Source: a virus | Lineage: Duplodnaviria > Caudoviricetes | Virus record (IMG/VR): IMGVR_UViG_2921473944_000002 | Span: 1 to 64,000 of that record | DNA: 64,000 bases | Direction: 5' to 3' (one strand) | In this document: positions 1 to 64,000 of the stretch, one piece after another | Layout: every line of letters begins with the position of its first letter | Numbering within the stretch: position 1 is the first letter of the stretch | Made by a program: the position numbers and the translations under genes | The notes under the pieces: generated by a model | The model's input: only the letters and a program-made list of their open reading frames with translations | Databases searched by the model: none | Told to the model about the DNA's origin: nothing

Positions 1-516
1 TTAATGCTTTGTTTTTGCTTTTGCATTTCGCACATATGTAGCAGTACCATCAAATTTGTGCTTATACTGCTCTGGCGGTTGTTTTGGCAATGCTCGGATT
101 TCATCCATCAATCCTTCTACGAACGAGTTTCCATGTTCATGGCGATAAATCACAAATTTACGCTCTAAACATTCCAACGAATAGTCGTCAATCCATCCCT
201 GTTCGTACACAAAATGATGATGGCGCTCCGTCACGTATGACTTAATATCTTCCTTATCTGATTCAATCAGCATGGCGATACTTTCATTGATTTTATCAAT
301 GCATTCTTTGGTATCAGCCTTTGCGTCTTTTAATTCGGATACATCCCCTTTAATTGAGTTAATCTCTTCGCGCTCATCATGGTCTTTGTCATAGACTTTA
401 CGAGCACGATCGCAAGCCCAATCGATGAAAGACACAACTCCCTTAACCGCAAGACACAGAATCACTGTGTACATAATAATGTCTGTGGGAGAATAGTTTG
501 TAAGTAATTTTTCCAT
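1..516 (-). CDS. holin-like / lysis-module membrane protein
   Basis: N-terminal hydrophobic helix followed by a coiled-coil; lies downstream of the endolysin. Start placed at ATG 516 (MEKLL), which has a GGAGG RBS. Confidence 0.5.
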   Translation of the reverse strand: MEKLLTNYSPTDIIMYTVILCLAVKGVVSFIDWACDRARKVYDKDHDEREEINSIKGDVSELKDAKADTKECIDKINESIAMLIESDKEDIKSYVTERHHHFVYEQGWIDDYSLECLERKFVIYRHEHGNSFVEGLMDEIRALPKQPPEQYKHKFDGTATYVRNAKAKTKH

Positions 517-579
517 ATTTCCCTCCAATAAGTTACATGCCGGAAATATGCAGGGCGGATAATACCGCCCATACATAGA

Positions 580-2169
580 TTACAGTTTTATGCAGTAATC
601 AAGAGAAACCCATCCGGCTCCGGATTTCAATTTTCCCCAGCCCTTTTTCGAGCCAGCTCCTGCTTTTTCCTCTACAATAGTGAAAGTTCCCTTTCCGGTA
701 TATGCGCCAGTAGTAGAGTAATTAGTGCCAGCGCCTTTCCGAATTCTAAGGTCATTTGCATCAATGCGAACCTTGTATGGAACGTTTGATTTTACTGCTG
801 GTTTTGATGATCCAGCAGATGTAGAGCCGATGGTGCAATATGACGCATTTTCCAAATAAATCCAACCTGCGCCAGATTTCAATTTACCCCATCCATTGTT
901 TACGGCTGTGATTGTGAACACGCCTTTACCAGTCTGTCCGACAACCTTACCACTCATTGATGGTGATGTCCTAATATTCAAATCTGTTACGATAACATTC
1001 ACCGTGAATGGAGTATTTGGAAATGAAGTATTTGTTTTAGCAGGTGTGCTATTACCGCCTGTACTAGGAGTACTAGACGCAGAACCAAGTAAAGCATTGA
1101 TTCTATTAGCCAAATCTCCATATCTTGAATAGAGCCAGTCGCCAGGGCAACTCTTATTTGCAAAGAAGCGATGAGCTGTCAGTACCATCTCATTACTCTT
1201 TGGTTCGTATGAGAGAGATGCGGATTTGCTTCCCATCCATACAACTTTGTTCTTACCATTTCTACGACAGATATCAGCACAAAGCTTAATAAGCTTTTCA
1301 TATACTGCGTTGTTCATTTCATACGGTTCCTGCATACCACTAGCGCATTCGATAGTAATAGCTCTCTGATCGTTTGCGTTGCTAGATGAACACCAGCTAC
1401 GATTTGCTTCATCTACGCAAAGTACAACGCGACCATCCTTACCAATACCATAATTACAACTTGCCTGCCTTGAAGAGCTTGTAAAGCAACCTCCTATAGA
1501 CTCAGCAGACAGTTGACCGACAACGCAGTGAGGTGTGATTCTGTCGATTGCATGTGTACGCTGACCACTATGATTAGGACTTTTTACCACGCAATCTACA
1601 AGTGAACTGTTAGTATAACCCATAGTATTACCTCCTTTTTGATGAGTTGTTTGTGAAGCAAATTTGTCGTAATATACCTGTCCATAAGAGGCTCTACGGC
1701 TCTGTACAGAGGCGCTCTGGTCAGCAGGACGTTCGTACCGAAGAAGAACAGCATTAGATGCCTGTAGAACAGTAGTGGCACTACGCAGTTCAGAGAGAAC
1801 AGAACTATAATTTTCACTGAGCTCTTTGTACATGAATTCAAGCTGCATTTCTAAATCGCCAATTGAAGTCATCTTTGATTTGCAGAATTCAAGCAATGCC
1901 TGTTTCCTACTCCAATACGTCCACTGACACAATCCATACCCAGCGCTATCACGCACAAAGTTGTCATAAGAACCGCTATCGACAGCCGATGTATAATCGG
2001 CATCGGTATATCCAAGTTTCTTTTCAAACGAATTTTGCAGGTTCGTAGGGATTAAGCCGCTTTCCGCGTATATGTTTCCCATAAGACCTGATGCTCCGCA
2101 TTTACTCATTCCTTTGCCAATGCAAAAGTTCCAAATGCGCTGTTCATTTGTTGTTCCTGTCAATGCCAT
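580..2169 (-). CDS. endolysin: phage-tail-lysozyme-like domain + amidase_2 + two SH3b-like domains
   Basis: GNIYAESG...GYGLCQWT lysozyme motif; ITPHC...AHRFFANKSCPG amidase motif; two repeats ending GWGKLKSGAGW. Confidence 0.9.
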   Translation of the reverse strand: MALTGTTNEQRIWNFCIGKGMSKCGASGLMGNIYAESGLIPTNLQNSFEKKLGYTDADYTSAVDSGSYDNFVRDSAGYGLCQWTYWSRKQALLEFCKSKMTSIGDLEMQLEFMYKELSENYSSVLSELRSATTVLQASNAVLLRYERPADQSASVQSRRASYGQVYYDKFASQTTHQKGGNTMGYTNSSLVDCVVKSPNHSGQRTHAIDRITPHCVVGQLSAESIGGCFTSSSRQASCNYGIGKDGRVVLCVDEANRSWCSSSNANDQRAITIECASGMQEPYEMNNAVYEKLIKLCADICRRNGKNKVVWMGSKSASLSYEPKSNEMVLTAHRFFANKSCPGDWLYSRYGDLANRINALLGSASSTPSTGGNSTPAKTNTSFPNTPFTVNVIVTDLNIRTSPSMSGKVVGQTGKGVFTITAVNNGWGKLKSGAGWIYLENASYCTIGSTSAGSSKPAVKSNVPYKVRIDANDLRIRKGAGTNYSTTGAYTGKGTFTIVEEKAGAGSKKGWGKLKSGAGWVSLDYCIKL

Positions 2170-2234
2170 AGAGAAATCAATCCCCTTTCGTAAATAATTA
2201 AATTAGCATGAGAATCTAATGATAAGGACAGATT

Positions 2235-2630
2235 TTAAACTCCACTCTTATCAGAAGTTGTCTCGTTTGTTTTTACAATTTCACGCAGAGTGTCCAATGC
2301 AGAATCAATCTGTTCATCAATCCACTCGATCAGAGCTTTCTGATCTACGACCTTAGAGAGGACAGGATATTCTTCATAAATTTGCTTGATTACCTGAGCA
2401 CGTTTGATAGAGCCTGCTTTACTCCATTCTTGCCAGTCAACCTCCGCATCACTAATCATTTTCAGAATGGTTGTTTGAATCTGTTTCTTTGCAATTTCAA
2501 TTTTTTCATCCTGACTCTTGGACATATAATCTCGAGTTTTCTTCACAATACCGATGACAAGACCGATGCATACAAGAATACTTGTCCAGTTGTCATTCAG
2601 GAGTTGTAAAAATTTTTGTAATCCTTCCAT
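2235..2630 (-). CDS. putative holin
   Basis: Single N-terminal TM helix; adjacent to the endolysin. Confidence 0.55.
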   Translation of the reverse strand: MEGLQKFLQLLNDNWTSILVCIGLVIGIVKKTRDYMSKSQDEKIEIAKKQIQTTILKMISDAEVDWQEWSKAGSIKRAQVIKQIYEEYPVLSKVVDQKALIEWIDEQIDSALDTLREIVKTNETTSDKSGV

Positions 2631-2636
2631 AATTCA

Positions 2637-3023
2637 TTACCCCTTTCCAGATTCTGAATCATTTGTTGAGCCTTGCTCCTTCATAGCAGTTTCGTAAATG
2701 ATGCCTCCAGATGTATTTTCTGCTTTTGACTTGCTATAGTAACCGAAGATTACAGGTGCAAGCGAAGCTACAATACCTAGTAAGGCATAAGCCTGTGATA
2801 AGTCACACAATCTATGAGATTCATACATAAACCAGATAGCAATGCAAAATACAAGAGCAACCATAGCCCAGAGTACTAACTTACTGTTAGAAATTTTCTT
2901 GGACTTTCGTGGCTGCCCTTTCGCACGTTCCGCTTTGAGCTTTCTCATTCTGGCTTTACTTTCATTCTCATGTTTGATTCGCGACATCTCAGCATTGTAT
3001 TCTTTTTCACTGATATATCTCAT
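2637..3023 (-). CDS. two-TM membrane protein (holin-like)
   Basis: Two hydrophobic helices followed by YYSKSKAEN; in the lysis module. Confidence 0.5.
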   Translation of the reverse strand: MRYISEKEYNAEMSRIKHENESKARMRKLKAERAKGQPRKSKKISNSKLVLWAMVALVFCIAIWFMYESHRLCDLSQAYALLGIVASLAPVIFGYYSKSKAENTSGGIIYETAMKEQGSTNDSESGKG

Positions 3024-3116
3024 TGTTTCACCACCTTTGCGATACTATATATAGAGAAAGAAGTGATAATGAAAACTATATATAGCATCTTAACGTTTAT
3101 AAAACGTGAATTTGAT

Positions 3117-3326
3117 TTATTTTAATCCATATAATAACCTTTGAAGCGGCGTGACAAATTTACCGCTTTCATGTCTATATCCGTCAGGCGTTTTATATAT
3201 TGTATAGCCTCCGCATATGTGAACAATTCCGTCAGTATGATTACGCCATTCTGGTAGACCTAAATCTTCACATGTTATAGGTTGATTTGATCTACATTTG
3301 TCAAAAAGTTCATCGTCACTTAACAT
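3117..3326 (-). CDS. hypothetical protein
   Basis: ORF; ATG 3326 overlaps the end of the upstream gene. Confidence 0.45.
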   Translation of the reverse strand: MLSDDELFDKCRSNQPITCEDLGLPEWRNHTDGIVHICGGYTIYKTPDGYRHESGKFVTPLQRLLYGLK

Positions 3327-3690
3327 TCCGTGTATCCTCGTCTGTGTAGTAAATAGCTGCAGGCTTGATGTCATTGTCTGTCGCAACGTACATATCAAAA
3401 TCGCTTATCAGCATTCGTCTAAATACGGTATATAAAAATGTTTCATCAATACCCGGCTGAGCAATAATCTTATTTGCTCTAATGCCACGAGCCGCATCGC
3501 TTGCGTAGACGAATCGAATCATTGTTCCATCTTTCAGTTCAATCCAGCAGCTGCAACGTGATTTAATCATTTTGTTAACCATGTCATGAGGATATATGTT
3601 CAGAATCTTACTAAACATCTCGTCTCTCCATTCGATGTCAGTATATACAATTAAAATTCTTTGTCTTAATACTGTAGTTAAATCGTTCAT
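3316..3690 (-). CDS. hypothetical protein
   Basis: ORF coupled to the upstream gene by an ATGA overlap. Confidence 0.6.
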   Translation of the reverse strand: MNDLTTVLRQRILIVYTDIEWRDEMFSKILNIYPHDMVNKMIKSRCSCWIELKDGTMIRFVYASDAARGIRANKIIAQPGIDETFLYTVFRRMLISDFDMYVATDNDIKPAAIYYTDEDTRNVK

Positions 3691-4145
3691 TTTTTCTCCT
3701 TAAATTTCCATAGATAATATGGCTTTTCTTCTCCAAAAAACCAATATCTCTCATAGTCGTCAATTACAATCGCGCAAGCGGATAGTATCACCCACAAAAG
3801 AGAGAATGGCAGACAAATCTGACCAAGAATATTAAATGGCATATTTGAGTAGTCCCAGATCCCAAGTCCGAGCCATAGATTCAAAATACATCCAGATACA
3901 AACTCTCCAGTTGTTACGATGCACGATCCGATGATTGCCTGTAGCCAGATAGGCGTATCTATCGACAATATCTCATTAATGAGTCCGATACATACACCGC
4001 ATATACCTGCAAGAATAAACATGCTGATATGGCTATATCCACGCCACATGATCTCAATCATGTAGTAAATAGACCCCATCACAGCAAATAACGATAGATA
4101 TTTAAGGAATAATGATAGAGCCTTTTTCATCGTTATAACCTCCAT
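3687..4145 (-). CDS. four-TM membrane protein (putative ABC-permease-like family common in Clostridial phages)
   Basis: Four hydrophobic segments; WDYSNMPFNILGQICLPFS motif. Confidence 0.65.
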   Translation of the reverse strand: MEVITMKKALSLFLKYLSLFAVMGSIYYMIEIMWRGYSHISMFILAGICGVCIGLINEILSIDTPIWLQAIIGSCIVTTGEFVSGCILNLWLGLGIWDYSNMPFNILGQICLPFSLLWVILSACAIVIDDYERYWFFGEEKPYYLWKFKEKK

Positions 4146-4205
4146 TTAACACGCAGAGAGCCGGACTAGCCGACTCAATGCATATTATCTAATTAGCTTG
4201 ATAAA

Positions 4206-4760
4206 TTAAGCTTCAGTGTTTGCCTGAGCATACAACATCTTCAGGACTTCGGACTGATATGCCTCTGGGATATTATCTCCGTACTTTACATCGCAAATAT
4301 CGTTGATATCAGTCATACTCTCGATATAATCTCTCAGAGAGTTAAAGTATGTAGTCTGAAATTCAATACAGTTCTCCATTGCTGTATTCAGCGCCACAAC
4401 CTCGTCTTTGGTGTAGAACTTACAAGACTCACCATCAGCATGATATGGCAAGACAGTAATGCCAGCATTCGCTCTGTCATTCAGTTTAGAAATTTTCAGC
4501 TGGTCTGCAACTTCAAGACTGAAGTGATGAGATTTCTTATCTGACAGCGTGATATCAAATCCCTGTGTGATCACTTCGTTACAAGCTACACTCATTTCTG
4601 CAATCTTAGCAGCCTTTACATCTTCGATGTTGTCGTTTGTTACAACACCGGATTTAATAAGTTGTTCCATGACAGCTCCCTTGATTTTATCCGGCACTGC
4701 ATCGAATTCTTTCTCACCATTATAAACAAGTTCTGTCCAAAAATTGATTAACTGAATCAT
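4206..4760 (-). CDS. tail-fibre-associated protein (DUF4376-like)
   Basis: KAAKIAEMSVAC...FSL...DQ...YHADGE pattern; located after the fibre/DGR genes. Confidence 0.55.
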   Translation of the reverse strand: MIQLINFWTELVYNGEKEFDAVPDKIKGAVMEQLIKSGVVTNDNIEDVKAAKIAEMSVACNEVITQGFDITLSDKKSHHFSLEVADQLKISKLNDRANAGITVLPYHADGESCKFYTKDEVVALNTAMENCIEFQTTYFNSLRDYIESMTDINDICDVKYGDNIPEAYQSEVLKMLYAQANTEA

Positions 4761-4772
4761 ATAACACCCTCC

Positions 4773-5045
4773 TTAAAGTAATGCACTCAGTTCGATGATG
4801 CACTGTTTCATTTTTTCTGCTTCTGTCATTTCATGGATGATGAATCGAGTATGACCGTCCTCGCTCCAAATATTTGTGCAGGTCATATCTTTATAATCAA
4901 CTCCGCCGATATTTACACTGGATAAATTGGCATCAGATAGAATCTCGATATTGACTTCATCATCTGTGATGTAGTTGTTGCCATTCAGTGTAGCGTGAAT
5001 CTCTGTTCCGTTTGCGAGGATAATATTGTACATAGTATTTTCCAT
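4773..5045 (-). CDS. hypothetical protein
   Basis: ORF with GGAGG RBS, overlapping the 3' end of the RT gene. Confidence 0.6.
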   Translation of the reverse strand: MENTMYNIILANGTEIHATLNGNNYITDDEVNIEILSDANLSSVNIGGVDYKDMTCTNIWSEDGHTRFIIHEMTEAEKMKQCIIELSALL

Positions 5046-6231
5046 CTATAAAACCTCCAAATAAGTCATAATAAAGAAGATTTAAGTTATCACGTTGTAT
5101 TTTACTCATTAGATGCGCATGTCCACCCATCCAAGATCGAAACATATTCTCAACCTCTTCTTGTGTGCGCTCGCCTCTTTGCACCTTTCTGCTCAATGCC
5201 TTGAGTTTATGTCTCATATCAACTATTCTTTTAGGATTGATTTTCCGTACCACTCTGCCAGTGTCTGTGAGAGAGTATGATATCTGAAGAAAACGGTAAT
5301 AGTCAGATAGTTTTACTATTCTTGTTTTCTTTCTGTTCAATGTCATTCCAAATTCTGTTGCTTTAGCAGCAATTTTAGATTCAAGTTCAATGAGATATTC
5401 TTTGCTCTGAGAAATCACATAGCTATCATCCATATATCTGCCGTAGAATTTCTGACCTTCAACAATTTTGACAAAATTATCTATCTGGGTTGGATAGTAT
5501 ATGCCAATAATCTGAGAGCACTGGTCTCCGATATTGACAGATTTTCGCATGAACTTCTCGCCAGTACGAGCGGATTTTGGAATATTTAATCTGTAATCAG
5601 TCGAATTAAATGGTGTTTTCATACAATGTGCATATTCTTCATCTGTCATATATGAAACATCAATCTTGAAATTATCGAATATTAAATCCAATAACCATAG
5701 TGAAAATTCATCATGCACATGTTTAGCAATTTCACGATAAGCAATATCATGTGGGATATTGTCGTAGAACTTACTATAATCCATTAAAAGTATGTATCCA
5801 TCATTCCCGTGTAAACGATAATATTTATGTAAATGTTCTTCAAATCTTTGTCTACTAAATGTAATTCCTTTACCCTTTAGAGATGCTCCGTTATCATAAA
5901 TTAGATAAGAGAGCAGGCTTGGAGCAAGAATATGATCACAAAGAGAGTGACGGATAACCCTGTCAGACATTTGCAAACCTGTAATAGGTCTCGTTTTGCC
6001 ACGCTCATTGATAATAAATTCAGTCGAAGCTTTTGATTGATACGTTCTGTCTTTCAAGGCAGATTTACTCTTAACGATATGTGGCAAGAAATTCATTTCA
6101 TATTTTTGTACTTGAGGCTTCCAGTCGGAGTCCTTCTTTGCAGCCAAGTATGAATGATAAAGTGAGTTTAAGTTATATACAACATGACACCCATCTTCGA
6201 AATGTGTGTTTGTTTCTATCATTTCTTTCAA
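4960..6231 (-). CDS. DGR reverse transcriptase
   Basis: RT motifs ERGKTRPI, DRVIRH, MDYSKFYDNI, IGDQCSQ, GRYMDD; adjacent to TR and avd. Confidence 0.95.
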   Translation of the reverse strand: MKEMIETNTHFEDGCHVVYNLNSLYHSYLAAKKDSDWKPQVQKYEMNFLPHIVKSKSALKDRTYQSKASTEFIINERGKTRPITGLQMSDRVIRHSLCDHILAPSLLSYLIYDNGASLKGKGITFSRQRFEEHLHKYYRLHGNDGYILLMDYSKFYDNIPHDIAYREIAKHVHDEFSLWLLDLIFDNFKIDVSYMTDEEYAHCMKTPFNSTDYRLNIPKSARTGEKFMRKSVNIGDQCSQIIGIYYPTQIDNFVKIVEGQKFYGRYMDDSYVISQSKEYLIELESKIAAKATEFGMTLNRKKTRIVKLSDYYRFLQISYSLTDTGRVVRKINPKRIVDMRHKLKALSRKVQRGERTQEEVENMFRSWMGGHAHLMSKIQRDNLNLLYYDLFGGFIDGKYYVQYYPRKRNRDSRYTEWQQLHHR

Positions 6232-6370
6232 AAAATATTTGACGTATATAGCAATCGGTCGTAACGAATTGCATCGCCTTTGTCTTTTAGCGCATTCCTA
6301 CGCAAGGACAATTTCTCCTTTCTTCGTTTCTTGTATCTGCATATAGCATAATTAAACAAGTGGAAGAAGT

Positions 6371-6485
6371 CGGACGAACGCCATTAGAATTAGACGCGTT
6401 GTTGTTGTTCGCATTGCCGTTGTTGTTCACATTGCAGAAGTTAGTCGCAGACCTCACACCACGAAGCCAATAGTTGAAGCGACGA
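6371..6485 (-). ncRNA. DGR template repeat (TR)
   Basis: 115-bp copy of VR1 (7170-7284), rich in AAC/AAT codons; all 16 differences from VR1 fall at TR adenines. Confidence 0.97.
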
Positions 6486-6524
6486 ACGGCGCAAAACATG
6501 CAGAAATTGCCCTGATTAGTTTCT

Positions 6525-7076
6525 TTATGCTGTCACAGATTCTTTCTCTCTGTTTAAAATACTTTTACGAATTTTGTTGTCAGATTTTCTCCAACCTTTG
6601 ATTAGCGCCTGTTCCTGCATAATCATATTTGTGATATTTTCATATTTTTCTATATTGACAGGCAGAGTAGTGATGATATACTGTAATTCCTGAATCAGGT
6701 TCTCACAGTGACCAAGAGCTAAATCTTGATGTATTCTTCGTTCATCACACTCACTAATGAATTGCGGACATATTTCATTAGCTAGAAAAATTTCATGTAC
6801 CATATCACGGGTAATTTGTATAATTGCTTTCTGTTCATCTGGTATAAACCATTCTACAAAAGCTTCATATCGCTCTCTGCGTTTCTTCACGCCGCGATCA
6901 TAACCATCTTTCTGTTGTTGGTTCCATGTGCTATATGCCTCCGGCTTCGGTCTTTCTTCATATTCCTTTAGTCCGAAGTTCCTCAGAGCGAGGTCAGTTA
7001 TAACCGTCCGAACTTTATACGCATGATGTTCAACCTCGAATGGAGATGGCTTTCTATTAGCTTTCAGTACCGACAT
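6525..7076 (-). CDS. avd: DGR accessory variability determinant (Avd-like)
   Basis: Helical protein between target and TR; MSVLK...R N-terminus and LIKGWRKSD C-terminus typical of Avd-like proteins. Confidence 0.8.
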   Translation of the reverse strand: MSVLKANRKPSPFEVEHHAYKVRTVITDLALRNFGLKEYEERPKPEAYSTWNQQQKDGYDRGVKKRRERYEAFVEWFIPDEQKAIIQITRDMVHEIFLANEICPQFISECDERRIHQDLALGHCENLIQELQYIITTLPVNIEKYENITNMIMQEQALIKGWRKSDNKIRKSILNREKESVTA

Positions 7077-7093
7077 TATTTCCTCCGTATTAA

Positions 7094-7118
7094 CCCACCC
7101 ACCCGGAGGTGGGATGGG
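7094..7118. promoter_or_regulatory. GC-rich hairpin downstream of VR1 (candidate DGR target-recognition cruciform)
   Basis: CCCACC-CGGA-GGTGGG (7098-7113) with an extended stem, just past the target stop codon. Confidence 0.65.
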
Positions 7119-7151
7119 ATTAAAGATATTGCATTGTGTTTCTTGTCAATA

Positions 7152-8084
7152 TTAGTTAACGAAGAAAAACGGACGAACGCCATAAGAATAAGACGCGCTG
7201 TTGGCGTTCGCAAGGCCGGCGTTGCCCACACCGCAGAAGAGAGTCGCAGACCTCACACCACGAAGCCAATAGTAGAAGCGACGATGAATGTATTCAGGAG
7301 CGAGAGCGAACAGCGGGAACTGAGAGTTGATACATCCAACTTCATAACCGCTATCAGCCCATACTTTTGTTCCGTATACCATTGTTTCAGACATCAGTTC
7401 GACTTTACAGTCATACCAAGCCCATCCAGAAGCCTGACCGTTTGATGTTGCATTTGGCAGGATATCTCTGTAAGACATTACATGAGAAGAACCAAAATCG
7501 TTCACAATTTTCTGAGTAGCCTGTGCGAGATTCGCAGTTCTCATGTCAGAGTTAGCATAAGCACCAGTTGTAGTATTTGCAGCAGCGCCCTCTGTATACT
7601 GACCGCTGTCTGTGTTATGCATCTGAGCACTATACAGAGCTGAATCAGGTACAAGGCACATGCTGTTACCCATAGACGCATTATCTCCAATCTGTTTTCC
7701 AAGATTGAATCCAGCAATTCTATATACAGTACCGTTGATTGTTAAATAATCACCCACATAAAGGTCATCGAATGTACCTGCCTGAATAGCTTTTGACATA
7801 GCAGAAGTGTAAGATGTACCTAAGTTCTTACCTCTGAAGATCGAGTTGTGACCACCTGCGTTATTACGAGCAGCTCCTTTGTATAGTTCATTTACCGCAT
7901 CCGGCAGAGACTTTGTTCCCTGATCCAGACCAAAAGTCTTGCTTGCCAGTTTACCAAGTGTAGCGGCAGAAAGGTTTCCAAAAGTTACACCCTTAGTACC
8001 ATTCGCACCGTCAACTGGAAGTACATCAGAATCAGCGACAGATGTAACAGCAGTAAGGTCTTTAATTCTTGTTGTATTTGCCAT
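7152..8084 (-). CDS. DGR target protein 1 (C-type-lectin-fold receptor-binding protein)
   Basis: C-terminal YWLR...GVRP variable region; follows the tail fibre genes. Confidence 0.9.
   Translation of the reverse strand: MANTTRIKDLTAVTSVADSDVLPVDGANGTKGVTFGNLSAATLGKLASKTFGLDQGTKSLPDAVNELYKGAARNNAGGHNSIFRGKNLGTSYTSAMSKAIQAGTFDDLYVGDYLTINGTVYRIAGFNLGKQIGDNASMGNSMCLVPDSALYSAQMHNTDSGQYTEGAAANTTTGAYANSDMRTANLAQATQKIVNDFGSSHVMSYRDILPNATSNGQASGWAWYDCKVELMSETMVYGTKVWADSGYEVGCINSQFPLFALAPEYIHRRFYYWLRGVRSATLFCGVGNAGLANANSASYSYGVRPFFFVN
7170..7284 (-). repeat. DGR variable repeat VR1
   Basis: Matches TR over 115 bp with adenine-only substitutions. Confidence 0.97.
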
Positions 8085-8099
8085 AGTATATTCCTCCTC

Positions 8100-10016
8100 T
8101 TATATACCGAGTTTCTTTTCAAGTTTTTCTATACGATTATTGAATTCATCCATTTTCAACTCGTCGTATAACAATCTGACCAATAAAAAATGAGTATACT
8201 CAATGCAGTAATACTCATTATCATCATCAGGATTTAGTTTTCGTGTTCCAAGCATTAAAAGTTTATCTTCAACTCCATGCTTAGCAAATGCATTTCGTAA
8301 GTCTTGCGCTAAGATTCCAACACATAGTTCGTCATGACTATATCCTGGCGCTGACATCCTAAATTGTTTAAAGTTTACTTCGCCAACAGCCAAAATGATT
8401 TCTTTGGCTATTGGTTCGATATCACGTTTCATGCGTACATCTGATAACGTTCCGCTCCACGTACCATCCAGAAACCCTTTTCCGTTCTCTGCTTTTAGGT
8501 GAATACCATCTGAATCTGCGTATATGCGACCGCGTTTGCCTTGAGTACCTTTGTTGTTGTAGTACCAATCAGACCACCCATATCCTCCGGGTGTATTTTC
8601 ATCCATAAGGTTGACGCCTTTGAAAATACGCAGTAACATTGCACAATCAATACCAGATCTGTTCGCTGTTTTACCGAATGCAATACCATCGCCACCAACT
8701 TTATAATCCATAGTAGCAAAGCCATTGGATAGAGTCATAGTTGCTATGGCTTCCTGTCCAGCCTTGTCTCGGACAATAATTCTGATATCATATGCTTCAG
8801 TATCAGAGGCAGCTATTACTTGTGTATCATTTAAAGATAATGAGCTTGCACTGATGTTAAGATTTGTCCAGGCAGATTGACCTATGATGCGATATTGAAG
8901 AACAGGAGTAAGGGTATTTCCAGATATGTTACTTACCGATCCGGTTGAAACAATCTTGGCATGATCGCCTGTGTCATCAGCAACGAAATCTCCAACCGAG
9001 GTTCCAGTACCTCTTGAAGCGTTGAGAGCAGCAGTTGGTAAACTATAGTCTACGACGTTCACGTCTAAAGCTGATTTTGCAGTGCGTCCGCGACTATCAG
9101 TGACAGAGACTGTTATAACCTTGGTACCAGTTTTCTTAAATGGGTCAAAAGTATATTCTGTTCCGCTTGTAGCCGTTTTATCGGACATATCTGTTACGGA
9201 GATTTTCAATGTCTTAACAGATGACCCGTAAATACCGGAAGCGGTAGGTTTTACTTTAACTCCTGATAGCAATTTTGCATAGCATCCAAATGTATTGTTT
9301 GTATTAGTTAAAGCGGCAATACTACATGATGGTATAACCGAATCTGGTAGGTAAGCCGTGACAGATATTGTCTTTGTACCTATTTTCGTTGAGCCATTCA
9401 TAGTATCTACCGTAAATATCAAAGTACCACTTGTTGCATTTGGTATCTGACCAGCATACGCAGCAATTGTAAATCCATTCCATGTGACATTATCTACGCA
9501 AGAGTTAGTAATTACTTCCGATTTATTGCCAAATGTAGCTGTAACTTTATGTGTGAAACCTGCCTTCTTATTCATATGAACAATAATCTGTTCTCCGATA
9601 TTTACAGAAGAAACACTTGAAGGCCATGTATTTACGGATGGTTGAGAGGCTCTTGGAATTGTGTCAAGAGACCAAGTTCCACTACCATTTCCGGTACCGT
9701 CAGCATAGTAATAGATAGCACTCGAAATACTCGCTGAGAAAGATGCAGTACCGTTGTCGTTATGATTAACTGTAACAGAACCACTTGTAAGACTTCCTTT
9801 GTACTGTTTCCAACGACCAGTGTTGTTATACACTTCTCTTCCGGCGACTACTACCTTACACGGTCCGGTCATATACCAACCGGCGCTACCACCGACAGCT
9901 TCTACATTGTAAGATATAGTCGAGGTGTTGCCTCCTATATTCTGAGAGGCAGACCAACTGAATTTCCAACATCTGCCTTCATAGCCGCTTGTATAAAACT
10001 CTCCACTCAAAGCCAT
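8100..10016 (-). CDS. tail fibre / minor structural protein with C-terminal intramolecular chaperone (peptidase S74-like)
   Basis: Beta-rich S/T-rich body, GIAFGK motif, LSDVRMKRDI autocleavage motif and terminal coiled-coil. Confidence 0.75.
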   Translation of the reverse strand: MALSGEFYTSGYEGRCWKFSWSASQNIGGNTSTISYNVEAVGGSAGWYMTGPCKVVVAGREVYNNTGRWKQYKGSLTSGSVTVNHNDNGTASFSASISSAIYYYADGTGNGSGTWSLDTIPRASQPSVNTWPSSVSSVNIGEQIIVHMNKKAGFTHKVTATFGNKSEVITNSCVDNVTWNGFTIAAYAGQIPNATSGTLIFTVDTMNGSTKIGTKTISVTAYLPDSVIPSCSIAALTNTNNTFGCYAKLLSGVKVKPTASGIYGSSVKTLKISVTDMSDKTATSGTEYTFDPFKKTGTKVITVSVTDSRGRTAKSALDVNVVDYSLPTAALNASRGTGTSVGDFVADDTGDHAKIVSTGSVSNISGNTLTPVLQYRIIGQSAWTNLNISASSLSLNDTQVIAASDTEAYDIRIIVRDKAGQEAIATMTLSNGFATMDYKVGGDGIAFGKTANRSGIDCAMLLRIFKGVNLMDENTPGGYGWSDWYYNNKGTQGKRGRIYADSDGIHLKAENGKGFLDGTWSGTLSDVRMKRDIEPIAKEIILAVGEVNFKQFRMSAPGYSHDELCVGILAQDLRNAFAKHGVEDKLLMLGTRKLNPDDDNEYYCIEYTHFLLVRLLYDELKMDEFNNRIEKLEKKLGI

Positions 10017-10045
10017 GCGTTATCACCCCCTTTACGGCTAAGAAT

Positions 10046-13000
10046 TTAATGCCCCCCCAAGTATCTAAATGACAGGTTGCCATTAGAACGTGGGATAAAT
10101 GCAAAGTTTCCAAGTTGTAGTCTATCTAAGATTTCTGCATCAGTTACATATAGTTTATTATTGCTGAAATACGCCACTTCATCAGTTCCCTGATAGAAGC
10201 TAAGTTTCTGCTCACTAAGAAGCATTGATAATTGCATGGAAGGGTCTTGGCTTGAAATCTTTCGTGTAATACGAAGACCAGCATCTTCCATAGAGAAACA
10301 TTCTGTTGTTTGCTCAATGCTTTCAATCTTTCCGTCAATAGCATCGACACGCACGATATATGTATTGACATCGGTTTGCACCTTATCAACTTGCTGCTGT
10401 GTGGTTACGCTGCTTTTCCTGATTTCCTCAATTCGACCATTTTCTCCAACCAAGTCATCAAAATCTTTCTTATTTGCAACGACATCGTTAATCACATCTG
10501 AGATAATTTTCTTCAACTCATCAGACATATCTCCAGTAATTTTATCTGTGTAATCGGTCAAATCCTCTGGTGCTGGATAGTAGTCTGTAGGACGATTTCC
10601 TTTTTCCAACTGAATGTAATCAATTGCATAATAATCATTACCGTTCATATTATCTGTGATTCTTAGTACGTTTGATATGATACCAACTCTGCCTGTTGTA
10701 AATAACTGGCTTGAAGCTGTCACGAGATTATCACGAGAATCTGTCACCAGTTCAAATTCAGTATCTTCGAGTGTTAATACTGTATATACCTTGTTCCACC
10801 CAGATGAAAGCTGTATCTGTTGCATGTCAGTTGTTTGCATAACACCATTGGTATTTGCAAGACATACATTGATGGTTGTATTCTGACGTGAATAAACATT
10901 CATTGATACGGTTAATTTTGTTCCAATCTCAGAAGCGACAAGATTGTCAGTATAAACTTCGTAGTAAATAGCTTTCGCTGCATTAGAACCTGCGGCAGAT
11001 TGAATTTTAACCAGTCGTTTTGCATCAATTTCATCTTCGGAAATGTTGTAAACTCCGTCTGTTCCATAATAATGACAGCCTTCAAGCTTATTAGATTTCT
11101 TGAGCAAATTTCTTGCTCCAATCATCATATTTGAACTGTCAACAAGTATCGGGATGGTTTGAATATCGAGCAGATTATTTTCGTCAGGAGACTGACTAGC
11201 CTTATGCATTTCTATGGTGTAGAAAGTAGGCATATCAGATTCGCCATAAATAGTGAAACTTTGCTCGGCAACATTGCTTGATGAGCTGATAACTTCTTCA
11301 GATCGATTATCGCTATAAGTCTTTGTAATAACAAAACGGCAAGGGTAGACCTCTCGATCTCCATTGCCATCTCTGTAATATCCTCTGACTTTAACTGTAT
11401 CTGGTGTAATAATATTGTTTCCGTCAATTTTGACTGCGGATGTATCAACTTCAAGGAAATATGTTCTTCCTGTCACTCCGGTCTCACCTTGTTTTGCATT
11501 TGTATATGTTACAGTTGAGTTACCGTCTGAATAGTTGACAGTTGTTCTTGTCCAAAGAATCATGCCATCAGCAAGTTCTGGTATCTCATCAGACCACTTA
11601 TTTGTCACAAATATTCTTGAAGAATTGTCAACCAGTGATAATCCGTTGCTAGTAACAAGCTCTACTGATTCCGGTGGAGTGGTGCTATTCTCGGTTGTTG
11701 CAATATACTCTATTTTTGTAGAAGTAATTGTGACATCAGCGCCTTTGATAAGAGACCATGTGTACTTTGTAGGGTCTGTACTATCAGCCTCGATATTATC
11801 TGTGTACTGTCCGATATATTTTTTATCTGTACCGACAGTTGTATTGAATCCAGTTTTACCATCGGCTGAATCTGCATAAGCTATATGAACATAGCCATTC
11901 TCGCCAGGAGTGCCATTTTCACCAACATATTTAGACCACTTATAGGCACTTGCCGCTGTAGGCGCAGCGGAAGTGGTTGTCGATGCGGTACCAATATATT
12001 TCGTTGCATTTGATGGTGTTATCGTCATTCCGCTACCATTAGCGTCTGTAGCATATCTTATCCAAAGGTAAGATGACACACCGTCGAAGTAGTCAACCCC
12101 CTTGACAGGCGTCTTACCATCAGCACCTTTGATAAGAGACCAAGCATAATCTTTATAATTTCCGCTATCTTCTTTTGTGTTATCAGAATATACACCGATG
12201 TAGGTCGCTCCTGTGAATTCTGATTTGGAAAAGTGTTCTTTGCCATCAGCACTCATAGCGTAAGCAAAATGTACATAGCCGTTTTTACCCGGAATACCAT
12301 CTTCTCCATCTTTTCCTGCAAACTTAGACCATGTATAAGAGTTCGCTGTATCAGGGTCTTTGATAACGTCATTAACACAAATACCAATGTAATCGGAAGG
12401 AACTTCTGATATCTGACTGTCTGTAGGATTCGGATATGCGGAATATTTAATATGAACATAATTGCTTGAACCATCGCGTCCGTCACGTCCATTGATTCCA
12501 TCAATACCGTCCGTACCATCAATACCCTGTCTCGATACACTGTATGTTACAGTAGAATTTCCATCTGAGTAATTGACAGTCGTTCTTGTCCATAGATACG
12601 ACCCTTCGATGACATCCGGAATTGTTGTGAGCCACTTGTTTGTAGCAAGTTCATTTCCGTTATGGTCTACGATAATTTTTCCATCATTAGTTGCCATTGA
12701 GTTCGCAGTCGGCGGAGTAGTACCGCTATCGCTTGGAATGTATACAACTTCAGTAGAAACGATATAAACACTTGTACCGTCCTCTCCGCGAATCTGCGAC
12801 CAAGCATATTTTTTGTAGTCTGTACTATCTTCTTTCACATTGTCGGTATAAACACCGATGTGCGTAGCGCCTTCGTATTCGACTACACTAAAATTCACGC
12901 TACCGTCTGCTGACTGAGCATATGCAAAATGCACATAGCTGTCCGTTCCGTTAGCGCCGTCCTTACCATCTTTGCCAGTAAATTTACTCCATGTATAAGA

Positions 13001-16000
13001 ATTTGCTGTTGTGGGGTCATTTACGTTTTCATCAACGCATATACCGATATATGTGGATGGCACTTCAGTCATTAACTCATCTGTAGGATTCGCAACCGGA
13101 CTATATTTGATATGGACGTATGATGATTTACCGTCCACACCATCGCGTCCCGGAATACCTTGACCACCGTCAGCGCCAGCTTTCAGTTTTGCAATTCGGA
13201 ATTTCTTACTGACGGATAACTTATCCATGTAGATTAGATCAAATACAACTTCCCCAATACTGGTGGTTAAGTTCTTGATTGTGTATCTATGGTTCGTCTT
13301 GTCCCATTCGCCTTCAATTCCGCTTGTGGCAGTGATTGTCCACTTTAAATCAGATGATTTTGTGATATCTGTACTACCAGAAAACACAAGTACATCTGTA
13401 TAGCAATCAGAGAAATTACCTCCGTTGCCGTTTGAGTCGGTAGTAATACCGATATATTCATTTGTAAGCTGTACTACAAGAGCGGCAGCTTCCTGCTTGA
13501 TGGTTTTGTCGATATAAGAGCCAAGGTCATCGCTGGTTGTCATCTGGATATGTCTACCGTTAATCTTGATATTTCCATCATCGTCCACATACACATATTT
13601 TGTATAAGAGCCATCTTCGTTCTTACGTTGAAGTGTAAATAGATCTTTGTTCGTATCAGCAGCATCGGCAGTAATCGTCATACCATTCTGATCAATTTTC
13701 ACAGAACCTGAAGTATTATAAATTCCGAGCTCATTTCCAAGAATGATGTTACCGACAATCTTATGTGCGATAATACCGTAGTCTTCTTTATATGTACCTG
13801 TTTCCGGGTCGTAGTAAATATATTTACCAAGACCTGTCTTAACAGTTTTCCATCCATCGTTTGTGTAATAAAATCCATGATTGATAATCTTTGTCTGTTC
13901 TGCGCTATAGTCGTCTCCAAACTCATTCTTTTCTCTCATTAAGAGACCTGATTCATCAACAACCATATTCTGATTATCAGCAGCATTTACGATTCTTTTA
14001 TTCGTAAGGTTCAGACCATTCTCAACCATATCCATAATCTGCTTATTTGCATTGTTTCCCTTATTAGCCTGATGCTGTACCATAGAGTATGACGTAGCCA
14101 TAGATTGAGCCTGAGCCAGAATACTCTGTGTATCTGACATGTAGTCCAGTCCATATGTGACATCAGAAAACTCTACGTCGAGCTTATCAAGATTGTCGTA
14201 GTCAATCTTATAAGAGGTCAATCGAAGCTTATATACCACTCCGTCAATCTCGATGTGAACCCAGTTACCGACCTCGAAATTAACAAGAAGAGGAGAGAAT
14301 GTTGCATTGCCTTTTACAAGATAAAGCTGATCGTGAGTAATGATATGGATTCCATCCAATGTGACGATTGGAACTGGAGATTCTTCCACATCCTGCTCTT
14401 TAACCAGAAGGAAATTGTTAAGGTTGCAACTGATTGTATGCTGTAATGTTGCAGATTTTACGATTTCACGTTCGGCGTTTTTGATAAATTCTTTTGCCTG
14501 AGCAATCAGTTCTGTGTCTGATAATCCATCAGAAATAAAATTATCATTCTGATATGTGTCGTCACGTCTGAAAGAACAGAACTCTACCCATAAAGCTTCT
14601 CCAAGATAACTTCGGAGATCAAGCTTGTTTGCAATAGTCTGACGCTGTTTCTCAATATAATCCAGTACGCCATCTGGGTTACTTCTTGTGCCTCTAAGTT
14701 TCAGAACTTCTGCTTCACGTTCTCTTAATTCATCCTGAATCCATACGCTTCTGTTGTAGTACGGTAAGTACATGGAAGAGTACAACTCATTTTCCGGGTC
14801 AGCTACTCCCTGCTGAATTAAGATATCCAAGCATCCACGAGCGATACTCGCAAGAATATTGAGATTGTCCACACTATAGAATGACAGCGCCTGTTTAAAG
14901 TCAGATTCACTCTTTTTAAACAGAGCGACAGTACCAGTTGCATCGACTTCATTTTTCTTCATTGCCTTTTCAATCTGACATTTAATGAAGTCTGGAGTAG
15001 CATCTGATACATACACAGTCAATTCTGCGGATGTCGCCGTATCGTCATCGTTTGAGTATCCAGTAAGCGTGATAGTTCCTTTCCATACCTTTGCTTCATA
15101 AATATTGCATTTTGCAGTAATTCTATACAAGGAAGTGTCAATGAACACTTTTGCATAATTTTGCACAGCAGATGTAACAGTAGCGGAAGATGAAATCTCT
15201 GCATTCTGAATACCGAGAGGAGATAATGAGCTCGTTGTGAGCTTTGCAAGCTCTTTTGCAGCAGTAGTTTTTTCGCCATGCTCTGATGCAGGAGCGAGAG
15301 TAGTCTTTAATAAGCTATAGAAATTTAATGCAGAATAATATACATCTGTCAACGCAGAATACCCTATGATTGGATATTTGACATTCGTCAGAGTATCATC
15401 ATACAGCTTATATTTATTGATAAGAGCGTTATAATCAGCAATTACAGTAGATGGAATGTCTATCTGCTTTTTAGTTGAGTATGATTCGTATTCTGTATCA
15501 TAAGCCTTCAGCTTGTCCTGTAAAGCTTGTGACATATCAGCGCGAACAGAATCGCTCAAATACCAAATATACTGACTACCGCTAGGGTTGATATTACGAA
15601 TCGTCGCAGTCATCAAATCATCGCCAGCAACGAGGCGGAAACAGTTTTTTACACTGTCTTTATTTGATGAATAGGTAATATCTCCGGCAAAATTCTCATG
15701 ACTAAGAAAAATGCCGCTATCAGTTCCATATCCGTAATTGATATTTGCAGAGCCACATTTCGGGCATACCTTTGTAGTGAATGAGCCACGTTCGCCGCAT
15801 TCCATACATCGGTCGTTTAAATCATATACAGAAATAGTTCTGTGAATTTTGCCATCGTTATTTGTATATTCGCCATATTTAAAAAGACACTCTACTTCAT
15901 TTGCGATGTCATCAAATGCATCTTTTATACTCGAGCCGTCCCATGAAAATGTTCGTTGTAGATTTGCAATAGATGAATCTACATGCACGATAGTATAATG

Positions 16001-16495
16001 AGATGCTTTGTCTTTTAAAATTCTGTCCAGAGCAGATGCCTCTGGATTCTTTGGGTCATAGATAATAGTAGGAGAGTAGTCGTCTCTCGCAATATCATCT
16101 TCTGTGTTAATTTCAACACCATTCAATGTAAGCTGACCAAGCTCTGCTTCCTGTAAATGAACGCCTTGACAATGCTTGATTGTACAGTCATTTTCATCGA
16201 CTTCTACAGAAAGCTCATACCACGGATTGAATGTAGATGTGTCAAGGTGTGGTATATATACCAGTCTGAAATCTCTGAGATCATCCCATAACTGGCATTC
16301 AACACCATCGATCTCCTTATAAACATCAAAGGATATCTCAGCAGTTTCTACAAGTGCATTTGCATTCGTCAGTGATTGGACATTGTGAATAATTCCTTGT
16401 TTGGTTCCTCCACGATAAGAGAGAACGAGATCTGGTGTAATTGGCTGACCGTCAGGACTTATTTCAATAAGACCTCCATATAAAGAAGTATTCAC
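10046..16495 (-). CDS. large tail-tip / host-specificity protein with collagen-like and YVH(I/F)xY...Y(T/A)WS repeats
   Basis: 2149 aa, after Dit; repeated GxDGxDG + YVHIKYS/YVHFAYA...YTWS modules; C-terminal FIPRSNGNLS. Confidence 0.8.
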   Translation of the reverse strand: MNTSLYGGLIEISPDGQPITPDLVLSYRGGTKQGIIHNVQSLTNANALVETAEISFDVYKEIDGVECQLWDDLRDFRLVYIPHLDTSTFNPWYELSVEVDENDCTIKHCQGVHLQEAELGQLTLNGVEINTEDDIARDDYSPTIIYDPKNPEASALDRILKDKASHYTIVHVDSSIANLQRTFSWDGSSIKDAFDDIANEVECLFKYGEYTNNDGKIHRTISVYDLNDRCMECGERGSFTTKVCPKCGSANINYGYGTDSGIFLSHENFAGDITYSSNKDSVKNCFRLVAGDDLMTATIRNINPSGSQYIWYLSDSVRADMSQALQDKLKAYDTEYESYSTKKQIDIPSTVIADYNALINKYKLYDDTLTNVKYPIIGYSALTDVYYSALNFYSLLKTTLAPASEHGEKTTAAKELAKLTTSSLSPLGIQNAEISSSATVTSAVQNYAKVFIDTSLYRITAKCNIYEAKVWKGTITLTGYSNDDDTATSAELTVYVSDATPDFIKCQIEKAMKKNEVDATGTVALFKKSESDFKQALSFYSVDNLNILASIARGCLDILIQQGVADPENELYSSMYLPYYNRSVWIQDELREREAEVLKLRGTRSNPDGVLDYIEKQRQTIANKLDLRSYLGEALWVEFCSFRRDDTYQNDNFISDGLSDTELIAQAKEFIKNAEREIVKSATLQHTISCNLNNFLLVKEQDVEESPVPIVTLDGIHIITHDQLYLVKGNATFSPLLVNFEVGNWVHIEIDGVVYKLRLTSYKIDYDNLDKLDVEFSDVTYGLDYMSDTQSILAQAQSMATSYSMVQHQANKGNNANKQIMDMVENGLNLTNKRIVNAADNQNMVVDESGLLMREKNEFGDDYSAEQTKIINHGFYYTNDGWKTVKTGLGKYIYYDPETGTYKEDYGIIAHKIVGNIILGNELGIYNTSGSVKIDQNGMTITADAADTNKDLFTLQRKNEDGSYTKYVYVDDDGNIKINGRHIQMTTSDDLGSYIDKTIKQEAAALVVQLTNEYIGITTDSNGNGGNFSDCYTDVLVFSGSTDITKSSDLKWTITATSGIEGEWDKTNHRYTIKNLTTSIGEVVFDLIYMDKLSVSKKFRIAKLKAGADGGQGIPGRDGVDGKSSYVHIKYSPVANPTDELMTEVPSTYIGICVDENVNDPTTANSYTWSKFTGKDGKDGANGTDSYVHFAYAQSADGSVNFSVVEYEGATHIGVYTDNVKEDSTDYKKYAWSQIRGEDGTSVYIVSTEVVYIPSDSGTTPPTANSMATNDGKIIVDHNGNELATNKWLTTIPDVIEGSYLWTRTTVNYSDGNSTVTYSVSRQGIDGTDGIDGINGRDGRDGSSNYVHIKYSAYPNPTDSQISEVPSDYIGICVNDVIKDPDTANSYTWSKFAGKDGEDGIPGKNGYVHFAYAMSADGKEHFSKSEFTGATYIGVYSDNTKEDSGNYKDYAWSLIKGADGKTPVKGVDYFDGVSSYLWIRYATDANGSGMTITPSNATKYIGTASTTTSAAPTAASAYKWSKYVGENGTPGENGYVHIAYADSADGKTGFNTTVGTDKKYIGQYTDNIEADSTDPTKYTWSLIKGADVTITSTKIEYIATTENSTTPPESVELVTSNGLSLVDNSSRIFVTNKWSDEIPELADGMILWTRTTVNYSDGNSTVTYTNAKQGETGVTGRTYFLEVDTSAVKIDGNNIITPDTVKVRGYYRDGNGDREVYPCRFVITKTYSDNRSEEVISSSSNVAEQSFTIYGESDMPTFYTIEMHKASQSPDENNLLDIQTIPILVDSSNMMIGARNLLKKSNKLEGCHYYGTDGVYNISEDEIDAKRLVKIQSAAGSNAAKAIYYEVYTDNLVASEIGTKLTVSMNVYSRQNTTINVCLANTNGVMQTTDMQQIQLSSGWNKVYTVLTLEDTEFELVTDSRDNLVTASSQLFTTGRVGIISNVLRITDNMNGNDYYAIDYIQLEKGNRPTDYYPAPEDLTDYTDKITGDMSDELKKIISDVINDVVANKKDFDDLVGENGRIEEIRKSSVTTQQQVDKVQTDVNTYIVRVDAIDGKIESIEQTTECFSMEDAGLRITRKISSQDPSMQLSMLLSEQKLSFYQGTDEVAYFSNNKLYVTDAEILDRLQLGNFAFIPRSNGNLSFRYLGGH

Positions 16496-17289
16496 GCAAT
16501 CACCACCTTCGCAATCGGATTATATGAAATAGAGTATGTACAAGGGAGGTTAAACGTAAGTTTATTTACCACATTGCCATACTCATTGTTGATTCGGATA
16601 AATTTGTAGTTAAAGTCATCTCCAAGTTCATGAGATTTATTACTTGATAAAATCTGCAGGAGATGAGTGAATGTGAGAGTTTCCCCAGACGAACACCCTC
16701 TTACAACCGTAGTCCTTTTATCGAAATTATTTGTAATTTTCAAGTCACCAGCAGCTTTCAATGTAACCGTAATATCTGGATAAATATATCCCTCATCGTC
16801 GCTTGTATCATCAATACTTATAGACCCATCTTTTGATACAGAGCCACTGAACGCTACTTTGTCCTTATATCCAAATGGAGCAGTAGCTGTAAATGTTAGA
16901 TGGAAACCAACACACACATCGTCTGAATGTATTTCTTCTACATTAAATGTTCCATTCCAGAAAATACCTTCGTAGTCGTTACCACCAATTCTGAATTCGG
17001 ACGCAATAGGACTTTCAAGCCATCTTTTTAATGCAGCAGATTCTTTTGGTTTTATTTCAGCCCCAACATTTTCTCCGCTTTTACATATCGACATTTCTGC
17101 AACAAATGCTCCATCGTATACTGAATATATAATCGGGAAATACCGCCCACCAAACATAGATATCGAAGTGAATTCTCTCTGTGAATCAGTTGTGACATTT
17201 TCTACAGAACCAGATCCATCGAATTCGCAAAGCATATATCCACGATTGCTCAATGATTCTCCTCTAAAGGTAAAATCGCATCTATCCAT
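16492..17289 (-). CDS. distal tail protein (Dit-like)
   Basis: Position after the tape measure; FTATAPFGY motif. Confidence 0.65.
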   Translation of the reverse strand: MDRCDFTFRGESLSNRGYMLCEFDGSGSVENVTTDSQREFTSISMFGGRYFPIIYSVYDGAFVAEMSICKSGENVGAEIKPKESAALKRWLESPIASEFRIGGNDYEGIFWNGTFNVEEIHSDDVCVGFHLTFTATAPFGYKDKVAFSGSVSKDGSISIDDTSDDEGYIYPDITVTLKAAGDLKITNNFDKRTTVVRGCSSGETLTFTHLLQILSSNKSHELGDDFNYKFIRINNEYGNVVNKLTFNLPCTYSISYNPIAKVVIA

Positions 17290-17310
17290 ACGTCCTCCTC
17301 CTTTCGCAAT

Positions 17311-17613
17311 CTATACCTTGAATTGTTTATTTAATTGATTGAATCTCTTTTCATATTCTTTTCTGATTTTACGAATCGCAAATACAGATTCTTTGTATTG
17401 CTTCCTATAAGCAAGAGCCTCTTGGATTCGTGAGTTCCATTCGTCTCGCAAAGACTCTACATCACCAACAATTTGCTCATAATGTTGATTTTTATCTGAA
17501 AGCTCTGCATTTTCCTCACGCAAAGCTTTGTTTTCATATTTCAATTTTTCAATTTTCTCCTGCAGACTTTTAATTGTTCGTTCCTGCATATCAACTTTTC
17601 TGTTTAAATTCAT
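17311..17613 (-). CDS. coiled-coil hypothetical protein
   Basis: ORF with GGAG RBS. Confidence 0.6.
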   Translation of the reverse strand: MNLNRKVDMQERTIKSLQEKIEKLKYENKALREENAELSDKNQHYEQIVGDVESLRDEWNSRIQEALAYRKQYKESVFAIRKIRKEYEKRFNQLNKQFKV

Positions 17614-17667
17614 TGTCCTTTTCCTCCAATAGAAAGAGAGGCAACATATTCATTGCCTCTCTAATTG

Positions 17668-20600
17668 CTACCACTGATATTTATTTTTCGATAGTTTACT
17701 GCCACCAGATAACTGGTCAACAGTCATAGAACGAATCATCTTTTCAAATTTTCCGTCTTTACGCATCTGATTCATAAAATCATTGTAGTCTTGTACATGG
17801 TCTATCGGAATAGTTACCTGATAGGTAATATCTCCGATATTTGTTGTGTCCTTGCCAGAAACCGGTGTGCTCATTTTGGCGATTTGTGATAATACATTTG
17901 TTGTACCATCATCTCCAAACAATGCACTGATTGGATTGCTTCCGTCTGCGATACTTCTCATCGCATCTTTTAATGCAATGAAGTTCTTAGTATCTTCTGG
18001 GTTAAGAACCATCTCAGGTTCCGTTGGAGATCCATCCAGCCAAGCAACTCCTGTGTAATCGGCGAGACCGCCCTTCTTAAATGCGCTGTAATAATACTGC
18101 GATAATTTACTCTTTCCTGTACTCACCCAATATCTATACAAATCTCCATTGTTTGCATGAGCATTGATGTAGCTTTGTACAGCAGCAGCGTTGGCAGCTC
18201 CAAATTTAGATGTTAGTCTACCTTTTCTGTCTGGGTCGTTTCCCCATCCAGATTTAGAGCCGTAAATCCAAATAGCAGCTGCAACACCTCGTTTTACATC
18301 TTCTGTAAACTTAGGGGCATTGTTTGCGGGCGTACTTGCAGGTGCAGAAGGAGCAGGAGGCTTTGCAGACGGGTCTGTCTTTGTCGATGGTGTAGCAGAA
18401 TTTATAGTTGAATCAGCCTTCTTATCGCTCTCCTTAACCATCGCTCCAATCTTATATGCTATCTTTGTGATAACATCATTTACGGATGTCAGCTGAGTAA
18501 GGAATGATTCTCCATATTTGGTAATTATGGAGTATCCACCGCCTTCATTTGACCAAATAGAACGCATCGCTGCAGATAAATCATAGCCGACCTTTTCACT
18601 TTGTGTTTGCAGTGTTGTGCTAATATTAGCCGAGTTGGAATTGATTGTAGCTATCATATCCGCCATTAAGGCATCGATATTATCTAAGCGTTCATTCAAG
18701 ATTGCTTCATATTCATCATATAGATTATCGAGAAGCTTTTTCTGTTCGCTGATATAATGTTCGTACTGTGTCTCTTCCAAGTCGTCCATAGCATCAGCTA
18801 AGTCAACCTGAATTTTCTGTATAGTGGCTTTGGTTTCTTCAGAATTATCTCCAGAGTAAGCAAGCAATTGCTTTTGAAGTTTAGCAATTTCTGATGACTG
18901 CTTCTCAATGTCTTTCTGATAATCATGCAAATTCTTAGCCGTGTCTATAGCATCAGTGTATTTATCAATTAAATCCTGTAAGGCATCAAGTTCTTTTTCG
19001 ATACCATCAGCTACGAGGTCTTTAATTGCTTGTTTTTCATCCTCAGCTGCGAGAATTGCATCACGTTGCGCCTCTAATAGGTCTTGTCGATGTTCTAATA
19101 ATTTTGTATTATTAGGGTCATTAGCAATCTCTGCGTTCAACTTCTTTAACTCTTCCGCATATTTATCAGCCTGAGCCATATATACATTATAGTTCTGACC
19201 ACGGAGACCAAGTGTTGCCATACCTGTATCGGTAAATTTACCGTTATCAGTATATAGATTTGAGTTCTCCATTAAGTCAATCATGAAGTTTGCTTCGTCA
19301 GTAATATTGCTTATTTGTTCTTGCAGATAATCGAAGCGATCCCATTTCGTCTCACGTATTGAATTCTGGAATTTTACTAAAGCTGTCTCAGATTCTTGTA
19401 TTGCTTCTTTAACAGAATTGATATCATTCTGCATATCATACCAAGCTTCACTACCTTCTTTAATTTCTCCAGAGTTAACGGCTTCTGACATGGATTTTAC
19501 AAGCGAATCAAGTTCTTTCTTTTGAATATCAATGTTCTGTTTTTCAACATTTTGCATTGCTTCGTAGAATTTAGTACTTGCAAGATATCCACGCTCTTCA
19601 AGGTCGTCAATGCCATTGTCATACGTGTTTGTAAGATGCTCTAAAAGACTGAGCTGATTTTCAAAATCATTCGAGAGATTATCAAATCTATCCTTATATA
19701 AATTTGCAATTTCTTTATGCAAATCAGCCACTGCATCTTTTGCTTCGATTGCTTTTTCATAGAAGTCCTGATAATCTTTAATCTTATCAGCTAAGTCTTC
19801 ATCTGTTACAGTGGATATCTCAAATGAACCTTCATGTATCTTTCTAGCCCATGTTTCATCAAGACCGAGAGAATTGGCTTTTGCCATATAGCTTTCGTAT
19901 GCACGATTTTCTACATTGATTTTATTTGCTACGGCAGATATCTCCGATACTAGAGCACTATTACGCGTCGTAAGTGTCTTGAATGCACTATCTGCAATAA
20001 CTTTTAAGCGATCGATAGCTTCAGAAGCTCTGTCTACAGCAATGGCAATTAAGTCAAATTCTTCCTCAAACTCTTTTTCAGCGTCATTATTTGAGCTTGA
20101 GCTTTTAGAGGATGACTTCGTACCGCTTGTCTTACGAGAGCCGCTTGTCTTACTAGAGCCACTTGATTTTTTCTTGCTTGAACTAGATGTCTTATGAATA
20201 GATGAGCTGCTTCCAGAGCTAGGTCTGCGACCACCTCCTGACCCACTTTCATAAGCAGATAAATTCAAGGTATTAAATGCTGTACCATCAGCCAAGGCAA
20301 CTCTGCCGTGACCTCCTCCAGACGTAATACGTCCACTTTTAATGAGTTCTTTTGTCTGTTCGGCTGAAAAGATGATGTCTCCCTTTTTAAGCTGTGCTAT
20401 CTGTGCGCCGCCAGGAATAGGAAACCATCTACCATTTCTAACAATTGACTCAGTGCCAAGCTCATTAACAAGAGCACTTTCATCTTTCATCAGAGACCAG
20501 TTATTACCAGCTGCATATGCTCCAATAGAATCTCTGTAATGATTCCACATAGACATCACAGTACCATCTGCGTGTGCAGTACCATCTGCGAATCCTACTT

Positions 20601-23600
20601 TATTTGCAATAATTGTTTGCCTTAATGTTGGCAGGAACGTAGGATAACTTCCGAGCGTGTAATTTGCCTTACCTGTCGCATCTGGAACCGTAGTAGGAGA
20701 TGTACCTAAGTTAAAATTTGCAGTACCTGTTGCGTCATCAACTTTCTCAGGTTCAGTTCCTTTTTGATAATTAACAGGAACCTGTATACTTGATGGTTGT
20801 GTGTTAAGCTGATTAACAATGGCATTTACGTCACCTATGTTTTCAGCCTTAATGCCAACTGCAATCTGTACGGACTCTGGAAGACTGGCTAACTGTGTTG
20901 CAAGATTAGCTATCTGGTCTGTATTTGCAGCTCTTGCCTCAACGCTAAGCGGAGCAGAAGTGAGAGCTCTTAATTGTTCTACAATAGCGATAGCGGTATC
21001 CAAACTTCCATCTGTTTCGGCATTGATTTTGGCATAGTATGTCTGTTCGCATTTAGCAATAAGTTCGTCTAATGCTGCGGCAGCCTCCGGATTTGTTTCT
21101 GCATCAATATTGACTCGTTCATTTTTTAACTGATCAATATAAGACTGCAGATCTTCAATAGGAGCGGTATCAACATCAAAATCTAAATTGATTGAATCTG
21201 ATATCTTACCAGCTTCTTGTAAATCCTTTAGCGCCTCTACAGCTTTTTCTACCTCTCCGGAAAAATCAAGGTCTGTCATATCAACAGCCATGCCAGCATC
21301 AATCATGGCACGCTCAAACAACTCAACTGCTTCGGTTGACATTCCAAATGCATCAGCTACCTGTTTGAGCTTATCTCCATTGAAATCGAACTGGTATGTA
21401 CCATCCTCATTCATCTTGGCAAACGAGTCTCCCATTTTCCTGTTGACATCATCAAGAAAGTCGTAAAGACCATCGGTAACCAGATTGTTATCATCGTCAT
21501 ATTTCCAATAATCGAGTATGCTGTGGCTTGTACCTTCTATCGTTTTTCCAAGCTTCTCGAAGTCCGCTGCTGCGTCTCCGGTTCGTTGCTGAGCAGACAG
21601 CAGAAGGTCGAGATAGGCATTCAGAGACTCATCTCCGTACCATCCTTGGTCGAGAGTATTTTTCATACTTTCGTATGCATTGCCGAGGCTTTCGTAGGAG
21701 TCTCTTTCTTTGCTTCCATTCATCGCACTAATAAGCTTGTTATAGGCAGAGGTAGCTCCTTCTAATTCACTCTTGAGCAATTTCGCGCTTGCAAGCTGTG
21801 ACTCCAACTCAGAAGTGTCTTCGCCTTTGGCACGTTTCTCATATATCTGATCTCTTAATTTTGAAATCTGATCAGAGAACTCTTGTATTTTATTTGCATT
21901 TAACTGGTTATTTAATTTCTCCAGTTCATCGGCATTCAAATGAACACCATTAGCTGTTTCTTCAAATAACTTATATGGGTTGTAGCCATCTAAGTCTTTG
22001 TATGCAGTAGTAAGATTGTCTATATCATCTGCTGTTAATCCAGTAGCTGATTTTGAATTTGATAAGGCTGTCTGTACTTTCTCCTGCGTATCCTGCAAAT
22101 CGGATAGTGCGGACTTTAAGTTTTCAACGGCATTCGTTGTACTTTCAAGACCTTCCACCGGCTCTCCGGAAATAATACCAAGCTCGACAAGCATATTAGC
22201 CAGTTTTTGAATACTTGCTGAAGATGTATCACTGATAACACCTGCATCAAGAGCAGCTTGAACTAAAGCATTGATCTGTTCTTCGCCTTCTTGCACACCA
22301 TCTGTCTGGAATGCATAAACAAAGTCTTTATCATCTAACTTCAAGTCTTTTAATGCATCAGCAGCCTCTTTTACTTTCTTTGATGCATTTGATGTATCTA
22401 CACCATTAATCGCATCTTTGAAGTTTTGCGCGCTTACAGCAGCAGTATCAAGCTGGTCGCTGATTTCATTAAATGAATCAGCATAACCGCTCATATCTGA
22501 CTGAAGCAATGACTGAACAGATTCGTCAACGGCATCGAACTCAGCTTTCGCCTCAGCAATTTTTGATGTGTCACCACTTGCTAGAGCATCATTGTAATTT
22601 TCGACAGCTTTTGAATAATCATTTAGCCATTTTGCAGCAGTCTGTGATACGCCATTAGTGCCTTTATACTGGTTTTTATCTCCGGCAATTTCTGCAGCCT
22701 TAGCTTGCTCATAGACTTCTTGATATTTGTCAAGTATCTTATTTGCGTCCTTGAGACTACTTTCTGAATAACTGAAAATATCGTCCAACATATAGTTGCC
22801 ATCGAGCTCTTCAGATGCGTTGCGGACATCTGTCATAAAGTCGTTTAAAGCCGCTTCTGCTTGAGATGCATCTCCATCAAAATAGAGGAGCATTTCACCA
22901 CTAGCACCTTCTCGTGATGTAATTAAATCACCGTATTTTTCCTGAGAAGCTTTGATTGCCTTTTTTAGAGCTTCCGAGGCTTCGTCTCCAGTATCATAAT
23001 ACTGACCAAGGTAATAGGTTCTTTTCTTTTCCATTTCCTTGGTAGCTTTATCAATACCTTTCTGATTTTCATTCAGATATTTATTTGCATCAGACTGACT
23101 CAACTGCTCCATCAATCCGATTTGTTCACGAAGTGACCCGTTTACAAGATCTATCCCATCAGCCTGACTTCCATATGAATCAGTCAGAGATTGCTGAATC
23201 GACAAAAGTTCTGATTTTGCTTGATATGCCTCTTGTTCCGAAAGAGTTCCTGATGCAAGCTGTGCTCTCAACTCAACAACTCTGTCTTTATAATCACTCA
23301 GTGAATTATTTGTTTCTTTCCATGCATTACCAGCTTCCTGAGCAGCTTGAACCTGTTTCTGCATATAGTTATCATAGGCTTTCCATACTAAGAAAGCCGC
23401 ACCGACAGCTGCGATAATGCCAACAAGCGGAGCTAATGCGCCAAATAGAGCTGTTGCTCCAGCTCCAAGAGCAGCGAATACTCCAGATCCAGCTGCTGAC
23501 GCTGCTTGCATTGCACTAATTGCTACAGTAAGTTTCGGAAATGCTACTGACAACGCTTCGATAATACTTGTAAGCGTCTTTGCTCCTTCAATACCTTTTA

Positions 23601-23607
23601 TAGCAGA
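17668..23607 (-). CDS. tape measure protein, exon 2
   Basis: Long Ala-rich helical ORF with no good RBS; frame stays open up to 23613; joins exon 1 in frame at the predicted splice site. Confidence 0.85.
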   Translation of the reverse strand, partial: SAIKGIEGAKTLTSIIEALSVAFPKLTVAISAMQAASAAGSGVFAALGAGATALFGALAPLVGIIAAVGAAFLVWKAYDNYMQKQVQAAQEAGNAWKETNNSLSDYKDRVVELRAQLASGTLSEQEAYQAKSELLSIQQSLTDSYGSQADGIDLVNGSLREQIGLMEQLSQSDANKYLNENQKGIDKATKEMEKKRTYYLGQYYDTGDEASEALKKAIKASQEKYGDLITSREGASGEMLLYFDGDASQAEAALNDFMTDVRNASEELDGNYMLDDIFSYSESSLKDANKILDKYQEVYEQAKAAEIAGDKNQYKGTNGVSQTAAKWLNDYSKAVENYNDALASGDTSKIAEAKAEFDAVDESVQSLLQSDMSGYADSFNEISDQLDTAAVSAQNFKDAINGVDTSNASKKVKEAADALKDLKLDDKDFVYAFQTDGVQEGEEQINALVQAALDAGVISDTSSASIQKLANMLVELGIISGEPVEGLESTTNAVENLKSALSDLQDTQEKVQTALSNSKSATGLTADDIDNLTTAYKDLDGYNPYKLFEETANGVHLNADELEKLNNQLNANKIQEFSDQISKLRDQIYEKRAKGEDTSELESQLASAKLLKSELEGATSAYNKLISAMNGSKERDSYESLGNAYESMKNTLDQGWYGDESLNAYLDLLLSAQQRTGDAAADFEKLGKTIEGTSHSILDYWKYDDDNNLVTDGLYDFLDDVNRKMGDSFAKMNEDGTYQFDFNGDKLKQVADAFGMSTEAVELFERAMIDAGMAVDMTDLDFSGEVEKAVEALKDLQEAGKISDSINLDFDVDTAPIEDLQSYIDQLKNERVNIDAETNPEAAAALDELIAKCEQTYYAKINAETDGSLDTAIAIVEQLRALTSAPLSVEARAANTDQIANLATQLASLPESVQIAVGIKAENIGDVNAIVNQLNTQPSSIQVPVNYQKGTEPEKVDDATGTANFNLGTSPTTVPDATGKANYTLGSYPTFLPTLRQTIIANKVGFADGTAHADGTVMSMWNHYRDSIGAYAAGNNWSLMKDESALVNELGTESIVRNGRWFPIPGGAQIAQLKKGDIIFSAEQTKELIKSGRITSGGGHGRVALADGTAFNTLNLSAYESGSGGGRRPSSGSSSSIHKTSSSSKKKSSGSSKTSGSRKTSGTKSSSKSSSSNNDAEKEFEEEFDLIAIAVDRASEAIDRLKVIADSAFKTLTTRNSALVSEISAVANKINVENRAYESYMAKANSLGLDETWARKIHEGSFEISTVTDEDLADKIKDYQDFYEKAIEAKDAVADLHKEIANLYKDRFDNLSNDFENQLSLLEHLTNTYDNGIDDLEERGYLASTKFYEAMQNVEKQNIDIQKKELDSLVKSMSEAVNSGEIKEGSEAWYDMQNDINSVKEAIQESETALVKFQNSIRETKWDRFDYLQEQISNITDEANFMIDLMENSNLYTDNGKFTDTGMATLGLRGQNYNVYMAQADKYAEELKKLNAEIANDPNNTKLLEHRQDLLEAQRDAILAAEDEKQAIKDLVADGIEKELDALQDLIDKYTDAIDTAKNLHDYQKDIEKQSSEIAKLQKQLLAYSGDNSEETKATIQKIQVDLADAMDDLEETQYEHYISEQKKLLDNLYDEYEAILNERLDNIDALMADMIATINSNSANISTTLQTQSEKVGYDLSAAMRSIWSNEGGGYSIITKYGESFLTQLTSVNDVITKIAYKIGAMVKESDKKADSTINSATPSTKTDPSAKPPAPSAPASTPANNAPKFTEDVKRGVAAAIWIYGSKSGWGNDPDRKGRLTSKFGAANAAAVQSYINAHANNGDLYRYWVSTGKSKLSQYYYSAFKKGGLADYTGVAWLDGSPTEPEMVLNPEDTKNFIALKDAMRSIADGSNPISALFGDDGTTNVLSQIAKMSTPVSGKDTTNIGDITYQVTIPIDHVQDYNDFMNQMRKDGKFEKMIRSMTVDQLSGGSKLSKNKYQW

Positions 23608-24603
23608 CTCTTTTCAAAGGTAATATCATGTGGTATGATAAATAAAAAAGAAGGAGAGTAGTAACATGGCACTTATTAAATGTCCGGAATGCGGTGCTCA
23701 AATATCTGACAAGTCATCATGTTGTATACATTGTGGATATCCACTACAAGATGTTGATAAAATACCAGATTTATATTGCGTGAAACGAATTGAGGATAAG
23801 TGGGTACTTGGCAAAGCAAGAACTTTATTAGCTCAAATATATGTCACAAATACGCATTCATCTGAAAATAGTGATTATTCAATTATAGCGTCAGGAATTA
23901 CAAAGGATAGAGCAGAAATGCTATTAGATTTTATCACTAAAAACAGAGGAGAAGCAGAAGTGATTATCGATGAAGCAAGTCAATCTATCAATCAAAAGAT
24001 GATGGATTTTATCGATATCAACTTCAATAAAAATGCACCTGTCATGTGTCCAAGGTGTAAATCAACTCAAATTACAACAGGGCAAAAAGGATTCAGTTTA
24101 TTAACTGGATTTATTGGAAGCCATAAAACAGTAAACCGATGCGCAAAATGCGGTTATACTTGGCAACCATAATTATCTTCTTATCAACGCCGATATAAGG
24201 CGTACCACAATTAAAGTGAGAGATAAGTTCTCACTACACGAGGACTATACATTAAAAGTCACTACACTAGGCAGTAGTGGCTCAAAGGGTGGGTAGTCTC
24301 TGAGGATGAAGCTGTGAGTCTTCGTCCGGCTGATGTTATCCTATCCGCAGATAATATCTGCAAGGCACTTAGGCTTACTATCACCATATGCCATCCAATC
24401 ATTTGTTTCTGCCTTTCGCAACATTCACGCATATCATTTCCGATTACGTTGTAGTATGATTGGTTTAACCAGTTTCCCAGCAATTACCCCTTTGTGTGAT
24501 TTATTTTCAAACGCTCACCCATAGTCTTGGCTCATATCTCCATAATGATACGTCCTTAACCATGCCGACCTCTACTATAAAAGTAACCCATGATTTTGGG
24601 TCA
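23608..24603 (-). mobile_element. group I intron (996 nt) in the tape measure gene
   Basis: P AATTGCTGGGAAA (24485-24473), R TCAGAGACTAC (24303-24293), S AATGTATAGTCC (24253-24242), P3 and P7 pairings; IGS 24583-24566 pairs with both exon ends; terminal G at 23608. Confidence 0.88.
23666..24172 (+). CDS. zinc-ribbon protein (intron cargo, antisense to the host gene)
   Basis: CPECG...CIHCG and CPRC...CAKCG motifs; AAGGAG RBS; extended -10 TGGTATGAT at 23631-23639. Confidence 0.85.
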   Translation: MALIKCPECGAQISDKSSCCIHCGYPLQDVDKIPDLYCVKRIEDKWVLGKARTLLAQIYVTNTHSSENSDYSIIASGITKDRAEMLLDFITKNRGEAEVIIDEASQSINQKMMDFIDINFNKNAPVMCPRCKSTQITTGQKGFSLLTGFIGSHKTVNRCAKCGYTWQP

Positions 24604-26730
24604 AGCCACGTTCTTTACTATTTTGACAATACCTAATCCAGCAAGAATTGTTCCAAGAGAACCTACTGAATTAACCACTGCATCAATAGCCTCTACGATA
24701 CCTTTGAGAGCATCAACAGCACCTTTTGTTACATTGGAACTGATAAAGTCAGATGACAGCTCCTGAAAAGCTGCTTTCAATTCTCCGACTTTTGCTTTCG
24801 TTGTATCCATGTACAGATTATTCGCTTCTGTTGCAGCTCCGGCTGAATCCATAGCACTTGAGTAAGCACCTATTGCATCCTTGATATTTGTGATAGTAGA
24901 CATGATACCAGAAGTATTACGTGTACCACCAAGAATTTCTGCAACACGGGACTGAGATACATCTTCCATGTTATCCCAAACCTCAGCTAACTGTACAAAA
25001 ATGTCATACATGTCTTTATATGTGTTTTCATCTTTCATGATGTCAACACCGGATAAAGCAATGATTTCTTCTCTATATTTAGACAAACCTTGAGCTAATC
25101 CGTCTGTCTCTTCGCCCATCTCTTCGAGTTCTGTTGTAGCTCCACGAATACGAGCACTAACTGTCTTCCACATTGTACCTGTGGTTTCAGCGTTCTGCAG
25201 GGATGCATTGGTAGCAGCGAACAGAGCAGCACTTTTCTCAAAATCGGTTCCAGATGCATGGAGAGCAGCACCACCTCGCTGGAATGCAGCCATAAGCTCC
25301 TCAGCTGAAATAGCGTATTCCTGACCTACTTTTATAAGTACATCTGATACATGTTCTGCATCACTTGCGTCCATTTCATATCCCTTGATAATAGAAGTAA
25401 TACCAGTTGTAGCTGTATCTACATCTGTATTACCTACATTAGCCATGATATTCGCGTATTTAGCTAAGCCAGCAGATTCATTCATTCCATATCCAAGTCT
25501 GGCAAACGTTTCAATCGAAGATGCTACATCCGTAACACTTTGACCAAGCTCTTTTGCTAGGGCGATAGAACGTGTAAGGAATGATTCCATCTGTGAATCA
25601 GACGCTCCAGTAACAATCTGGATCTGATTCATAGCGCTTTCAACTTCAACGGCTGCAGATACCATTTGCTTGGCAGTTCTAACAGCGTACATAATTGCTT
25701 GCGATACAGTAAGCCATGAAGAAAATTTTGCAGCAAGACCGGATATTCTATCACCAAATGATTGCGTATTTTCTCCGGCTGCTCTAATTGCGGTCGAGGA
25801 ATCAGTCACAGCGGCTTTAATAGAAGCAAACCGTTCTTTGAATTGTTCTGCAGAAACGGAGCCATTCATTAATCCTGTTTTTAATGATTCTAATGCAGTA
25901 ATCTGATCTTTAAGTGATGCGTAGCTTGCACTTGTATTGCCATTTCTTGCAGCAGTCCATTTCTGTGTATTTGCAGTTACCTGTCCAAGTAGCGTATTCA
26001 CTTTCGTCAGTGCCTGAGTGTGTTTTTCAGTTCCAGCAGCAAATGCGGCTTCGTTTGCAGCGGCTTGCTTTTCTGCCTCTGCCATTTTTTTAGCAGCATC
26101 AGCGGCTTGCTTTTCTACTGCAACTCGTTGCTGAGTTTTGCTGATTAAATTTTGCATATCAGCCTGCAATTTATAGACATTGTTTATATCTTCTTGCGTA
26201 GCTGATGACTTCAATGATTTTAGACGGGTCACAGCTTCTTGAAGTTCGATATATTTTGACTTCATTGCATTTAAGTCAGATGCGTTTTGTCCAGTAGCTG
26301 TCGATCCACCAAGTGTTTTTTGCAAGTTCTTATATGCGGACGTGATATTCGCATTAGTTGCCTGAATTTCTTTTAAAGACCCACTTATTGCAGTTGCTTG
26401 TGCTTTAGCAGCGTCGGCGGCTTGTCTACTGGCGTTGGCATTACTTGTTTTAGCCTGAGTATTAGCTTTTATGGCTGCCGTATCCTTTAACCATATACCT
26501 GAATTTGTTTGTGTGTATCCATTTAATTTGGTTAAACTACCTGCGCTTGCAGCAGCTTTTGTCATTGATTCAATTTGCTTTCTCATAGAAGACAAGGATG
26601 AATCATCAAATTTAAGTTTTATTTTCGGTGGATTAGCATTGACTTGAGCAACAAGGCTGGTGATTCCAGCTTGAAATTCAGCATAGCTCAACGAAGTATC
26701 CACGCCGACTGTCAGTAAAATGTCAGCCAT
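24601..26730 (-). CDS. tape measure protein, exon 1 (TP901-type core)
   Basis: Ala-rich helical protein with IETFARLG, GTMWKTVSARIRG and AEILGGTRN core; the TGA is the first three nt of the intron. Confidence 0.88.
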   Translation of the reverse strand: MADILLTVGVDTSLSYAEFQAGITSLVAQVNANPPKIKLKFDDSSLSSMRKQIESMTKAAASAGSLTKLNGYTQTNSGIWLKDTAAIKANTQAKTSNANASRQAADAAKAQATAISGSLKEIQATNANITSAYKNLQKTLGGSTATGQNASDLNAMKSKYIELQEAVTRLKSLKSSATQEDINNVYKLQADMQNLISKTQQRVAVEKQAADAAKKMAEAEKQAAANEAAFAAGTEKHTQALTKVNTLLGQVTANTQKWTAARNGNTSASYASLKDQITALESLKTGLMNGSVSAEQFKERFASIKAAVTDSSTAIRAAGENTQSFGDRISGLAAKFSSWLTVSQAIMYAVRTAKQMVSAAVEVESAMNQIQIVTGASDSQMESFLTRSIALAKELGQSVTDVASSIETFARLGYGMNESAGLAKYANIMANVGNTDVDTATTGITSIIKGYEMDASDAEHVSDVLIKVGQEYAISAEELMAAFQRGGAALHASGTDFEKSAALFAATNASLQNAETTGTMWKTVSARIRGATTELEEMGEETDGLAQGLSKYREEIIALSGVDIMKDENTYKDMYDIFVQLAEVWDNMEDVSQSRVAEILGGTRNTSGIMSTITNIKDAIGAYSSAMDSAGAATEANNLYMDTTKAKVGELKAAFQELSSDFISSNVTKGAVDALKGIVEAIDAVVNSVGSLGTILAGLGIVKIVKNVA

Positions 26731-26812
26731 TTATTTATCTCACCGCCTTTTTAATATAAAGAAAAGGACTGGTTTATACACCAATCCTTTCACTAAATGT
26801 TTACTATGTGTT

Positions 26813-27361
26813 TTAAGAAAAAGCATCTCCGATAGAAATATCGATAACATTGTATTCAGATGCATAATTACCCATAAAACTGCTTACGGCATCATCTACG
26901 AAATGAGCGCCGGGTATGACAGTTCTACTCCAAGTTTCCTGACCGTGCCATATACCATGAACACGGTTCATCTCATGATCCACACCGTTATTTAACAATG
27001 CAGCCAAATTATTGATACCTCCATACTTTCCGGGTACAAGTGATGGTCTACTTAAATCTCCAGTAAAGAATACTTCGATTGTGTATACATTTGCGCCAAC
27101 TCGAACAGCAGAAGAGTGACTGAGTTCTGAAATAGCAACAGCTGCATCGGAGCTAACCCCCGAACTGCCGATTGAATTTCTAAGAACTTCAATAAATTTT
27201 TCAGCCGCTTCTTCTGGAGTATGTGTTTTCCCACCAGATTTTAAAGTGATGCGTCCAAGCATAACTTTTTCAACAGTGGTATTTACCTTTGCCTGTCCAA
27301 CACTACTTCCCATATGAGCCTGAGCTTTTGCAAGTATGGAACCCATATTTATAGAAGACAT
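26813..27361 (-). CDS. tail/neck protein
   Basis: Position in the tail operon. Confidence 0.45.
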   Translation of the reverse strand: MSSINMGSILAKAQAHMGSSVGQAKVNTTVEKVMLGRITLKSGGKTHTPEEAAEKFIEVLRNSIGSSGVSSDAAVAISELSHSSAVRVGANVYTIEVFFTGDLSRPSLVPGKYGGINNLAALLNNGVDHEMNRVHGIWHGQETWSRTVIPGAHFVDDAVSSFMGNYASEYNVIDISIGDAFS

Positions 27362-27363
27362 GA

Positions 27364-27975
27364 TTATTTTTCTCCATTAGGCATCTTTACAATGTTTGCC
27401 TTTTTATTTTGAGATGCAAAAGCCTGCACAATCTTACCCTCATCAATATTTCCATTCGAGATAGCATTGACTAACTTCTTTATATCGTCCTGCTCCACAC
27501 CAGTGAACAGCGCGGCAATATTGTTCTGTAAATTCTCGAATTCATCATTGATACGATTCATTTGTGCATAAACCATTTGTACATTTGCCTGAGCTAAATT
27601 TGCTATTTTCTGTTCAATAGCATTGATGATCTCGCCAAACTGTCTTCCTTCGATGCGATTCAATACGGCATCCACAATATCAGAATTATAAATAACTGCA
27701 TACCTTGTAGGTAAATCTGTAGGTAAATCGAAATTAGCATACATTTCCAGTAAACAGCTTTTGATTGCGAAGTCTTTCACTTCTGGTAGATACTCTCCAT
27801 CGTCACTAAAGCATGTCTTTACGACATAATCAACGAACTCAAGCATAGTTTCCATTGGAAGAGTTCTATTTACCACAATACTTATACCGTTCCATTCAAA
27901 CTCTGTAGTCTGTTCTGTAATTTTATTTACAGCTTCAACTAGTGTAGATGCATCAATTCTATTTACTTTTTCCAT
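27364..27975 (-). CDS. hypothetical protein (possible tail assembly chaperone)
   Basis: ORF between the major tail and tape measure genes. Confidence 0.45.
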   Translation of the reverse strand: MEKVNRIDASTLVEAVNKITEQTTEFEWNGISIVVNRTLPMETMLEFVDYVVKTCFSDDGEYLPEVKDFAIKSCLLEMYANFDLPTDLPTRYAVIYNSDIVDAVLNRIEGRQFGEIINAIEQKIANLAQANVQMVYAQMNRINDEFENLQNNIAALFTGVEQDDIKKLVNAISNGNIDEGKIVQAFASQNKKANIVKMPNGEK

Positions 27976-28447
27976 TATTTTCTTCCTCCATTTTCTCTTT
28001 TTCGGATTCGCGTTTCATCTTTCTACGGATGGCACGTTGTTTCTTAACGTATTCGTAAGAGCACCATCCTCCATCAATTCCTGAATAGGTAATCCATCTA
28101 TAATCTACGTTCGGATATTTATACCAAAATAATTTTCTTTTAATATTAGCAACTGAATCCGGACATCCCTTTGTGTCAATAACTACTTCAGTTCCGTCCT
28201 TATACACAATGAAAAAATCTGCAACGTAGGTAATCGGATGAACGTTTTTGTCGTCATGTTTGAACTTTGGTTGTAACTCATATGGTTTCTGAAGCTCAAA
28301 TCTTACCACATCGCCACTCTCCACTAGGGGGCAAAGTACATCACGATAATATTTCATTTCAAGTATGGAATCGAATACGATACCATCATAAGTACGCTTT
28401 GAAGTGTCTTTATCGACATTGAATTTTGTTCTTGCGATAATAATCAC
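27959..28447 (-). CDS. DUF1064-family PD-(D/E)xK nuclease
   Basis: DGIVFDSILE...LQPKF...YVADF...VIDTKG motif. Confidence 0.8.
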   Translation of the reverse strand: MIIIARTKFNVDKDTSKRTYDGIVFDSILEMKYYRDVLCPLVESGDVVRFELQKPYELQPKFKHDDKNVHPITYVADFFIVYKDGTEVVIDTKGCPDSVANIKRKLFWYKYPNVDYRWITYSGIDGGWCSYEYVKKQRAIRRKMKRESEKEKMEEENNGKSK

Positions 28448-28504
28448 CTCATGAAAATAAGGCTACACCTTACAAAAAAGATGTAGCCATGTTGTATATA
28501 ATTG

Positions 28505-28798
28505 TTACTCAGTATCTTCCTCATCAAAATCGTCCTCAAACCAAGTATCTTCCCCGTCACATTCGTCGAGGTCACTATAATCCAAAGACGATTCTATGTC
28601 TTTATCATGAAGATCTACTTGATTTGCATCACCTGAACGAGCTGCTTCTACCTCTGCGAGGTAGATACTGCCATGTTCAGGGCAACACGCAACATCTTGA
28701 TAGCGGAAGATACCTTCAACGCGTCGAAGTGTGTGGCAGTATTCATATTCCTTACCGCACACCTTGCAAATCCTTGTAGTTGTAGGCATTATTCCCAC
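28505..28798 (-). CDS. small Cys-rich protein with acidic tail
   Basis: CKVCGKEYEYC...CCPEHG. Confidence 0.6.
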   Translation of the reverse strand: MGIMPTTTRICKVCGKEYEYCHTLRRVEGIFRYQDVACCPEHGSIYLAEVEAARSGDANQVDLHDKDIESSLDYSDLDECDGEDTWFEDDFDEEDTE

Positions 28799-28878
28799 CT
28801 TCCTTGTTCTGTCACGAGACTCTTTGTAGCTTCGTCTACAATAGTTTTACTGTCATTCGTGAACAATGCCTGTGCTCT

Positions 28879-29673
28879 TCACTCAGCATCAGCTGTATTA
28901 GCACCAAACACGGTATATGTCCACAGAGAGCCACCTGCTCCGCAAGCTCCTGCCAGAGACTCAGCTTCAAAAGCATGAGCAGTCTGGTTTTCGCCCATCT
29001 CAAGTGAAAATTCACCAGAGAAATCAGCCTTTGGAATGAAGAACTGAATTCTATAGATGTTTCCACATTTATCCTCGCCCATTGCATCAACGTACAATGT
29101 ACATTTTTCAGAGTATACATCACTCTCATTATCGAGCACGTCAGCTTTGATACGTCTCTTATAGTAAACAACAACCTCAGTTCCATCTGTTACGTCAGAA
29201 CTGAAAGTAAGTGCTTTCTTTGCAGGGTCATATGAGAATTTTTTAGCTGTAGGTGTAGATGCCACCTGTGTCAACTCTTCTCCAAGAGTACCGTCGGCAT
29301 TACGAACATATAATGCTTCGATTTCTGCACCTGTAGTGCCTACAGCTTTGTAAAGAGTAGAAGCCTTTGCGCCTGCTACAGTCCGATAATCTGTCCACAT
29401 AACTTCTGTGTCTTTTGTCTCAAATTTTCCACCTGTCTGAACCTCAAGCAGACCGCCAGATACAAGACCATTTGTACCACTAATTGTTACTGCTTTGTTA
29501 CGTTTCAGATTGGAAAGCTTACGTCCGCCTTTACCAGTGATTTCAGTAGATTCCTGTGTATTTGCGATTGTTGCATTCTGCAACTCGTCGAGTGTGAATC
29601 TATAATTACCAGTAACGACATTAAAAGCTGTAATTGTTTCCAGACTTGTAATAGTAATGTCTTTGATATTCAT
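28879..29673 (-). CDS. major tail protein
   Basis: Size, Thr-rich composition, position; EITGKGGRKL motif. Confidence 0.7.
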   Translation of the reverse strand: MNIKDITITSLETITAFNVVTGNYRFTLDELQNATIANTQESTEITGKGGRKLSNLKRNKAVTISGTNGLVSGGLLEVQTGGKFETKDTEVMWTDYRTVAGAKASTLYKAVGTTGAEIEALYVRNADGTLGEELTQVASTPTAKKFSYDPAKKALTFSSDVTDGTEVVVYYKRRIKADVLDNESDVYSEKCTLYVDAMGEDKCGNIYRIQFFIPKADFSGEFSLEMGENQTAHAFEAESLAGACGAGGSLWTYTVFGANTADAE

Positions 29674-29695
29674 AATATTCCTCCTATTGATATAT

Positions 29696-30418
29696 TTAGT
29701 GAACGAGCCAGTTCAAATCTTTTTGGCTCAATTCCTTCGGATTTATTGTTCCGGCATAAATGCCGTACATTCGATTGTCATAATCGGTTTTCTTAATAAT
29801 CTGCCGAACACTTTCATTGAATTGATAAATAGAAAGTTCTCTTGTCCCCTCAAAATCATATTTAAACTGTTCGGTATTAACCATTGCGATTATAAGAGAC
29901 TCCAGCTGTGAATCCTCTTTTCTGTCTTTTCGACGTTTGAGTTTTTCACGAGCGCGTCTCAACATATATTCTTTAGCTTCGTCATTTGCAGGTCTTCTGT
30001 AATTCTTTTCGAGGTGGTGTAACTTTCTTAATACAGAAGCCATCTGACTATGGATGGCTCTATCAATCGTTATATCGTGCTTTTCATCACGAATGATGAA
30101 TTTACCATTTTGCGGACTTATTCCGATTTCAAAATTGGAAAGATTCATGTCTCCAAACACAAGGGATAGTACATGCTCGTCCATCTGTTTGATATTTTCA
30201 AAAAGTAGCACGAATAATTGCCATGCATTGATTGTTGTAAAATCGATACCTAAATCATCAAGTTGTACCATAAAATCGATAGGCATAGCAGTGATAGCCG
30301 AAACAAGATTATAATAAGAATCCTCATTATCTAATACTTGTCCGACTGTTGGTATCGAAATATGAATTGAATCATTGACTGTATAAGAATTACAATAAAG
30401 AAGATGTTGTACTGACAC
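29696..30418 (-). CDS. virion morphogenesis protein
   Basis: Translationally coupled ORF in the head-tail block. Confidence 0.5.
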   Translation of the reverse strand: MSVQHLLYCNSYTVNDSIHISIPTVGQVLDNEDSYYNLVSAITAMPIDFMVQLDDLGIDFTTINAWQLFVLLFENIKQMDEHVLSLVFGDMNLSNFEIGISPQNGKFIIRDEKHDITIDRAIHSQMASVLRKLHHLEKNYRRPANDEAKEYMLRRAREKLKRRKDRKEDSQLESLIIAMVNTEQFKYDFEGTRELSIYQFNESVRQIIKKTDYDNRMYGIYAGTINPKELSQKDLNWLVH

Positions 30419-30930
30419 TAACCAGTTTTACGATTTACGGGAACTGGCTTCTTAGGATTGTATTGCATATTAAAATCTTTGGCATGGAATGTCATAAGTT
30501 TTCCGTTGAAGTCAGTCATCGGAGCAAATCTTTTAACAGCATAAAGCTCAAGTTCTCCGAGACCATAATTTCGGCTACCGTTAATCGTCTTTGCAATTTC
30601 CACACAGAGTTTATCAGTCCTAACACCACCTCCGTTAGGAAGACGAAGTTTACTTCTATGTGTAAATACCCATATGTACAGCACTGGGTACAAAAATGTC
30701 TTATTTGCACTCGCCTCTTGTATATCTACATCAAAGCAAATGAATGTATTGCCATGCTCAACTGTATCTGGGATATATTCACACGGGAATACTTGTGTAT
30801 ATGCTAATTTCGAAGCATCATCGAATGAAATATCTGAGTCAAGAAGAGATATGATATTCTTGTTTGTTAGAATATCGCCCATCAGCTGATTCTTGTAGTC
30901 ATAAAATTCCTCCAACTGCATTACAGCCAC
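30418..30930 (-). CDS. putative tail terminator
   Basis: Position and size. Confidence 0.45.
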   Translation of the reverse strand: MAVMQLEEFYDYKNQLMGDILTNKNIISLLDSDISFDDASKLAYTQVFPCEYIPDTVEHGNTFICFDVDIQEASANKTFLYPVLYIWVFTHRSKLRLPNGGGVRTDKLCVEIAKTINGSRNYGLGELELYAVKRFAPMTDFNGKLMTFHAKDFNMQYNPKKPVPVNRKTG

Positions 30931-31688
30931 ACCTTCTTTCCAGTATCAGATTCGGAACCGTCGTTTTTCCCGTCAACATTGTCTGTCTCTAAAGTCTTGT
31001 CTTTTGGAAAATGCAGATAATAGTTTGCAATTCCTAATTCAAAGTTATCATTATCTGTTGAAACAACCTCTTGTAATACAAAAGAATAAACACCGTGACC
31101 ATTATAGGTTTTACCAACTTTTAGAGGCTTTGTGAGAAGATAAGCATTCATTTCAGATGACTCAGGGTCGTCTATAAGGAAACGACAGTTACGTGCAAAG
31201 TTCACAGTATCGTTATTGCGAGCAATAGTCATTGCAATACGTGAATCACCTCTGGTTACGAAGAAATCTCTATCTTCATATTCTCCGGTAAGGTACTTTG
31301 TGCCATCCTCAATGACACACCATTGTTCGTGTAAAATATGATTTGCGTCAATCCATTTGAGTAAGAAATTGCATTGCAATAATTTAACTCTCGCACGCAG
31401 TTCAGTATTGGCATCTTTTTCAGTAATAAGCCAATGATTATCAGCCCATTCTACAAGACCACCACATGTGAAATCCTCTCCCGGGAGAGATAGCATGATT
31501 TTTTCGTTTAAGTTATCAGAATCATCTATCACAACACAGCGCTCCTCATTATCAATAATCACATTGTGATATGATAAAGAGTCTGGGAGTTTCTCTCTTA
31601 ATCTACGTGATGTACGAAACAACGCTGCCTCTCGCTTAGTTTTTCCTTGAGCGCATACGCGATTTTCATATATATCCCATATTCCCAT
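30921..31688 (-). CDS. putative head-tail joining protein
   Basis: Position. Confidence 0.45.
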   Translation of the reverse strand: MGIWDIYENRVCAQGKTKREAALFRTSRRLREKLPDSLSYHNVIIDNEERCVVIDDSDNLNEKIMLSLPGEDFTCGGLVEWADNHWLITEKDANTELRARVKLLQCNFLLKWIDANHILHEQWCVIEDGTKYLTGEYEDRDFFVTRGDSRIAMTIARNNDTVNFARNCRFLIDDPESSEMNAYLLTKPLKVGKTYNGHGVYSFVLQEVVSTDNDNFELGIANYYLHFPKDKTLETDNVDGKNDGSESDTGKKVWL

Positions 31689-31690
31689 GT

Positions 31691-32032
31691 TTACACCTCC
31701 GTGATAGTAAAATACTCTTCGAGCTTATTACATACAGAGATAGCATGAAAAACTTCACGTCTTACATCGCTCACCGTACAATCAGGTGCGTCAATCATGT
31801 ATTCCAGAATCGCCATAAGTGTGAGATAGGATGAGTTTACTTTCAGCTCAGGAATTAACCCCTTGCCACCTATAAGCTCGACACGTAAGCTGCGCATATA
31901 TGTCTGTAATGATTCTTCTCCATTTTCTCGCATAGGGAGAATCTTAAAAAATCGATTTACGAGATCGTGGAAATAATTTTTTACGAGATCATTCCGAACT
32001 GTTTGCCCGGTAATCGTAGTTACGCCACTCAT
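31691..32032 (-). CDS. hypothetical structural-region protein
   Basis: Translationally coupled ORF. Confidence 0.55.
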   Translation of the reverse strand: MSGVTTITGQTVRNDLVKNYFHDLVNRFFKILPMRENGEESLQTYMRSLRVELIGGKGLIPELKVNSSYLTLMAILEYMIDAPDCTVSDVRREVFHAISVCNKLEEYFTITEV

Positions 32033-32478
32033 ATGTGTAAGTCCGTCAGATCCCCAGTATTAAAGGAATACTCTCGAATCATCTGAGTATAATCCTTTTT
32101 CGCATCTGCATATGCGTTCCCTACACGCAAAAGCAGTTCGGCAGGAGAGTAGGTTGTGAAATCTTGCGTATTAATAGCATTTTCCAATAACTCCTGCTTG
32201 TACACATATGGCTTTAACCACTGTACAATCATTCCTTCTGAAACAATGTCTGCGATTTCAGTTAAATCATCATCCGAAATATCCACGTTAAACATTCTTG
32301 TCTCATCATCACCAGTAGTTGAAAAGTCATATTGACAAATTTTCCTAAATCCGCTGATTGCTCGCTTCATGTAACCAATAACGATACTATCTCTATTTGA
32401 TTGTTCCAAAGAGAGGAGATCGCGTTCAGTTACTTTTTCGAGAAAAGAGCCGATGAATACGTCGTAAGAAACGCTCAT
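32029..32478 (-). CDS. putative head-tail adaptor
   Basis: Helical 149-aa protein after the capsid genes. Confidence 0.5.
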   Translation of the reverse strand: MSVSYDVFIGSFLEKVTERDLLSLEQSNRDSIVIGYMKRAISGFRKICQYDFSTTGDDETRMFNVDISDDDLTEIADIVSEGMIVQWLKPYVYKQELLENAINTQDFTTYSPAELLLRVGNAYADAKKDYTQMIREYSFNTGDLTDLHI

Positions 32479-32489
32479 ACAAGACCCTC

Positions 32490-33077
32490 CTATCTTTCAA
32501 TCAGCTCTACCCCAAGAGATTCCTCTAATGCGGAAATTGCTTTGTTAGAATCAATCGCTCCATCAGCAATCAGAACTCTTGCACGATATGCTACGGATTT
32601 CTTCTGACCATCGGACATTCCTCCAATAATCTGAGAGATGGTCTCAGCATCTTTCTGGAAAATCTCGTCGAAATCTTCAATGCGTACTGCGTTTCGATAG
32701 AATCTCTGTACGCCGAGATAATCTACGATCCAGTCCTCATCGAACATGAACCAGTTGTTTTCAAAGAATTTCTTATATGAGTTCTTTGCATTCTTCAGCT
32801 CTCTGAGTTCCATTTCCTGCTCAGCTCCGAACTGATCCCATACAAATCTTTCTCCTGTATGCTTGCTAATATATACCAATCGCCCCTGAAAACCGTTGCG
32901 AACAGTTACATACTGTTCAGGGTCAATATTTTTTGTAACAATAGGCTTCACAGTTTTTTCAGTAGCCTTTCTAGTCCGAGTCTTTCTCTTTGGAGTTTCG
33001 ACAGCTACGGATTCTGTAACTGAATTCTGTTCCACAACCTGAGTTTCAGTTTTATCTTGCATAATTACTCCTTCCAT
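32490..33077 (-). CDS. hypothetical protein following the capsid gene
   Basis: ORF. Confidence 0.6.
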   Translation of the reverse strand: MEGVIMQDKTETQVVEQNSVTESVAVETPKRKTRTRKATEKTVKPIVTKNIDPEQYVTVRNGFQGRLVYISKHTGERFVWDQFGAEQEMELRELKNAKNSYKKFFENNWFMFDEDWIVDYLGVQRFYRNAVRIEDFDEIFQKDAETISQIIGGMSDGQKKSVAYRARVLIADGAIDSNKAISALEESLGVELIER

Positions 33078-33122
33078 TCATTAACGGGAGCTGCAATGGC
33101 TCCCGTTGTATTTTTATTGCGA

Positions 33123-34139
33123 TTACGCATTCATTTCGTAACGACCAACACCAGCGTTACCACCAGCCAGAACAATACCCATTCCGTATTTCTCACCGTA
33201 CAGGTATTCCTGAGTGAAGTCTGCGTTGTTCATCGGGTCACCCATGAGAACAATCGGACTTCCTTCGTATACGACTTTAATCGGCTTATCATCACCAGCG
33301 ATGATAGTGATAACATCGTCATCGAATACGAACTCAGTAGAACCTACTTTATGGCGCTGCGGAGCAGCTACTACAGGAGTTCCATAGAACTTACCATAAT
33401 ATCCCATATTGTAGAGATCGTCTTTAGCACCATCATTCTGGATGGAAGCTTTCAGTTTACGCAGTGCTTTCTTTGTTCCGATGATTGTAGCCTGCTGTCC
33501 ATTAGCAGCTGCCTCTACGTGAGAGATCAGGTCTAACAGCTCGTCCTCGTCATATGCACCTGCGACCGGGAAGTATGTAGTACCACCGAACTGGTCAGCA
33601 GTAGCTCCACTCCACAGAGTATAGATGTCATTCAGAAGTTTCTGACGGAAAGATTCAGATACTTTGTTGATAAAGTCATTGAAGTCAACACGACCTGCAA
33701 GCACACGATTCAGTTCCTCGTAAATTCTGACTGTCTTGAGAGAAGTCGGAATAGATGTCTCAGATACACCGCCAAGTCTCTGACGTCTGATACCCTGAGT
33801 ACCATCAGCTGCCTCAGAAACTACGAACAGATTTCTATCCTCAACGAGGAAGATGTTCTTATCACCTTCAGGAACATTACGGAAATCAACCAAAGCATTG
33901 AAATATTCATCGCCCTGAAGCCCCTCAACAACAGTTTTGCTAAGTGTTTCCTCCAGAAGAGAGAACAGTCCCGCACATTTACCGTCTCTGATCTTCTTGT
34001 AGTCCAGAACGGTGCTTCCGCCGTTTGCCTCAATAAGAGCCTGTCTAAGCAGCTCCTGAGACTGACCTACGGAATATTTTTCAACCTTGCCTTTATAACC
34101 ATCAACAGCAAGTTTTACAATATCTTTAATTTCAGCCAT
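33123..34139 (-). CDS. major capsid protein
   Basis: 338 aa, strong AGGAGG RBS, downstream terminator hairpin 33082-33106, follows the scaffold and decoration genes. Confidence 0.8.
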   Translation of the reverse strand: MAEIKDIVKLAVDGYKGKVEKYSVGQSQELLRQALIEANGGSTVLDYKKIRDGKCAGLFSLLEETLSKTVVEGLQGDEYFNALVDFRNVPEGDKNIFLVEDRNLFVVSEAADGTQGIRRQRLGGVSETSIPTSLKTVRIYEELNRVLAGRVDFNDFINKVSESFRQKLLNDIYTLWSGATADQFGGTTYFPVAGAYDEDELLDLISHVEAAANGQQATIIGTKKALRKLKASIQNDGAKDDLYNMGYYGKFYGTPVVAAPQRHKVGSTEFVFDDDVITIIAGDDKPIKVVYEGSPIVLMGDPMNNADFTQEYLYGEKYGMGIVLAGGNAGVGRYEMNA

Positions 34140-34186
34140 TATAAAATCCTCCTTGTAAATTATTCAATTAGCATGACTATTTATTT

Positions 34187-34699
34187 TTAGTCAACTTTGA
34201 TAACATAGTATGTATATCTACCAGCAATCTCAACGTCGATAATTTTTCCAACAGTTGTTGTACTTGCAGTAGCAGCAGCTACTACGTTAAGTTTTGTAGC
34301 TTTGTCAGCAAGTTCTACTACATTTCCTTTTGCAGGAGATGCGAGACCTGTGAGAGCTTCTTTTGTAAGTGAGAAAATATTCCCTGAATGGAGTCTATAT
34401 CCTCTGCAAGCTTTTCCAGCTACGTTGATGAATTCATCCAGATTGCGAAGTCTTTCATCATACGGTACTTCCGGAGCAGCAATTAATACAACCTCACGAA
34501 TTGGTGTATCTTTTGATACCTGCTCTCCAATAAACACTTCACGCTCGCCATCTGCGAGTTCAGAAGCCTTCAGAACGCTTCCGTTTTCAATTTCGGTAGC
34601 AGTTTTCTTATTTTCACCCATATATTTAACAGATACGAGTTCACTACGAACATCAGTACCAGTCATATTGTCTGTTCTAACAACACCATATTTAGCCAT
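34187..34699 (-). CDS. capsid decoration protein
   Basis: Position just before the MCP; EIENG motif. Confidence 0.55.
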   Translation of the reverse strand: MAKYGVVRTDNMTGTDVRSELVSVKYMGENKKTATEIENGSVLKASELADGEREVFIGEQVSKDTPIREVVLIAAPEVPYDERLRNLDEFINVAGKACRGYRLHSGNIFSLTKEALTGLASPAKGNVVELADKATKLNVVAAATASTTTVGKIIDVEIAGRYTYYVIKVD

Positions 34700-34714
34700 A
34701 AATTTTTTACCTCC

Positions 34715-36289
34715 TTATTCTTTAGCAGAGAAGCCATACTCCTCAAAAAGACCACCATAAGGCTGGTCTGCCTTGTTATTCTCTGGTGTTTCGATAGGCA
34801 GTTTTGGAGCTTTCTGACTGAAATTCATTTTAGCCTGTACTCCGCGTCTACCACGAATTGCATAACATTTCTCCTCAAGAGCATCCATTTCAAATTTCAT
34901 GCAGTCAGCATCGCAATCTGTTTTCAGATTTTCAAATGCTTCTACGCCTGCAAGGTCTTCAAACTTAGCGAATACTTCCGCAATTTCGGATTTACGAGCT
35001 TTCTCCATATCAGCTGTTTCTGTATCAGCTTTAAATTTACGAAGTTCCTCAAGCTCTGCCTCCATAGAAGTAATCGTCTCAGATGCGTTCTGGTATTTTG
35101 CTTCAAATTCAGCAGAAGCAGCAGATTTGTCAGTAATTACCTGTTCCATCCGCTCAAATACCTGTGCGATAGGAGAAACCTGCTCGCCCTCATCAAAGTC
35201 AGCGATTACATATTTCTTACGCTTTTTGTTCTCAAAATCGATTTCAATACTGTCTCCGTTCATCTTGTAAGAAAATCCATAGAGCAGCCAATCGGTTCTG
35301 TCCCAGCAGTAAACTTCCATAGCGTCAAAGTCGCAATCTACAAAGAAATAGCGACTACATTCGCCCCATTCACACTGGATTTGCTCTGCATCGAGTGCTC
35401 GCATGATTTCATCAACGACGTTACTTGTAAGGGCGAATTTATTTTTATCTGTATCAACCTCTGGGTCAGACTTCTTGTCAGCCTCTGCGATTGCTTTGAA
35501 TTTTTCTTCAAGCTCCTCAACAGTAAAATCATCAATGGAGAAATCAAGAGTATTAACATCAATGCCATACTTTTCAATTAAATTCTGTTTATCCAATCCT
35601 TTACTTCCTCCTTCCATTGAGTATTTGTGTGAGTGTATATTGCCAGTCTCATTAGAGACAGTGACATCTTTTAAACTATCCTTTAGCTCAAGCATCATCT
35701 TAGAAAATTCCTGTTTGAAATCCTGTTTTGAAAATGCAAGAGATGCAGATTCATAGCACGGTTCAACACCGATCAATGCAAATGCTGTAAACTCGAAATC
35801 CTTAATACAGTAAATCCCATTGATGGTTTCACCATCCTTGACGGTAATTTCCATGCTTTGAGCTGTAATTCCATCTTTTTTGATTTTTCTGTAAGCCTCC
35901 TGGCGCTTCCAGATCAGAACCTCAGCGCACAGATACTCGTTTACAGTACCGTCATCTTCCTCGACAGTTTCCCAGTATACTTTTGCTGTCTGTGGAACTA
36001 CGCCAATAGGCTGAGTTAGATTCACAAGAATCAAACTGCCGTCATCCTTACGGACAAGTTCCATGTCATGACCGCCGAGAGTATCAGTCTCTCTGTCGTA
36101 ATTACATACAACTGGACAGTTATAAATCGTCTTGATGCATCTTTCAAATACATCTTTGGAAATAGAACTGCCATTGCGGTTATCTCCCGTATATGCAATA
36201 CGAAGAATCCCGGAATCAAAAGAAGAGTTAATCTCGCATAAATCGGTTAAAGATGATGCATATGTCAGATTTAAAATCTCTGTTTTCAT
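34715..36289 (-). CDS. prohead protease/scaffold
   Basis: GDNRNGS, LGGH and QSMEI protease-like N-terminus with an acidic coiled-coil C-terminus. Confidence 0.7.
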   Translation of the reverse strand: MKTEILNLTYASSLTDLCEINSSFDSGILRIAYTGDNRNGSSISKDVFERCIKTIYNCPVVCNYDRETDTLGGHDMELVRKDDGSLILVNLTQPIGVVPQTAKVYWETVEEDDGTVNEYLCAEVLIWKRQEAYRKIKKDGITAQSMEITVKDGETINGIYCIKDFEFTAFALIGVEPCYESASLAFSKQDFKQEFSKMMLELKDSLKDVTVSNETGNIHSHKYSMEGGSKGLDKQNLIEKYGIDVNTLDFSIDDFTVEELEEKFKAIAEADKKSDPEVDTDKNKFALTSNVVDEIMRALDAEQIQCEWGECSRYFFVDCDFDAMEVYCWDRTDWLLYGFSYKMNGDSIEIDFENKKRKKYVIADFDEGEQVSPIAQVFERMEQVITDKSAASAEFEAKYQNASETITSMEAELEELRKFKADTETADMEKARKSEIAEVFAKFEDLAGVEAFENLKTDCDADCMKFEMDALEEKCYAIRGRRGVQAKMNFSQKAPKLPIETPENNKADQPYGGLFEEYGFSAKE

Positions 36290-36334
36290 CTATAACCTCC
36301 ATAATACAAAGACCCGTATGAATAATCATACGGG

Positions 36335-36511
36335 CTAAAAAGTCAAAGTGTCTGAAAGAACAAAAGTTCCTTCATTCATTGAGAAACATAATTCCTCTTT
36401 GTTTTTAAATACATATATTTTCTTTATGTTATCTGCATTCAGTAGAATATATCCGAGAGACAGGAGAGTGTCTTTATCCGATTCGCCGAAAGCATATATG
36501 AACTTTTTCAT
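36335..36511 (-). CDS. 58-aa hypothetical protein (MKKFIYAFGE...), not in the ORF track
   Basis: Read manually; fills the gap between portal and protease. Confidence 0.55.
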   Translation of the reverse strand: MKKFIYAFGESDKDTLLSLGYILLNADNIKKIYVFKNKEELCFSMNEGTFVLSDTLTF

Positions 36512-36524
36512 GAATCATCACCAC

Positions 36525-38036
36525 CTATCCCCAATCAGAACTCTGCTCAGAAGATTGTTCTCCACTATCAGTTAGATCTGTTTCATCCGACGGCGGTCTG
36601 CCACCCTCATCAGTCGGAGCATCACTATCTGTAGCATTGCCACTCATCTGTGTAGAACTTTGAATCGGTCTAAACATATCTTGCAGACCCATAACATCAG
36701 TTTCAAGGAAACTCATAGCATCAAGTTCTGCTTGTCCGAGACCTTGCGATGCAGCGTACATTGCAATAGTAGGCAGCCCATAAGAAGCAGCTTTGAGATA
36801 TGCATCTCCCATTTCTTTCCTGTTATATGGTGATACATCCAAGAAAGTAACTTTGAAATTCTTTCCGTAACTCTGAGCCTGTATAAATCTGTTTACAGCA
36901 TCTTCAATACTTCGCACGATACCAAATGTGAGACTTTGGTCAGCTTTTATTGATAATGAAAGAGCATTTGCAGACGCCTTTTCATTATTAAACAAGAGCG
37001 AAGATACTCCAGCCGATGTGAAGATATTTTGCTCTGCATCTGCAATGGTGTTTGTATCTCCGGTGTTTGATTTTTCAAAACCAATCTTTGTAATAGGCAT
37101 TGGAGTAAGAATAGATCCGACTTCTTCAGGAAGTACAGAATCTAAATTCTGCCAGAATTCCTTTGCTTTATTCAAATCAATACCCCAGTTGCCGTCTTTA
37201 TCCATCGGCAGAGCCATTACAAGCATCGCATAATTTTCCAATGCTGTTTTTGTCAACTTCAATTGTTTGTAATCCTCTAGGTCATACAGCTCTCTTAATA
37301 TACCGATAAACGGAGGAAGAGAGTATGACAAAATATCATTATTGACCTTGATAGCGAATGAAGTTGGCGAATCCAATTCAATCCATCTTGATGTACGCTG
37401 CTTCTGATAGACAGCATACTTTGTTTTAAATTCCTGTGGATAAAATTCAAGTAATGCGCTATGAGAGTCAAAATACGAGAAGTCGAATGATACATTCAAT
37501 ACATTGCCCTCGATTGTGGATATAGCGCAATAGTCACTAGGCAACTGCTGAATAGTGATATTGTCATTTGTTACCCACATAGTTCCATAGAATGTATCCT
37601 CTCGTAAACAGACGGTTAGGATTTTTGGGAACTGCGTCTTAATACTCATTGCTGAAAGAGCATTTAATACCTTTCGATAATTCCGATTTATCGTTTTAGC
37701 ATTACTAGATTTAGGGTCAATCTTATATGGAGATACTACATATGCTAAATCGGACAAGCTTGAAAAATATTGAATAATTCTTCTAAAATGAGAAGAAGCA
37801 CCATATATATATGTAACAGCATTACGAATCTGTTTTTCGTATGTATATGGGTTAGCAAGATACCCCTGTACGTCTTCTTTGGAATACAAAGAGAATGTCG
37901 GGGTGGTAGTGTTATTGTTCAGATCTCTGGTTATCAATCTATTAAGAACAGCAAACTTACTAGAAATACCTATCATACCGGAGAAATCTTTAACACTAGA
38001 ATCTCCAACTTGTTTTTGTTCTGCCATACAATCCAT
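36525..38036 (-). CDS. portal protein
   Basis: Follows terminase; about 500 aa; C-terminal GGRP motif. Confidence 0.8.
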   Translation of the reverse strand: MDCMAEQKQVGDSSVKDFSGMIGISSKFAVLNRLITRDLNNNTTTPTFSLYSKEDVQGYLANPYTYEKQIRNAVTYIYGASSHFRRIIQYFSSLSDLAYVVSPYKIDPKSSNAKTINRNYRKVLNALSAMSIKTQFPKILTVCLREDTFYGTMWVTNDNITIQQLPSDYCAISTIEGNVLNVSFDFSYFDSHSALLEFYPQEFKTKYAVYQKQRTSRWIELDSPTSFAIKVNNDILSYSLPPFIGILRELYDLEDYKQLKLTKTALENYAMLVMALPMDKDGNWGIDLNKAKEFWQNLDSVLPEEVGSILTPMPITKIGFEKSNTGDTNTIADAEQNIFTSAGVSSLLFNNEKASANALSLSIKADQSLTFGIVRSIEDAVNRFIQAQSYGKNFKVTFLDVSPYNRKEMGDAYLKAASYGLPTIAMYAASQGLGQAELDAMSFLETDVMGLQDMFRPIQSSTQMSGNATDSDAPTDEGGRPPSDETDLTDSGEQSSEQSSDWG

Positions 38037-39783
38037 TCACCGCCTTTCTGTGATAATTTGGAGCTTTGATTATGAACATATCGGATGCTCCGTCTCCGAT
38101 GCTCTGTCGCTTACTCATTTTATTTTCTATTTGCATAGCAACATAGTAGTTATACGAAAGACTGGAATATCTATCTTTACGCATTCCAGCACGTTCTGTA
38201 ATTTTGATTTTCCCACCAGACTCTTCGTATAAAAGTTTTGTCAGCTCATCTACGAGAAGAGTTGTATGGACATATGGAAGCTGAAGTGACATTTTGTCTG
38301 AATCGGAAATTGAATTGTATCCACGTATTTCAGACAGATATTTTTCAGCATCATATTCTGTTGAGAGTAATCTCATTCGACCACTACGGAATGCTTCTCT
38401 TAACATAAAGGCGCAGTCTGAGTTGAACTGAGCACTTGCTTTAATTGACCAAATGACCTTCTTCGCACCGATGACAGTGCATCTCGAAGCCATTTCAGCA
38501 TTATTGCAACACGATAATGCAGGATACAATTCGCCTGTATCCGGGTTGACCATATCTCTTGCTAAAGCATCATATACACCAAGACCAAGCCCGTTTGTAT
38601 CCAGTACAATATAATCACAGTTGTAATCTTCATACAGCTTGCGAATATATAATGCCTGCTCGTCAGTTCTCATTCCTTCACAAGCGTCCGCATATACAAT
38701 ATTGCTTGAATATCGACCAGCTCTTGAAGGCTTCATCTGATTAATAAAGATAGCAGTAGCATCATTATTGTTCTTTCGGCTTGACATTAATGCAATATCC
38801 GCAGAAAGAACTCGTATTTCACCATTGTTTTTCTCTTGAATTCGGATATTCTGAGAATTATTCAGCTTAGAAGCAATTTCGTCTGGCAACATCGGATATT
38901 TAATAGTTCTGTTTTTAGATATAGTAGGGAAGTCAAAGAATGCTCCGTCCTCTGAACCATACCACAGAGCATCCATTTCCATGCTCCATTTGATTTCGCT
39001 AAAATCACTCTCTGACATGTCATCAGCAACAGTCTCAGGGTCGAGTAATCCTTCTTCAATAGACAGTTCGTACGGAAATCCACATACAAATTGATGTCTG
39101 TTTTCATCTTTCATGATATCGAAGGTATCCATGCACTTTGTGTATGACCAGTGGTCTTTGAAATAAGCAGAAGACAAGTACATAGTCAAGTTCTTTTCTT
39201 TTGCATATTCAATCTTTTTCTCGTCATCAGTCAACTCTTCATATCTTGGCATACGCCTTAATGTAAGGAATTTTTTCAAAACAGTATCAATCGTGTCTTT
39301 GGAAATCAGTCGATACTCGTCCAGAAGTAATACATTACACCGATTACCTCTGGCGTTATCAGAAGCAGTAACTACCTTGATGACACTCGTATTGAAAAAT
39401 ACAATCTGTGCATTTGTTCCATTGATTTTCGATTGCTTATCATCTATTTCAGCTCTCAGTTCTTCGGACTGAGGTTTTAGTTCAAGAAGTATCTTTTCAA
39501 GCACGTTGATAGCCTGTCCTCTGGTGCCGGATGCGATACAAATTTTTGTACCAGGATATAAAATACATCTTACGACGCAGTAAATAGCACTGATGTATGT
39601 CTTACCAAGACCACGACAAGCAATTAACACAAACGTGGTACTCCAAAACATCATTGCAAGTAAGATTCGCTGAAATAGTCTTAACTGAATATGTAAATAA
39701 TCTTCGGCAAACTTATCCGGATTGGCACGATAAAAGGCGCCCCATATAGCAGCGCCTTCCATGACAGATTCATATCTATCCAT
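37996..39783 (-). CDS. terL: terminase large subunit
   Basis: Walker A CRGLGKT, Walker B LLLDE, nuclease residues SADIA / LDTNG / KDRYSS. Confidence 0.92.
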   Translation of the reverse strand: MDRYESVMEGAAIWGAFYRANPDKFAEDYLHIQLRLFQRILLAMMFWSTTFVLIACRGLGKTYISAIYCVVRCILYPGTKICIASGTRGQAINVLEKILLELKPQSEELRAEIDDKQSKINGTNAQIVFFNTSVIKVVTASDNARGNRCNVLLLDEYRLISKDTIDTVLKKFLTLRRMPRYEELTDDEKKIEYAKEKNLTMYLSSAYFKDHWSYTKCMDTFDIMKDENRHQFVCGFPYELSIEEGLLDPETVADDMSESDFSEIKWSMEMDALWYGSEDGAFFDFPTISKNRTIKYPMLPDEIASKLNNSQNIRIQEKNNGEIRVLSADIALMSSRKNNNDATAIFINQMKPSRAGRYSSNIVYADACEGMRTDEQALYIRKLYEDYNCDYIVLDTNGLGLGVYDALARDMVNPDTGELYPALSCCNNAEMASRCTVIGAKKVIWSIKASAQFNSDCAFMLREAFRSGRMRLLSTEYDAEKYLSEIRGYNSISDSDKMSLQLPYVHTTLLVDELTKLLYEESGGKIKITERAGMRKDRYSSLSYNYYVAMQIENKMSKRQSIGDGASDMFIIKAPNYHRKAVNGLYGRTKTSWRF

Positions 39784-40811
39784 TATTCATCACCATCCTG
39801 ACCTTCTGAGTACGCATTTATCAGTAAAGACTCGTCGTCCTCATCTTCGTATTCAGGCTTTTCTACGCGGAGCCTATTGATTTCCTCCTCGTACATCTTT
39901 GTATATCCGTTCTTTACACCACACATTTTGCATATATGTCCAAGCCATGTGAACACATATTTTTTTATACGGTTGACATCCTGTAAAGATTTATCAATTT
40001 CAGGTAATGGACGTTTATTTTCATACCTGAACAGCCATACACCAAGTGGTGTGTTTGCTATTGAAGCATCCAATTCATCAGATTTCTTCTGAGCTGGCTT
40101 GAGGTTTAAACTACCAATCAATGTATTCAGTGAATTTACACTCTTGTCAATAGAGCGTCCGGCAGCAGCATCCTTTGATATACTTACTTCGAGATTACAT
40201 AGTTGCCTCATTAATACGTCACTACCAATATCATTTCCTCCAACATCAGAAAAGGCATCTGGAAATTTTGAACTGTAATATTTGCGACGCTGTTCGAGCT
40301 GCTCGTACATTTCTGGAGAATATCCTGCTCCCCAGAAATCAATTACTTCTTGTGCTACAGCAACCGGCTCATCTATATCTGGCTTGCTTGTGTCGTCTGA
40401 TTCTATATCTTGTGGCTCTGCTACAACCTGTGTAGCATCAAAAGACCACAGTATGCCCTCGTCGAGCAAAGTATCATCATAACTTTTCCCAGCACATGAT
40501 ACGCTGTTTGTGCGAACAATATACTGTGTCATCAATGATCGTATTGAACTTTTTTTGGCAACGCTGTCAAAGATATTTTCGTTCCAATATAAGTCCAATT
40601 TTCGGCATGTTTGCCGTACAGCCATTTTTGAATCCTTGCATTGAGCAAGATATTGGCTATATATTTTATCTATGCATGACCTGCAATACGGAATATATCC
40701 AAGTCCTTTGTATAATTCTCCATAGCTTACCGGGAAGAACCCCTTTCGCTTAGAGTAACCAGTACCGCATGTAGGGCATATTACTTTGTCTGTATTCATT
40801 TCTAAAGCCAT
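39783..40811 (-). CDS. Zn-finger protein upstream of terL (possible small terminase)
   Basis: CPTC...YCRSC; coupled to terL. Confidence 0.5.
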   Translation of the reverse strand: MALEMNTDKVICPTCGTGYSKRKGFFPVSYGELYKGLGYIPYCRSCIDKIYSQYLAQCKDSKMAVRQTCRKLDLYWNENIFDSVAKKSSIRSLMTQYIVRTNSVSCAGKSYDDTLLDEGILWSFDATQVVAEPQDIESDDTSKPDIDEPVAVAQEVIDFWGAGYSPEMYEQLEQRRKYYSSKFPDAFSDVGGNDIGSDVLMRQLCNLEVSISKDAAAGRSIDKSVNSLNTLIGSLNLKPAQKKSDELDASIANTPLGVWLFRYENKRPLPEIDKSLQDVNRIKKYVFTWLGHICKMCGVKNGYTKMYEEEINRLRVEKPEYEDEDDESLLINAYSEGQDGDE

Positions 40812-41275
40812 TATTCATCACCATCCGTTTCTTCAGGTACTGATGACTCATAACGTGACAACCTTTCAGCCAGAGATAATTCATACATTTTTGCACACAT
40901 CTTTAAATCCTTTCCAGACTCAAATTTTGGCACATATCTTCCAGATACCTCAACTTCTTCATGCGTTACCGGATGCTTGTTTTTTCTTGGCTTCCTATAG
41001 TTCAATGAGAGAGTACCAAATCCTCTGATAGAAATTGATTCACCACGCTTTAAACTATCACCTATAACTGCAAGGCACGTATCCATGACAGCCTCTACAT
41101 CGTCATATGTAAATAGGACGCCTTTATCAGTTTTCTTGACAACAAAATCCTTTGTGTTTCCATCGTCATCAGATATATGGAAGACCTGTTTCTGAGACGA
41201 GACAGGCTTCCGAATATTATTTTCTCGCATTACGTTTGAAATGCGACGGACTAATTCCTTTCTATTCATATCCAT
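40811..41275 (-). CDS. HU/IHF-like DNA-binding protein
   Basis: ISIRGFGTL...RKNKHPVT...PKFESGK. Confidence 0.85.
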   Translation of the reverse strand: MDMNRKELVRRISNVMRENNIRKPVSSQKQVFHISDDDGNTKDFVVKKTDKGVLFTYDDVEAVMDTCLAVIGDSLKRGESISIRGFGTLSLNYRKPRKNKHPVTHEEVEVSGRYVPKFESGKDLKMCAKMYELSLAERLSRYESSVPEETDGDE

Positions 41276-41295
41276 AATCTCCTTTAACTCTTTAT

Positions 41296-42324
41296 CTACA
41301 AATCTCCTAAACCTTTCTGCTCTGGAGCAACAATATCGCCATCTTTAAAGTACATTCCTATCTGTTCATCAGCGTCAATATCCTTATATAGTTGCACCAT
41401 ATCAGATGATTCCCACGCAACGATGCTCTGAATTACTCCGTCCGGTATTCCTGCCTTTGCGAGGCTAGTTGTGAAATAATGACGCAGACTGTGAATATAT
41501 GCAGGCTTGCCTGATAATCTTGAGAATGTGTTTGACCAACTATTGATGGTTGAAATTTGGATATGTTCTTTTGGATTTTTAGCATCCGGGAATAACCATT
41601 CACTATCTCCATATTTGTCCAATCGTATATTTCGCCACATGTCGAGATAAGGTTTGAATTTTTTGGCGAGAGTGTAGCAGTTAATCATTTTCCCGCCGCT
41701 TTTACCCTTGGTTTTGATTGGATCGCTCTTGTAAAGAGCACCATCGCATACTAATTTATCATTATTAAAATCAGAAATTTTAAACCTGCATAGTTCTGAT
41801 TTGCGTCTACCGCTATACATGGCAAGCGCAAGATAGCAGGCTTTCTCGTAATCTTTACGCTCAACTAATTTATTTAGCAGCGATTCAAGTTCTGAGTCTT
41901 CCCAAACCGTTTTTTCTCTAACAGGTTTATTTGCAGGGCTTTCTACTTTATTAATAATGTTCCTAAAGTTTGGAAATTCATCATCGAGAATATTTTCAAT
42001 AAAGTTACTCATTGATGAGAGAGAAGCTTTTAGTCTTCTGATTCTTGCTGGACTATTTTCATTTGAATTGAGCAGCCAATTCTGATAAGCAACAACATTT
42101 CTTTTTGTCCAACTTACAAAGAATGCGTTGTTGTTATGTTGCAAACACCATACAAATGCAATTTGAATGTCGTTTTCATATCCTGCAATTGTTGTTTCGC
42201 TTCTTTGAACCGAGCGAAGATAGTCCTTGAAGTCTTCAAGCAACTGTGTGTTTTCTGGATTCACTTGCGCCAGAAGCTCTTGGCTAGTGATAGAGTTCAT
42301 TTTCGTCTTACGTCCCATGCGCAA
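41296..42324 (-). CDS. tyrosine recombinase
   Basis: SGRRKSE, KTKG, HSLRH and terminal Tyr (MVQLY). Confidence 0.85.
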   Translation of the reverse strand: MRMGRKTKMNSITSQELLAQVNPENTQLLEDFKDYLRSVQRSETTIAGYENDIQIAFVWCLQHNNNAFFVSWTKRNVVAYQNWLLNSNENSPARIRRLKASLSSMSNFIENILDDEFPNFRNIINKVESPANKPVREKTVWEDSELESLLNKLVERKDYEKACYLALAMYSGRRKSELCRFKISDFNNDKLVCDGALYKSDPIKTKGKSGGKMINCYTLAKKFKPYLDMWRNIRLDKYGDSEWLFPDAKNPKEHIQISTINSWSNTFSRLSGKPAYIHSLRHYFTTSLAKAGIPDGVIQSIVAWESSDMVQLYKDIDADEQIGMYFKDGDIVAPEQKGLGDL

Positions 42325-42347
42325 GCACCTCCTTTACTATTATTGAA

Positions 42348-42430
42348 TGGGAAGTGATGGAGTCGAACCACCCGAGCCGTTAAGCAACAGATTTACAGTC
42401 TGCACCGCTACCTCTACGGGATAACTTCCC
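42348..42430 (-). tRNA. tRNA-Tyr (GTA)
   Basis: GGGAAGT acceptor, CAGA-CTGTAAA-TCTG anticodon arm, long variable arm, GGTTCGACTCC T-arm. Confidence 0.92.
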
Positions 42431-42449
42431 AAAAAGAAAACCGGGGTAT

Positions 42450-42555
42450 TACACAACTCCGGTTTTATCTGCTATGTAGTTTTTAAATCAATGTCATAAT
42501 GATACACAACTCCGGTTTTATCTGCTATGTAGTTTTTAAATCAATGTCATAATGA
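42450..42555. repeat. 53-bp perfect tandem duplication
   Basis: 42450-42502 is identical to 42503-42555. Confidence 0.9.
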
Positions 42556-43733
42556 CACACAATTCCTGTGTCATCACAGACACATACCATCTGTTCTGGC
42601 GTACCATAAATTCTCTTTTGAACACAGAAATCATCTACGCCCATAAAACTTCCAGCCATAACAGTCTTGATTCCTTGTATTGATTCAACTCTATTATGAT
42701 GAAGGTGTCCAGATAGAATCGCATATACGGGTTTGCCAGCCAATGTTTGTAATGACTGCACTTTAGCAGCAGATCCGTCATAGTCACCATGTATGCCGAG
42801 ATATGTCTTTCCTCGGATATCGATGGTATACATTGTTTCATCAATCTTGTCATCCATCACAAAAACGTTATCGAAATTCTGCAGTCTCGCCTTGATATAC
42901 CATTCAACAAGATCATCTAACCGTTCGGTATGGAGAGAAGTTTCTTTATTAGGAGAAATTCTGCTGTGATTGCCAGCTACACTAATGAACGATACTGTGT
43001 TAAAATGTTTGCTTAGTTCTGCCAAAAACGTAGAAATTAGTTCAGATACACCAGTAATCTGTTGAATCACATTTTCTTTATTTGTAACCGCAATAGAATA
43101 GTGGATATTCCCGGAAATTAGATCGCCGTTCGCCCATACGATGCAATTTTCACTTGTATGTCTTTTCCCTATCTCGATGATACGGTCAAGATACGTGTTC
43201 ATCATTTCTGCACATATATCAGAATTGTATACATTCCATGCATTACGAATATTTGCTCCATAATGAACATCGTTCATACTTACAAGCAAATCATTGCCGG
43301 AGTGAATAATATCATGTGATTTGTATTCAAGTCCTTTCATACCACCAGACAAAATCGCACCAGTAAGAATTTCGTTTAGTTCTTCTTGTCTTGACCGTTC
43401 TCTAATAGAACGATTAAGTGCTGTTCTTTGGTCATATACCTTTTGCCTTTCCTTACGAAGCTCCAGTATTTTGGTATCTATTTCTGATACCATATCTTCA
43501 TCACTGATAGAAGCAGCGCGTGTACTATCAATGAGTTCCAGTGTTTTGCGACTCCCATACATCATACGACGTGCAACATCACTAGAATAAGGTTGACCAT
43601 AGACTTTTTCCGATAGTTCGACATAATCAACATCCGAAAGCGTCCGATCAACAAGTTTGCCATAAATAAGTCGCTTATGATAATCCATAAGCGACTCTTG
43701 TGGTTGTTGTTCTATATTCATATTGATAAGCAC
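42525..43733 (-). CDS. calcineurin-like metallophosphoesterase
   Basis: DVHYG, GDLI, GNH, HGD and GHLH motifs. Confidence 0.85.
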   Translation of the reverse strand: MLINMNIEQQPQESLMDYHKRLIYGKLVDRTLSDVDYVELSEKVYGQPYSSDVARRMMYGSRKTLELIDSTRAASISDEDMVSEIDTKILELRKERQKVYDQRTALNRSIRERSRQEELNEILTGAILSGGMKGLEYKSHDIIHSGNDLLVSMNDVHYGANIRNAWNVYNSDICAEMMNTYLDRIIEIGKRHTSENCIVWANGDLISGNIHYSIAVTNKENVIQQITGVSELISTFLAELSKHFNTVSFISVAGNHSRISPNKETSLHTERLDDLVEWYIKARLQNFDNVFVMDDKIDETMYTIDIRGKTYLGIHGDYDGSAAKVQSLQTLAGKPVYAILSGHLHHNRVESIQGIKTVMAGSFMGVDDFCVQKRIYGTPEQMVCVCDDTGIVCHYDIDLKTT

Positions 43734-43913
43734 CTACCCTTCGGCGCACACTTTATACTCATTGCGGTACGCTTTTAAAAACTCCATGATTTTATCGGAC
43801 TCCTCACAGAAATAATGATGTCTTCCGGGTTTATTTTTCATGGTTCTTCGGATATGCGCTTTTGGAAAGTGCTGTAAAATAGCTTCCTTTTCAACCTTTG
43901 ATACTCTAACCAT
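43734..43913 (-). CDS. 59-aa basic hypothetical protein (MVRVSKVE...), not in the ORF track
   Basis: Read manually; AAGGAG RBS. Confidence 0.55.
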   Translation of the reverse strand: MVRVSKVEKEAILQHFPKAHIRRTMKNKPGRHHYFCEESDKIMEFLKAYRNEYKVCAEG

Positions 43914-44058
43914 TTTTGATTCTCCTTTAACTCTTGTATTTATAGAACGTCACGTTCATATATTCCCTTCATACAAGCATCTCATCAAATCCCTATAATT
44001 GGTTGAGTATCAATAAGTTACAAGGTATAGCAAATTTATATCATGCTAAAAAAATAAT

Positions 44059-44847
44059 TTACACATCCGTATTTTTCCTTCTCATTATGTAGTTTACACG
44101 CTGTTGAACGGCTATTTCTGATGCGCAGGCTTTGCAGAACTTTTGTTTTCGCCCTTTATCTGGGTCTGAGTATTTTACGGTTATACCGCAATTTTCGCAT
44201 TCAAAGTACGGGTTATGTCTGTGTTTCCTGTATTTATATTTCATGTACTGGTATCCTAAATTACGAAAATCAGATATTGACAATACAGTAGGAGAGCAGT
44301 CATCGGAAACGAAACATACACGCACATTTGTGTTATCTATGCGTTTTGAGAAACGAAGAAGTCCTGCATCTTTAAGCATCCCGTATAGTAGGCATTGCCT
44401 TTTAATAGATGTATTAACATTAGCAAGTGCCATAATCTCATTATCCTTGTTGTTAACCCAGTAATCAGTTTCTGGTGATACAGTATACCAATATTTTGCA
44501 AGGCATAGTAATGTAAAAGCGAGCCGTTCTATTTGCACGCCACCAAGAGATTCTATCAATTTCAGTTCGTTTTCATAAATATCGATATGGTCGATATCTA
44601 CGGCTTCGTACTTGAAAGCACTTGATACGGCATATTCCAGAGCAGCGTCCCATTTTGGTAACGATGCAAGCGGATCGCATTGCAATAAGAAGATATCCAG
44701 TCTCTGACGCACTTCCTTTTTTTTGTCGTATCCGTTATCTATGTAATATCTAGCAATCCGACGCAATGTTTCGGATGGTTTCTTTCCTAATGATTTGGAC
44801 TGAATCATGTTTTCAGCCCAATCATTTTCTTTTAATACAATACTCAT
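44059..44847 (-). CDS. hypothetical protein with C-terminal zinc ribbon
   Basis: CENCG...FCKAC; coupled to the RNAP gene. Confidence 0.65.
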   Translation of the reverse strand: MSIVLKENDWAENMIQSKSLGKKPSETLRRIARYYIDNGYDKKKEVRQRLDIFLLQCDPLASLPKWDAALEYAVSSAFKYEAVDIDHIDIYENELKLIESLGGVQIERLAFTLLCLAKYWYTVSPETDYWVNNKDNEIMALANVNTSIKRQCLLYGMLKDAGLLRFSKRIDNTNVRVCFVSDDCSPTVLSISDFRNLGYQYMKYKYRKHRHNPYFECENCGITVKYSDPDKGRKQKFCKACASEIAVQQRVNYIMRRKNTDV

Positions 44848-47591
44848 TCGTTCACCTCTAATTTCTTTGATACTATTTCAAATCTTTCGCCACAATATTT
44901 AATAGTTCCGTTAGATGCCAGTGTTGGGAAGCTAATTGTGTAATCATGGTTTAGTAGTAAATTATGTATAATTTCAGAACCGCACATATTCCATGCAAAT
45001 CTTTTGGAAGAGCTTTTTTGATAGCATAAATCCAAAACAATATTGCATAATGCAGATTCATTCTGGCAGATAATATCGCAAGATTTACGAAATTCTGCGT
45101 TCATTTCAGATAGCTCAGTAAATGCATCGTATTTATCTATCTTTTCGCTTTGTGCAAATACAGCATAGCTCTGCATCTTTTTATTGTAATCTTCATATAG
45201 CTTTTTGATTGCCTTGAATTGAGTCGTTGTATATTCCTCAGAAGGATTCTTCATAATAGTGTAATCAAACTTAATTTTAGAAGTGTGTTTTCTGATGTAC
45301 CCATCGAACTCTTGTTCAAATCGTCTGCATATTTTATTCATAACACAGTCTCCGGTTCCGACTGGCATTCGATAATCATAATACCTCAAGAAATCGGACT
45401 GTCGTTCTGTCAGTTCATTTGCTGGCAGCGATCTTAATTCATCAACCGTTAGTTGGAATTCTCGAAGGCAATTACGGTTTGTATTTTTTATGTATTGGTT
45501 GTATTGCTTCATAAGAGCGGGATAAATATATCGCATAAAGTATGGTTTTTTATCTGCCACAATGTTCCGATAGAACTCTCTAGTCACATCATCTTCAATC
45601 TTATTAGCTGCATGTCTGTCATGCCATGTGCGTGGCATTGGCTTACAAATAATACCCTTTGCCTTATCAATAGCATTCTGCTGATATAACTGACCGCATC
45701 TGATACGATAGGAGAGTGTGTCGTATTCAACACTTCCTTTTGGATGATGAGAGCGAACCTCAAACATCGATGTGATATAGTTTGTTGTCTGTCCAATGTC
45801 ATTACCAAAGCTTTCGATATTAGAGCGTACAAAATCATCTTCAGTAGGAATTGTCTTAGCTGCCTTTCGTTGAGCGCACATAAGAGCTGGAAGTGGTTCT
45901 AATTTCTCAACCAAAATTCTATTATCGCTCAGCATAACAAGGTCACCATCAAAATCCATTCCATTCAGAGCAGCTGCTGCAGTATCCCATGCATTAAAAA
46001 CCGTACATGTTTGCATATATCGATACCAATAATTCGCATCTGGATGATGAATTGGATGTACTAACCGGATGTTATTATGGCAAGTCATAGGCGCACGAAA
46101 ACATGCAAGTTTTTCCGCACCGGAATCTTTCCAATATTTGTTATACACTTCTCCAGATTTAAGGAGCCCGGTTATATTTAATCCAAACATACTCTGGCAT
46201 AAGGCATACGGGTCTCCGGATACAATGGAGTAGTTTCCATGCACTTTGAGTACACCTACTTTGGCTTCATCGATACGGTTCTTAATGAGCTGGTACACGG
46301 CATTCTGTATAAATGGGTCATCAATCATGCGCTCATCAATCATAATGGCTTTTACGAAGTCATCGTCTAAGTTTCTTATATTAGACTCATTCATTCCAAT
46401 GCCCTTTAGAAACAGAACTGTTTTTCGCCAATCACCGTGAAGGACATCCTTGATCTCATTCATCGTAGGGGCAATTAGTTCTTCAATCTCATCGTCAGAT
46501 AAATCGTAACTCTGAATGAACTGATAGTTTAAAGAATGTTCACTCTCTAATTCTTTCGGGCATGTCTTAGCAATTCCGAATGTATATCCATTGGATAGTG
46601 AATTCTGTACATAAGATTCGCAGCTATCATAGCTGTCCCAGAGCTTTACCATAGAAGTAGTGAGAATTAACTCTACGTCACGCACATCGAAATCATTTCC
46701 CCATGCATCTTTGATAATGTACTTGCCTCCGGCAATCTTTTCTGCAAAATCTACATAATCAAAAGTGAAAGCCATTCCCTTTTCAAATGAAAATCGCGTG
46801 TTAGCTCCGCTGACTGTGTAGTCAAGTCCAAGTTCTTTGCTCCAGCGTTCTGCGAGCGACGGGAGCATCATACCGAAACCATCTGATGCATCAAGATCAA
46901 CCTTTTGCTGTTTTTGTAAATCCATTGTTGGCTCACCGTCACATTCATCGGTCAGGTATACGATATCTGATAAGAAAGATGTCTCGCAATCATCTACAAC
47001 GGCAATTCCTTTAGGAAAAGAAACAGGAGTAGAAGCACTACATGTAAGAGCTTGATATGCTTCGAGTTTTGCTGTAACCAGTTCTTTTTCTGGATTGCGT
47101 CCATTAGAGATTCTGCGGTGTAATTCGTCTGCGACATTTTCACTGACAAATACAATAGTGCTGTTTTTAATCCCTCCGTTTGTGCCAAGTAGTCGTCGGT
47201 ATTTTACACCATTAATCTGAAACCCTTTGATAGCACGGTAGTAATCCTTTTCTTTATCGATAATCAACGTAACGTAATCTGCTTTATATTGTAATTGATC
47301 CAGCTCGTCATACAGTCTCCTAACGGCATGTCTGTTTTTTACACTATTCGTAGCAGTACGCAGACTACGAATTTCTTCTTTGATTTTCTTAGCTTTAGCA
47401 TCGGCGTCCGTAATATTGTTTAAAGAATCAATCCAACGCAATGTTTGGCTGTCTGCAAGTGATATCACCTCTTCATTTCTTCGCGCCTCTTCAATTGGAA
47501 GAGTTAGCCGCCAACGATGCTTGCGAAGACGGCTACTATGTAGTTTGTAAATAAATTTCTGACAAGTAAGTTGCTTGCTAATTTTAAACAC
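44844..47591 (-). CDS. YonO-like single-subunit RNA polymerase (double-psi beta-barrel, RdRP-related)
   Basis: DASDGFG, FEKG, FRAP and catalytic GMDFDGD; QNAIDKAKG. Confidence 0.85.
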   Translation of the reverse strand: MFKISKQLTCQKFIYKLHSSRLRKHRWRLTLPIEEARRNEEVISLADSQTLRWIDSLNNITDADAKAKKIKEEIRSLRTATNSVKNRHAVRRLYDELDQLQYKADYVTLIIDKEKDYYRAIKGFQINGVKYRRLLGTNGGIKNSTIVFVSENVADELHRRISNGRNPEKELVTAKLEAYQALTCSASTPVSFPKGIAVVDDCETSFLSDIVYLTDECDGEPTMDLQKQQKVDLDASDGFGMMLPSLAERWSKELGLDYTVSGANTRFSFEKGMAFTFDYVDFAEKIAGGKYIIKDAWGNDFDVRDVELILTTSMVKLWDSYDSCESYVQNSLSNGYTFGIAKTCPKELESEHSLNYQFIQSYDLSDDEIEELIAPTMNEIKDVLHGDWRKTVLFLKGIGMNESNIRNLDDDFVKAIMIDERMIDDPFIQNAVYQLIKNRIDEAKVGVLKVHGNYSIVSGDPYALCQSMFGLNITGLLKSGEVYNKYWKDSGAEKLACFRAPMTCHNNIRLVHPIHHPDANYWYRYMQTCTVFNAWDTAAAALNGMDFDGDLVMLSDNRILVEKLEPLPALMCAQRKAAKTIPTEDDFVRSNIESFGNDIGQTTNYITSMFEVRSHHPKGSVEYDTLSYRIRCGQLYQQNAIDKAKGIICKPMPRTWHDRHAANKIEDDVTREFYRNIVADKKPYFMRYIYPALMKQYNQYIKNTNRNCLREFQLTVDELRSLPANELTERQSDFLRYYDYRMPVGTGDCVMNKICRRFEQEFDGYIRKHTSKIKFDYTIMKNPSEEYTTTQFKAIKKLYEDYNKKMQSYAVFAQSEKIDKYDAFTELSEMNAEFRKSCDIICQNESALCNIVLDLCYQKSSSKRFAWNMCGSEIIHNLLLNHDYTISFPTLASNGTIKYCGERFEIVSKKLEVNE

Positions 47592-47629
47592 CTCATTTCA
47601 AGTAAATTATCTTATTAGCATGATAAGTT

Positions 47630-47812
47630 TTAATTATTGAATTCGTAGATATATTCACGCCATGCTATCTCGAATTCATTGCGACCGTCTTCGACTAAAC
47701 GCTCTATGATAGCATCTGTCAGCGTATCCTCATCAGCAGGATAGAAGTCCTCACATGCTGTTGCTTCCCTACAGGTTTCGTTATATACACAGTTTTCACA
47801 TTTATGACTCAT
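47630..47812 (-). CDS. small Cys-containing protein
   Basis: ORF with GGAGG RBS. Confidence 0.5.
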   Translation of the reverse strand: MSHKCENCVYNETCREATACEDFYPADEDTLTDAIIERLVEDGRNEFEIAWREYIYEFNN

Positions 47813-49049
47813 TGATTAAATTTCCTCCTTGTATTGTTTCTTCAATCCAATTTTCTAGCAGATTTCTCATTCGCCTGCTTGGTATGTATAAATATATTTC
47901 GTCGCCGTCACGAATGGCGGAGCGCCAGATCCACTGTACCATAATGGACAAAGCATACATATCGTCGTCCGCTTCGATGCCGTGTTTATGATAGAATGTC
48001 TTTTCTCCAACATTCATAAAAAGGTTGACGAGATAGATCATGTAATGGCGGTTCCGGTATTCATTCGTCGCTTTCATATTGAATCGTAGGAACGACCTTG
48101 TATATCCTTTGCCGCTTATCTTGCATCTGCAGTCATTGAATGTTCCCCACATCTTTTCACCGGCTGGAGCATTTCTCCAAATATTATTGATGCAGTTGTT
48201 CACATTATTTTTGAGCTGCTCTACATTATCCTCATCTCTGCCGAACCAGCTCATTGATAGTGCATGATAATTATCCCCGATGCTGTTCATCCTATCGTTA
48301 TCCAGAATATGAATCATGTCTTTTAAATGGCAGACATATTCCGGCGTGTATCCCGGGTACTCGCAAAAACGATATTGCCCCGAGTCTGTTTTTTGGATAC
48401 CAATGTATTCGTATGGCAGTTGATACATCTGCAAGAAATGATGAAGTGACTGCCCTTTAAATATGTATGTTAGTATAATCACATCTTTGAAAGCCGTGAT
48501 GAGCTCTGGCGGCAGTACCCAGTAGAAGAGGTGCGTGCCAGCACTGTCTTCCATTTGAATTAACTGGCGAACTTTCAGGAATTGCCGAAGCTCGTGATAA
48601 AGCCTTCCATTATAATCTTCCTTTGCAAGATAATAGGTATCTTCGTCCCGGATAATTAGTCCAGAGTCAATTGCCAACTGGATATCATCTGGATGGAAAT
48701 CATATTTCTCCAAAACATCTACATTCTCATCGATAATTAGTCGATACCCGTATTCGCGGATATCGTCAAGCATATCTTCCGTATATCGCTTAAATGCCTG
48801 ATGCGTGGTTGTAATATTCTTTCCTTGTTTAATAAGAGCAGCAGTATGCTCACTCTTTTTAAATCCATACTGTTTCAGCTTATCGCTTGGCTCTACGAAA
48901 TGCATTGCCTTACATCCTTTTTTAATTCGATCAGCCTCTTCCAAGTACGGTGTGATGTATATGAACTTTTCGTTCTGATGCTCGTTCATATACGTGATAG
49001 CAGCACTGGATTTGCCAGTACCCATAATTGCATCACAAACTTGGATCAT
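47802..49049 (-). CDS. SF2 helicase-like P-loop protein
   Basis: DAIMGTGKS, LIIDE, QWIWRSAIR. Confidence 0.7.
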   Translation of the reverse strand: MIQVCDAIMGTGKSSAAITYMNEHQNEKFIYITPYLEEADRIKKGCKAMHFVEPSDKLKQYGFKKSEHTAALIKQGKNITTTHQAFKRYTEDMLDDIREYGYRLIIDENVDVLEKYDFHPDDIQLAIDSGLIIRDEDTYYLAKEDYNGRLYHELRQFLKVRQLIQMEDSAGTHLFYWVLPPELITAFKDVIILTYIFKGQSLHHFLQMYQLPYEYIGIQKTDSGQYRFCEYPGYTPEYVCHLKDMIHILDNDRMNSIGDNYHALSMSWFGRDEDNVEQLKNNVNNCINNIWRNAPAGEKMWGTFNDCRCKISGKGYTRSFLRFNMKATNEYRNRHYMIYLVNLFMNVGEKTFYHKHGIEADDDMYALSIMVQWIWRSAIRDGDEIYLYIPSRRMRNLLENWIEETIQGGNLINES

Positions 49050-49233
49050 TTCAAACCTCCTTTTTACGATTTATTTTTTTGATTTTACAACCTAAAAGTT
49101 GTAACTCATTTCTTAACCCGTTGATACTCAATGTGTTGCAAGGTGGTTCCTAACAACTATAGAAAAACACCATCTTTGCTTTTGATACAACGCTATTTGA
49201 TAGAGCATTACATGCACAGCGGATTCTACATTG

Positions 49234-49363
49234 TAAATAATTTAATTAGCATTATAATCCAAAAAATAAAATCTGCAGTTGAATATGAAGCAGATTATTT
49301 ATTTAGCATTATTATACCATTATTTGCTTGATGTGTCAATACATAAATAATTTAATTAGCATG
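49234..49363. promoter_or_regulatory. three copies of a 20-bp operator-like motif (TAAATWATNNNWTTAGCATG)
   Basis: Copies at 49234, 49291 and 49344; further copies at 2191, 4181, 34156, 47603 and inverted at 44042. Confidence 0.7.
49311..49339 (-). promoter_or_regulatory. consensus sigma70/sigmaA promoter for the helicase-RNAP operon
   Basis: TTGACA-17 bp-TATAAT with extended TG on the minus strand. Confidence 0.85.
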
Positions 49364-49685
49364 TAAAAAGCATCTAATTATTTTGCGGGATCAGGCTCGC
49401 TGGTTACCGTCTTTTCTTATTGGATAGGTAATATTGATAATCAATAGAAGCATAAGAAAATCCAATAACCAGCGGTGAGCCTAAGTGAAAATAAGGCTGA
49501 TTTTGGGAGTTTAAGCTGTATGTGGGAGATGAAGCGACTTCCTTATAATAGCAATAGACAGCAAGCAAAAATACCATAACCACGGGGCTATGTGATATAG
49601 TGGGAAAAGAGAACATAGAAATAAGGACTTCCAAAAAGTTTACCTTACGGGTTACGGTTAGAAAATGAAACGTTATAGAATTAGC

Positions 49686-49715
49686 TTGACATTTTTAAAT
49701 GTTTCATGTTATTGT
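49686..49715 (+). promoter_or_regulatory. putative rightward promoter
   Basis: TTGACA-18 bp-TATTGT with extended TG. Confidence 0.5.
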
Positions 49716-49807
49716 ATAGTTCCAAGATATATTTTTTATCTTGACAACAACCACAATAACATTTAAACCAGTGCAACAGCACACCACAAGAAAAGGAGAC
49801 AAGCGAA

Positions 49808-50956
49808 ATGACAAAACAGCAGACAGCAACAACCACAACATTCGAAACTTTATTAGTGGATTTCTGTAATGAATACAGAAAAGACAGTAACAGCGAAAAA
49901 TTTACAGCAGTAGCGACAGACCTTGCAACGGCGGTTACATTCTCTGTACTTCGAAAATGTTTAGACCCACAAGCGAAAAGCGATAAACCTAGTAACAGTG
50001 GTTGCAATCCACAACTTGACGAAGTGAAAAGAAGTATTTACAGAGATACGAAAACACTTAAAAACATTGACTACAGTTGTAAAAAAGCATTTGTAACAGT
50101 GTACAACGAAGACGGAGACAGACAGACGAAGACAGCAGACAGTGACTACAGACATGCATATAACAAACTAACACAGCAGACACTTGGAGACGGTCTTGAC
50201 CTTGTAAACACTGCAATCGTTTCACTATTGGATGAATGCACGAAAGTAGACACAACAACAGAGAACTTTCTTGAAACTGCATACACGGTGCGAAGACTTA
50301 AAAAGAAAGTTTGGATAAAAGTTGAAGACAGCGTAAATGGTTGGGAAACGGTGGAAACTTCACCGATTAGAGAAGTTTATAAGGCAGTACGTAGAGAAGT
50401 AGCGAACAATCGTTCTTTAAATATTGGCCCGTCAAATGGTTATATGTATCTTGAAGACCTTGCAAGGGATGAAGAAAGCAACGAAGAAACAACCATTTAC
50501 AGACGTTTAAACAAGTTTAGTGATTTAGCAGGAAACGTGACAGATTTTAATGGGGCGGTCAAGTTTGAAACGGTAGACGGTGCAAGCGTTACAGACTATG
50601 ACACAATGGTAGAAAGATTGGAACTAACCACAAGACAAGCGAAAGTATTAGAATTAAGAATGGGCGGCTATGGATATGATGCAATAGCCACATATTTAGG
50701 CATACACAAACAGAGTGTCAAAAACGTGTTGGAAAACATTCAGAAAAAAGCGATTGAAAAACTTGAACTTTCTGACTACTTAATTAAGACATTGACGGCA
50801 ACACCAACAACAGCGAAAAAGAAATTGACAGACGAAGACAAAAAGACAATAGAACTGTTGTTCGCTGATGGTCATTCTATGAAATTCATTGCAGACCGTT
50901 TCAATATTTCAAAAATGACAGTCAGCAGAGTTATAAACGGACGAAAAGACAGATAA
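49808..50956 (+). CDS. DNA-binding regulator with sigma-region-4/LuxR-like HTH and a second C-terminal HTH
   Basis: LTTRQAKVLELR...YDAIATYLGI and LTDEDKKTI...KFIADRFNISKMTVSRV. Confidence 0.7.
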   Translation: MTKQQTATTTTFETLLVDFCNEYRKDSNSEKFTAVATDLATAVTFSVLRKCLDPQAKSDKPSNSGCNPQLDEVKRSIYRDTKTLKNIDYSCKKAFVTVYNEDGDRQTKTADSDYRHAYNKLTQQTLGDGLDLVNTAIVSLLDECTKVDTTTENFLETAYTVRRLKKKVWIKVEDSVNGWETVETSPIREVYKAVRREVANNRSLNIGPSNGYMYLEDLARDEESNEETTIYRRLNKFSDLAGNVTDFNGAVKFETVDGASVTDYDTMVERLELTTRQAKVLELRMGGYGYDAIATYLGIHKQSVKNVLENIQKKAIEKLELSDYLIKTLTATPTTAKKKLTDEDKKTIELLFADGHSMKFIADRFNISKMTVSRVINGRKDR

Positions 50957-50967
50957 TAAAAGCATTT

Positions 50968-50995
50968 AGGGCGGTACAATAACCGCCCTTTTTTA
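50968..50995 (+). terminator. intrinsic terminator
   Basis: AGGGCGGT-loop-ACCGCCCT followed by a T-run. Confidence 0.8.
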
Positions 50996-51022
50996 TTTTG
51001 GATAACGTCCAAAAAGTAACCC

Positions 51023-51276
51023 GTGGAAACACGACAGACAACCGCCCAACGTGGTTTACCTTACGGGTTACGGTTGTAGGTGTGGAAACACGACAGACAA
51101 CCGCCCAACGTGGTTTACCTTACGGGTTACGGTTGTAGGTGTGGAAACACGACAGACAACCGCCCAACGTGGTTTACCTTACGGGTTACGGTTGTAGGTG
51201 TGGAAACACGACAGACAACCGCCCAACGTGGTTTACCTTACGGGTTACGGTTGTAGGTGTGGAAACACGACAGACA
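51023..51276. repeat. 59-bp perfect tandem repeat, 4.3 copies
   Basis: Unit GTGGAAACACGACAGACAACCGCCCAACGTGGTTTACCTTACGGGTTACGGTTGTAGGT starting at 51023, 51082, 51141, 51200, plus a partial copy at 51259. Confidence 0.95.
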
Positions 51277-52151
51277 GAGCGAAAAAGCTGAGAATCCAGA
51301 GAGTTCGCCTATGTCAGATGCGCGGTATATAAATATAATCTGACATAGTATACAAACCGCCATATAATGCAAGATACGGAACGGATGAGCATGGGCGCTC
51401 TATAAAGGTAAATCCGTTGGTTAATTGATACGAAAATCCTTGCTAATAAGTTCTTAACGAAGAGTCTCTCTATTGAGGGGCTTTTCTTTATGGGCTTATG
51501 TCCATACGACTGTGAGGTCTACCTGCTCACAGGTAATAAGTGCATATATCGGTATCTTTCGGGGTATCGTGAGGGCTACCTGCGTGATAGGAAATAAGTG
51601 AACTATACCAGTTGAAGCGTTCAATATGGGAAATCCGGCAAAAGGACGCTATACAAACAGTTTCGGTGAGCCGACCTGCCGACGGCTTTAGAATATCGGT
51701 AAAACTCTGCGGTTATCGTGGATTCCTTTAACCGATTTGAGGGAGTACATCTGCTATCAGATGCGTCGATGGTGCATGAGAGTTAGGCTCATGGTTTCGA
51801 GATAGTGAAAATCCCCATAGTTAGGCAGAGTTAGATGTGAAATATATGCCGCATTATCCTGAGTGCGTCAAAATGAGGGATAGCTTGAAAATCTACAAAG
51901 GATTTCCAATCATGACGGTATCAGTACCCGAGGGTACGTCGGCTATGTTCCAAGGAATTAAATGCCGGACTGTTGTGGGATTTCCGATGATAGACAGAGT
52001 ATAGCGAGAAAATTGAATATTGAACGGAATGCGTAAGCATTCTGATAAACCTATATTGAGCGTCCGAGATTGTGCATATCGCATGGTTTCGGGCGTTCTC
52101 TTATGGGCTTATCCCATATAAAAATCAGAGAATCCAGAGAGGAGAATCATT

Positions 52152-52898
52152 ATGGCAGAAGAAAAGAAAATGACAAAGGAAGAACTGCGTGAGTACGTAG
52201 AGAAATTATGTCGTGAATACAACGAAAATGTACAGGACGGGAATTTTGCAGAGTCTGCAAGCTTGAACGATAAGATTGAGCAGGCGGTAAATGAATATAC
52301 GTCTATCGCTCGTGAAGAATGCTTCGCAGTTCTCAAGGCATCTGAAAATCCTATGATTGAGGCTGTAAAACAGCTGACATTTCCTACAATTCGTGCGAAA
52401 GACACGAAACAGGGAGATGAGAAGATTCCGGTTCGTGTGGTTGAGGATATTGAACGTCCTATCGACCTGCTTAAATTACATAAGGCAACTGAAGGCGGTA
52501 TCGGTGCTGACAAGAACTGGGCTTATGCGGTTGAGAAACTTAACTTCTTATTGACAGCGCAGAAAGCGAAAGATCTGGGAATCGACCCGAAAGATGTAAA
52601 TGACTCATTCGCTATGGCTGATATTTCCAAGAACTTCGATATGGGTAAAAATCCGACATCAAAGACAAACCTGCTGAAGACTTTGAACATCGTTGTTCAG
52701 GCTATGATTGGCGAGGAATACAAGGCAGTGAGCCATGATGTGAACTTCTTAATGTCAGTATTTTCACGGAAAAACAGAGCAGCTCTGACGGTAACTTGCG
52801 CAAATCACAAGTATATGCGCCAGTATTGTGCGGAAATTTGTCATCGTATCGTGATGGGCGAAACTTATAAGATTGAATTCCGCAAGGTTCGTAAGTAG
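52152..52898 (+). CDS. hypothetical early protein
   Basis: ORF with AGGAG RBS. Confidence 0.75.
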   Translation: MAEEKKMTKEELREYVEKLCREYNENVQDGNFAESASLNDKIEQAVNEYTSIAREECFAVLKASENPMIEAVKQLTFPTIRAKDTKQGDEKIPVRVVEDIERPIDLLKLHKATEGGIGADKNWAYAVEKLNFLLTAQKAKDLGIDPKDVNDSFAMADISKNFDMGKNPTSKTNLLKTLNIVVQAMIGEEYKAVSHDVNFLMSVFSRKNRAALTVTCANHKYMRQYCAEICHRIVMGETYKIEFRKVRK

Positions 52899-52908
52899 GA
52901 GGTGCGAT

Positions 52909-53160
52909 ATGAGACTAACAGCATGTGAAATGCCTATCTATAGACCAGGGCGAGGAACTAATCAGGCATTGATTGAGGAATTTTCAGAGTCAGGGAATCA
53001 GTGCATGATGATAGAAGGCTGGGATGAGTCGCATCAGAGTATGAAGTCCGCCCAGTCAGCGCTAATTCAGGCGGCAAAACGTTTAGGGAAAATGCATATC
53101 AAATGTGTATCATCAGGTGGAAATTTATTTCTGATTAATACATTAACCTCCCCACACTGA
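52909..53160 (+). CDS. hypothetical protein
   Basis: ATG 52909 with AGGAGG RBS. Confidence 0.65.
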   Translation: MRLTACEMPIYRPGRGTNQALIEEFSESGNQCMMIEGWDESHQSMKSAQSALIQAAKRLGKMHIKCVSSGGNLFLINTLTSPH

Positions 53161-53205
53161 TGAGCCGGTAACGGCGAAACCGTCGGGAATCCGGCGGTCT
53201 GTGGG
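53151..53205 (+). ncRNA. type I hammerhead ribozyme
   Basis: Stem I CCCACA/TGTGGG, core CTGATGA, stem II GCCG-GTAA-CGGC, GAAA, stem III, GTC cleavage triplet ending at C53199. Confidence 0.92.
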
Positions 53206-53247
53206 TATCACAAACAAATAGCGAAAGCCGTATGGCGAAAGCGGAAA

Positions 53248-53694
53248 GTGAGGGAATCTATGAAATCAATGAATATTGATGAAATGCGGGAATATATGTC
53301 CCGTCCAGAGGGAAATTGTTGGGTAGGCGTGAATACGGCTGATGGCAATATGGCTATGGTTTCTCGCTACGGAACGACAGAGGAATTTATCTGTGAGTAT
53401 GATGGAAAATTATGCGGTGATGAAATGGAAACTACAGACATCGAAAAGGCTTTGAGATGGTTATGGAATCGTAAGGCAAATAAAGGCGGTATGAGTTTCT
53501 TGGTATTCCGTCGCAGAGTTGATGGAATGATAAAGAAAGCTGGTGGTGGGATTTCTGTATCATACAGAGCAGATAGAGAAAACGGCAGGCATATTGCTCA
53601 ATGCTCTGACGGCACAAAGATCATCGGCAGTACAAGCAGCTTGCGAGTTTCCGTCCGTTGGGGAGCAGGACACGCTGCTACGGCAGAATTGTAA
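53248..53694 (+). CDS. hypothetical protein
   Basis: ORF. Confidence 0.6.
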   Translation: MRESMKSMNIDEMREYMSRPEGNCWVGVNTADGNMAMVSRYGTTEEFICEYDGKLCGDEMETTDIEKALRWLWNRKANKGGMSFLVFRRRVDGMIKKAGGGISVSYRADRENGRHIAQCSDGTKIIGSTSSLRVSVRWGAGHAATAEL

Positions 53695-53700
53695 GGATTA

Positions 53701-54000
53701 TTGTATATGAGTAAAAAGATGTATCACGCAAGATATGATGAGTGCGACGGCATGAGTCGCGAGGAATACATAGAATATCGCCGGGAAATTCAGAGAGAGA
53801 AGAGAAAGGCGGAAGTAGAAAGGAAGAAAAAGATGATTAAGCAGAGATTGATGGGCATTGGAATGCTTTTAATTAGCGTTCTGATTTTTGTTATGGCAAG
53901 TCACGCTCAGGTTCGAGGAGATATTGACGGAACTCCATTGTTAATCACGGTTCCGATGGGATTATATATGTTGTTCTCGAAAGAGTGCTGCATAATTTAG
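53701..54000 (+). CDS. two-TM membrane protein
   Basis: Two hydrophobic helices at the C-terminus. Confidence 0.6.
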   Translation: MYMSKKMYHARYDECDGMSREEYIEYRREIQREKRKAEVERKKKMIKQRLMGIGMLLISVLIFVMASHAQVRGDIDGTPLLITVPMGLYMLFSKECCII

Positions 54001-54010
54001 GAGGTGTGCT

Positions 54011-54601
54011 ATGAAGGTATATAGAACTTCCGAGGTATTAGCCGGAGGAAGATATGAAGTAGGAGATATCGTCAGATATACATTGGAAACTGGCGAGGAA
54101 GTTGAGGCAATAGCGGTAAAAGAGGAATATATAGGGAATTATGAGCCGTGCATGACGTTCATGCTTTTGGATTGTTTGAAAGATACTTGTCGCATGAATC
54201 GTGGCGATACGAATGAAGGCGGATACGAAAAATCATATCTTAGAGAATGGCTTAATAAGGAATGTATTGAAAAATTCCCATTTGCCATGAGAATGAACAT
54301 GATTCCGTTTGAGAATGGAGATCTGCTGAGCATTCCGACAGAACGTGAGATTTTTGGACAGAATATATATGGTGAGGAAGAGCCGGACACAGTAGAACAG
54401 TTTGAACCGATGAAAAAGAGACGAAATCGATTAGCTTCCGATGGATTAAATGGAGGGTATCAGTATTACTGGCTGAAGAATAAACGTGTGGGGTCTGCGG
54501 CTTACTTCTGCTATGTGTACTACATCGGCGTTGCGGGCGGCTACGGCGCGTCTTATTCTCTTGGCGTTCGTCCGCTTTATCGTCTTCGTAACTATCGGTA
54601 A
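54011..54601 (+). CDS. DGR target protein 2 (stand-alone C-type-lectin-fold protein, DUF6273-like)
   Basis: NEGGYEKSYLREWLN and YWL...GVRP motifs; the 3' end matches TR. Confidence 0.9.
   Translation: MKVYRTSEVLAGGRYEVGDIVRYTLETGEEVEAIAVKEEYIGNYEPCMTFMLLDCLKDTCRMNRGDTNEGGYEKSYLREWLNKECIEKFPFAMRMNMIPFENGDLLSIPTEREIFGQNIYGEEEPDTVEQFEPMKKRRNRLASDGLNGGYQYYWLKNKRVGSAAYFCYVYYIGVAGGYGASYSLGVRPLYRLRNYR
54486..54574 (+). repeat. DGR variable repeat VR2 (remote)
   Basis: 89-bp match to TR with 19 differences, all at TR adenines; hairpin GCCACCA-TTTA-TGGTGGC at 54606-54623. Confidence 0.95.
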
Positions 54602-54651
54602 TCTAGCCACCATTTATGGTGGCGAATGGCTTTCCAAACGGAGGTGGTCTA

Positions 54652-54801
54652 ATGGATTTAACCGTAAGGTTTGTGGTTGTAGAAACCAATACAGTAGTTG
54701 ACAAAACATTTAGCAATTACCTAGAGTGCAGGCGATTTGTAAATAGGTGCAGGCATTCCAGAAAGATAAAGTTGATATTTTACCCTACATTCAGGGATTA
54801 A
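54652..54801 (+). CDS. small hypothetical protein
   Basis: ATG with GGAGG RBS. Confidence 0.5.
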   Translation: MDLTVRFVVVETNTVVDKTFSNYLECRRFVNRCRHSRKIKLIFYPTFRD

Positions 54802-54815
54802 GGAGAAATGGGAAT

Positions 54816-55331
54816 ATGTCAGATAAGATGAAACAAGATAGAGCGATTTCTGTAGGAGAAAAGATATTTTTATCTGTTGCGATAATTATTATTGTAATGG
54901 TTCTTGCAACTCTAACAATTACTCAAGGAAAATCTACGGAGCATACATATGAAGTAGATACAGAAGAAATAACTGTCGATTATTCAGATGCAGAGAAATT
55001 CTTTTTAATGGATTTTGAACAGAGATATCCAGATTATCAAATATATGATTCCGGAGATTTAACAGCTGAGATTCTTGAAAACAGGAATGGGAAAGTAATT
55101 GTTGAAAGATGTGTGGGAATTGTAACCGATTCAGAGACAGGTGACGGGATGATATTGAACACAGACCCGGATCACTACTACATATCATATGCAGGAGTTG
55201 ACGGCGTTACGGACGGAACTGTTATTGTATCATACATGGTTTACAGTACAAAGAATAATTCCACTGATGATATCGAAGAAAGATATGATTATATTGCATC
55301 GAGGGAATATGAACAGGAGGTATGGATGTGA
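54816..55331 (+). CDS. membrane-anchored protein
   Basis: N-terminal TM helix followed by an acidic domain. Confidence 0.65.
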   Translation: MSDKMKQDRAISVGEKIFLSVAIIIIVMVLATLTITQGKSTEHTYEVDTEEITVDYSDAEKFFLMDFEQRYPDYQIYDSGDLTAEILENRNGKVIVERCVGIVTDSETGDGMILNTDPDHYYISYAGVDGVTDGTVIVSYMVYSTKNNSTDDIEERYDYIASREYEQEVWM

Positions 55332-55609
55332 TTAAAGAAGAGATGATGGCAAAGATTGCAAGCGACACGATGATTAGTCGTGGAATCGTAGAAGATGTCG
55401 TAAATTCGCTGCTAGAAAATATTGAGCAATCTTTAGTAAATGGTGAAAACGTAGTATTCAGAGGATTTGGCACTTTTGAAGCTAAAGAAAGAAAAGCAAA
55501 GATAGGAAGAAATGTGAAAGCAGGCATTCCTGTTCAGATTCCAGCGCATATTACTCCAGTATTTAAAGCAAGTGACGCATTAAAGAAAAAAGTATATAGA
55601 GAGGTGTAG
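55322..55609 (+). CDS. hup: HU-like DNA-binding protein
   Basis: VVFRGFGTFEAKERKAKIGRN...PVFKAS. Confidence 0.9.
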   Translation: MDVIKEEMMAKIASDTMISRGIVEDVVNSLLENIEQSLVNGENVVFRGFGTFEAKERKAKIGRNVKAGIPVQIPAHITPVFKASDALKKKVYREV

Positions 55610-55611
55610 TT

Positions 55612-56223
55612 ATGCAGAATATAGATGTCACAGCTTCTGAAATTTGGGATTACTGCCTAAATCATCAAGAAGCACTTTCGAGAAATCAGCATTTGATGGC
55701 AGAAAATCCAGATTACGGGATGGAAGTCTGGCTAACGATGATAAATGGTTCCCCGGAGCTTATTGTGGAATGTGATGGTAGTGAAATCTATCGGGAGGAT
55801 ATCCTGAATGAAAAGGATGCAAAGAAAACAGCTGATAGGATATATGAAGATTATCTGAGCATCAAAGCAATTGAAACATTGACTGACGATGGCAACATGA
55901 CGGTTGATGAAGATACAACGGTTTATATCGAGGATGAAGAAGATGATGAGCAGTCATTGATTGATGAGAGAGAAGATGAGATTGAGTTATCTGTCAGGGA
56001 TTTTGTAAGTGTAGTGTCAGATACAGGGTGTTACAACGTAGAAGATGAAGTCATCGATGATTTAAAAGAACATTTCCTTGAGTATATGTATCGAAAATGG
56101 GGAATCGGAATCTATAGACCGATGTACCTTGAAGATGCAGATACAGGAGAGGATTATTTTACGGAATATCCATACGATGATCTGGTATATGAGGATGATA
56201 ATCCAATATATAAACAAGAGTAG
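55612..56223 (+). CDS. acidic hypothetical protein
   Basis: ORF with GAGG RBS. Confidence 0.7.
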   Translation: MQNIDVTASEIWDYCLNHQEALSRNQHLMAENPDYGMEVWLTMINGSPELIVECDGSEIYREDILNEKDAKKTADRIYEDYLSIKAIETLTDDGNMTVDEDTTVYIEDEEDDEQSLIDEREDEIELSVRDFVSVVSDTGCYNVEDEVIDDLKEHFLEYMYRKWGIGIYRPMYLEDADTGEDYFTEYPYDDLVYEDDNPIYKQE

Positions 56224-56273
56224 TTAAAGCCGACGATTATCGTCGGTATGCTTACCAATGCTCGGCTTCCGGG
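56219..56273 (+). repeat. 55-bp structured intergenic repeat, copy 1
   Basis: Identical to 57059-57113. Confidence 0.9.
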
Positions 56274-56341
56274 ATGCCAACCCAAGCGTAAGCGGATAGC
56301 GCAAACGGAGTAAATATAAGAGAAAAAAGGAGATAAAAATT

Positions 56342-56731
56342 ATGGCAAAAGTAAAAACAATGGGACAGGCAATCGTAGTAGTATCTGATGTGAAACTTGA
56401 GGATATCAAGAAGATTGAGAAGTATCGTCCAGATGCGCTGGTTCTTAAAGGCGGCGAGGACAATAAAGAAGAAATCTTCAGAATCGGTACAGGTAGCAGC
56501 AGTATCAATACATACGGAGCTTCTTTCTGTGAAGAGACTCGTGATGATGATAAAAAGGCTGTTATTACTATGACAACAGGTTACAACGGAGATGATATCA
56601 AAGGGTTCATCGCAGATGAGCTTGGTGCAGCTCTGACAAACCTCGGAAAGCTTGAAAAAACTATCCCAGCAGTCATCGATGCTATCGACAAAGAAAGAGA
56701 AGCTATTATGTCTGGCATTACAGTTGCGTAG
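56342..56731 (+). CDS. hypothetical protein
   Basis: ORF with AAGGAG RBS, followed by a terminator at about 56744-56774. Confidence 0.75.
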   Translation: MAKVKTMGQAIVVVSDVKLEDIKKIEKYRPDALVLKGGEDNKEEIFRIGTGSSSINTYGASFCEETRDDDKKAVITMTTGYNGDDIKGFIADELGAALTNLGKLEKTIPAVIDAIDKEREAIMSGITVA

Positions 56732-56831
56732 TCTTGCAGCATGTGGCTACCGTCTAGTTGCGGTAGCCATTTTTAAAAACTGAATATGGTACAAAATACA
56801 TAATTTTTAATGAAGAAAAGGAGATCAAACC

Positions 56832-57059
56832 ATGATTAAAGTTACAGTAGGAAATAACGTAAAAAGAAACAGCGTAATCGTAGATGAGGCAACAACTCTG
56901 AGATCAGTGCTCGAAACAAATGAAATTGATTACACAAGAGGAACAATGCATCTTGATGGTTCTACACTGCAGCCGGGAGACCTTGATAAGTCATTCTCTG
57001 ACATGGGAATCAGAGAAAAATGCTTCCTTCTGAACGTAGTAAAAGCTGATAATGCGTAA
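56832..57059 (+). CDS. ubiquitin-like (beta-grasp) protein
   Basis: 75 aa; MIKVTV...TTLRSVL...LDGSTL...DKSFSDMGI...LLNVVK follows the Ubl pattern; E1, E2-like and JAB genes nearby. Confidence 0.7.
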   Translation: MIKVTVGNNVKRNSVIVDEATTLRSVLETNEIDYTRGTMHLDGSTLQPGDLDKSFSDMGIREKCFLLNVVKADNA

Positions 57060-57113
57060 GTAGTTAAAGCCGACGATTATCGTCGGTATGCTTACCAATG
57101 CTCGGCTTCCGGG
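57059..57113 (+). repeat. 55-bp structured intergenic repeat, copy 2
   Basis: Identical to 56219-56273. Confidence 0.9.
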
Positions 57114-57159
57114 GAGAAATAATCTCCCCGGTATTATAGGTAATCACGGAGGCGCTACT

Positions 57160-57804
57160 ATGGCAAAGAAAAAGAACAACTTTTATGCGGTAAAGAAAGG
57201 AAAGATTCCCGGTTTATATAAAACATGGGATGAGTGTAAAGCGCAGGTTGATGGCTTTAGTGGCGCTTTATACAAAGGGTTCTCAACAAGGAAAGAGGCT
57301 GAGAATTACTTGGATGGCAATATTGAATCAGAAGAAGATTCTTTAAACGAGGCGGAGGTTACAATATATGTAGACGGAAGCTATGATGAAAACACCAAGG
57401 TGTATGGATATGGTTTTGTGGTTATCAATAAAGACGGAACCGTAGAAAAATATTATGGAGCAGGAAATAATCACGAGTCTGCAAAATTAAGAAATGTAGC
57501 AGGAGAGATGCTTGCGTCTATGAACGCTGTTAGATATGCAATTCAACACGGGTATAAGTCTGTGAAAATTTATTATGATTACAGTGGTATAGAAATGTGG
57601 GCGACTAAGGAATGGAAAACAAAGAATAATTTAACCACGAAGTACGCTTGCGCAATGCAAGAATGGATGTCAGAAATTTTAATTTCGTTCCAGAAAGTCG
57701 CAGCTCATACAGGCGTCGAATACAATGAAGCCGTAGATCAGCTTGCAAAATTTGCGGTAAGTAATTTTTGTAAGGAAAACAGTATAGGGAATGGAATGCG
57801 TTGA
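57160..57804 (+). CDS. rnhA: ribonuclease HI with N-terminal hybrid-binding domain
   Basis: FYAVKKG...WDECKAQVDGF, YVDGS, NVAGE, YDY, KVAAHTG...NEAVDQLA. Confidence 0.92.
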   Translation: MAKKKNNFYAVKKGKIPGLYKTWDECKAQVDGFSGALYKGFSTRKEAENYLDGNIESEEDSLNEAEVTIYVDGSYDENTKVYGYGFVVINKDGTVEKYYGAGNNHESAKLRNVAGEMLASMNAVRYAIQHGYKSVKIYYDYSGIEMWATKEWKTKNNLTTKYACAMQEWMSEILISFQKVAAHTGVEYNEAVDQLAKFAVSNFCKENSIGNGMR

Positions 57805-57942
57805 GGCGCTGATAGATGGTTCGATTCCATCCGTTCCATCTATCTCATAGATGGAAATGAGATATGAGGAGGCTGTCCGAGATGTAAGAAACAGTCGGCT
57901 TGTGGATTGCCGGTACAAATATGCTGAAAATCCATATTAAAC

Positions 57943-58016
57943 GGATTGTTAGCTCAGGTGGTTAGAGCAACCGGCTCATAACCGGTCGGTCATCCGTTCG
58001 AGTCGGATACGATCCA
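57943..58016 (+). tRNA. tRNA with CAT anticodon (Ile2-like or Met)
   Basis: GGATTGT/ACGATCC acceptor, ACCGG-CTCATAA-CCGGT anticodon arm, GTTCGAGT T-loop; lacks the initiator GGG/CCC anticodon stem. Confidence 0.88.
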
Positions 58017-58043
58017 TTGAATATTTAAAAAGGAGGAATTAAA

Positions 58044-59609
58044 ATGTTCAGACCAACCATTAACAATACGCCATTGACATCACAAATGGCAAATAGCTAT
58101 TTCCAAAATATTTATGGAGATAACTTTAATTCTGATGTAACTTTTGTTTCAACATTAAGAGCATTGGTTGCAAATAGAATCAAAGACGATGAAAGAGTAG
58201 TACTTAAGTTCAGGAATAGTTCGTTCGATAAAGACACAATTGAAGGCGCAAGCGATATAAATGTGTTGAATGCTGTATGTAATCCAATGAACTATGCAAA
58301 CGGTACAATCATTGTGCATAATTTTAGAGGAAATGCACAAGGGAATTTGGCATCTTTCCGAGTAATGGAAAGAGGATTCACATCAACATATAGTGGATTT
58401 GAGAGAATCGTTAAAGTAACAGAGTTTTTTAGAAAAACTTTTTACTCGTTATGTTTTGTTAACCCTAACACTAAGCAGGTTGTAATATTCATAGACAACC
58501 TAAATATCCGTCGTATGCATTATTTACAGTGCGCCATTTTTGCATTTATGCCTTGGTATTTTGATCCAAGTGAAGGTGTTACGGCAGATGAAATGGAACT
58601 GATTCAATCGTTAAGAGAGACAACGCCTGACAGATATATGGCTGCGATTGCAAAGATTGCATCTGCATATGATTTTAGATCCATGCATATCAGAAACGAA
58701 CTTAAAGGTTTCGAAACAATATACGAGAAAAGACAGTGCGCAGAACTCGAACAAAATATCGAATCGTATCTCCGCAATATTAGAGACTATAACGATCAAA
58801 TTGCGAATATTCTTAGACAAAAATACGATGCTGAAATTAGATTGCTTGGGCTGAAAGATAAAATTGCGGCATCAGAAGGGGAAGATTCAGAGATTATGGA
58901 ATACTTCCTCTGCAATTCGAAGCTCGATTTGGAGTATGTTAATAACTCTGACCTGACATTTGTTGTCAAGGATTATCTTATGTATTTCGATGAAGATATG
59001 GCAAAGACAATTATTGATAACAATCGAAGCTATATATATCGAAATTCCAGAGATTTTGATGCAGACGATGTGAAGAAGCTGATGTATGCGATTTTCATTG
59101 ACCAGACAATCAGGCTGCGATTCTGCTGTGCGTATACACTCCGGTTAGGAGAGCGTGTCAGAGGATTAAGCGATTACGATTATAATGAAACCTATAGTAC
59201 ATATATGCCAAATCCACATATCGACAGATATAGTTGTCTGGGAAATTACGAGCGAACAATGAACGAAAGACTTAGAGATAATGATGCTATTGGAGCAATA
59301 GAATTATGTATTTCTTCGTGTAAGAGTTTGAATTTCAGTGACAGTACGGTTATGGAAACTTTCATGGCTCGCATGACTGGGGAACATGGATATAGACACA
59401 ATAAATGCATTGAACTCCCAGATGGAAGTGTTGTAGATATGAAAGGTGCTATTGCGTGGATGAAAGAACAGGAAGAAGCTACTGAGCAGAAAGAAGAAAC
59501 TACAGAAAATGAGCAGGAAGTTCCTGAAAGACCGGAACAGGCGGCAGATACAGTTGAAGAGCCAATCGAAGATGATATTGATTTGCCAGACGACGAATTT
59601 GAATTCTAA
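58044..59609 (+). CDS. coiled-coil protein with C-terminal E2/UBC-like domain
   Basis: MPNPHIDRYSCLG resembles the prokaryotic E2 PH(I/V)...CLG active-site motif; supported by gene context. Confidence 0.6.
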   Translation: MFRPTINNTPLTSQMANSYFQNIYGDNFNSDVTFVSTLRALVANRIKDDERVVLKFRNSSFDKDTIEGASDINVLNAVCNPMNYANGTIIVHNFRGNAQGNLASFRVMERGFTSTYSGFERIVKVTEFFRKTFYSLCFVNPNTKQVVIFIDNLNIRRMHYLQCAIFAFMPWYFDPSEGVTADEMELIQSLRETTPDRYMAAIAKIASAYDFRSMHIRNELKGFETIYEKRQCAELEQNIESYLRNIRDYNDQIANILRQKYDAEIRLLGLKDKIAASEGEDSEIMEYFLCNSKLDLEYVNNSDLTFVVKDYLMYFDEDMAKTIIDNNRSYIYRNSRDFDADDVKKLMYAIFIDQTIRLRFCCAYTLRLGERVRGLSDYDYNETYSTYMPNPHIDRYSCLGNYERTMNERLRDNDAIGAIELCISSCKSLNFSDSTVMETFMARMTGEHGYRHNKCIELPDGSVVDMKGAIAWMKEQEEATEQKEETTENEQEVPERPEQAADTVEEPIEDDIDLPDDEFEF

Positions 59610-59622
59610 GGAGCGTTGAATT

Positions 59623-60576
59623 ATGAGTAAAATGATAAAATTACCACAGGATATCCTTGATCAGTATACAAAGGAGTTTTACGAAACTTTAAGATCAGGA
59701 AAATTTCCAGATGGGAAAGTTAATTTTTCCAAGACATTAGGGACTGTTGATAGAAAAGCAACAGTCCTTTTTACAGAGTTGGCATGGCAGAAAATGCAGC
59801 TCCTTATCAGGGAATTTAACGATGAGGTAGCATGGCACGGCATCGCAACGAGATGTGAAGAGCAAGATACATATCTCATTTCTGATATTTTGGTGTATCC
59901 ACAGGAGGTTACAGGAACTACTGTTACTACAGATCAGGAAAAATATCAGATGTGGTTAATGGAGCAGGAAGACGATATATTTAATAACATTAGAATGCAG
60001 GGTCATTCTCATGTAAATATGGCAACCAGCCCATCCAGTGTGGACTTGAATCTATATGAAAGTATCCTAGATCAGCTCAGTGGTGATATGTTCTATATCT
60101 TTATGATTTGGAATAAGAGCGGGAGCAAAACTGTAAAAATTTACGACCTCAGAGAGAATATTCTATTTGAGACTTCTGATGTTACAGTATCCATTAAAGA
60201 TGTTGGCGATATGTCTGGATTTTTGAAAGAAGCAAAGGAATTGGTGCAGAGAAAAACATATACATCTACATATGGCGGAAATGGATATCCGTATTCAGGA
60301 TATGGTGGATACGGTGGCTATGGAGCCAAGAAAAAAGATGAAAAGAAAGATGTGACAAGCCTGGGAAAACACAAACCCCTTACGTCAGAAAATAAAAAAA
60401 GCAAAGGACGTAAGGGGAAGCGTAAGAAAGGAAATAAATCTACTAAACAGGTGACATTAGATGATTACTTCGGATTATCAACCCAAGACGTCGATGGATA
60501 TGATGACGCAGATCTTGATGGTCTGAGCGAGTATGAGGATGAATATTGGCGACGTAAATATGGTTTCGATTGCTAG
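59623..60576 (+). CDS. JAB/JAMM (MPN) metallopeptidase
   Basis: EVAW...HSHVNMATSPSSVD fits E...HxHx7SxxD. Confidence 0.85.
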   Translation: MSKMIKLPQDILDQYTKEFYETLRSGKFPDGKVNFSKTLGTVDRKATVLFTELAWQKMQLLIREFNDEVAWHGIATRCEEQDTYLISDILVYPQEVTGTTVTTDQEKYQMWLMEQEDDIFNNIRMQGHSHVNMATSPSSVDLNLYESILDQLSGDMFYIFMIWNKSGSKTVKIYDLRENILFETSDVTVSIKDVGDMSGFLKEAKELVQRKTYTSTYGGNGYPYSGYGGYGGYGAKKKDEKKDVTSLGKHKPLTSENKKSKGRKGKRKKGNKSTKQVTLDDYFGLSTQDVDGYDDADLDGLSEYEDEYWRRKYGFDC

Positions 60577-60589
60577 GGTGGTGAGATAA

Positions 60590-61066
60590 ATGACAAGAGA
60601 TGATTTTCAAAGGGACGTAAGTAGCTGGTCTGACCTGAGAGCATTCTGTAATGAATATGGGTGTTCGGTATGCGAAGATGTATATTCGCAAGAAGAAATG
60701 GATGAAGAGATTAGTTCAAATCTAGTACAAATGGCGAGAGATGCGAGTGATTGGCATGAACTCTATCATCAGCTTGAAGATATACCAGATGGGTATTATT
60801 TTTATCTTAAAAATGAGTATGATGAATTTTCTGGCGCTGATGATGATGACTTTGAAAGCTATCGCTCTGATGCTTTTGAGTGGGGCGAATACGAGGGAAT
60901 CTTCGAGGATGAAGAGGAAGAAGACGATGACTACGAGGAAGAACTCGAGGAGACAGAGGAGCATTGTGATCCAGATGACGAGTACGAGGTCGGAAATGAA
61001 GATATTCCAATTGCAGATCTTTTCATAGTACCGAAAAACGGAGATAGAGGAATTTATAATGTATAA
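60590..61066 (+). CDS. highly acidic hypothetical protein
   Basis: ORF, very D/E-rich. Confidence 0.7.
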   Translation: MTRDDFQRDVSSWSDLRAFCNEYGCSVCEDVYSQEEMDEEISSNLVQMARDASDWHELYHQLEDIPDGYYFYLKNEYDEFSGADDDDFESYRSDAFEWGEYEGIFEDEEEEDDDYEEELEETEEHCDPDDEYEVGNEDIPIADLFIVPKNGDRGIYNV

Positions 61067-61081
61067 CACAAGGAGGACAAT

Positions 61082-61753
61082 ATGGATTTAAGTAAATCAT
61101 ATGAATTTTTTCAGCCAGAGAAAGATACAGCAAGAATCCACATCGTAGGATGTGGATCTGTTGGCTCAACAATCGCAGAGAATCTTGCAAGATGCGGAGT
61201 GACCAAAATGACATTGTGGGATTTCGATAAAGTTGAACCTCATAATATCGTAAATCAGATGTTTAATCAGAATGATGTTGGTAAATTCAAGGTAGATGCT
61301 CTGAAGGATATTTTGACAGATATTAATCCAGAGATCGCAGAAAAAATTGAGGTTAAGCCAGAAGGATGGCAGGGAAAATTGATGTCTGGATATATCTTCT
61401 TATGCGTAGACAGTATCGAACTTAGAAGAGAGATTGTTGAAAAGCATATGGATAGTCCGTATGTAAAAGCGGTATTTGATTTTAGAACACTGCTTGAAAG
61501 CGCACAGCATTATGCAGCTGACTGGTCTGATTCCAAAATGAAGGAAGATTTATTGAACTCGATGCAGTTCTCACATGATGAAGCTAAGGATGAGACACCA
61601 ATATCCGCTTGTGGTGTTACACTTGGTGTAGCGACAACAGTAAGATTGATTTCAGCTCTCGGTGTGAACAACTACATCAATTTCGTAAAAGGCGATGGAA
61701 TCAAGAAAATGATTATTATGGACGGGTTCAAATTTGACCTGTTGGCGTTTTAG
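61082..61753 (+). CDS. ThiF/E1-like adenylyltransferase
   Basis: GCGSVGS, DFDKVEPHNIVNQ, KVDAL, LCVDS; SACG contains a candidate catalytic Cys. Confidence 0.9.
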   Translation: MDLSKSYEFFQPEKDTARIHIVGCGSVGSTIAENLARCGVTKMTLWDFDKVEPHNIVNQMFNQNDVGKFKVDALKDILTDINPEIAEKIEVKPEGWQGKLMSGYIFLCVDSIELRREIVEKHMDSPYVKAVFDFRTLLESAQHYAADWSDSKMKEDLLNSMQFSHDEAKDETPISACGVTLGVATTVRLISALGVNNYINFVKGDGIKKMIIMDGFKFDLLAF

Positions 61754-61755
61754 CC

Positions 61756-61962
61756 ATGAGGGATAAGCAAAGAATCGACCTATTCTGCGAAATTTTATCG
61801 ACTGCGTGGAAAAGAGTACCAGACATGAGATTCGGTCAGCTAATGTATAACTTCTTTCACGACGAGTATAACTCTGATCCATTTTATATAGAAGATACAG
61901 AACTGATTCGTAGCTTCCAAGCATATGTCGATAAAATCAGCAAAAATATGCATTCAAGATAA
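61756..61962 (+). CDS. small phage protein (MRD..RI...W...PD.RFGQL pattern)
   Basis: Recognisable small-phage-protein motif. Confidence 0.65.
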   Translation: MRDKQRIDLFCEILSTAWKRVPDMRFGQLMYNFFHDEYNSDPFYIEDTELIRSFQAYVDKISKNMHSR

Positions 61963-61963
61963 A

Positions 61964-61991
61964 TAAACCGCCACCAAATGTGGCGGTTTTT
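61964..61991 (+). terminator. intrinsic terminator
   Basis: AAACCGCCAC-loop-GTGGCGGTTTTT. Confidence 0.75.
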
Positions 61992-61994
61992 ATA

Positions 61995-62266
61995 AAGAAC
62001 GTGCAATGATATTTATCTCTTCGAGATAGCTTCTTACTGTTAGTGGAAGTAACAACTTGAGCAGTGGGACAACACCACGGAAATAGAAGGCGGGACATGC
62101 ATCTCCTCCAGAAACATAAATTGGAATAATACATAGAAACCGTCATCTTCAGAAATAAAGAACAAACGTATTGATAATCAACGGATTACAGGTCAGCCAA
62201 ATAAAAGTTGATCAGGAGGAGACTCCGCGGGATACAGTTATACACACATTAGATTGCAAGGTTCTT
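61995..62266 (+). ncRNA. retron-like ncRNA cassette 1
   Basis: Terminal IR AAGAACgTGCAAT / ATTGCAagGTTCTT; two 5' hairpins; 33-nt block identical to cassette 2; ends at the RT RBS. Confidence 0.8.
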
Positions 62267-62279
62267 GAAAGGAGAAAGT

Positions 62280-63419
62280 ATGTACTATATTACTGTAAAG
62301 CAGCCTCCGTCATACCATCAGATGACATTAGAAGAGTTCCTTTTTGGAGGCAATACGCAAACTAGACTAATAAATGAAAATCTTACAAATACAAGGACAT
62401 ATGAAGTAGAAAATATAAGCGAAAGATTTCTTCAGCTTGTAAATGTTGATAAACTTATCGAAAAACTTATATGGTTCAATGAAAGAACAGATTATCTGAG
62501 AGAAAAGCCTAGACGTGATTGGTATTATGAGTTCCATATACCAAAAAAGAGCGGCGGACTTAGGAAGATTGATGCCCCAGAACCAGAATTAAAAGAGGCG
62601 CTCAGTACTTTAAAAACTATATTTGAAGTAGATTTTCAGGCGCTTTATCACACATCGGCTTTTGCTTACATTCACAAAAGATGCATTATAGACCTGCTGA
62701 AAAGACATCAGGCGAATGAAAGCAAGTGGTTTGAAAAATTAGATTTATCAAACTTTTTTGGCAGTACAACGATGGAATGGGTATTACAAATGTTTTCAAT
62801 GGTATTTCCTTTTTCAGAAGTGCTCAAAGACGAAAGAGGTAGGGCAGAATTCGCAAAGGCTATTGAACTTGGATTTTTGGACGGCGGTTTGCCACAAGGG
62901 ACGCCGTTATCTCCAATAATCACTAATATTATGATGATTCCGGTTGATTTCGAGATAGCAAGAACATTAAGAGAGTATAATCATCAGAGGTTTGTATATA
63001 CAAGATATGCTGATGATTTTCAGATTTCATCTAAATATAGTTTTAGCTTCACAGAAATACAAAATGTAATTGTGTCCATCTTAAAGAATTTCAAAGCTCC
63101 ATTTACAATAAACAGTACAAAAACAAGATATGGTTCTTCGGCAGGGCAGAATTGGAATCTTGGTCTTATGTTGAATAAAGATAATGAAATTACAGTAGGG
63201 CATAAGAAAAAAAGACAATTTCAAGCAATGCTTTCTTCGTATGTTATGGATAGGAAGAATGGAATTGCTTGGGATAAGAGTGACATTCAAACAATGGAAG
63301 GATATCGAAACTACTATCGAATGGTTGAACGAGAGAAGATTGATGGAATCGTAAAACATTTAAGTGATAAGTTCGGAGTAGATATCGTAAAGGCAATTAA
63401 AGAAGACCTTGCGGCTTAG
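62280..63419 (+). CDS. retron-type reverse transcriptase
   Basis: FHIPKKSGGLRKIDAP, SAFAY, KLDLSNFF, LPQGTPLSP, YTRYADD, and NLG at the usual VTG position; ATG 62280 with AAGGAG RBS. Confidence 0.92.
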   Translation: MYYITVKQPPSYHQMTLEEFLFGGNTQTRLINENLTNTRTYEVENISERFLQLVNVDKLIEKLIWFNERTDYLREKPRRDWYYEFHIPKKSGGLRKIDAPEPELKEALSTLKTIFEVDFQALYHTSAFAYIHKRCIIDLLKRHQANESKWFEKLDLSNFFGSTTMEWVLQMFSMVFPFSEVLKDERGRAEFAKAIELGFLDGGLPQGTPLSPIITNIMMIPVDFEIARTLREYNHQRFVYTRYADDFQISSKYSFSFTEIQNVIVSILKNFKAPFTINSTKTRYGSSAGQNWNLGLMLNKDNEITVGHKKKRQFQAMLSSYVMDRKNGIAWDKSDIQTMEGYRNYYRMVEREKIDGIVKHLSDKFGVDIVKAIKEDLAA

Positions 63420-63463
63420 GCTGTATGGTCTTCTAATAAATTGACCAAATAATTAAAATAAAA

Positions 63464-63724
63464 TCTATGCAATGAAATTACTGTTTTACAGTGCTTCTTA
63501 CTGTTAGTGGAAGTAACAACTTGAGAAGGAGAAGAACAGGGAACCAAGCAGACGACGCAGCGTGCAGTCCAGGATCCATCGCTTCCCAAAACCATAACGA
63601 TAAAATCGGGTAGAACCATCCATTGATAATCAATATAAATTCGCCCAGAATTAGGAGACCTAACTACCAGAAGGACGATCACCCGAATGAGAAATCAAAG
63701 CCCACACACACCAGATTGCATAGA
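63464..63724 (+). ncRNA. retron-like ncRNA cassette 2
   Basis: Perfect 10-bp terminal IR TCTATGCAAT/ATTGCATAGA; conserved 5' hairpins. Confidence 0.8.
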
Positions 63725-63726
63725 GA

Positions 63727-64000
63727 TGTACAATGAAATTATATCCTTTGGATATGCTTCTAGCCGTCGGCGGAAGTGACAACTTGATAAGGAGATGGAT
63801 GACAGAAGACCACGAGCTCTGGAGCCAGAAAACGGGAAACCAGATCCAAAACATACGACTAACACATCAGGAACTAATTGTCAATAGCATAAGCAATTGG
63901 AAATCAATGAAATCTCGTAAACAACAGAGCTAAAGCACACATCTCGGATCTTCAGAGCTCAGCTGCAGCTTAAAGAAGACATCACCATTACATATTAGAT
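63727..64000 (+). ncRNA. retron-like ncRNA cassette 3 (truncated by the window end)
   Basis: Starts TGTACAATG, has covaried hairpins and GGAAGTGACAACTTGA, and ends ...CATATTAGAT like the other units. Confidence 0.72.

Follow-up and report, generated by a model that had tools for sequence, protein, structure and literature searches.

The 64,000-nt window analyzed here (positions 1 to 64,000 of IMG/VR record IMGVR_UViG_2921473944_000002) carries on its minus strand two large reading frames separated by 996 nt. This raises the question of whether they encode two proteins or a single tape-measure protein whose gene is split by a group I intron, as an earlier note made from the sequence had claimed. 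The full prophage record (~117-kb) is a provirus with a CheckV completeness of 99%, and its host is probably one of the gut Clostridia, Ruminococcus or another member of the Oscillospiraceae. We conclude that positions 24603-23608 very probably constitute a group I intron that is functional and sits in phase 0 of a single tape-measure gene of this prophage (Table 1). Every coordinate in the earlier note checks out on the sequence.

One tape-measure gene in two parts

The exon 1 product matches PF10145 (PhageMin_Tail, E 7e-26) and aligns to positions 310-940 of the tape-measure profile phrog_4211 (2625 positions), while the C-terminal part of the exon 2 product aligns to positions 1905-2603; the two products therefore fall on the same profile in collinear order. 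Joining position 24604 to 23607 yields an open frame of 2688 aa (709 + 1979) that reads ...KNVA-SAIKG... across the junction, which confirms the in-frame fusion that had been predicted, and the insertion lies in codon phase 0. With the joined junction as a tblastn query, the alignment is continuous over the junction in phages PMBT24 and Sundance. A large protein database contains more than 900 uninterrupted tape-measure homologues of 2300-3300 aa, and several of them align over the exon junction free of gaps, so the comparison with intron-less homologues that had been proposed as a check favors a single gene. Moreover, an intron-less allele (L028) reads GTGGCT followed directly by TCTGCTGTAAAAG, identical to the two flanks of the window joined. 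These observations support the view that the 709-aa and 1979-codon parts belong to one tape-measure gene with a precise junction. Among phage records, no match was found to 23000-25200 by megablast or, by tblastn, to the N-terminal 300 aa encoded by exon 2, a fast-evolving stretch for which the large protein database did provide homologues.

Table 1. Features of the interrupted tape-measure locus, in window coordinates
Feature	Position	Strand	Details
Exon 1, tape-measure gene	24604..26730	-	709 codons, end ...KNVA; ORF list, PF10145, phrog_4211
Exon 2, tape-measure gene	17668..23607	-	1979 codons + stop, start SAIKG...; frame open from 23607
Predicted group I intron, 996 nt	23608..24603	-	Intron nt i = 24603-i+1; starts UGA, ends G
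P1 exon strand UGGCU	24604..24608	-	Pairs with GGUCG 24570-24566
5'-end hairpin UGACCC/GGGUUA	24584..24603	-	Stacks on P1; A-U becomes G-C in L017
Internal guide sequence	24566..24583	-	P10 guide CUUUUAUAGUAGA 24583-24571, then P1 guide GGUCG 24570-24566
P2 CAUGGUU/GACUAUG	24493..24564	-	Inner stem CGUAUC/GAUAUG, plus variable P2.1; 8-sequence alignment
P3	24493-24488 with 24289-24284	-	AAAGGG/CCCUUU, 6 pairs
P4	24481-24477 with 24333-24329	-	Region 24329..24481 includes large P5 extension
P6 GGACGAAG/CUUCAUCC	24304..24327	-	Conserved C.A mismatch; alignment, L017 and L025 hand-read
P7 (candidate guanosine-binding helix)	24242..24300	-	G-[A]-GACUA 24300-24294 with UAGUCC 24247-24242; invariant, 100% paired
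P8	24279-24260	-	Between P7 strands
P9 and P9.1	24187..24235	-	P9 24235-24215, P9.1 24203-24187; 8-sequence alignment
Antisense ORF P0001, 168 aa	23666..24172	+	Zinc ribbon, alpha/beta middle domain, second zinc ribbon
Ribosome-binding site GAAGGAG of antisense ORF	23650-23656	+	Sequence
Promoter-like site TTTTCA-17-TATGAT	23611-23639	+	TGg before -10 box; -10 box TATGAT at 23634-23639
P10 target, first 13 nt of exon 2, UCUGCUAUAAAAG	23595..23607	-	13 contiguous guide pairs

Splice sites and the internal guide sequence

Exon 1 terminates in ...GTGGCT at 24604, the first codon of the intron (TGA at 24603) is an in-frame UGA stop, and exon 2 starts at 23607 with TCTGCTATAAAAG. The terminal base of the intron is a G at 23608, and a G also precedes exon 2 in seven related loci (L009, L010, L011, L017, L021, L022, and L025). 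In DNA form, the guide sequence comprises CTTTTATAGTAGA for P10 (24583-24571) and GGTCG for P1 (24570-24566). P1 has five base pairs, three wobbles among them, with the final exon U in a U.G pair at the 5' splice site. This U.G and the adjacent C-G are invariant in all eight aligned intron sequences, while across lineages the pair at position -4 varies among G-C, C-G, and U.G, and that at -3 among G.U, A-U, and G-C.

The 13 bp of P10 include 12 Watson-Crick pairs and one G.U, and its target is the sole run of at least nine contiguous guide pairs after a G within 4 kb downstream of the core, the runner-up having eight. By our own arithmetic, 13 allowed pairs would occur at one given site with a chance of (6/16)^13, about 3e-6. 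Relatives have a P10 of 13 bp (L009, L010), 8 bp (L017, L021), or 6 bp (L025), and their guide substitutions preserve or re-establish the pairing with exon 2: in L021, C-G becomes U-A at exon 2 position 5 and U-A becomes C-G at position 8, and in L025, U-A becomes C-G at position 6. The 13-bp P10, the 5-bp P1 with its U.G, and the terminal G described in the earlier note are thus all present, and covariation of the guide with both exons in four intron lineages supports splice sites that are set by the internal guide. Splice sites shifted by +1 or -2 nt were rejected, as the terminal G or the U at -1 is then lost.

The same 13-bp complement could be read differently. CTTTTATAGTAGA and TCTGCTATAAAAG (23607-23595) make up an inverted repeat close to the ends of an insert that contains an ORF of unknown function. 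The complement might then be the terminal inverted repeat of an insertion sequence, a MITE, or an IStron (a group I intron fused to an IS200/IS605 element), and not P10. However, the right arm falls in coding sequence shared with the intron-less allele L028, which contradicts a terminal-inverted-repeat or transposon reading of the complement, and we rejected it. Deleting the DNA between the repeats would leave the stop at 24603-24601 in place, so the frame would not be restored. There is no target-site duplication, and Pfam and PHROGs searches of the intron ORF found no transposase, TnpA, or TnpB, and hence no sign of an IStron. The repeat instead co-varies as an RNA pairing, G.U included, and for the remainder of the insert the fold is that of a group I core. 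A mobile element of another kind is therefore barely conceivable, and we return to the intron.

The ribozyme core

The P3/P7 pairings and the R and S core elements that the earlier note had described are recovered here, invariant in an alignment of eight sequences (P3 almost so). P3 is 100% paired, and the P4-P6 domain lies between its strands together with the 5' strand of P7. An R-like CAGAGACUAC (24300-24293) and an S-like UAUAGUCC (24249-24242) build P7; UCAGAGACUAC and AUGUAUAGUCC, which leave one base bulged beside a G-C pair, are found unchanged in the eight sequences and presumably correspond to the group I consensus R and S elements. P7 is a candidate guanosine-binding helix and forms the pseudoknot with P3.

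Around this center, other helices vary in sequence with pairing kept. Five pairs of the P2 region are changed on both sides, for example UAUC/GAUA to UACC/GGUA in L010. In P4 and the P5 extension, AUCG/UGAU is replaced by AUUG/CAAU or ACCG/CGGU, and the distal pairs of P6 are compensated in L017 and L025 according to manual reading. Both sides differ in five of the six pairs of P8 (CACUAC/GUAGUG to UACCAU/AUGGUA or UAUCAU/AUGAUA), and P9.1 is ACGCC/GGCGU in the window, ACGCU/AGCGU in L009, and ACGCA/UGCGU in L010. The P5 extension comprises P5a (8 bp), a hairpin closed by a GAAA tetraloop (24440-24437), and a further hairpin with UAUGG/CCUAAG at 24388-24384 and 24373-24368, which we take, from its sequence, to be the 11-nt GAAA-receptor motif. 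No convincing pairing for P5 proper was found in the core. P7.1/P7.2 helices, a trait of subgroup IA, to which most phage introns belong, are absent between the 5' strand of P7 and P3', where only CCCA (24293-24290) occurs.

Relatives and evidence for continued selection

A 19-nt core pattern occurs in at least nine other viral contigs and two MAGs, and 10 of the 11 pattern-bearing relatives read at the identical tape-measure site; the copy in an Oscillospiraceae MAG (L031) has a differing 5' part. The eight aligned sequences, window included, represent about four independent lineages and contain 94 pairs in 16 helices, P1 to P9.1 with the P3/P7 pseudoknot. Overall, 93.9% are paired, an underestimate because MAFFT misaligned P4, P6, P2a, and P9.1 of three distant sequences, in which these helices were read by hand. 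Changes on both sides affect 27 pairs, compared with 2-6 in slid controls, a control that favors this structure since the structure was derived from the window sequence; none of 500 shuffles reached the observed value. The ribozyme part is ~94% identical among near relatives, and the synonymous sites of the ORF embedded in the intron are near saturation (dS 1.5). The compensatory changes in the alignment and the covariation of guide and exons show that both the RNA fold and the pairing at the splice sites have remained under selection. Together with the uninterrupted homologues and the intron-less allele, they bear out the proposed interruption of the tape-measure gene by a group I intron.

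The Infernal search that the earlier note had proposed did not flag the intron. The Rfam group I model RF00028 gave no match at the gathering threshold (50 bits) on the whole window, none on the whole 117-kb record, and none even at E <= 10 on 23300-24900, on the core alone (24180-24615), or on four related loci. We read this silence as a limit of the model, because a partly related intron in the portal gene of Brochothrix A9 scores only 38.5 bits and because the seed is without subgroups ID and IE (PMC11878797).

If that silence were instead taken at face value, the element could be a dead intron or inert insertion, leaving either two polypeptides (709 aa and ~1960 aa from TTG 23553) or a tail-defective prophage. 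The ORF list does include a 1961-aa ORF from TTG 23553, and the record, as a provirus, could be decaying, although its completeness of 99% argues otherwise. However, no good ribosome-binding site is seen before that TTG, the exon 2 frame is open straight from the splice site, and the exons stay open in phase over 2688 codons. In L017, the exon 1 frame continues 33 codons into the intron, so the intron boundary is not a conserved protein end, and hundreds of homologues are single proteins. Given also that the 27 compensated pairs and the guide-exon covariation indicate ongoing selection, a dead intron is highly unlikely, and a functional intron is the better explanation.

An antisense zinc-ribbon gene inside the intron

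Whereas the boundaries and core in the earlier description of the intron stand, that description omitted an antisense ORF that occupies half of it. This ORF, P0001, is the sole ORF there and sits between P9.1 and the 3' end. Among the related introns examined, every one whose locus extends over this part has it, likewise antisense. The pair of intron and ORF has been kept through at least four diverged lineages, and the dN/dS of the ORF against L009 is 0.05 (dS 1.5). An extended -10 box (TGgTAnnAT) lies at the matching place in L017, L021, and L025. Transcription of the gene most likely does not depend on the late operon, and its sequence would be removed from the tape-measure mRNA with the intron. 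A transcript antisense to the intron could also interfere with its folding or splicing, an effect that we counted against a functional intron.

The ORF family numbers over 900 members, and most of these stand alone in bacteria and phages without an intron nearby. Pfam detects only zinc-ribbon families, plus a Ribosomal_L12 C-terminal domain in 24 of 60 relatives; all PHROGs matches are of unknown function, and an ESM Atlas search returned unnamed zinc-ribbon and L12-like clusters only. An AlphaFold model of P0001 (pLDDT 84.7) matched nothing in the PDB below E 0.08 (threshold E <= 0.001), the weak matches being to the L7/L12 C-terminal domain and ClpS. No homing endonuclease domain or motif (LAGLIDADG, GIY-YIG, HNH, His-Cys box, PD-(D/E)xK, EDxHD) was found in the intron ORF with Pfam, PHROGs, and a fold search. 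Invariant in the family are eight Cys along with Gly, Pro, Asn, and Ser; conservation is almost complete at E8 and D15, and the family has neither a conserved His nor an invariant acidic residue. An HNH reading of the second zinc ribbon was rejected for want of a conserved His.

It is tentatively possible that the intron serves as a "safe harbour" in an essential late gene, in which an independently transcribed accessory gene could be carried at no cost and expressed in the prophage state, when the tail operon is silent, or else that the protein is the first of an unrecognized class of intron-associated mobility or splicing factors. The intron may also be real but in need of a protein cofactor, possibly with the zinc-ribbon protein as maturase, or may be regulated by the antisense transcript, which would make tape-measure production conditional. 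The ORF is tied to the intron in all four lineages under strong purifying selection, zinc ribbons are frequent nucleic-acid binders, a long distance separates the 3' splice site from the core, and four of eight tested Bastillevirinae introns spliced only in infected cells (PMC11878797). However, the ORF family is mostly free-standing, and the middle domain of the ORF has been swapped between intron lineages, which is odd for a specific RNA partner. We consider such a dependence rather unlikely.

Proposed splicing pathway

In the late transcript, GGUCG would pair with the UGGCU end of exon 1 to form P1, with U.G at the cleavage site, and an external guanosine held in P7 would attack the 5' splice site. 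With the antisense gene intervening between P9.1 and the 3' end, some 750 nt separate the core from the 3' splice site. The 13-nt guide immediately upstream of GGUCG would bring in this distant site by pairing with the initial 13 nt of exon 2 as P10. In the binding site, the external guanosine would then be replaced by the terminal G at 23608, and ligation of the exons would give the 2688-aa protein. On unspliced RNA, translation would stop at the UGA with which the intron opens and yield a 709-aa truncated product. If this pathway is correct, formation of virion tails in the phages that carry the intron should depend on an RNA-catalyzed step.

Comparison with known introns

The location of an intron in a tape-measure gene is not new, so the earlier background statement that phage group I introns are mostly reported in DNA-metabolism, terminase, and lysin genes is incomplete. 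Three such introns (TMP-IVS1, IVS2, and IVS3) were reported in 2008 at three sites in prophages of the Bacillus cereus group (Tourasse and Kolsto 2008, PMC2504315), and group I introns have also been published in tail-tube, portal, and capsid genes (PMC2504315, PMC3706429). The Bacillus introns resemble that of the window in lying in prophage tape-measure genes of Bacillota, in having splice sites defined by P1 and P10 and a guide adapted to the local target, in the existence of intron-less alleles, and in passive carriage by prophages. By published description, however, they are classed IA1 or IA2, while the window intron, from gut Clostridia rather than Bacillus, has P7 only ~4 nt away from P3', so that P7.1/P7.2 are absent, and escapes detection by RF00028. 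At least two Bacillus prophage introns (TMP-IVS3b and that of the tail-tube gene) are without a complete homing endonuclease gene (PMC2504315), in contrast to the complete antisense gene of another kind in the window intron.

There is nucleotide similarity to Herelleviridae introns that likewise interrupt late structural genes, in the Brochothrix A9 portal gene and a virion gene of Staphylococcus Kayvirus. They are 71-81% identical to the window intron over about 100-127 nt, comprising P3-P4-P5 and the P5 extension, past which the similarity ends. The A9 intron has a long P7-P3' insert (P7.1/P7.2-like) that the window intron lacks, and the Kayvirus intron has a sense-strand nuclease gene ("intron encoded nuclease"), whereas the ORF of the window intron is antisense.

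In the phage T4 nrdD (sunY) intron and similar introns, a large ORF also lies downstream of P9/P9.1 and the distant 3' splice site is returned by pairing. The T4 nrdD intron ORF, however, is a sense-strand homing endonuclease gene, while the ORF of the window intron is antisense with a putative promoter of its own and no nuclease signature. Genes on the strand opposite the ribozyme are known from group I introns of nuclear rDNA, where homing endonuclease genes run antisense, e.g., at position L2066 (PMC9548176); those are eukaryotic, lie in rRNA genes, and encode His-Cys box enzymes, while the window intron is in a protein-coding gene of a bacterial virus and its cargo appears not to be a nuclease.

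The unusual part of the locus is thus the conserved antisense gene, with an apparent promoter of its own and no nuclease signature, and this gene could show that phage introns carry cargo besides homing endonucleases. Gene callers split the 2688-aa tape measure into 709 aa and ~1960 aa (in a relative, 745 aa and onward), and the intron goes unnoticed by RF00028; mis-annotation of this gene family is therefore probable in large gut-phage catalogues. In addition, the natural series of P10 lengths (6-13 bp), with the 3' splice site ~750 nt away in the window, would be convenient for studies of 3' splice-site choice.

A group I intron within a single tape-measure gene

The two ORFs flanking the insert match one PHROG tape-measure profile (phrog_4211, 2625 positions), exon 1 aligning with positions 310-940 and the C-terminal 1010 aa encoded by exon 2 with positions 1905-2603; exon 1 also contains a PF10145 match. 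Joining position 24604 to 23607 yields the single open frame of 2688 aa (709+1979, KNVA|SAIKG at the junction) that the earlier note had predicted. Enterocloster phage PMBT24 and Brevibacillus phage Sundance each have a single tape-measure gene, with which a 500-aa query spanning the junction aligns continuously across that point. Uninterrupted homologues of 2300-3300 aa number more than 900 in a large protein database; they are at most 83% identical to the exon 1 end, and in several of them the alignment crosses the junction without a gap. One of them, P0021, reads IKHVASAVKE at this point; its DNA (the intron-less allele L028) reads GTGGCT|TCTGCTGTAAAAG, which differs at one of 19 nt from the joined flanks of the insert in the window and locates the insertion site to the single base. 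By these comparisons, the two ORFs belong to a single tape-measure gene.

Two ORFs upstream of the tape-measure gene, a gene for a RuvC-like Holliday-junction resolvase is located amid the tail genes. In PMBT24, a gene annotated as RuvC endonuclease is likewise found immediately upstream of the tape-measure gene.

Features of the tape-measure intron, its surroundings and related loci (window positions unless a locus is named)
Feature	Positions	Strand	Remark
Exon 1 ORF	26730-24601	-	709 codons; 3' end AAC GTG GCT TGA
Insert	24603-23608	-	996 nt; first codon the stop UGA; last base G
Exon 2	23607-17668	-	frame open from 23607; begins TCT GCT ATA AAA GGT
P10 guide CTTTTATAGTAGA	24583-24571	-	read from sequence
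P1 guide GGTCG	24570-24566	-	read from sequence
Antisense ORF P0001	23666-24172	+	168 aa; fills half of the intron
Ribosome-binding site of P0001	23650-23656	+	GAAGGAG; sequence reading
Promoter-like element of P0001	23611-23639	+	TTTTCA-17-TGgTATGAT; sequence reading
RuvC-like resolvase gene	27959-28447	-	phrog_190, E 1.5e-37
RAGATH-16 RNA (RF03047)	51748-51820	+	full length; 89.8 bits, gathering score 65.6
tRNA gene (RF00005)	57943-58016	+	62.4 bits; anticodon loop CUCAUAA
L017, read-in from exon 1	4058-4165	-	no stop at intron start
L017, extra segment	~3535-3660		about 120 nt more than the window intron
L031, core pattern	7330-7800		Oscillospiraceae MAG
L006, tandem RF00028 matches and a fourth block	1387-2621		three matches, 36-92 bits, inside 1.1 kb

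Ribozyme fold and covariation

A structure comprising P1, a 5' hairpin, P2, P3, P4, P5a to P5e, P6, P7, P8, P9, and P9.1, in which P7 crosses P3 in the classical pseudoknot layout, was written on an alignment of eight introns including that of the window. Across its 94 pairs, 93.9% of cells are paired, a share that falls to 36-42% once the 3' partners are slid, and both sides change in 27 pairs versus 2-6 in the slid controls; none of 500 shuffles matched the observed values. Compensation is found in five of the six P8 pairs, in P5b (AUCG/UGAU to AUUG/CAAU or ACCG/CGGU), and in P9.1 (ACGCC/GGCGU to ACGCU/AGCGU or ACGCA/UGCGU). P3 and P7 show no variation, which fits a catalytic core. P7 (G-[A]-GACUA paired with UAGUCC) has the bulge-plus-G-C arrangement usual for the guanosine site and is a candidate for it here. 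The P5 extension carries GAAA tetraloops and UAUGG/CCUAAG, which we take to be the 11-nt receptor motif. The spacing of four nt between P7 and P3' leaves no room for P7.1/P7.2, placing the intron outside subgroup IA, the class of most phage introns. By its fold and covariation, the insert is a conserved, structured RNA built like a group I intron. It is very probably a functional, splicing one.

Guide sequence and splice sites

P1 is formed by UGGCU with GGUCG, and all eight sequences have its U.G pair; position -4 is G-C in the window, C-G in L017, and U.G in L025, and position -3 varies among G.U, A-U, and G-C. P10 is 13 bp in the window, in L009 (all Watson-Crick), and in L010 (one U.G), 8 bp in L017 and L021, and 6 bp in L025. 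It also covaries: in L021, exon 2 position 5 has U-A in place of C-G and position 8 has C-G in place of U-A; in L025, position 6 has C-G in place of U-A. A G directly precedes exon 2 in every lineage, and the predicted ligated junctions (KNVA|SAIKG, KNVA|SVTKD, KSIT|SAIKG, and KSIA|SVLKD) are all in phase 0. From this pairing record, the predicted splice sites are set by the guide sequence. The earlier note had proposed both this and the splitting of the tape-measure gene by a group I intron; its coordinates for both guides and the exon 2 start were all correct, and the shared exon profile, the intron-less allele, and the covariation bear out its main claim.

Given the range of P10 across lineages, the long P10 of the window is a derived, lengthened form of a conserved pairing, and may aid capture of a 3' splice site about 750 nt from the core.

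Related introns and their detection

Copies were retrieved by a 19-nt core pattern together with the antisense ORF. The same intron occupies the same tape-measure site in nine other viral contigs and one Ruminococcus sp. MAG, forming about four lineages: the window with L009, L010, and L011; L021, L022, and L030; L017 and L018; and L020 with L025-L027. The L031 locus has the core pattern with the same P7/P3', a differing 5' part, and an exon context that looks different; on this pattern it is a further variant of the family.

In L017, the called exon 1 protein (745 aa) extends 33 codons into the ribozyme, so gene callers yield a chimeric C-terminus. The extra segment of this locus lies between P9.1 and the antisense ORF end. 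On the intron strand it includes a hairpin rich in G+C and then UUUUAUUUU, a combination resembling an intrinsic terminator within the intron of a late gene.

The group I model search suggested in the earlier note gave no match: the Rfam model RF00028 does not detect the window intron at any usable threshold. By blastn, a block spanning intron nt 111-239 (P3 and P4 with the extension of P5) shares 71-81% identity with gaps that lack annotation in the structural genes of Bacillota phages rich in introns. One such gap separates the halves of the portal gene in Brochothrix A9, one adjoins an "intron encoded nuclease" of Staphylococcus phage phiIPLA-RODI, and one is in Staphylococcus phage PMBT8 beside three RF00028 matches. 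The model also under-scores the A9 portal intron, at just 38.5 bits, below its own threshold. Subgroups ID and IE are absent from the RF00028 seed, according to a recent survey (PMC11878797). In the PMBT8 locus (L006), the tandem matches are followed by a fourth intron-like block resembling the window P3-P5 region, with no RF00028 match; all of these blocks fall upstream of tail genes, in a gap without annotation.

A conserved antisense gene

The earlier account of the intron did not include P0001. The extended -10 box of its promoter-like element recurs at the matching position in the other three lineages (TGGTATACT, TGGTAAAAT, and TGGTATAAT), and the antisense ORF is intact in every examined related intron whose locus reaches that part. 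Between the window and L009, the ORF has dN 0.069 and dS 1.48 (dN/dS 0.05) and the ribozyme is about 94% identical, indicating that RNA and protein are both under selection.

In P0001, an alpha/beta middle domain is flanked by two zinc ribbons; many relatives have PF00542 (L7/L12 C-terminal domain-like) in the middle position. Both terminal ribbons are conserved. The middle domain comes in two types that look unrelated (window, L009, and L017 versus L021, L025, and L030), which suggests that it has been swapped between intron lineages within a fixed zinc-ribbon frame. The family has more than 900 members, chiefly free-standing genes of Bacillota and their phages. The AlphaFold model (pLDDT 84.7) has weak top PDB matches to the L12 C-terminal domain and ClpS. 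Searches for a nuclease family, motif, or fold found none, and P0001 is not recognizable as a homing endonuclease.

Comparison with known phage introns

A tape-measure location is not new in itself. Group I introns of classes IA1/IA2 were described in 2008 at three tape-measure sites of Bacillus cereus group prophages, alongside tail-tube and terminase introns (PMC2504315), and mycobacteriophage introns are known in capsid and tail genes (PMC3706429). The earlier premise that phage introns lie mostly in DNA-metabolism, terminase, and lysin genes thus understates the literature. What sets the window intron apart is a core outside subgroup IA that RF00028 misses, an unusually long P10, and a host range in gut Clostridia. 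The chief difference is a conserved antisense gene with its own predicted promoter and no nuclease signature. Antisense genes are documented in group I introns of eukaryotic nuclear rDNA, where they encode His-Cys box endonucleases (PMC9548176), whereas the cargo here shows no nuclease signature; our literature search found no phage example, which is weak evidence of absence.

Other RNA genes

The window also encodes a RAGATH-16 RNA and a tRNA whose anticodon loop suggests a CAU anticodon (Met or Ile2).

What the first reader, a model, noticed from the sequence alone, without database searches (positions are those of the whole stretch)
56832..61753. Phage-encoded ubiquitin-like conjugation set (Ubl, E2-like, JAB, E1) whose Ubl ends in Ala, not Gly-Gly
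Seen: a 75-aa beta-grasp-like protein ending KADNA; a 521-aa protein with PHIDRYSCLG (Cys codon 59235); a JAMM protease; and a ThiF/E1, all co-oriented in the early region directly upstream of the retron-like RT. Established: E1-E2-JAB-Ubl sets form bacterial conjugation systems (Bil, CBASS Cap2/Cap3, PRTRC-type operons), mostly described on the host side; Cap2 substrates can end in Gly or Ala. Inference: the phage tags host or phage proteins with its own Ubl, or uses JAB to reverse host antiviral conjugation. A functional link to the neighbouring RT array is possible but rests only on adjacency.
Basis: partly seen in the sequence, partly recalled or inferred. Interest (0 to 1): 0.78.

Follow-up and report, generated by a model that had tools for sequence, protein, structure and literature searches.

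The report
Phage ubiquitin-like tagging cassette

Summary
All four genes lie at the stated coordinates.

- **E1:** a solid ThiF/E1 match (Pfam E 2.7e-24).
- **JAB:** the 317-aa protein keeps an invariant JAMM motif (E68, H128-x-H130, S138, D141).
- **Ubl:** a 69%-identical relative of the 75-aa protein folds as a ubiquitin-like beta-grasp (pLDDT 96; 50 of 50 top structural hits are Ub, SUMO, ISG15 or BilA).

New here:
- The "NA" end is a family rule: 114 of 129 cluster representatives. Rare members have GG, GA or AG there, and up to 4 extra residues can follow.
- In 30 of 150 representatives the tag is fused directly to a homologue of the 129-aa gene just upstream (56342-56731). Tandem di-tags also occur. 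The JAB therefore probably trims the tag.
- The block partner-Ubl-E2-JAB-E1-RT is kept in about 130 phage and MAG contigs, down to 26% E2 identity.

It is a new variant of Bil/CBASS/PRTRC-type systems, and its biological role is untested. This scan noted the same kind of cassette before on other DNA (e1-5885001, e1-5767630, e1-3685341).

The parts
56342..56731 (+). p129: conserved 129-aa partner protein of unknown fold class (mixed alpha/beta ending in a helical hairpin). In other phages it is fused directly behind the Ubl.
   Evidence: Kept immediately upstream of the Ubl in 44 of 47 loci; the other 3 loci are cut off upstream. In 30 of 150 Ubl cluster representatives it is fused to the Ubl C-terminus. 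Phages with the fusion keep E2L-JAB-E1-RT. AF2 of fusion P0123 gives pLDDT 96.4. No Pfam, NCBIfam, PHROG, PADLOC or PDB sequence match.
56832..57059 (+). Ubl: 75-aa ubiquitin-like beta-grasp tag ending K-A-D-N-A.
57088..57804 (+). RNase H1-type enzyme (hybrid-binding domain + RNase H). It is an insert in the cassette, present only in the closest relatives.
   Evidence: Pfam Cauli_VI E 1e-20 and RNase_H E 5.6e-14. Present at this place only in L001-L004, L006 and L007. In L084 it lies after the RT.
57943..58016 (+). tRNA-Met (CAT) between the RNase H gene and the E2-like gene.
   Evidence: ARAGORN; blastn hits to phage tRNA genes.
58044..59609 (+). E2L: 521-aa three-part protein. It has an N-terminal alpha/beta domain (1-220), a 55-residue helix (223-277), a UBC/RWD-like domain (283-about 480) with invariant N390, H392 and C398, and an acidic tail.
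59623..60576 (+). JAB/JAMM metalloprotease (catalytic domain about residues 46-200) with a low-complexity G/Y-rich, then K-rich, then acidic tail.
   Evidence: Invariant E68, H128-S-H130, S138 and D141 fit E...HxHx7Sx2D in 22 orthologues. Prok-JAB PF14464 is the commonest weak Pfam hit: 5 of 22 members, best E 0.0083.
60590..61066 (+). Acidic 158-aa protein. Weakly conserved; it lies elsewhere in many relatives.
   Evidence: tblastn 30-59% identity, often 5-6 kb downstream of the RT in other loci. No family match.
61082..61753 (+). E1: minimal 223-aa ThiF-type adenylation domain with an invariant Cys177 in the crossover-loop region.
   Evidence: Pfam ThiF E 2.7e-24. PADLOC Cap2 'E1-E2' models, E 4e-20. 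PDB profile hits to Uba1, Uba5, MoeB, MccB and Cap2, E 1e-15 to 1e-8. Invariant GCGSxG, D47/D49, N55, K70, D110 and S175-A-C177.
62265..63419 (+). Retron-type reverse transcriptase. It lies outside the finding's span but is an invariable neighbour of the cassette.
   Evidence: NCBIfam retron_St85_RT E 1.8e-49. Downstream of the E1 in 47 of 47 E2L-seeded loci. Cassette upstream in 68 of 70 RT-seeded loci. Same order in MT835544.1 at 41% RT and 26% E2L identity.

Best explanation
This is a complete, phage-encoded ubiquitin-like conjugation cassette. It has the gene order of bacterial Bil operons (Ubl, E2, JAB, E1), preceded by a dedicated partner gene (p129), and it is genetically tied to a retron-type RT.

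Proposed mechanism:
1. Shown: the parts and their conserved residues.
2. Inferred: the JAB protease trims whatever follows the conserved ...K-x-D-N-A end. That can be 1-4 extra residues, a second Ubl, or a fused p129. Trimming exposes Ala75 as the free C-terminus.
3. Inferred: the minimal ThiF-type E1 adenylates Ala75 and probably takes it onto Cys177.
4. Inferred: the tag passes to Cys398 of the UBC/RWD-like domain of the 521-aa protein. The N-terminal domain and long helix of that protein would choose the target, since no E3 is encoded.
5. Inferred: the tag is joined to an amine on the target, and the JAB can also reverse this.

p129 is the obligate partner, either as the preferred target or as a cofactor. 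The natural Ubl-p129 fusions look exactly like a linear conjugate to the p129 N-terminus.

The biological role is not shown. My best guess is that the cassette and the retron RT with its ncRNAs act as one unit.
For: - **E1:** Pfam E 2.7e-24 and PDB profile hits.
- **JAB:** JAMM motif invariant in 22 orthologues; Prok-JAB weak hits.
- **Ubl:** beta-grasp with BilA among the matches.
- **E2-like domain:** UBC-like secondary-structure order; RWD hits (an RWD is structurally related to E2s, PMC9646525); Prok-E2_D by embedding; only Cys398 strictly invariant, 8 residues after invariant Asn390.
- **C-terminal rule:** NA in 114 of 129 representatives. GG, GA, AG or SG occupy the same place in rare members, conservation stops after Ala75, and the most divergent Ubls still end in NA.
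- **Need for trimming:** fusions and tandem tags imply a trimming step.
- **Published parallels:** Bil DUB trims its Ubl and the Bil gene order is Ubl-E2-DUB-E1 (PMC10557695). Bub JAB cuts a Ubl-E2 fusion (PMC11601596). Cap2 accepts C-terminal Ala (PMC10097602).
- **Operon structure:** gaps of 2-15 nt between E2L, JAB, the acidic ORF, E1 and p68, and no internal terminator signal above background.
- **Conservation:** the Ubl is the most conserved protein of the set (about 79% identity where E2L is 46%).
Against: - No biochemical data exist.
- The E2 assignment has no sequence-profile support. Pfam, NCBIfam, PADLOC and PDB profile searches are all negative. hhalign against two Prok-E2_D alignments is not significant.
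- The structural matches are to non-catalytic RWD domains at middling Z (7.3 and 5.0), taken from a whole-protein model. The domain was not folded alone.
- The E1 lacks the usual Arg of the N-L-x-R-Q motif (invariant Asn58 instead) and is far below every curated NCBIfam cut-off.
- p129 has no universally conserved Lys, so it is not an obvious Lys target.
- The Ubl fold was modelled on a homologue, not on the window's own protein.
Confidence: 0.62

Rival explanations
1. Same chemistry, but the role is defence cargo. The retron-type RT with its ncRNAs plus the Ubl cassette would be a superinfection-exclusion or abortive-infection system. The temperate phage would carry it for its lysogen, with the Ubl set acting as the retron's effector arm (like Bil tagging an incoming phage's structural protein).
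For: Every characterised relative is an anti-phage defence: Bil, type II CBASS and retrons (PMC10557695, PMC10097602, PMC11601596). The genome is classed as a provirus and has three tyrosine recombinases. One homologous locus lies inside a 359-kb MAG contig. The RT and the cassette are inseparable.
Against: Defence cargo in prophages is usually variable between relatives. Here the block sits at one fixed place, co-oriented with HU-like and other conserved genes, in about 130 contigs down to 26% identity. It is therefore part of the lineage's core. No known defence regulators were seen next to it.
Confidence: 0.3
2. Counter-defence without tagging. The JAB would strip host Bil or CBASS conjugates, and the Ubl would act as a decoy that soaks up host enzymes. 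The E1 and the 521-aa protein would have other roles.
For: JAB enzymes of Bil and CBASS do cleave conjugates (PMC10557695, PMC10097602). The Ubl resembles BilA structurally.
Against: A decoy or isopeptidase would not need a conserved E1 with an intact nucleotide loop, Mg-binding Asp and Cys. It would not need an invariant Asn-x7-Cys in the 521-aa protein. It would not need a strictly kept NA end with trimmed extensions.
Confidence: 0.08
3. E2-independent system. The 521-aa protein would be a non-catalytic scaffold with an RWD-like domain. The E1 alone would activate the Ubl and transfer it, as in archaeal SAMP/UbaA or Thermus TtuB/TtuC.
For: All significant structural matches are to RWD, the non-catalytic branch of the fold. 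No E2 HMM matches.
Against: Cys398 is the only strictly invariant cysteine. It lies in the loop after strand 4, 8 residues after an invariant Asn and next to an invariant His. This is the catalytic layout of active E2s (established knowledge of the HPN...Cys motif). The nearest embedding clusters are Prok-E2_D.
Confidence: 0.12
4. Not protein tagging at all. The E1 would adenylate the Ubl C-terminus for another chemistry. One option is a ThiS/MoaD-type thiocarboxylate with p129 as the acceptor enzyme. The other is MccB-type modification of a C-terminal Asn after removal of Ala75.
For: MccB and ThiF/MoeB are among the E1's PDB relatives. Ubl-partner fusions recall MoaD or ThiS fusions cleaved by JAB (discussed in PMC1779556). 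An Asn sits one residue from the end.
Against: There is no Gly-Gly. Ala75 is itself over 90% conserved, and conservation stops after it, not after Asn74. Rare members replace NA with GG, GA or AG. An E2-like protein with a catalytic-type Cys is always present. p129 has no conserved catalytic set.
Confidence: 0.05

Closest known systems
Bil (BilABCD, types I and II; bacterial ISG15-like anti-phage system)
   Different: The reactive end is Asn-Ala, not a universally conserved Gly. The E1 is a 223-aa single adenylation domain, not the IAD-AAD-CYS multidomain BilD. The E2 domain is the last third of a 521-aa protein and has Asn-x-His before the Cys. The cassette is phage-encoded, has an extra partner gene (p129), and is tied to a reverse transcriptase.
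Type II CBASS Cap2 (E2-E1) and Cap3 (JAB)
   Same: Among defence models, the E1 adenylation domain scores best against Cap2-type models (PADLOC E 4e-20, NCBIfam 6A-MBL cap2_3 E 4.9e-20). Cap2 substrates end in Gly or Ala, and Ala works (PMC10097602). The enzymes sit beside a nucleotide polymerase gene.
   Different: The E1 and E2 are not fused here. A true beta-grasp tag is present instead of the CD-NTase's own tail. The neighbouring polymerase is a retron-type RT whose C-termini are not conserved, so it is not itself the tag.
PRTRC system / Prok-E2_D (PF14460; a source names a member 'PRTRC genetic system protein B')
   Same: It is the nearest named family for the E2-like domain by language-model features (score 0.88). 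Its conserved motif P-F-x-N...C-x-G-x-N resembles P-N-x-H-I...C-x-G-N. In L096, a PF14460 gene sits next to a ThiF-type E1 gene.
   Different: No HMM or profile-profile match. There is no ParB and no PRTRC A-F model hit. The E1 scores 32.5 bits against a 144.75-bit cut-off for PRTRC_ThiF.
Bub (operon type 6E of Iyer et al. 2006)
   Same: The Ubl can be fused at its C-terminus to another protein of the operon, or repeated in tandem, and is then released by a JAB (PMC11601596, PMC1779556).
   Different: Bub enzymes lack catalytic Cys and work through oxyesters, and Bub has a DUF6527 serine protease. Here the E1 and E2L keep invariant Cys and no DUF6527 is present.

Membership tests
E1/ThiF adenylation superfamily | Rossmann-type nucleotide loop GxGxxG, DxD, conserved Lys and Mg-binding Asp; match to Pfam PF00899 over its cut-off | tested here: met
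   PF00899 86.1 bits against a 28.1-bit cut-off. Invariant GCGSxG, D47/D49, K70 and D110. PDB profile hits E 1e-15. Deviation: Asn58 stands where E1s have Arg.
JAB/JAMM metalloproteases | Motif E...HxHx7Sx2D | tested here: met
   E68, H128, H130, S138 and D141 are invariant in 22 orthologues.
JAB/JAMM metalloproteases | Match to a JAB family model (PF14464 / PF01398) over its cut-off | tested here: not met
   The window protein has no hit. Only 5 of 22 orthologues give weak Prok-JAB hits, best E 0.0083. The PDB profile search gave no JAMM hit.
Ubiquitin-like beta-grasp modifiers | Beta-grasp fold | tested here: met
   AF2 pLDDT 96.4 for homologue P0123 (69% identical). All 50 top VIA rows and the top Foldseek rows are Ubl folds.
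Ubiquitin-like beta-grasp modifiers | C-terminal Gly or Gly-Gly as the reactive end | tested here: not met
   The protein ends in Asn-Ala. NA occurs in 114 of 129 representatives; GG, GA, AG or SG only in rare members.
E2/UBC-fold superfamily (UBC, UEV, RWD) | a1-b1-b2-b3-b4-loop-a2-a3 fold | tested here: inconclusive
   [not shown]
E2/UBC-fold superfamily (UBC, UEV, RWD) | Catalytic Cys in the loop after b4, about 8 residues after a conserved Asn | tested here: met
   N390 and C398 are invariant in 15 orthologues down to 29% identity; the other Cys residues are not.
Prok-E2_D (PF14460) / PRTRC protein B | HMM match over the 25-bit cut-off | tested here: not met
   No hit at E <= 10 for 32 family members or in the whole phage genome. 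hhalign probability is below 1%. Only the embedding similarity of 0.88 supports it.
Bil (BilABCD) | Gene order Ubl-E2-JAB-E1 as four separate genes | tested here: met
   the Bil order is given in PMC10557695.
Bil (BilABCD) | Multidomain E1 (IAD-AAD-CYS) and a conserved reactive Gly in the Ubl | tested here: not met
   The E1 is 223 aa with one adenylation domain. The Ubl ends in NA.
Type II CBASS | E2-E1 fusion (Cap2) acting on a CD-NTase encoded in the operon | tested here: not met
   The E1 and E2L are separate genes. No CD-NTase model hit appears among the nine neighbouring proteins.
Bub (6E) | E1 and E2 without catalytic Cys, plus a DUF6527 serine protease | tested here: not met
   Invariant C177 (E1) and C398 (E2L). 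No DUF6527 hit.

The most novel reading that the evidence does not exclude
The six genes p129-Ubl-E2L-JAB-E1-RT, together with the retron-like ncRNAs, form one machine. That would make it a new kind of retron whose effector or regulatory arm is a ubiquitin-like conjugation system. The reverse-transcribed DNA or the RT would either control tagging or be its object, for example p129 or the RT complex tagged by the Ubl, with the JAB resetting the switch. It would be the first link between reverse transcription and ubiquitin-like tagging, and it would sit in a phage and not in a host.
Probability: 0.3. Interest if true: 0.9.

Novelty: new variant of a known kind. Interest (0 to 1): 0.72.

Why it matters
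Prokaryotic ubiquitin-like conjugation has only recently been shown to work (CBASS Cap2 in 2023, Bil and Bub in 2024). In each case it is a host defence or suspected defence. This is a large, uncultured-gut-phage family of the same machinery on the virus side, with hundreds of sequence clusters.

It has three features that make it experimentally attractive:
- The reactive end is Asn-Ala instead of Gly-Gly.
- Natural fusions point to a dedicated partner protein and to protease maturation.
- It is strictly coupled to a retron-type reverse transcriptase.

If the proteins work as inferred, the family gives a compact E1 (223 aa), E2 and protease set with a new tag end. It would also make it directly testable what a phage gains from its own tagging system, and whether reverse transcription and tagging are coupled.

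Tried and rejected
**Sequence and profile searches that gave nothing**
- Pfam, NCBIfam, PHROGs and PADLOC gave nothing for the Ubl, E2L, JAB, p129, the acidic ORF or p68.
- Scanning every member of the alignments gave only weak Prok-JAB hits for the JAB, weak DUF2604 hits for the Ubl (8 of 18 members), and nothing for E2L or p129.
- PDB sequence-profile searches for E2L, JAB and p129 gave no meaningful hit.

**Structure searches**
- Foldseek of the whole E2L model found nothing in the PDB. In BFVD it found only unnamed phage proteins.

**Profile-profile comparisons**
- hhalign of E2L (whole, or residues 283-480) against two Prok-E2_D alignments was not significant. A forced alignment does put the two conserved Cys together, but that is not evidence.
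- hhalign of p129 against E2L or Prok-E2_D gave nothing.
- PF14460 was not found in the phage genome.

**Ideas rejected**
- Four invariant Cys in E2L forming a zinc site: wider orthologues lose C426 and C455.
- The RT as a Cap2-style substrate: its C-termini are not conserved.
- Asn74 as the reactive end after removal of Ala: conservation stops after Ala75.

**Not achieved**
Its resemblance to an a-b4-a2 UBC/RWD core is my reading of the secondary structure only.
- Only one GenBank phage record holds an E2L homologue, and it is unannotated.


Full report
**What is there**

On the + strand of the window lies a tightly packed run of genes:
- p129 (56342-56731)
- a 75-aa protein ending KADNA (56832-57059)
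- an RNase H1-type gene (57088-57804; Pfam Cauli_VI and RNase_H)
- tRNA-Met (57943-58016)
- a 521-aa protein (58044-59609)
- a 317-aa protein (59623-60576)
- an acidic 158-aa ORF (60590-61066)
- a 223-aa ThiF protein (61082-61753)
- a 68-aa ORF
- a retron-type RT (62265-63419; NCBIfam retron_St85_RT, E 1.8e-49)

Gaps between E2L, JAB, the acidic ORF, E1 and p68 are 2-15 nt. Promoter-like and terminator-like sites inside the block are at background level. The genome is a 117,339-bp virus record, 99% complete, classed as a provirus, with three tyrosine recombinase genes.

**Reality and spread**

- The 521-aa protein has 912 database relatives, none with a Pfam domain.
- Seeding on it gave 47 IMG/VR phage contigs of 40-135 kb. 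All keep Ubl/E2L-JAB-E1-RT in the same order. The Ubl was missed by tblastn in three of them and then found by eye in L037 and L047.
- Twelve MAG contigs binned to Clostridia (Oscillospiraceae, Ruminococcus, Roseburia, Eubacteriales) show the same order.
- Seeding independently on the RT gave 70 loci with at least 6.5 kb upstream. By tblastn, 68 of them carry Ubl, E2L, JAB and E1.
- The only GenBank phage record with an E2L homologue (MT835544.1, human faeces, unannotated) has the same six genes in the same order. Identities are 26% (E2L), 52% (Ubl), 53% (E1) and 41% (RT).
- The RNase H, the tRNA and p68 occur only in the closest relatives. In L084 the RNase H sits after the RT.
- The core is therefore p129-Ubl-E2L-JAB-E1-RT.

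**E1**

- Pfam ThiF scores E 2.7e-24. Cap2-type E1-E2 models of PADLOC score E 4e-20.
- NCBIfam ThiF (PRK08644), cap2_3 and, weakly, PRTRC_ThiF also match, all far below their curated cut-offs.
- PDB profile hits include Uba1, Uba5, MoeB, MccB, TcdA and Cap2.
- Invariant in 22 orthologues: GCGSxG, D47/D49, N55, K70, D110 and S175-A-C177.
- Judged against my memory of MoeB and ThiF, the Cys lies where their crossover-loop Cys lies. Asn58 replaces the Arg of the N-L-x-R-Q motif, as the HMMER alignments to Uba1 and Uba5 show.
- It is a minimal, divergent, but probably active adenylating enzyme.

**JAB**

- There is no family hit for the window protein.
- E68, H128-S-H130, S138 and D141 are invariant and fit the JAMM signature exactly.
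- Prok-JAB is the commonest weak Pfam hit among orthologues (5 of 22).
- The last 120 residues are low complexity: G/Y-rich, then K-rich, then acidic.

**Ubl**

- A profile search of 1.8 billion representatives found 763 clusters.
- I folded a natural fusion protein from that search (P0123; its Ubl part is 69% identical to the window's) using a 92-row alignment. The result was pLDDT 96.4.
- Residues 1-75 form a beta-grasp. The Foldseek top hits are SUMO, ubiquitin, ISG15 and bacterial BilA, at probability 1.0.

**The C-terminus**

- Of 129 representatives that show the motif, 114 have Asn-Ala at the end. The rest have AA, GA, CA, GG, SA, SG, AG or NG.
- 67 stop right there and 25 carry 1-4 unconserved extra residues (A, R, NA, LAA and others).
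- 30 run straight on into a p129 homologue, and two are tandem di-Ubls.
- Even the most divergent Ubls end in ...KANA or ...AKNA.
- Conservation stops after Ala75, so Ala75 is most likely the mature end and NA stands where Gly-Gly stands in ubiquitin.
- A C-terminal Ala has a precedent: Cap2 substrates end in Gly or Ala, and Gly-to-Ala mutants still form the thioester (PMC10097602).

**p129**

It lies just upstream of the Ubl in every locus that reaches that far.
- In the fusions it follows Ala75 with no linker or a short one, minus its own Met.
- Phages with the fusion keep E2L-JAB-E1-RT (L048-L050). L051 has p129, two Ubl-p129 fusions and a free Ubl in a row.
- This is a Rosetta-stone link. 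The fusions can only give a free tag end if something cuts after Ala75, and the JAB is the obvious candidate. Bil and Bub work this way (PMC10557695, PMC11601596).
- p129 has no family, PDB or profile match and no universally conserved Lys or catalytic set.
- In the model its secondary-structure order is bb-a-a-bbbb-aa. Its fold was not searched alone.

**The 521-aa protein**

- The AF2 model has pLDDT 87.5. It shows an alpha/beta domain (1-220), one 55-residue helix (223-277), a domain at 283-about 480 with the order a-b-b-(helical insert)-b-b-loop-helices, and a disordered acidic tail.
- Foldseek found nothing in the PDB.
- The ESM Atlas search on residues 280-490 gave Prok-E2_D (PF14460) for the three best named clusters (score 0.88; 171-176 shared features), many of them viral. 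A source names one PF14460 protein 'PRTRC genetic system protein B'.
- HMM and hhalign comparisons with two PF14460 alignments are not significant.
- In 15 orthologues down to 29% identity, only C398 is invariant among the cysteines, together with N390, H392, S425 and N430. C361 is kept in 14 of 15, and C426 and C455 are often lost. This removes a zinc-site reading.
- It also leaves an Asn-x7-Cys spacing equal to that of the HPN...Cys motif of canonical E2s (established knowledge, recalled from memory).
- I rate an active E2-like domain at about 75%.

**How it most likely works**

1. The JAB exposes Ala75.
2. The E1 adenylates Ala75 and may take it onto Cys177.
3. Cys398 of E2L receives it.
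4. E2L chooses the target through its own N-terminal domain and helix, as proposed for Bil E2s, which also lack an E3 (PMC10557695).
5. The JAB can reverse the mark.

Only the parts and their conserved residues are shown here. Every chemical step is inferred.

**Role**

Two readings are about equally open:
- The block is core to this phage lineage: fixed position, conserved down to 26% identity. This argues for a function in the phage's own cycle.
- All characterised relatives are defences, and the phage is temperate. This argues for a lysogen-protecting retron with a Ubl effector arm.

The strict coupling to the RT is real at the level of synteny. It may still partly reflect shared ancestry within one lineage.

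**Comparison with known systems**

- It shares the gene order and the separate components of Bil, the Ala-tolerant E1 type of Cap2, the nearest E2 family of PRTRC, and the fusion-and-cleavage habit of Bub.
- It fails a defining feature of each (see the membership table).
- I found no paper on a phage-borne Ubl-E2-JAB-E1 cassette or on its pairing with a retron-type RT.
- Earlier notes of this scan describe the same kind of block on other genomes and on this one. My synteny results agree with them and were obtained independently.

Noticed in passing
window 60220-60576 (JAB residues about 200-317): The JAB protein ends in a long low-complexity tail: G/Y-rich, then K-rich, then acidic with Tyr. 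Its length and sequence vary between orthologues, but its character is kept.
   Followed up: no
[not shown]
   Followed up: partly
L005:7152-7400: In this relative the Ubl gene stops after ...KAD at a TGA. The next in-frame codons read L-A-G-N-A-K and then stop, so the usual NA end lies just beyond the stop. This could be read-through, a recent mutation or a sequencing error.
   Followed up: no
L051:8300-10700: One phage carries p129, two near-identical Ubl-p129 fusion genes and a free Ubl gene in a row upstream of E2L. It is a small array of tag and partner units.
   Followed up: partly
L181 (MT835544.1) 1900-2450 and 9500-12300: Nine paralogous genes flank the cassette in this distant phage. 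They encode 67-97-aa proteins that all end in C-x-C-x-S-L-L. None is found in the window or in eight related loci checked.
   Followed up: partly
window 57088-58016: An RNase H1-type gene and a tRNA-Met are inserted between the Ubl and E2L only in the closest relatives. In L084 the RNase H homologue lies just after the RT, which suggests it serves the RT and not the Ubl set.
   Followed up: partly
window 61965-61989: A 10-bp GC-rich hairpin lies right after p68. It marks the boundary between the Ubl cassette and the ncRNA/RT region.
   Followed up: no
G000: 41374-41895 (-), 86853-87377 (+), 116716-117288 (+): The phage genome has three tyrosine recombinase genes. One lies at the very end of the record and one next to tRNA-Tyr (42347-42431). 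IMG/VR classes the record as a provirus.
   Followed up: partly
L096:165-1621 (-): A Clostridia genome carries a true Prok-E2_D gene (PF14460, E 1e-20) directly followed by a 247-aa ThiF-type E1 gene. It is a PRTRC-like pair useful as a comparison set.
   Followed up: partly
window 56832-57059: Eight of 18 Ubl orthologues give weak hits to Pfam DUF2604 (best E 0.0016). From memory, this family belongs to the ubiquitin clan; I did not check that.
   Followed up: no
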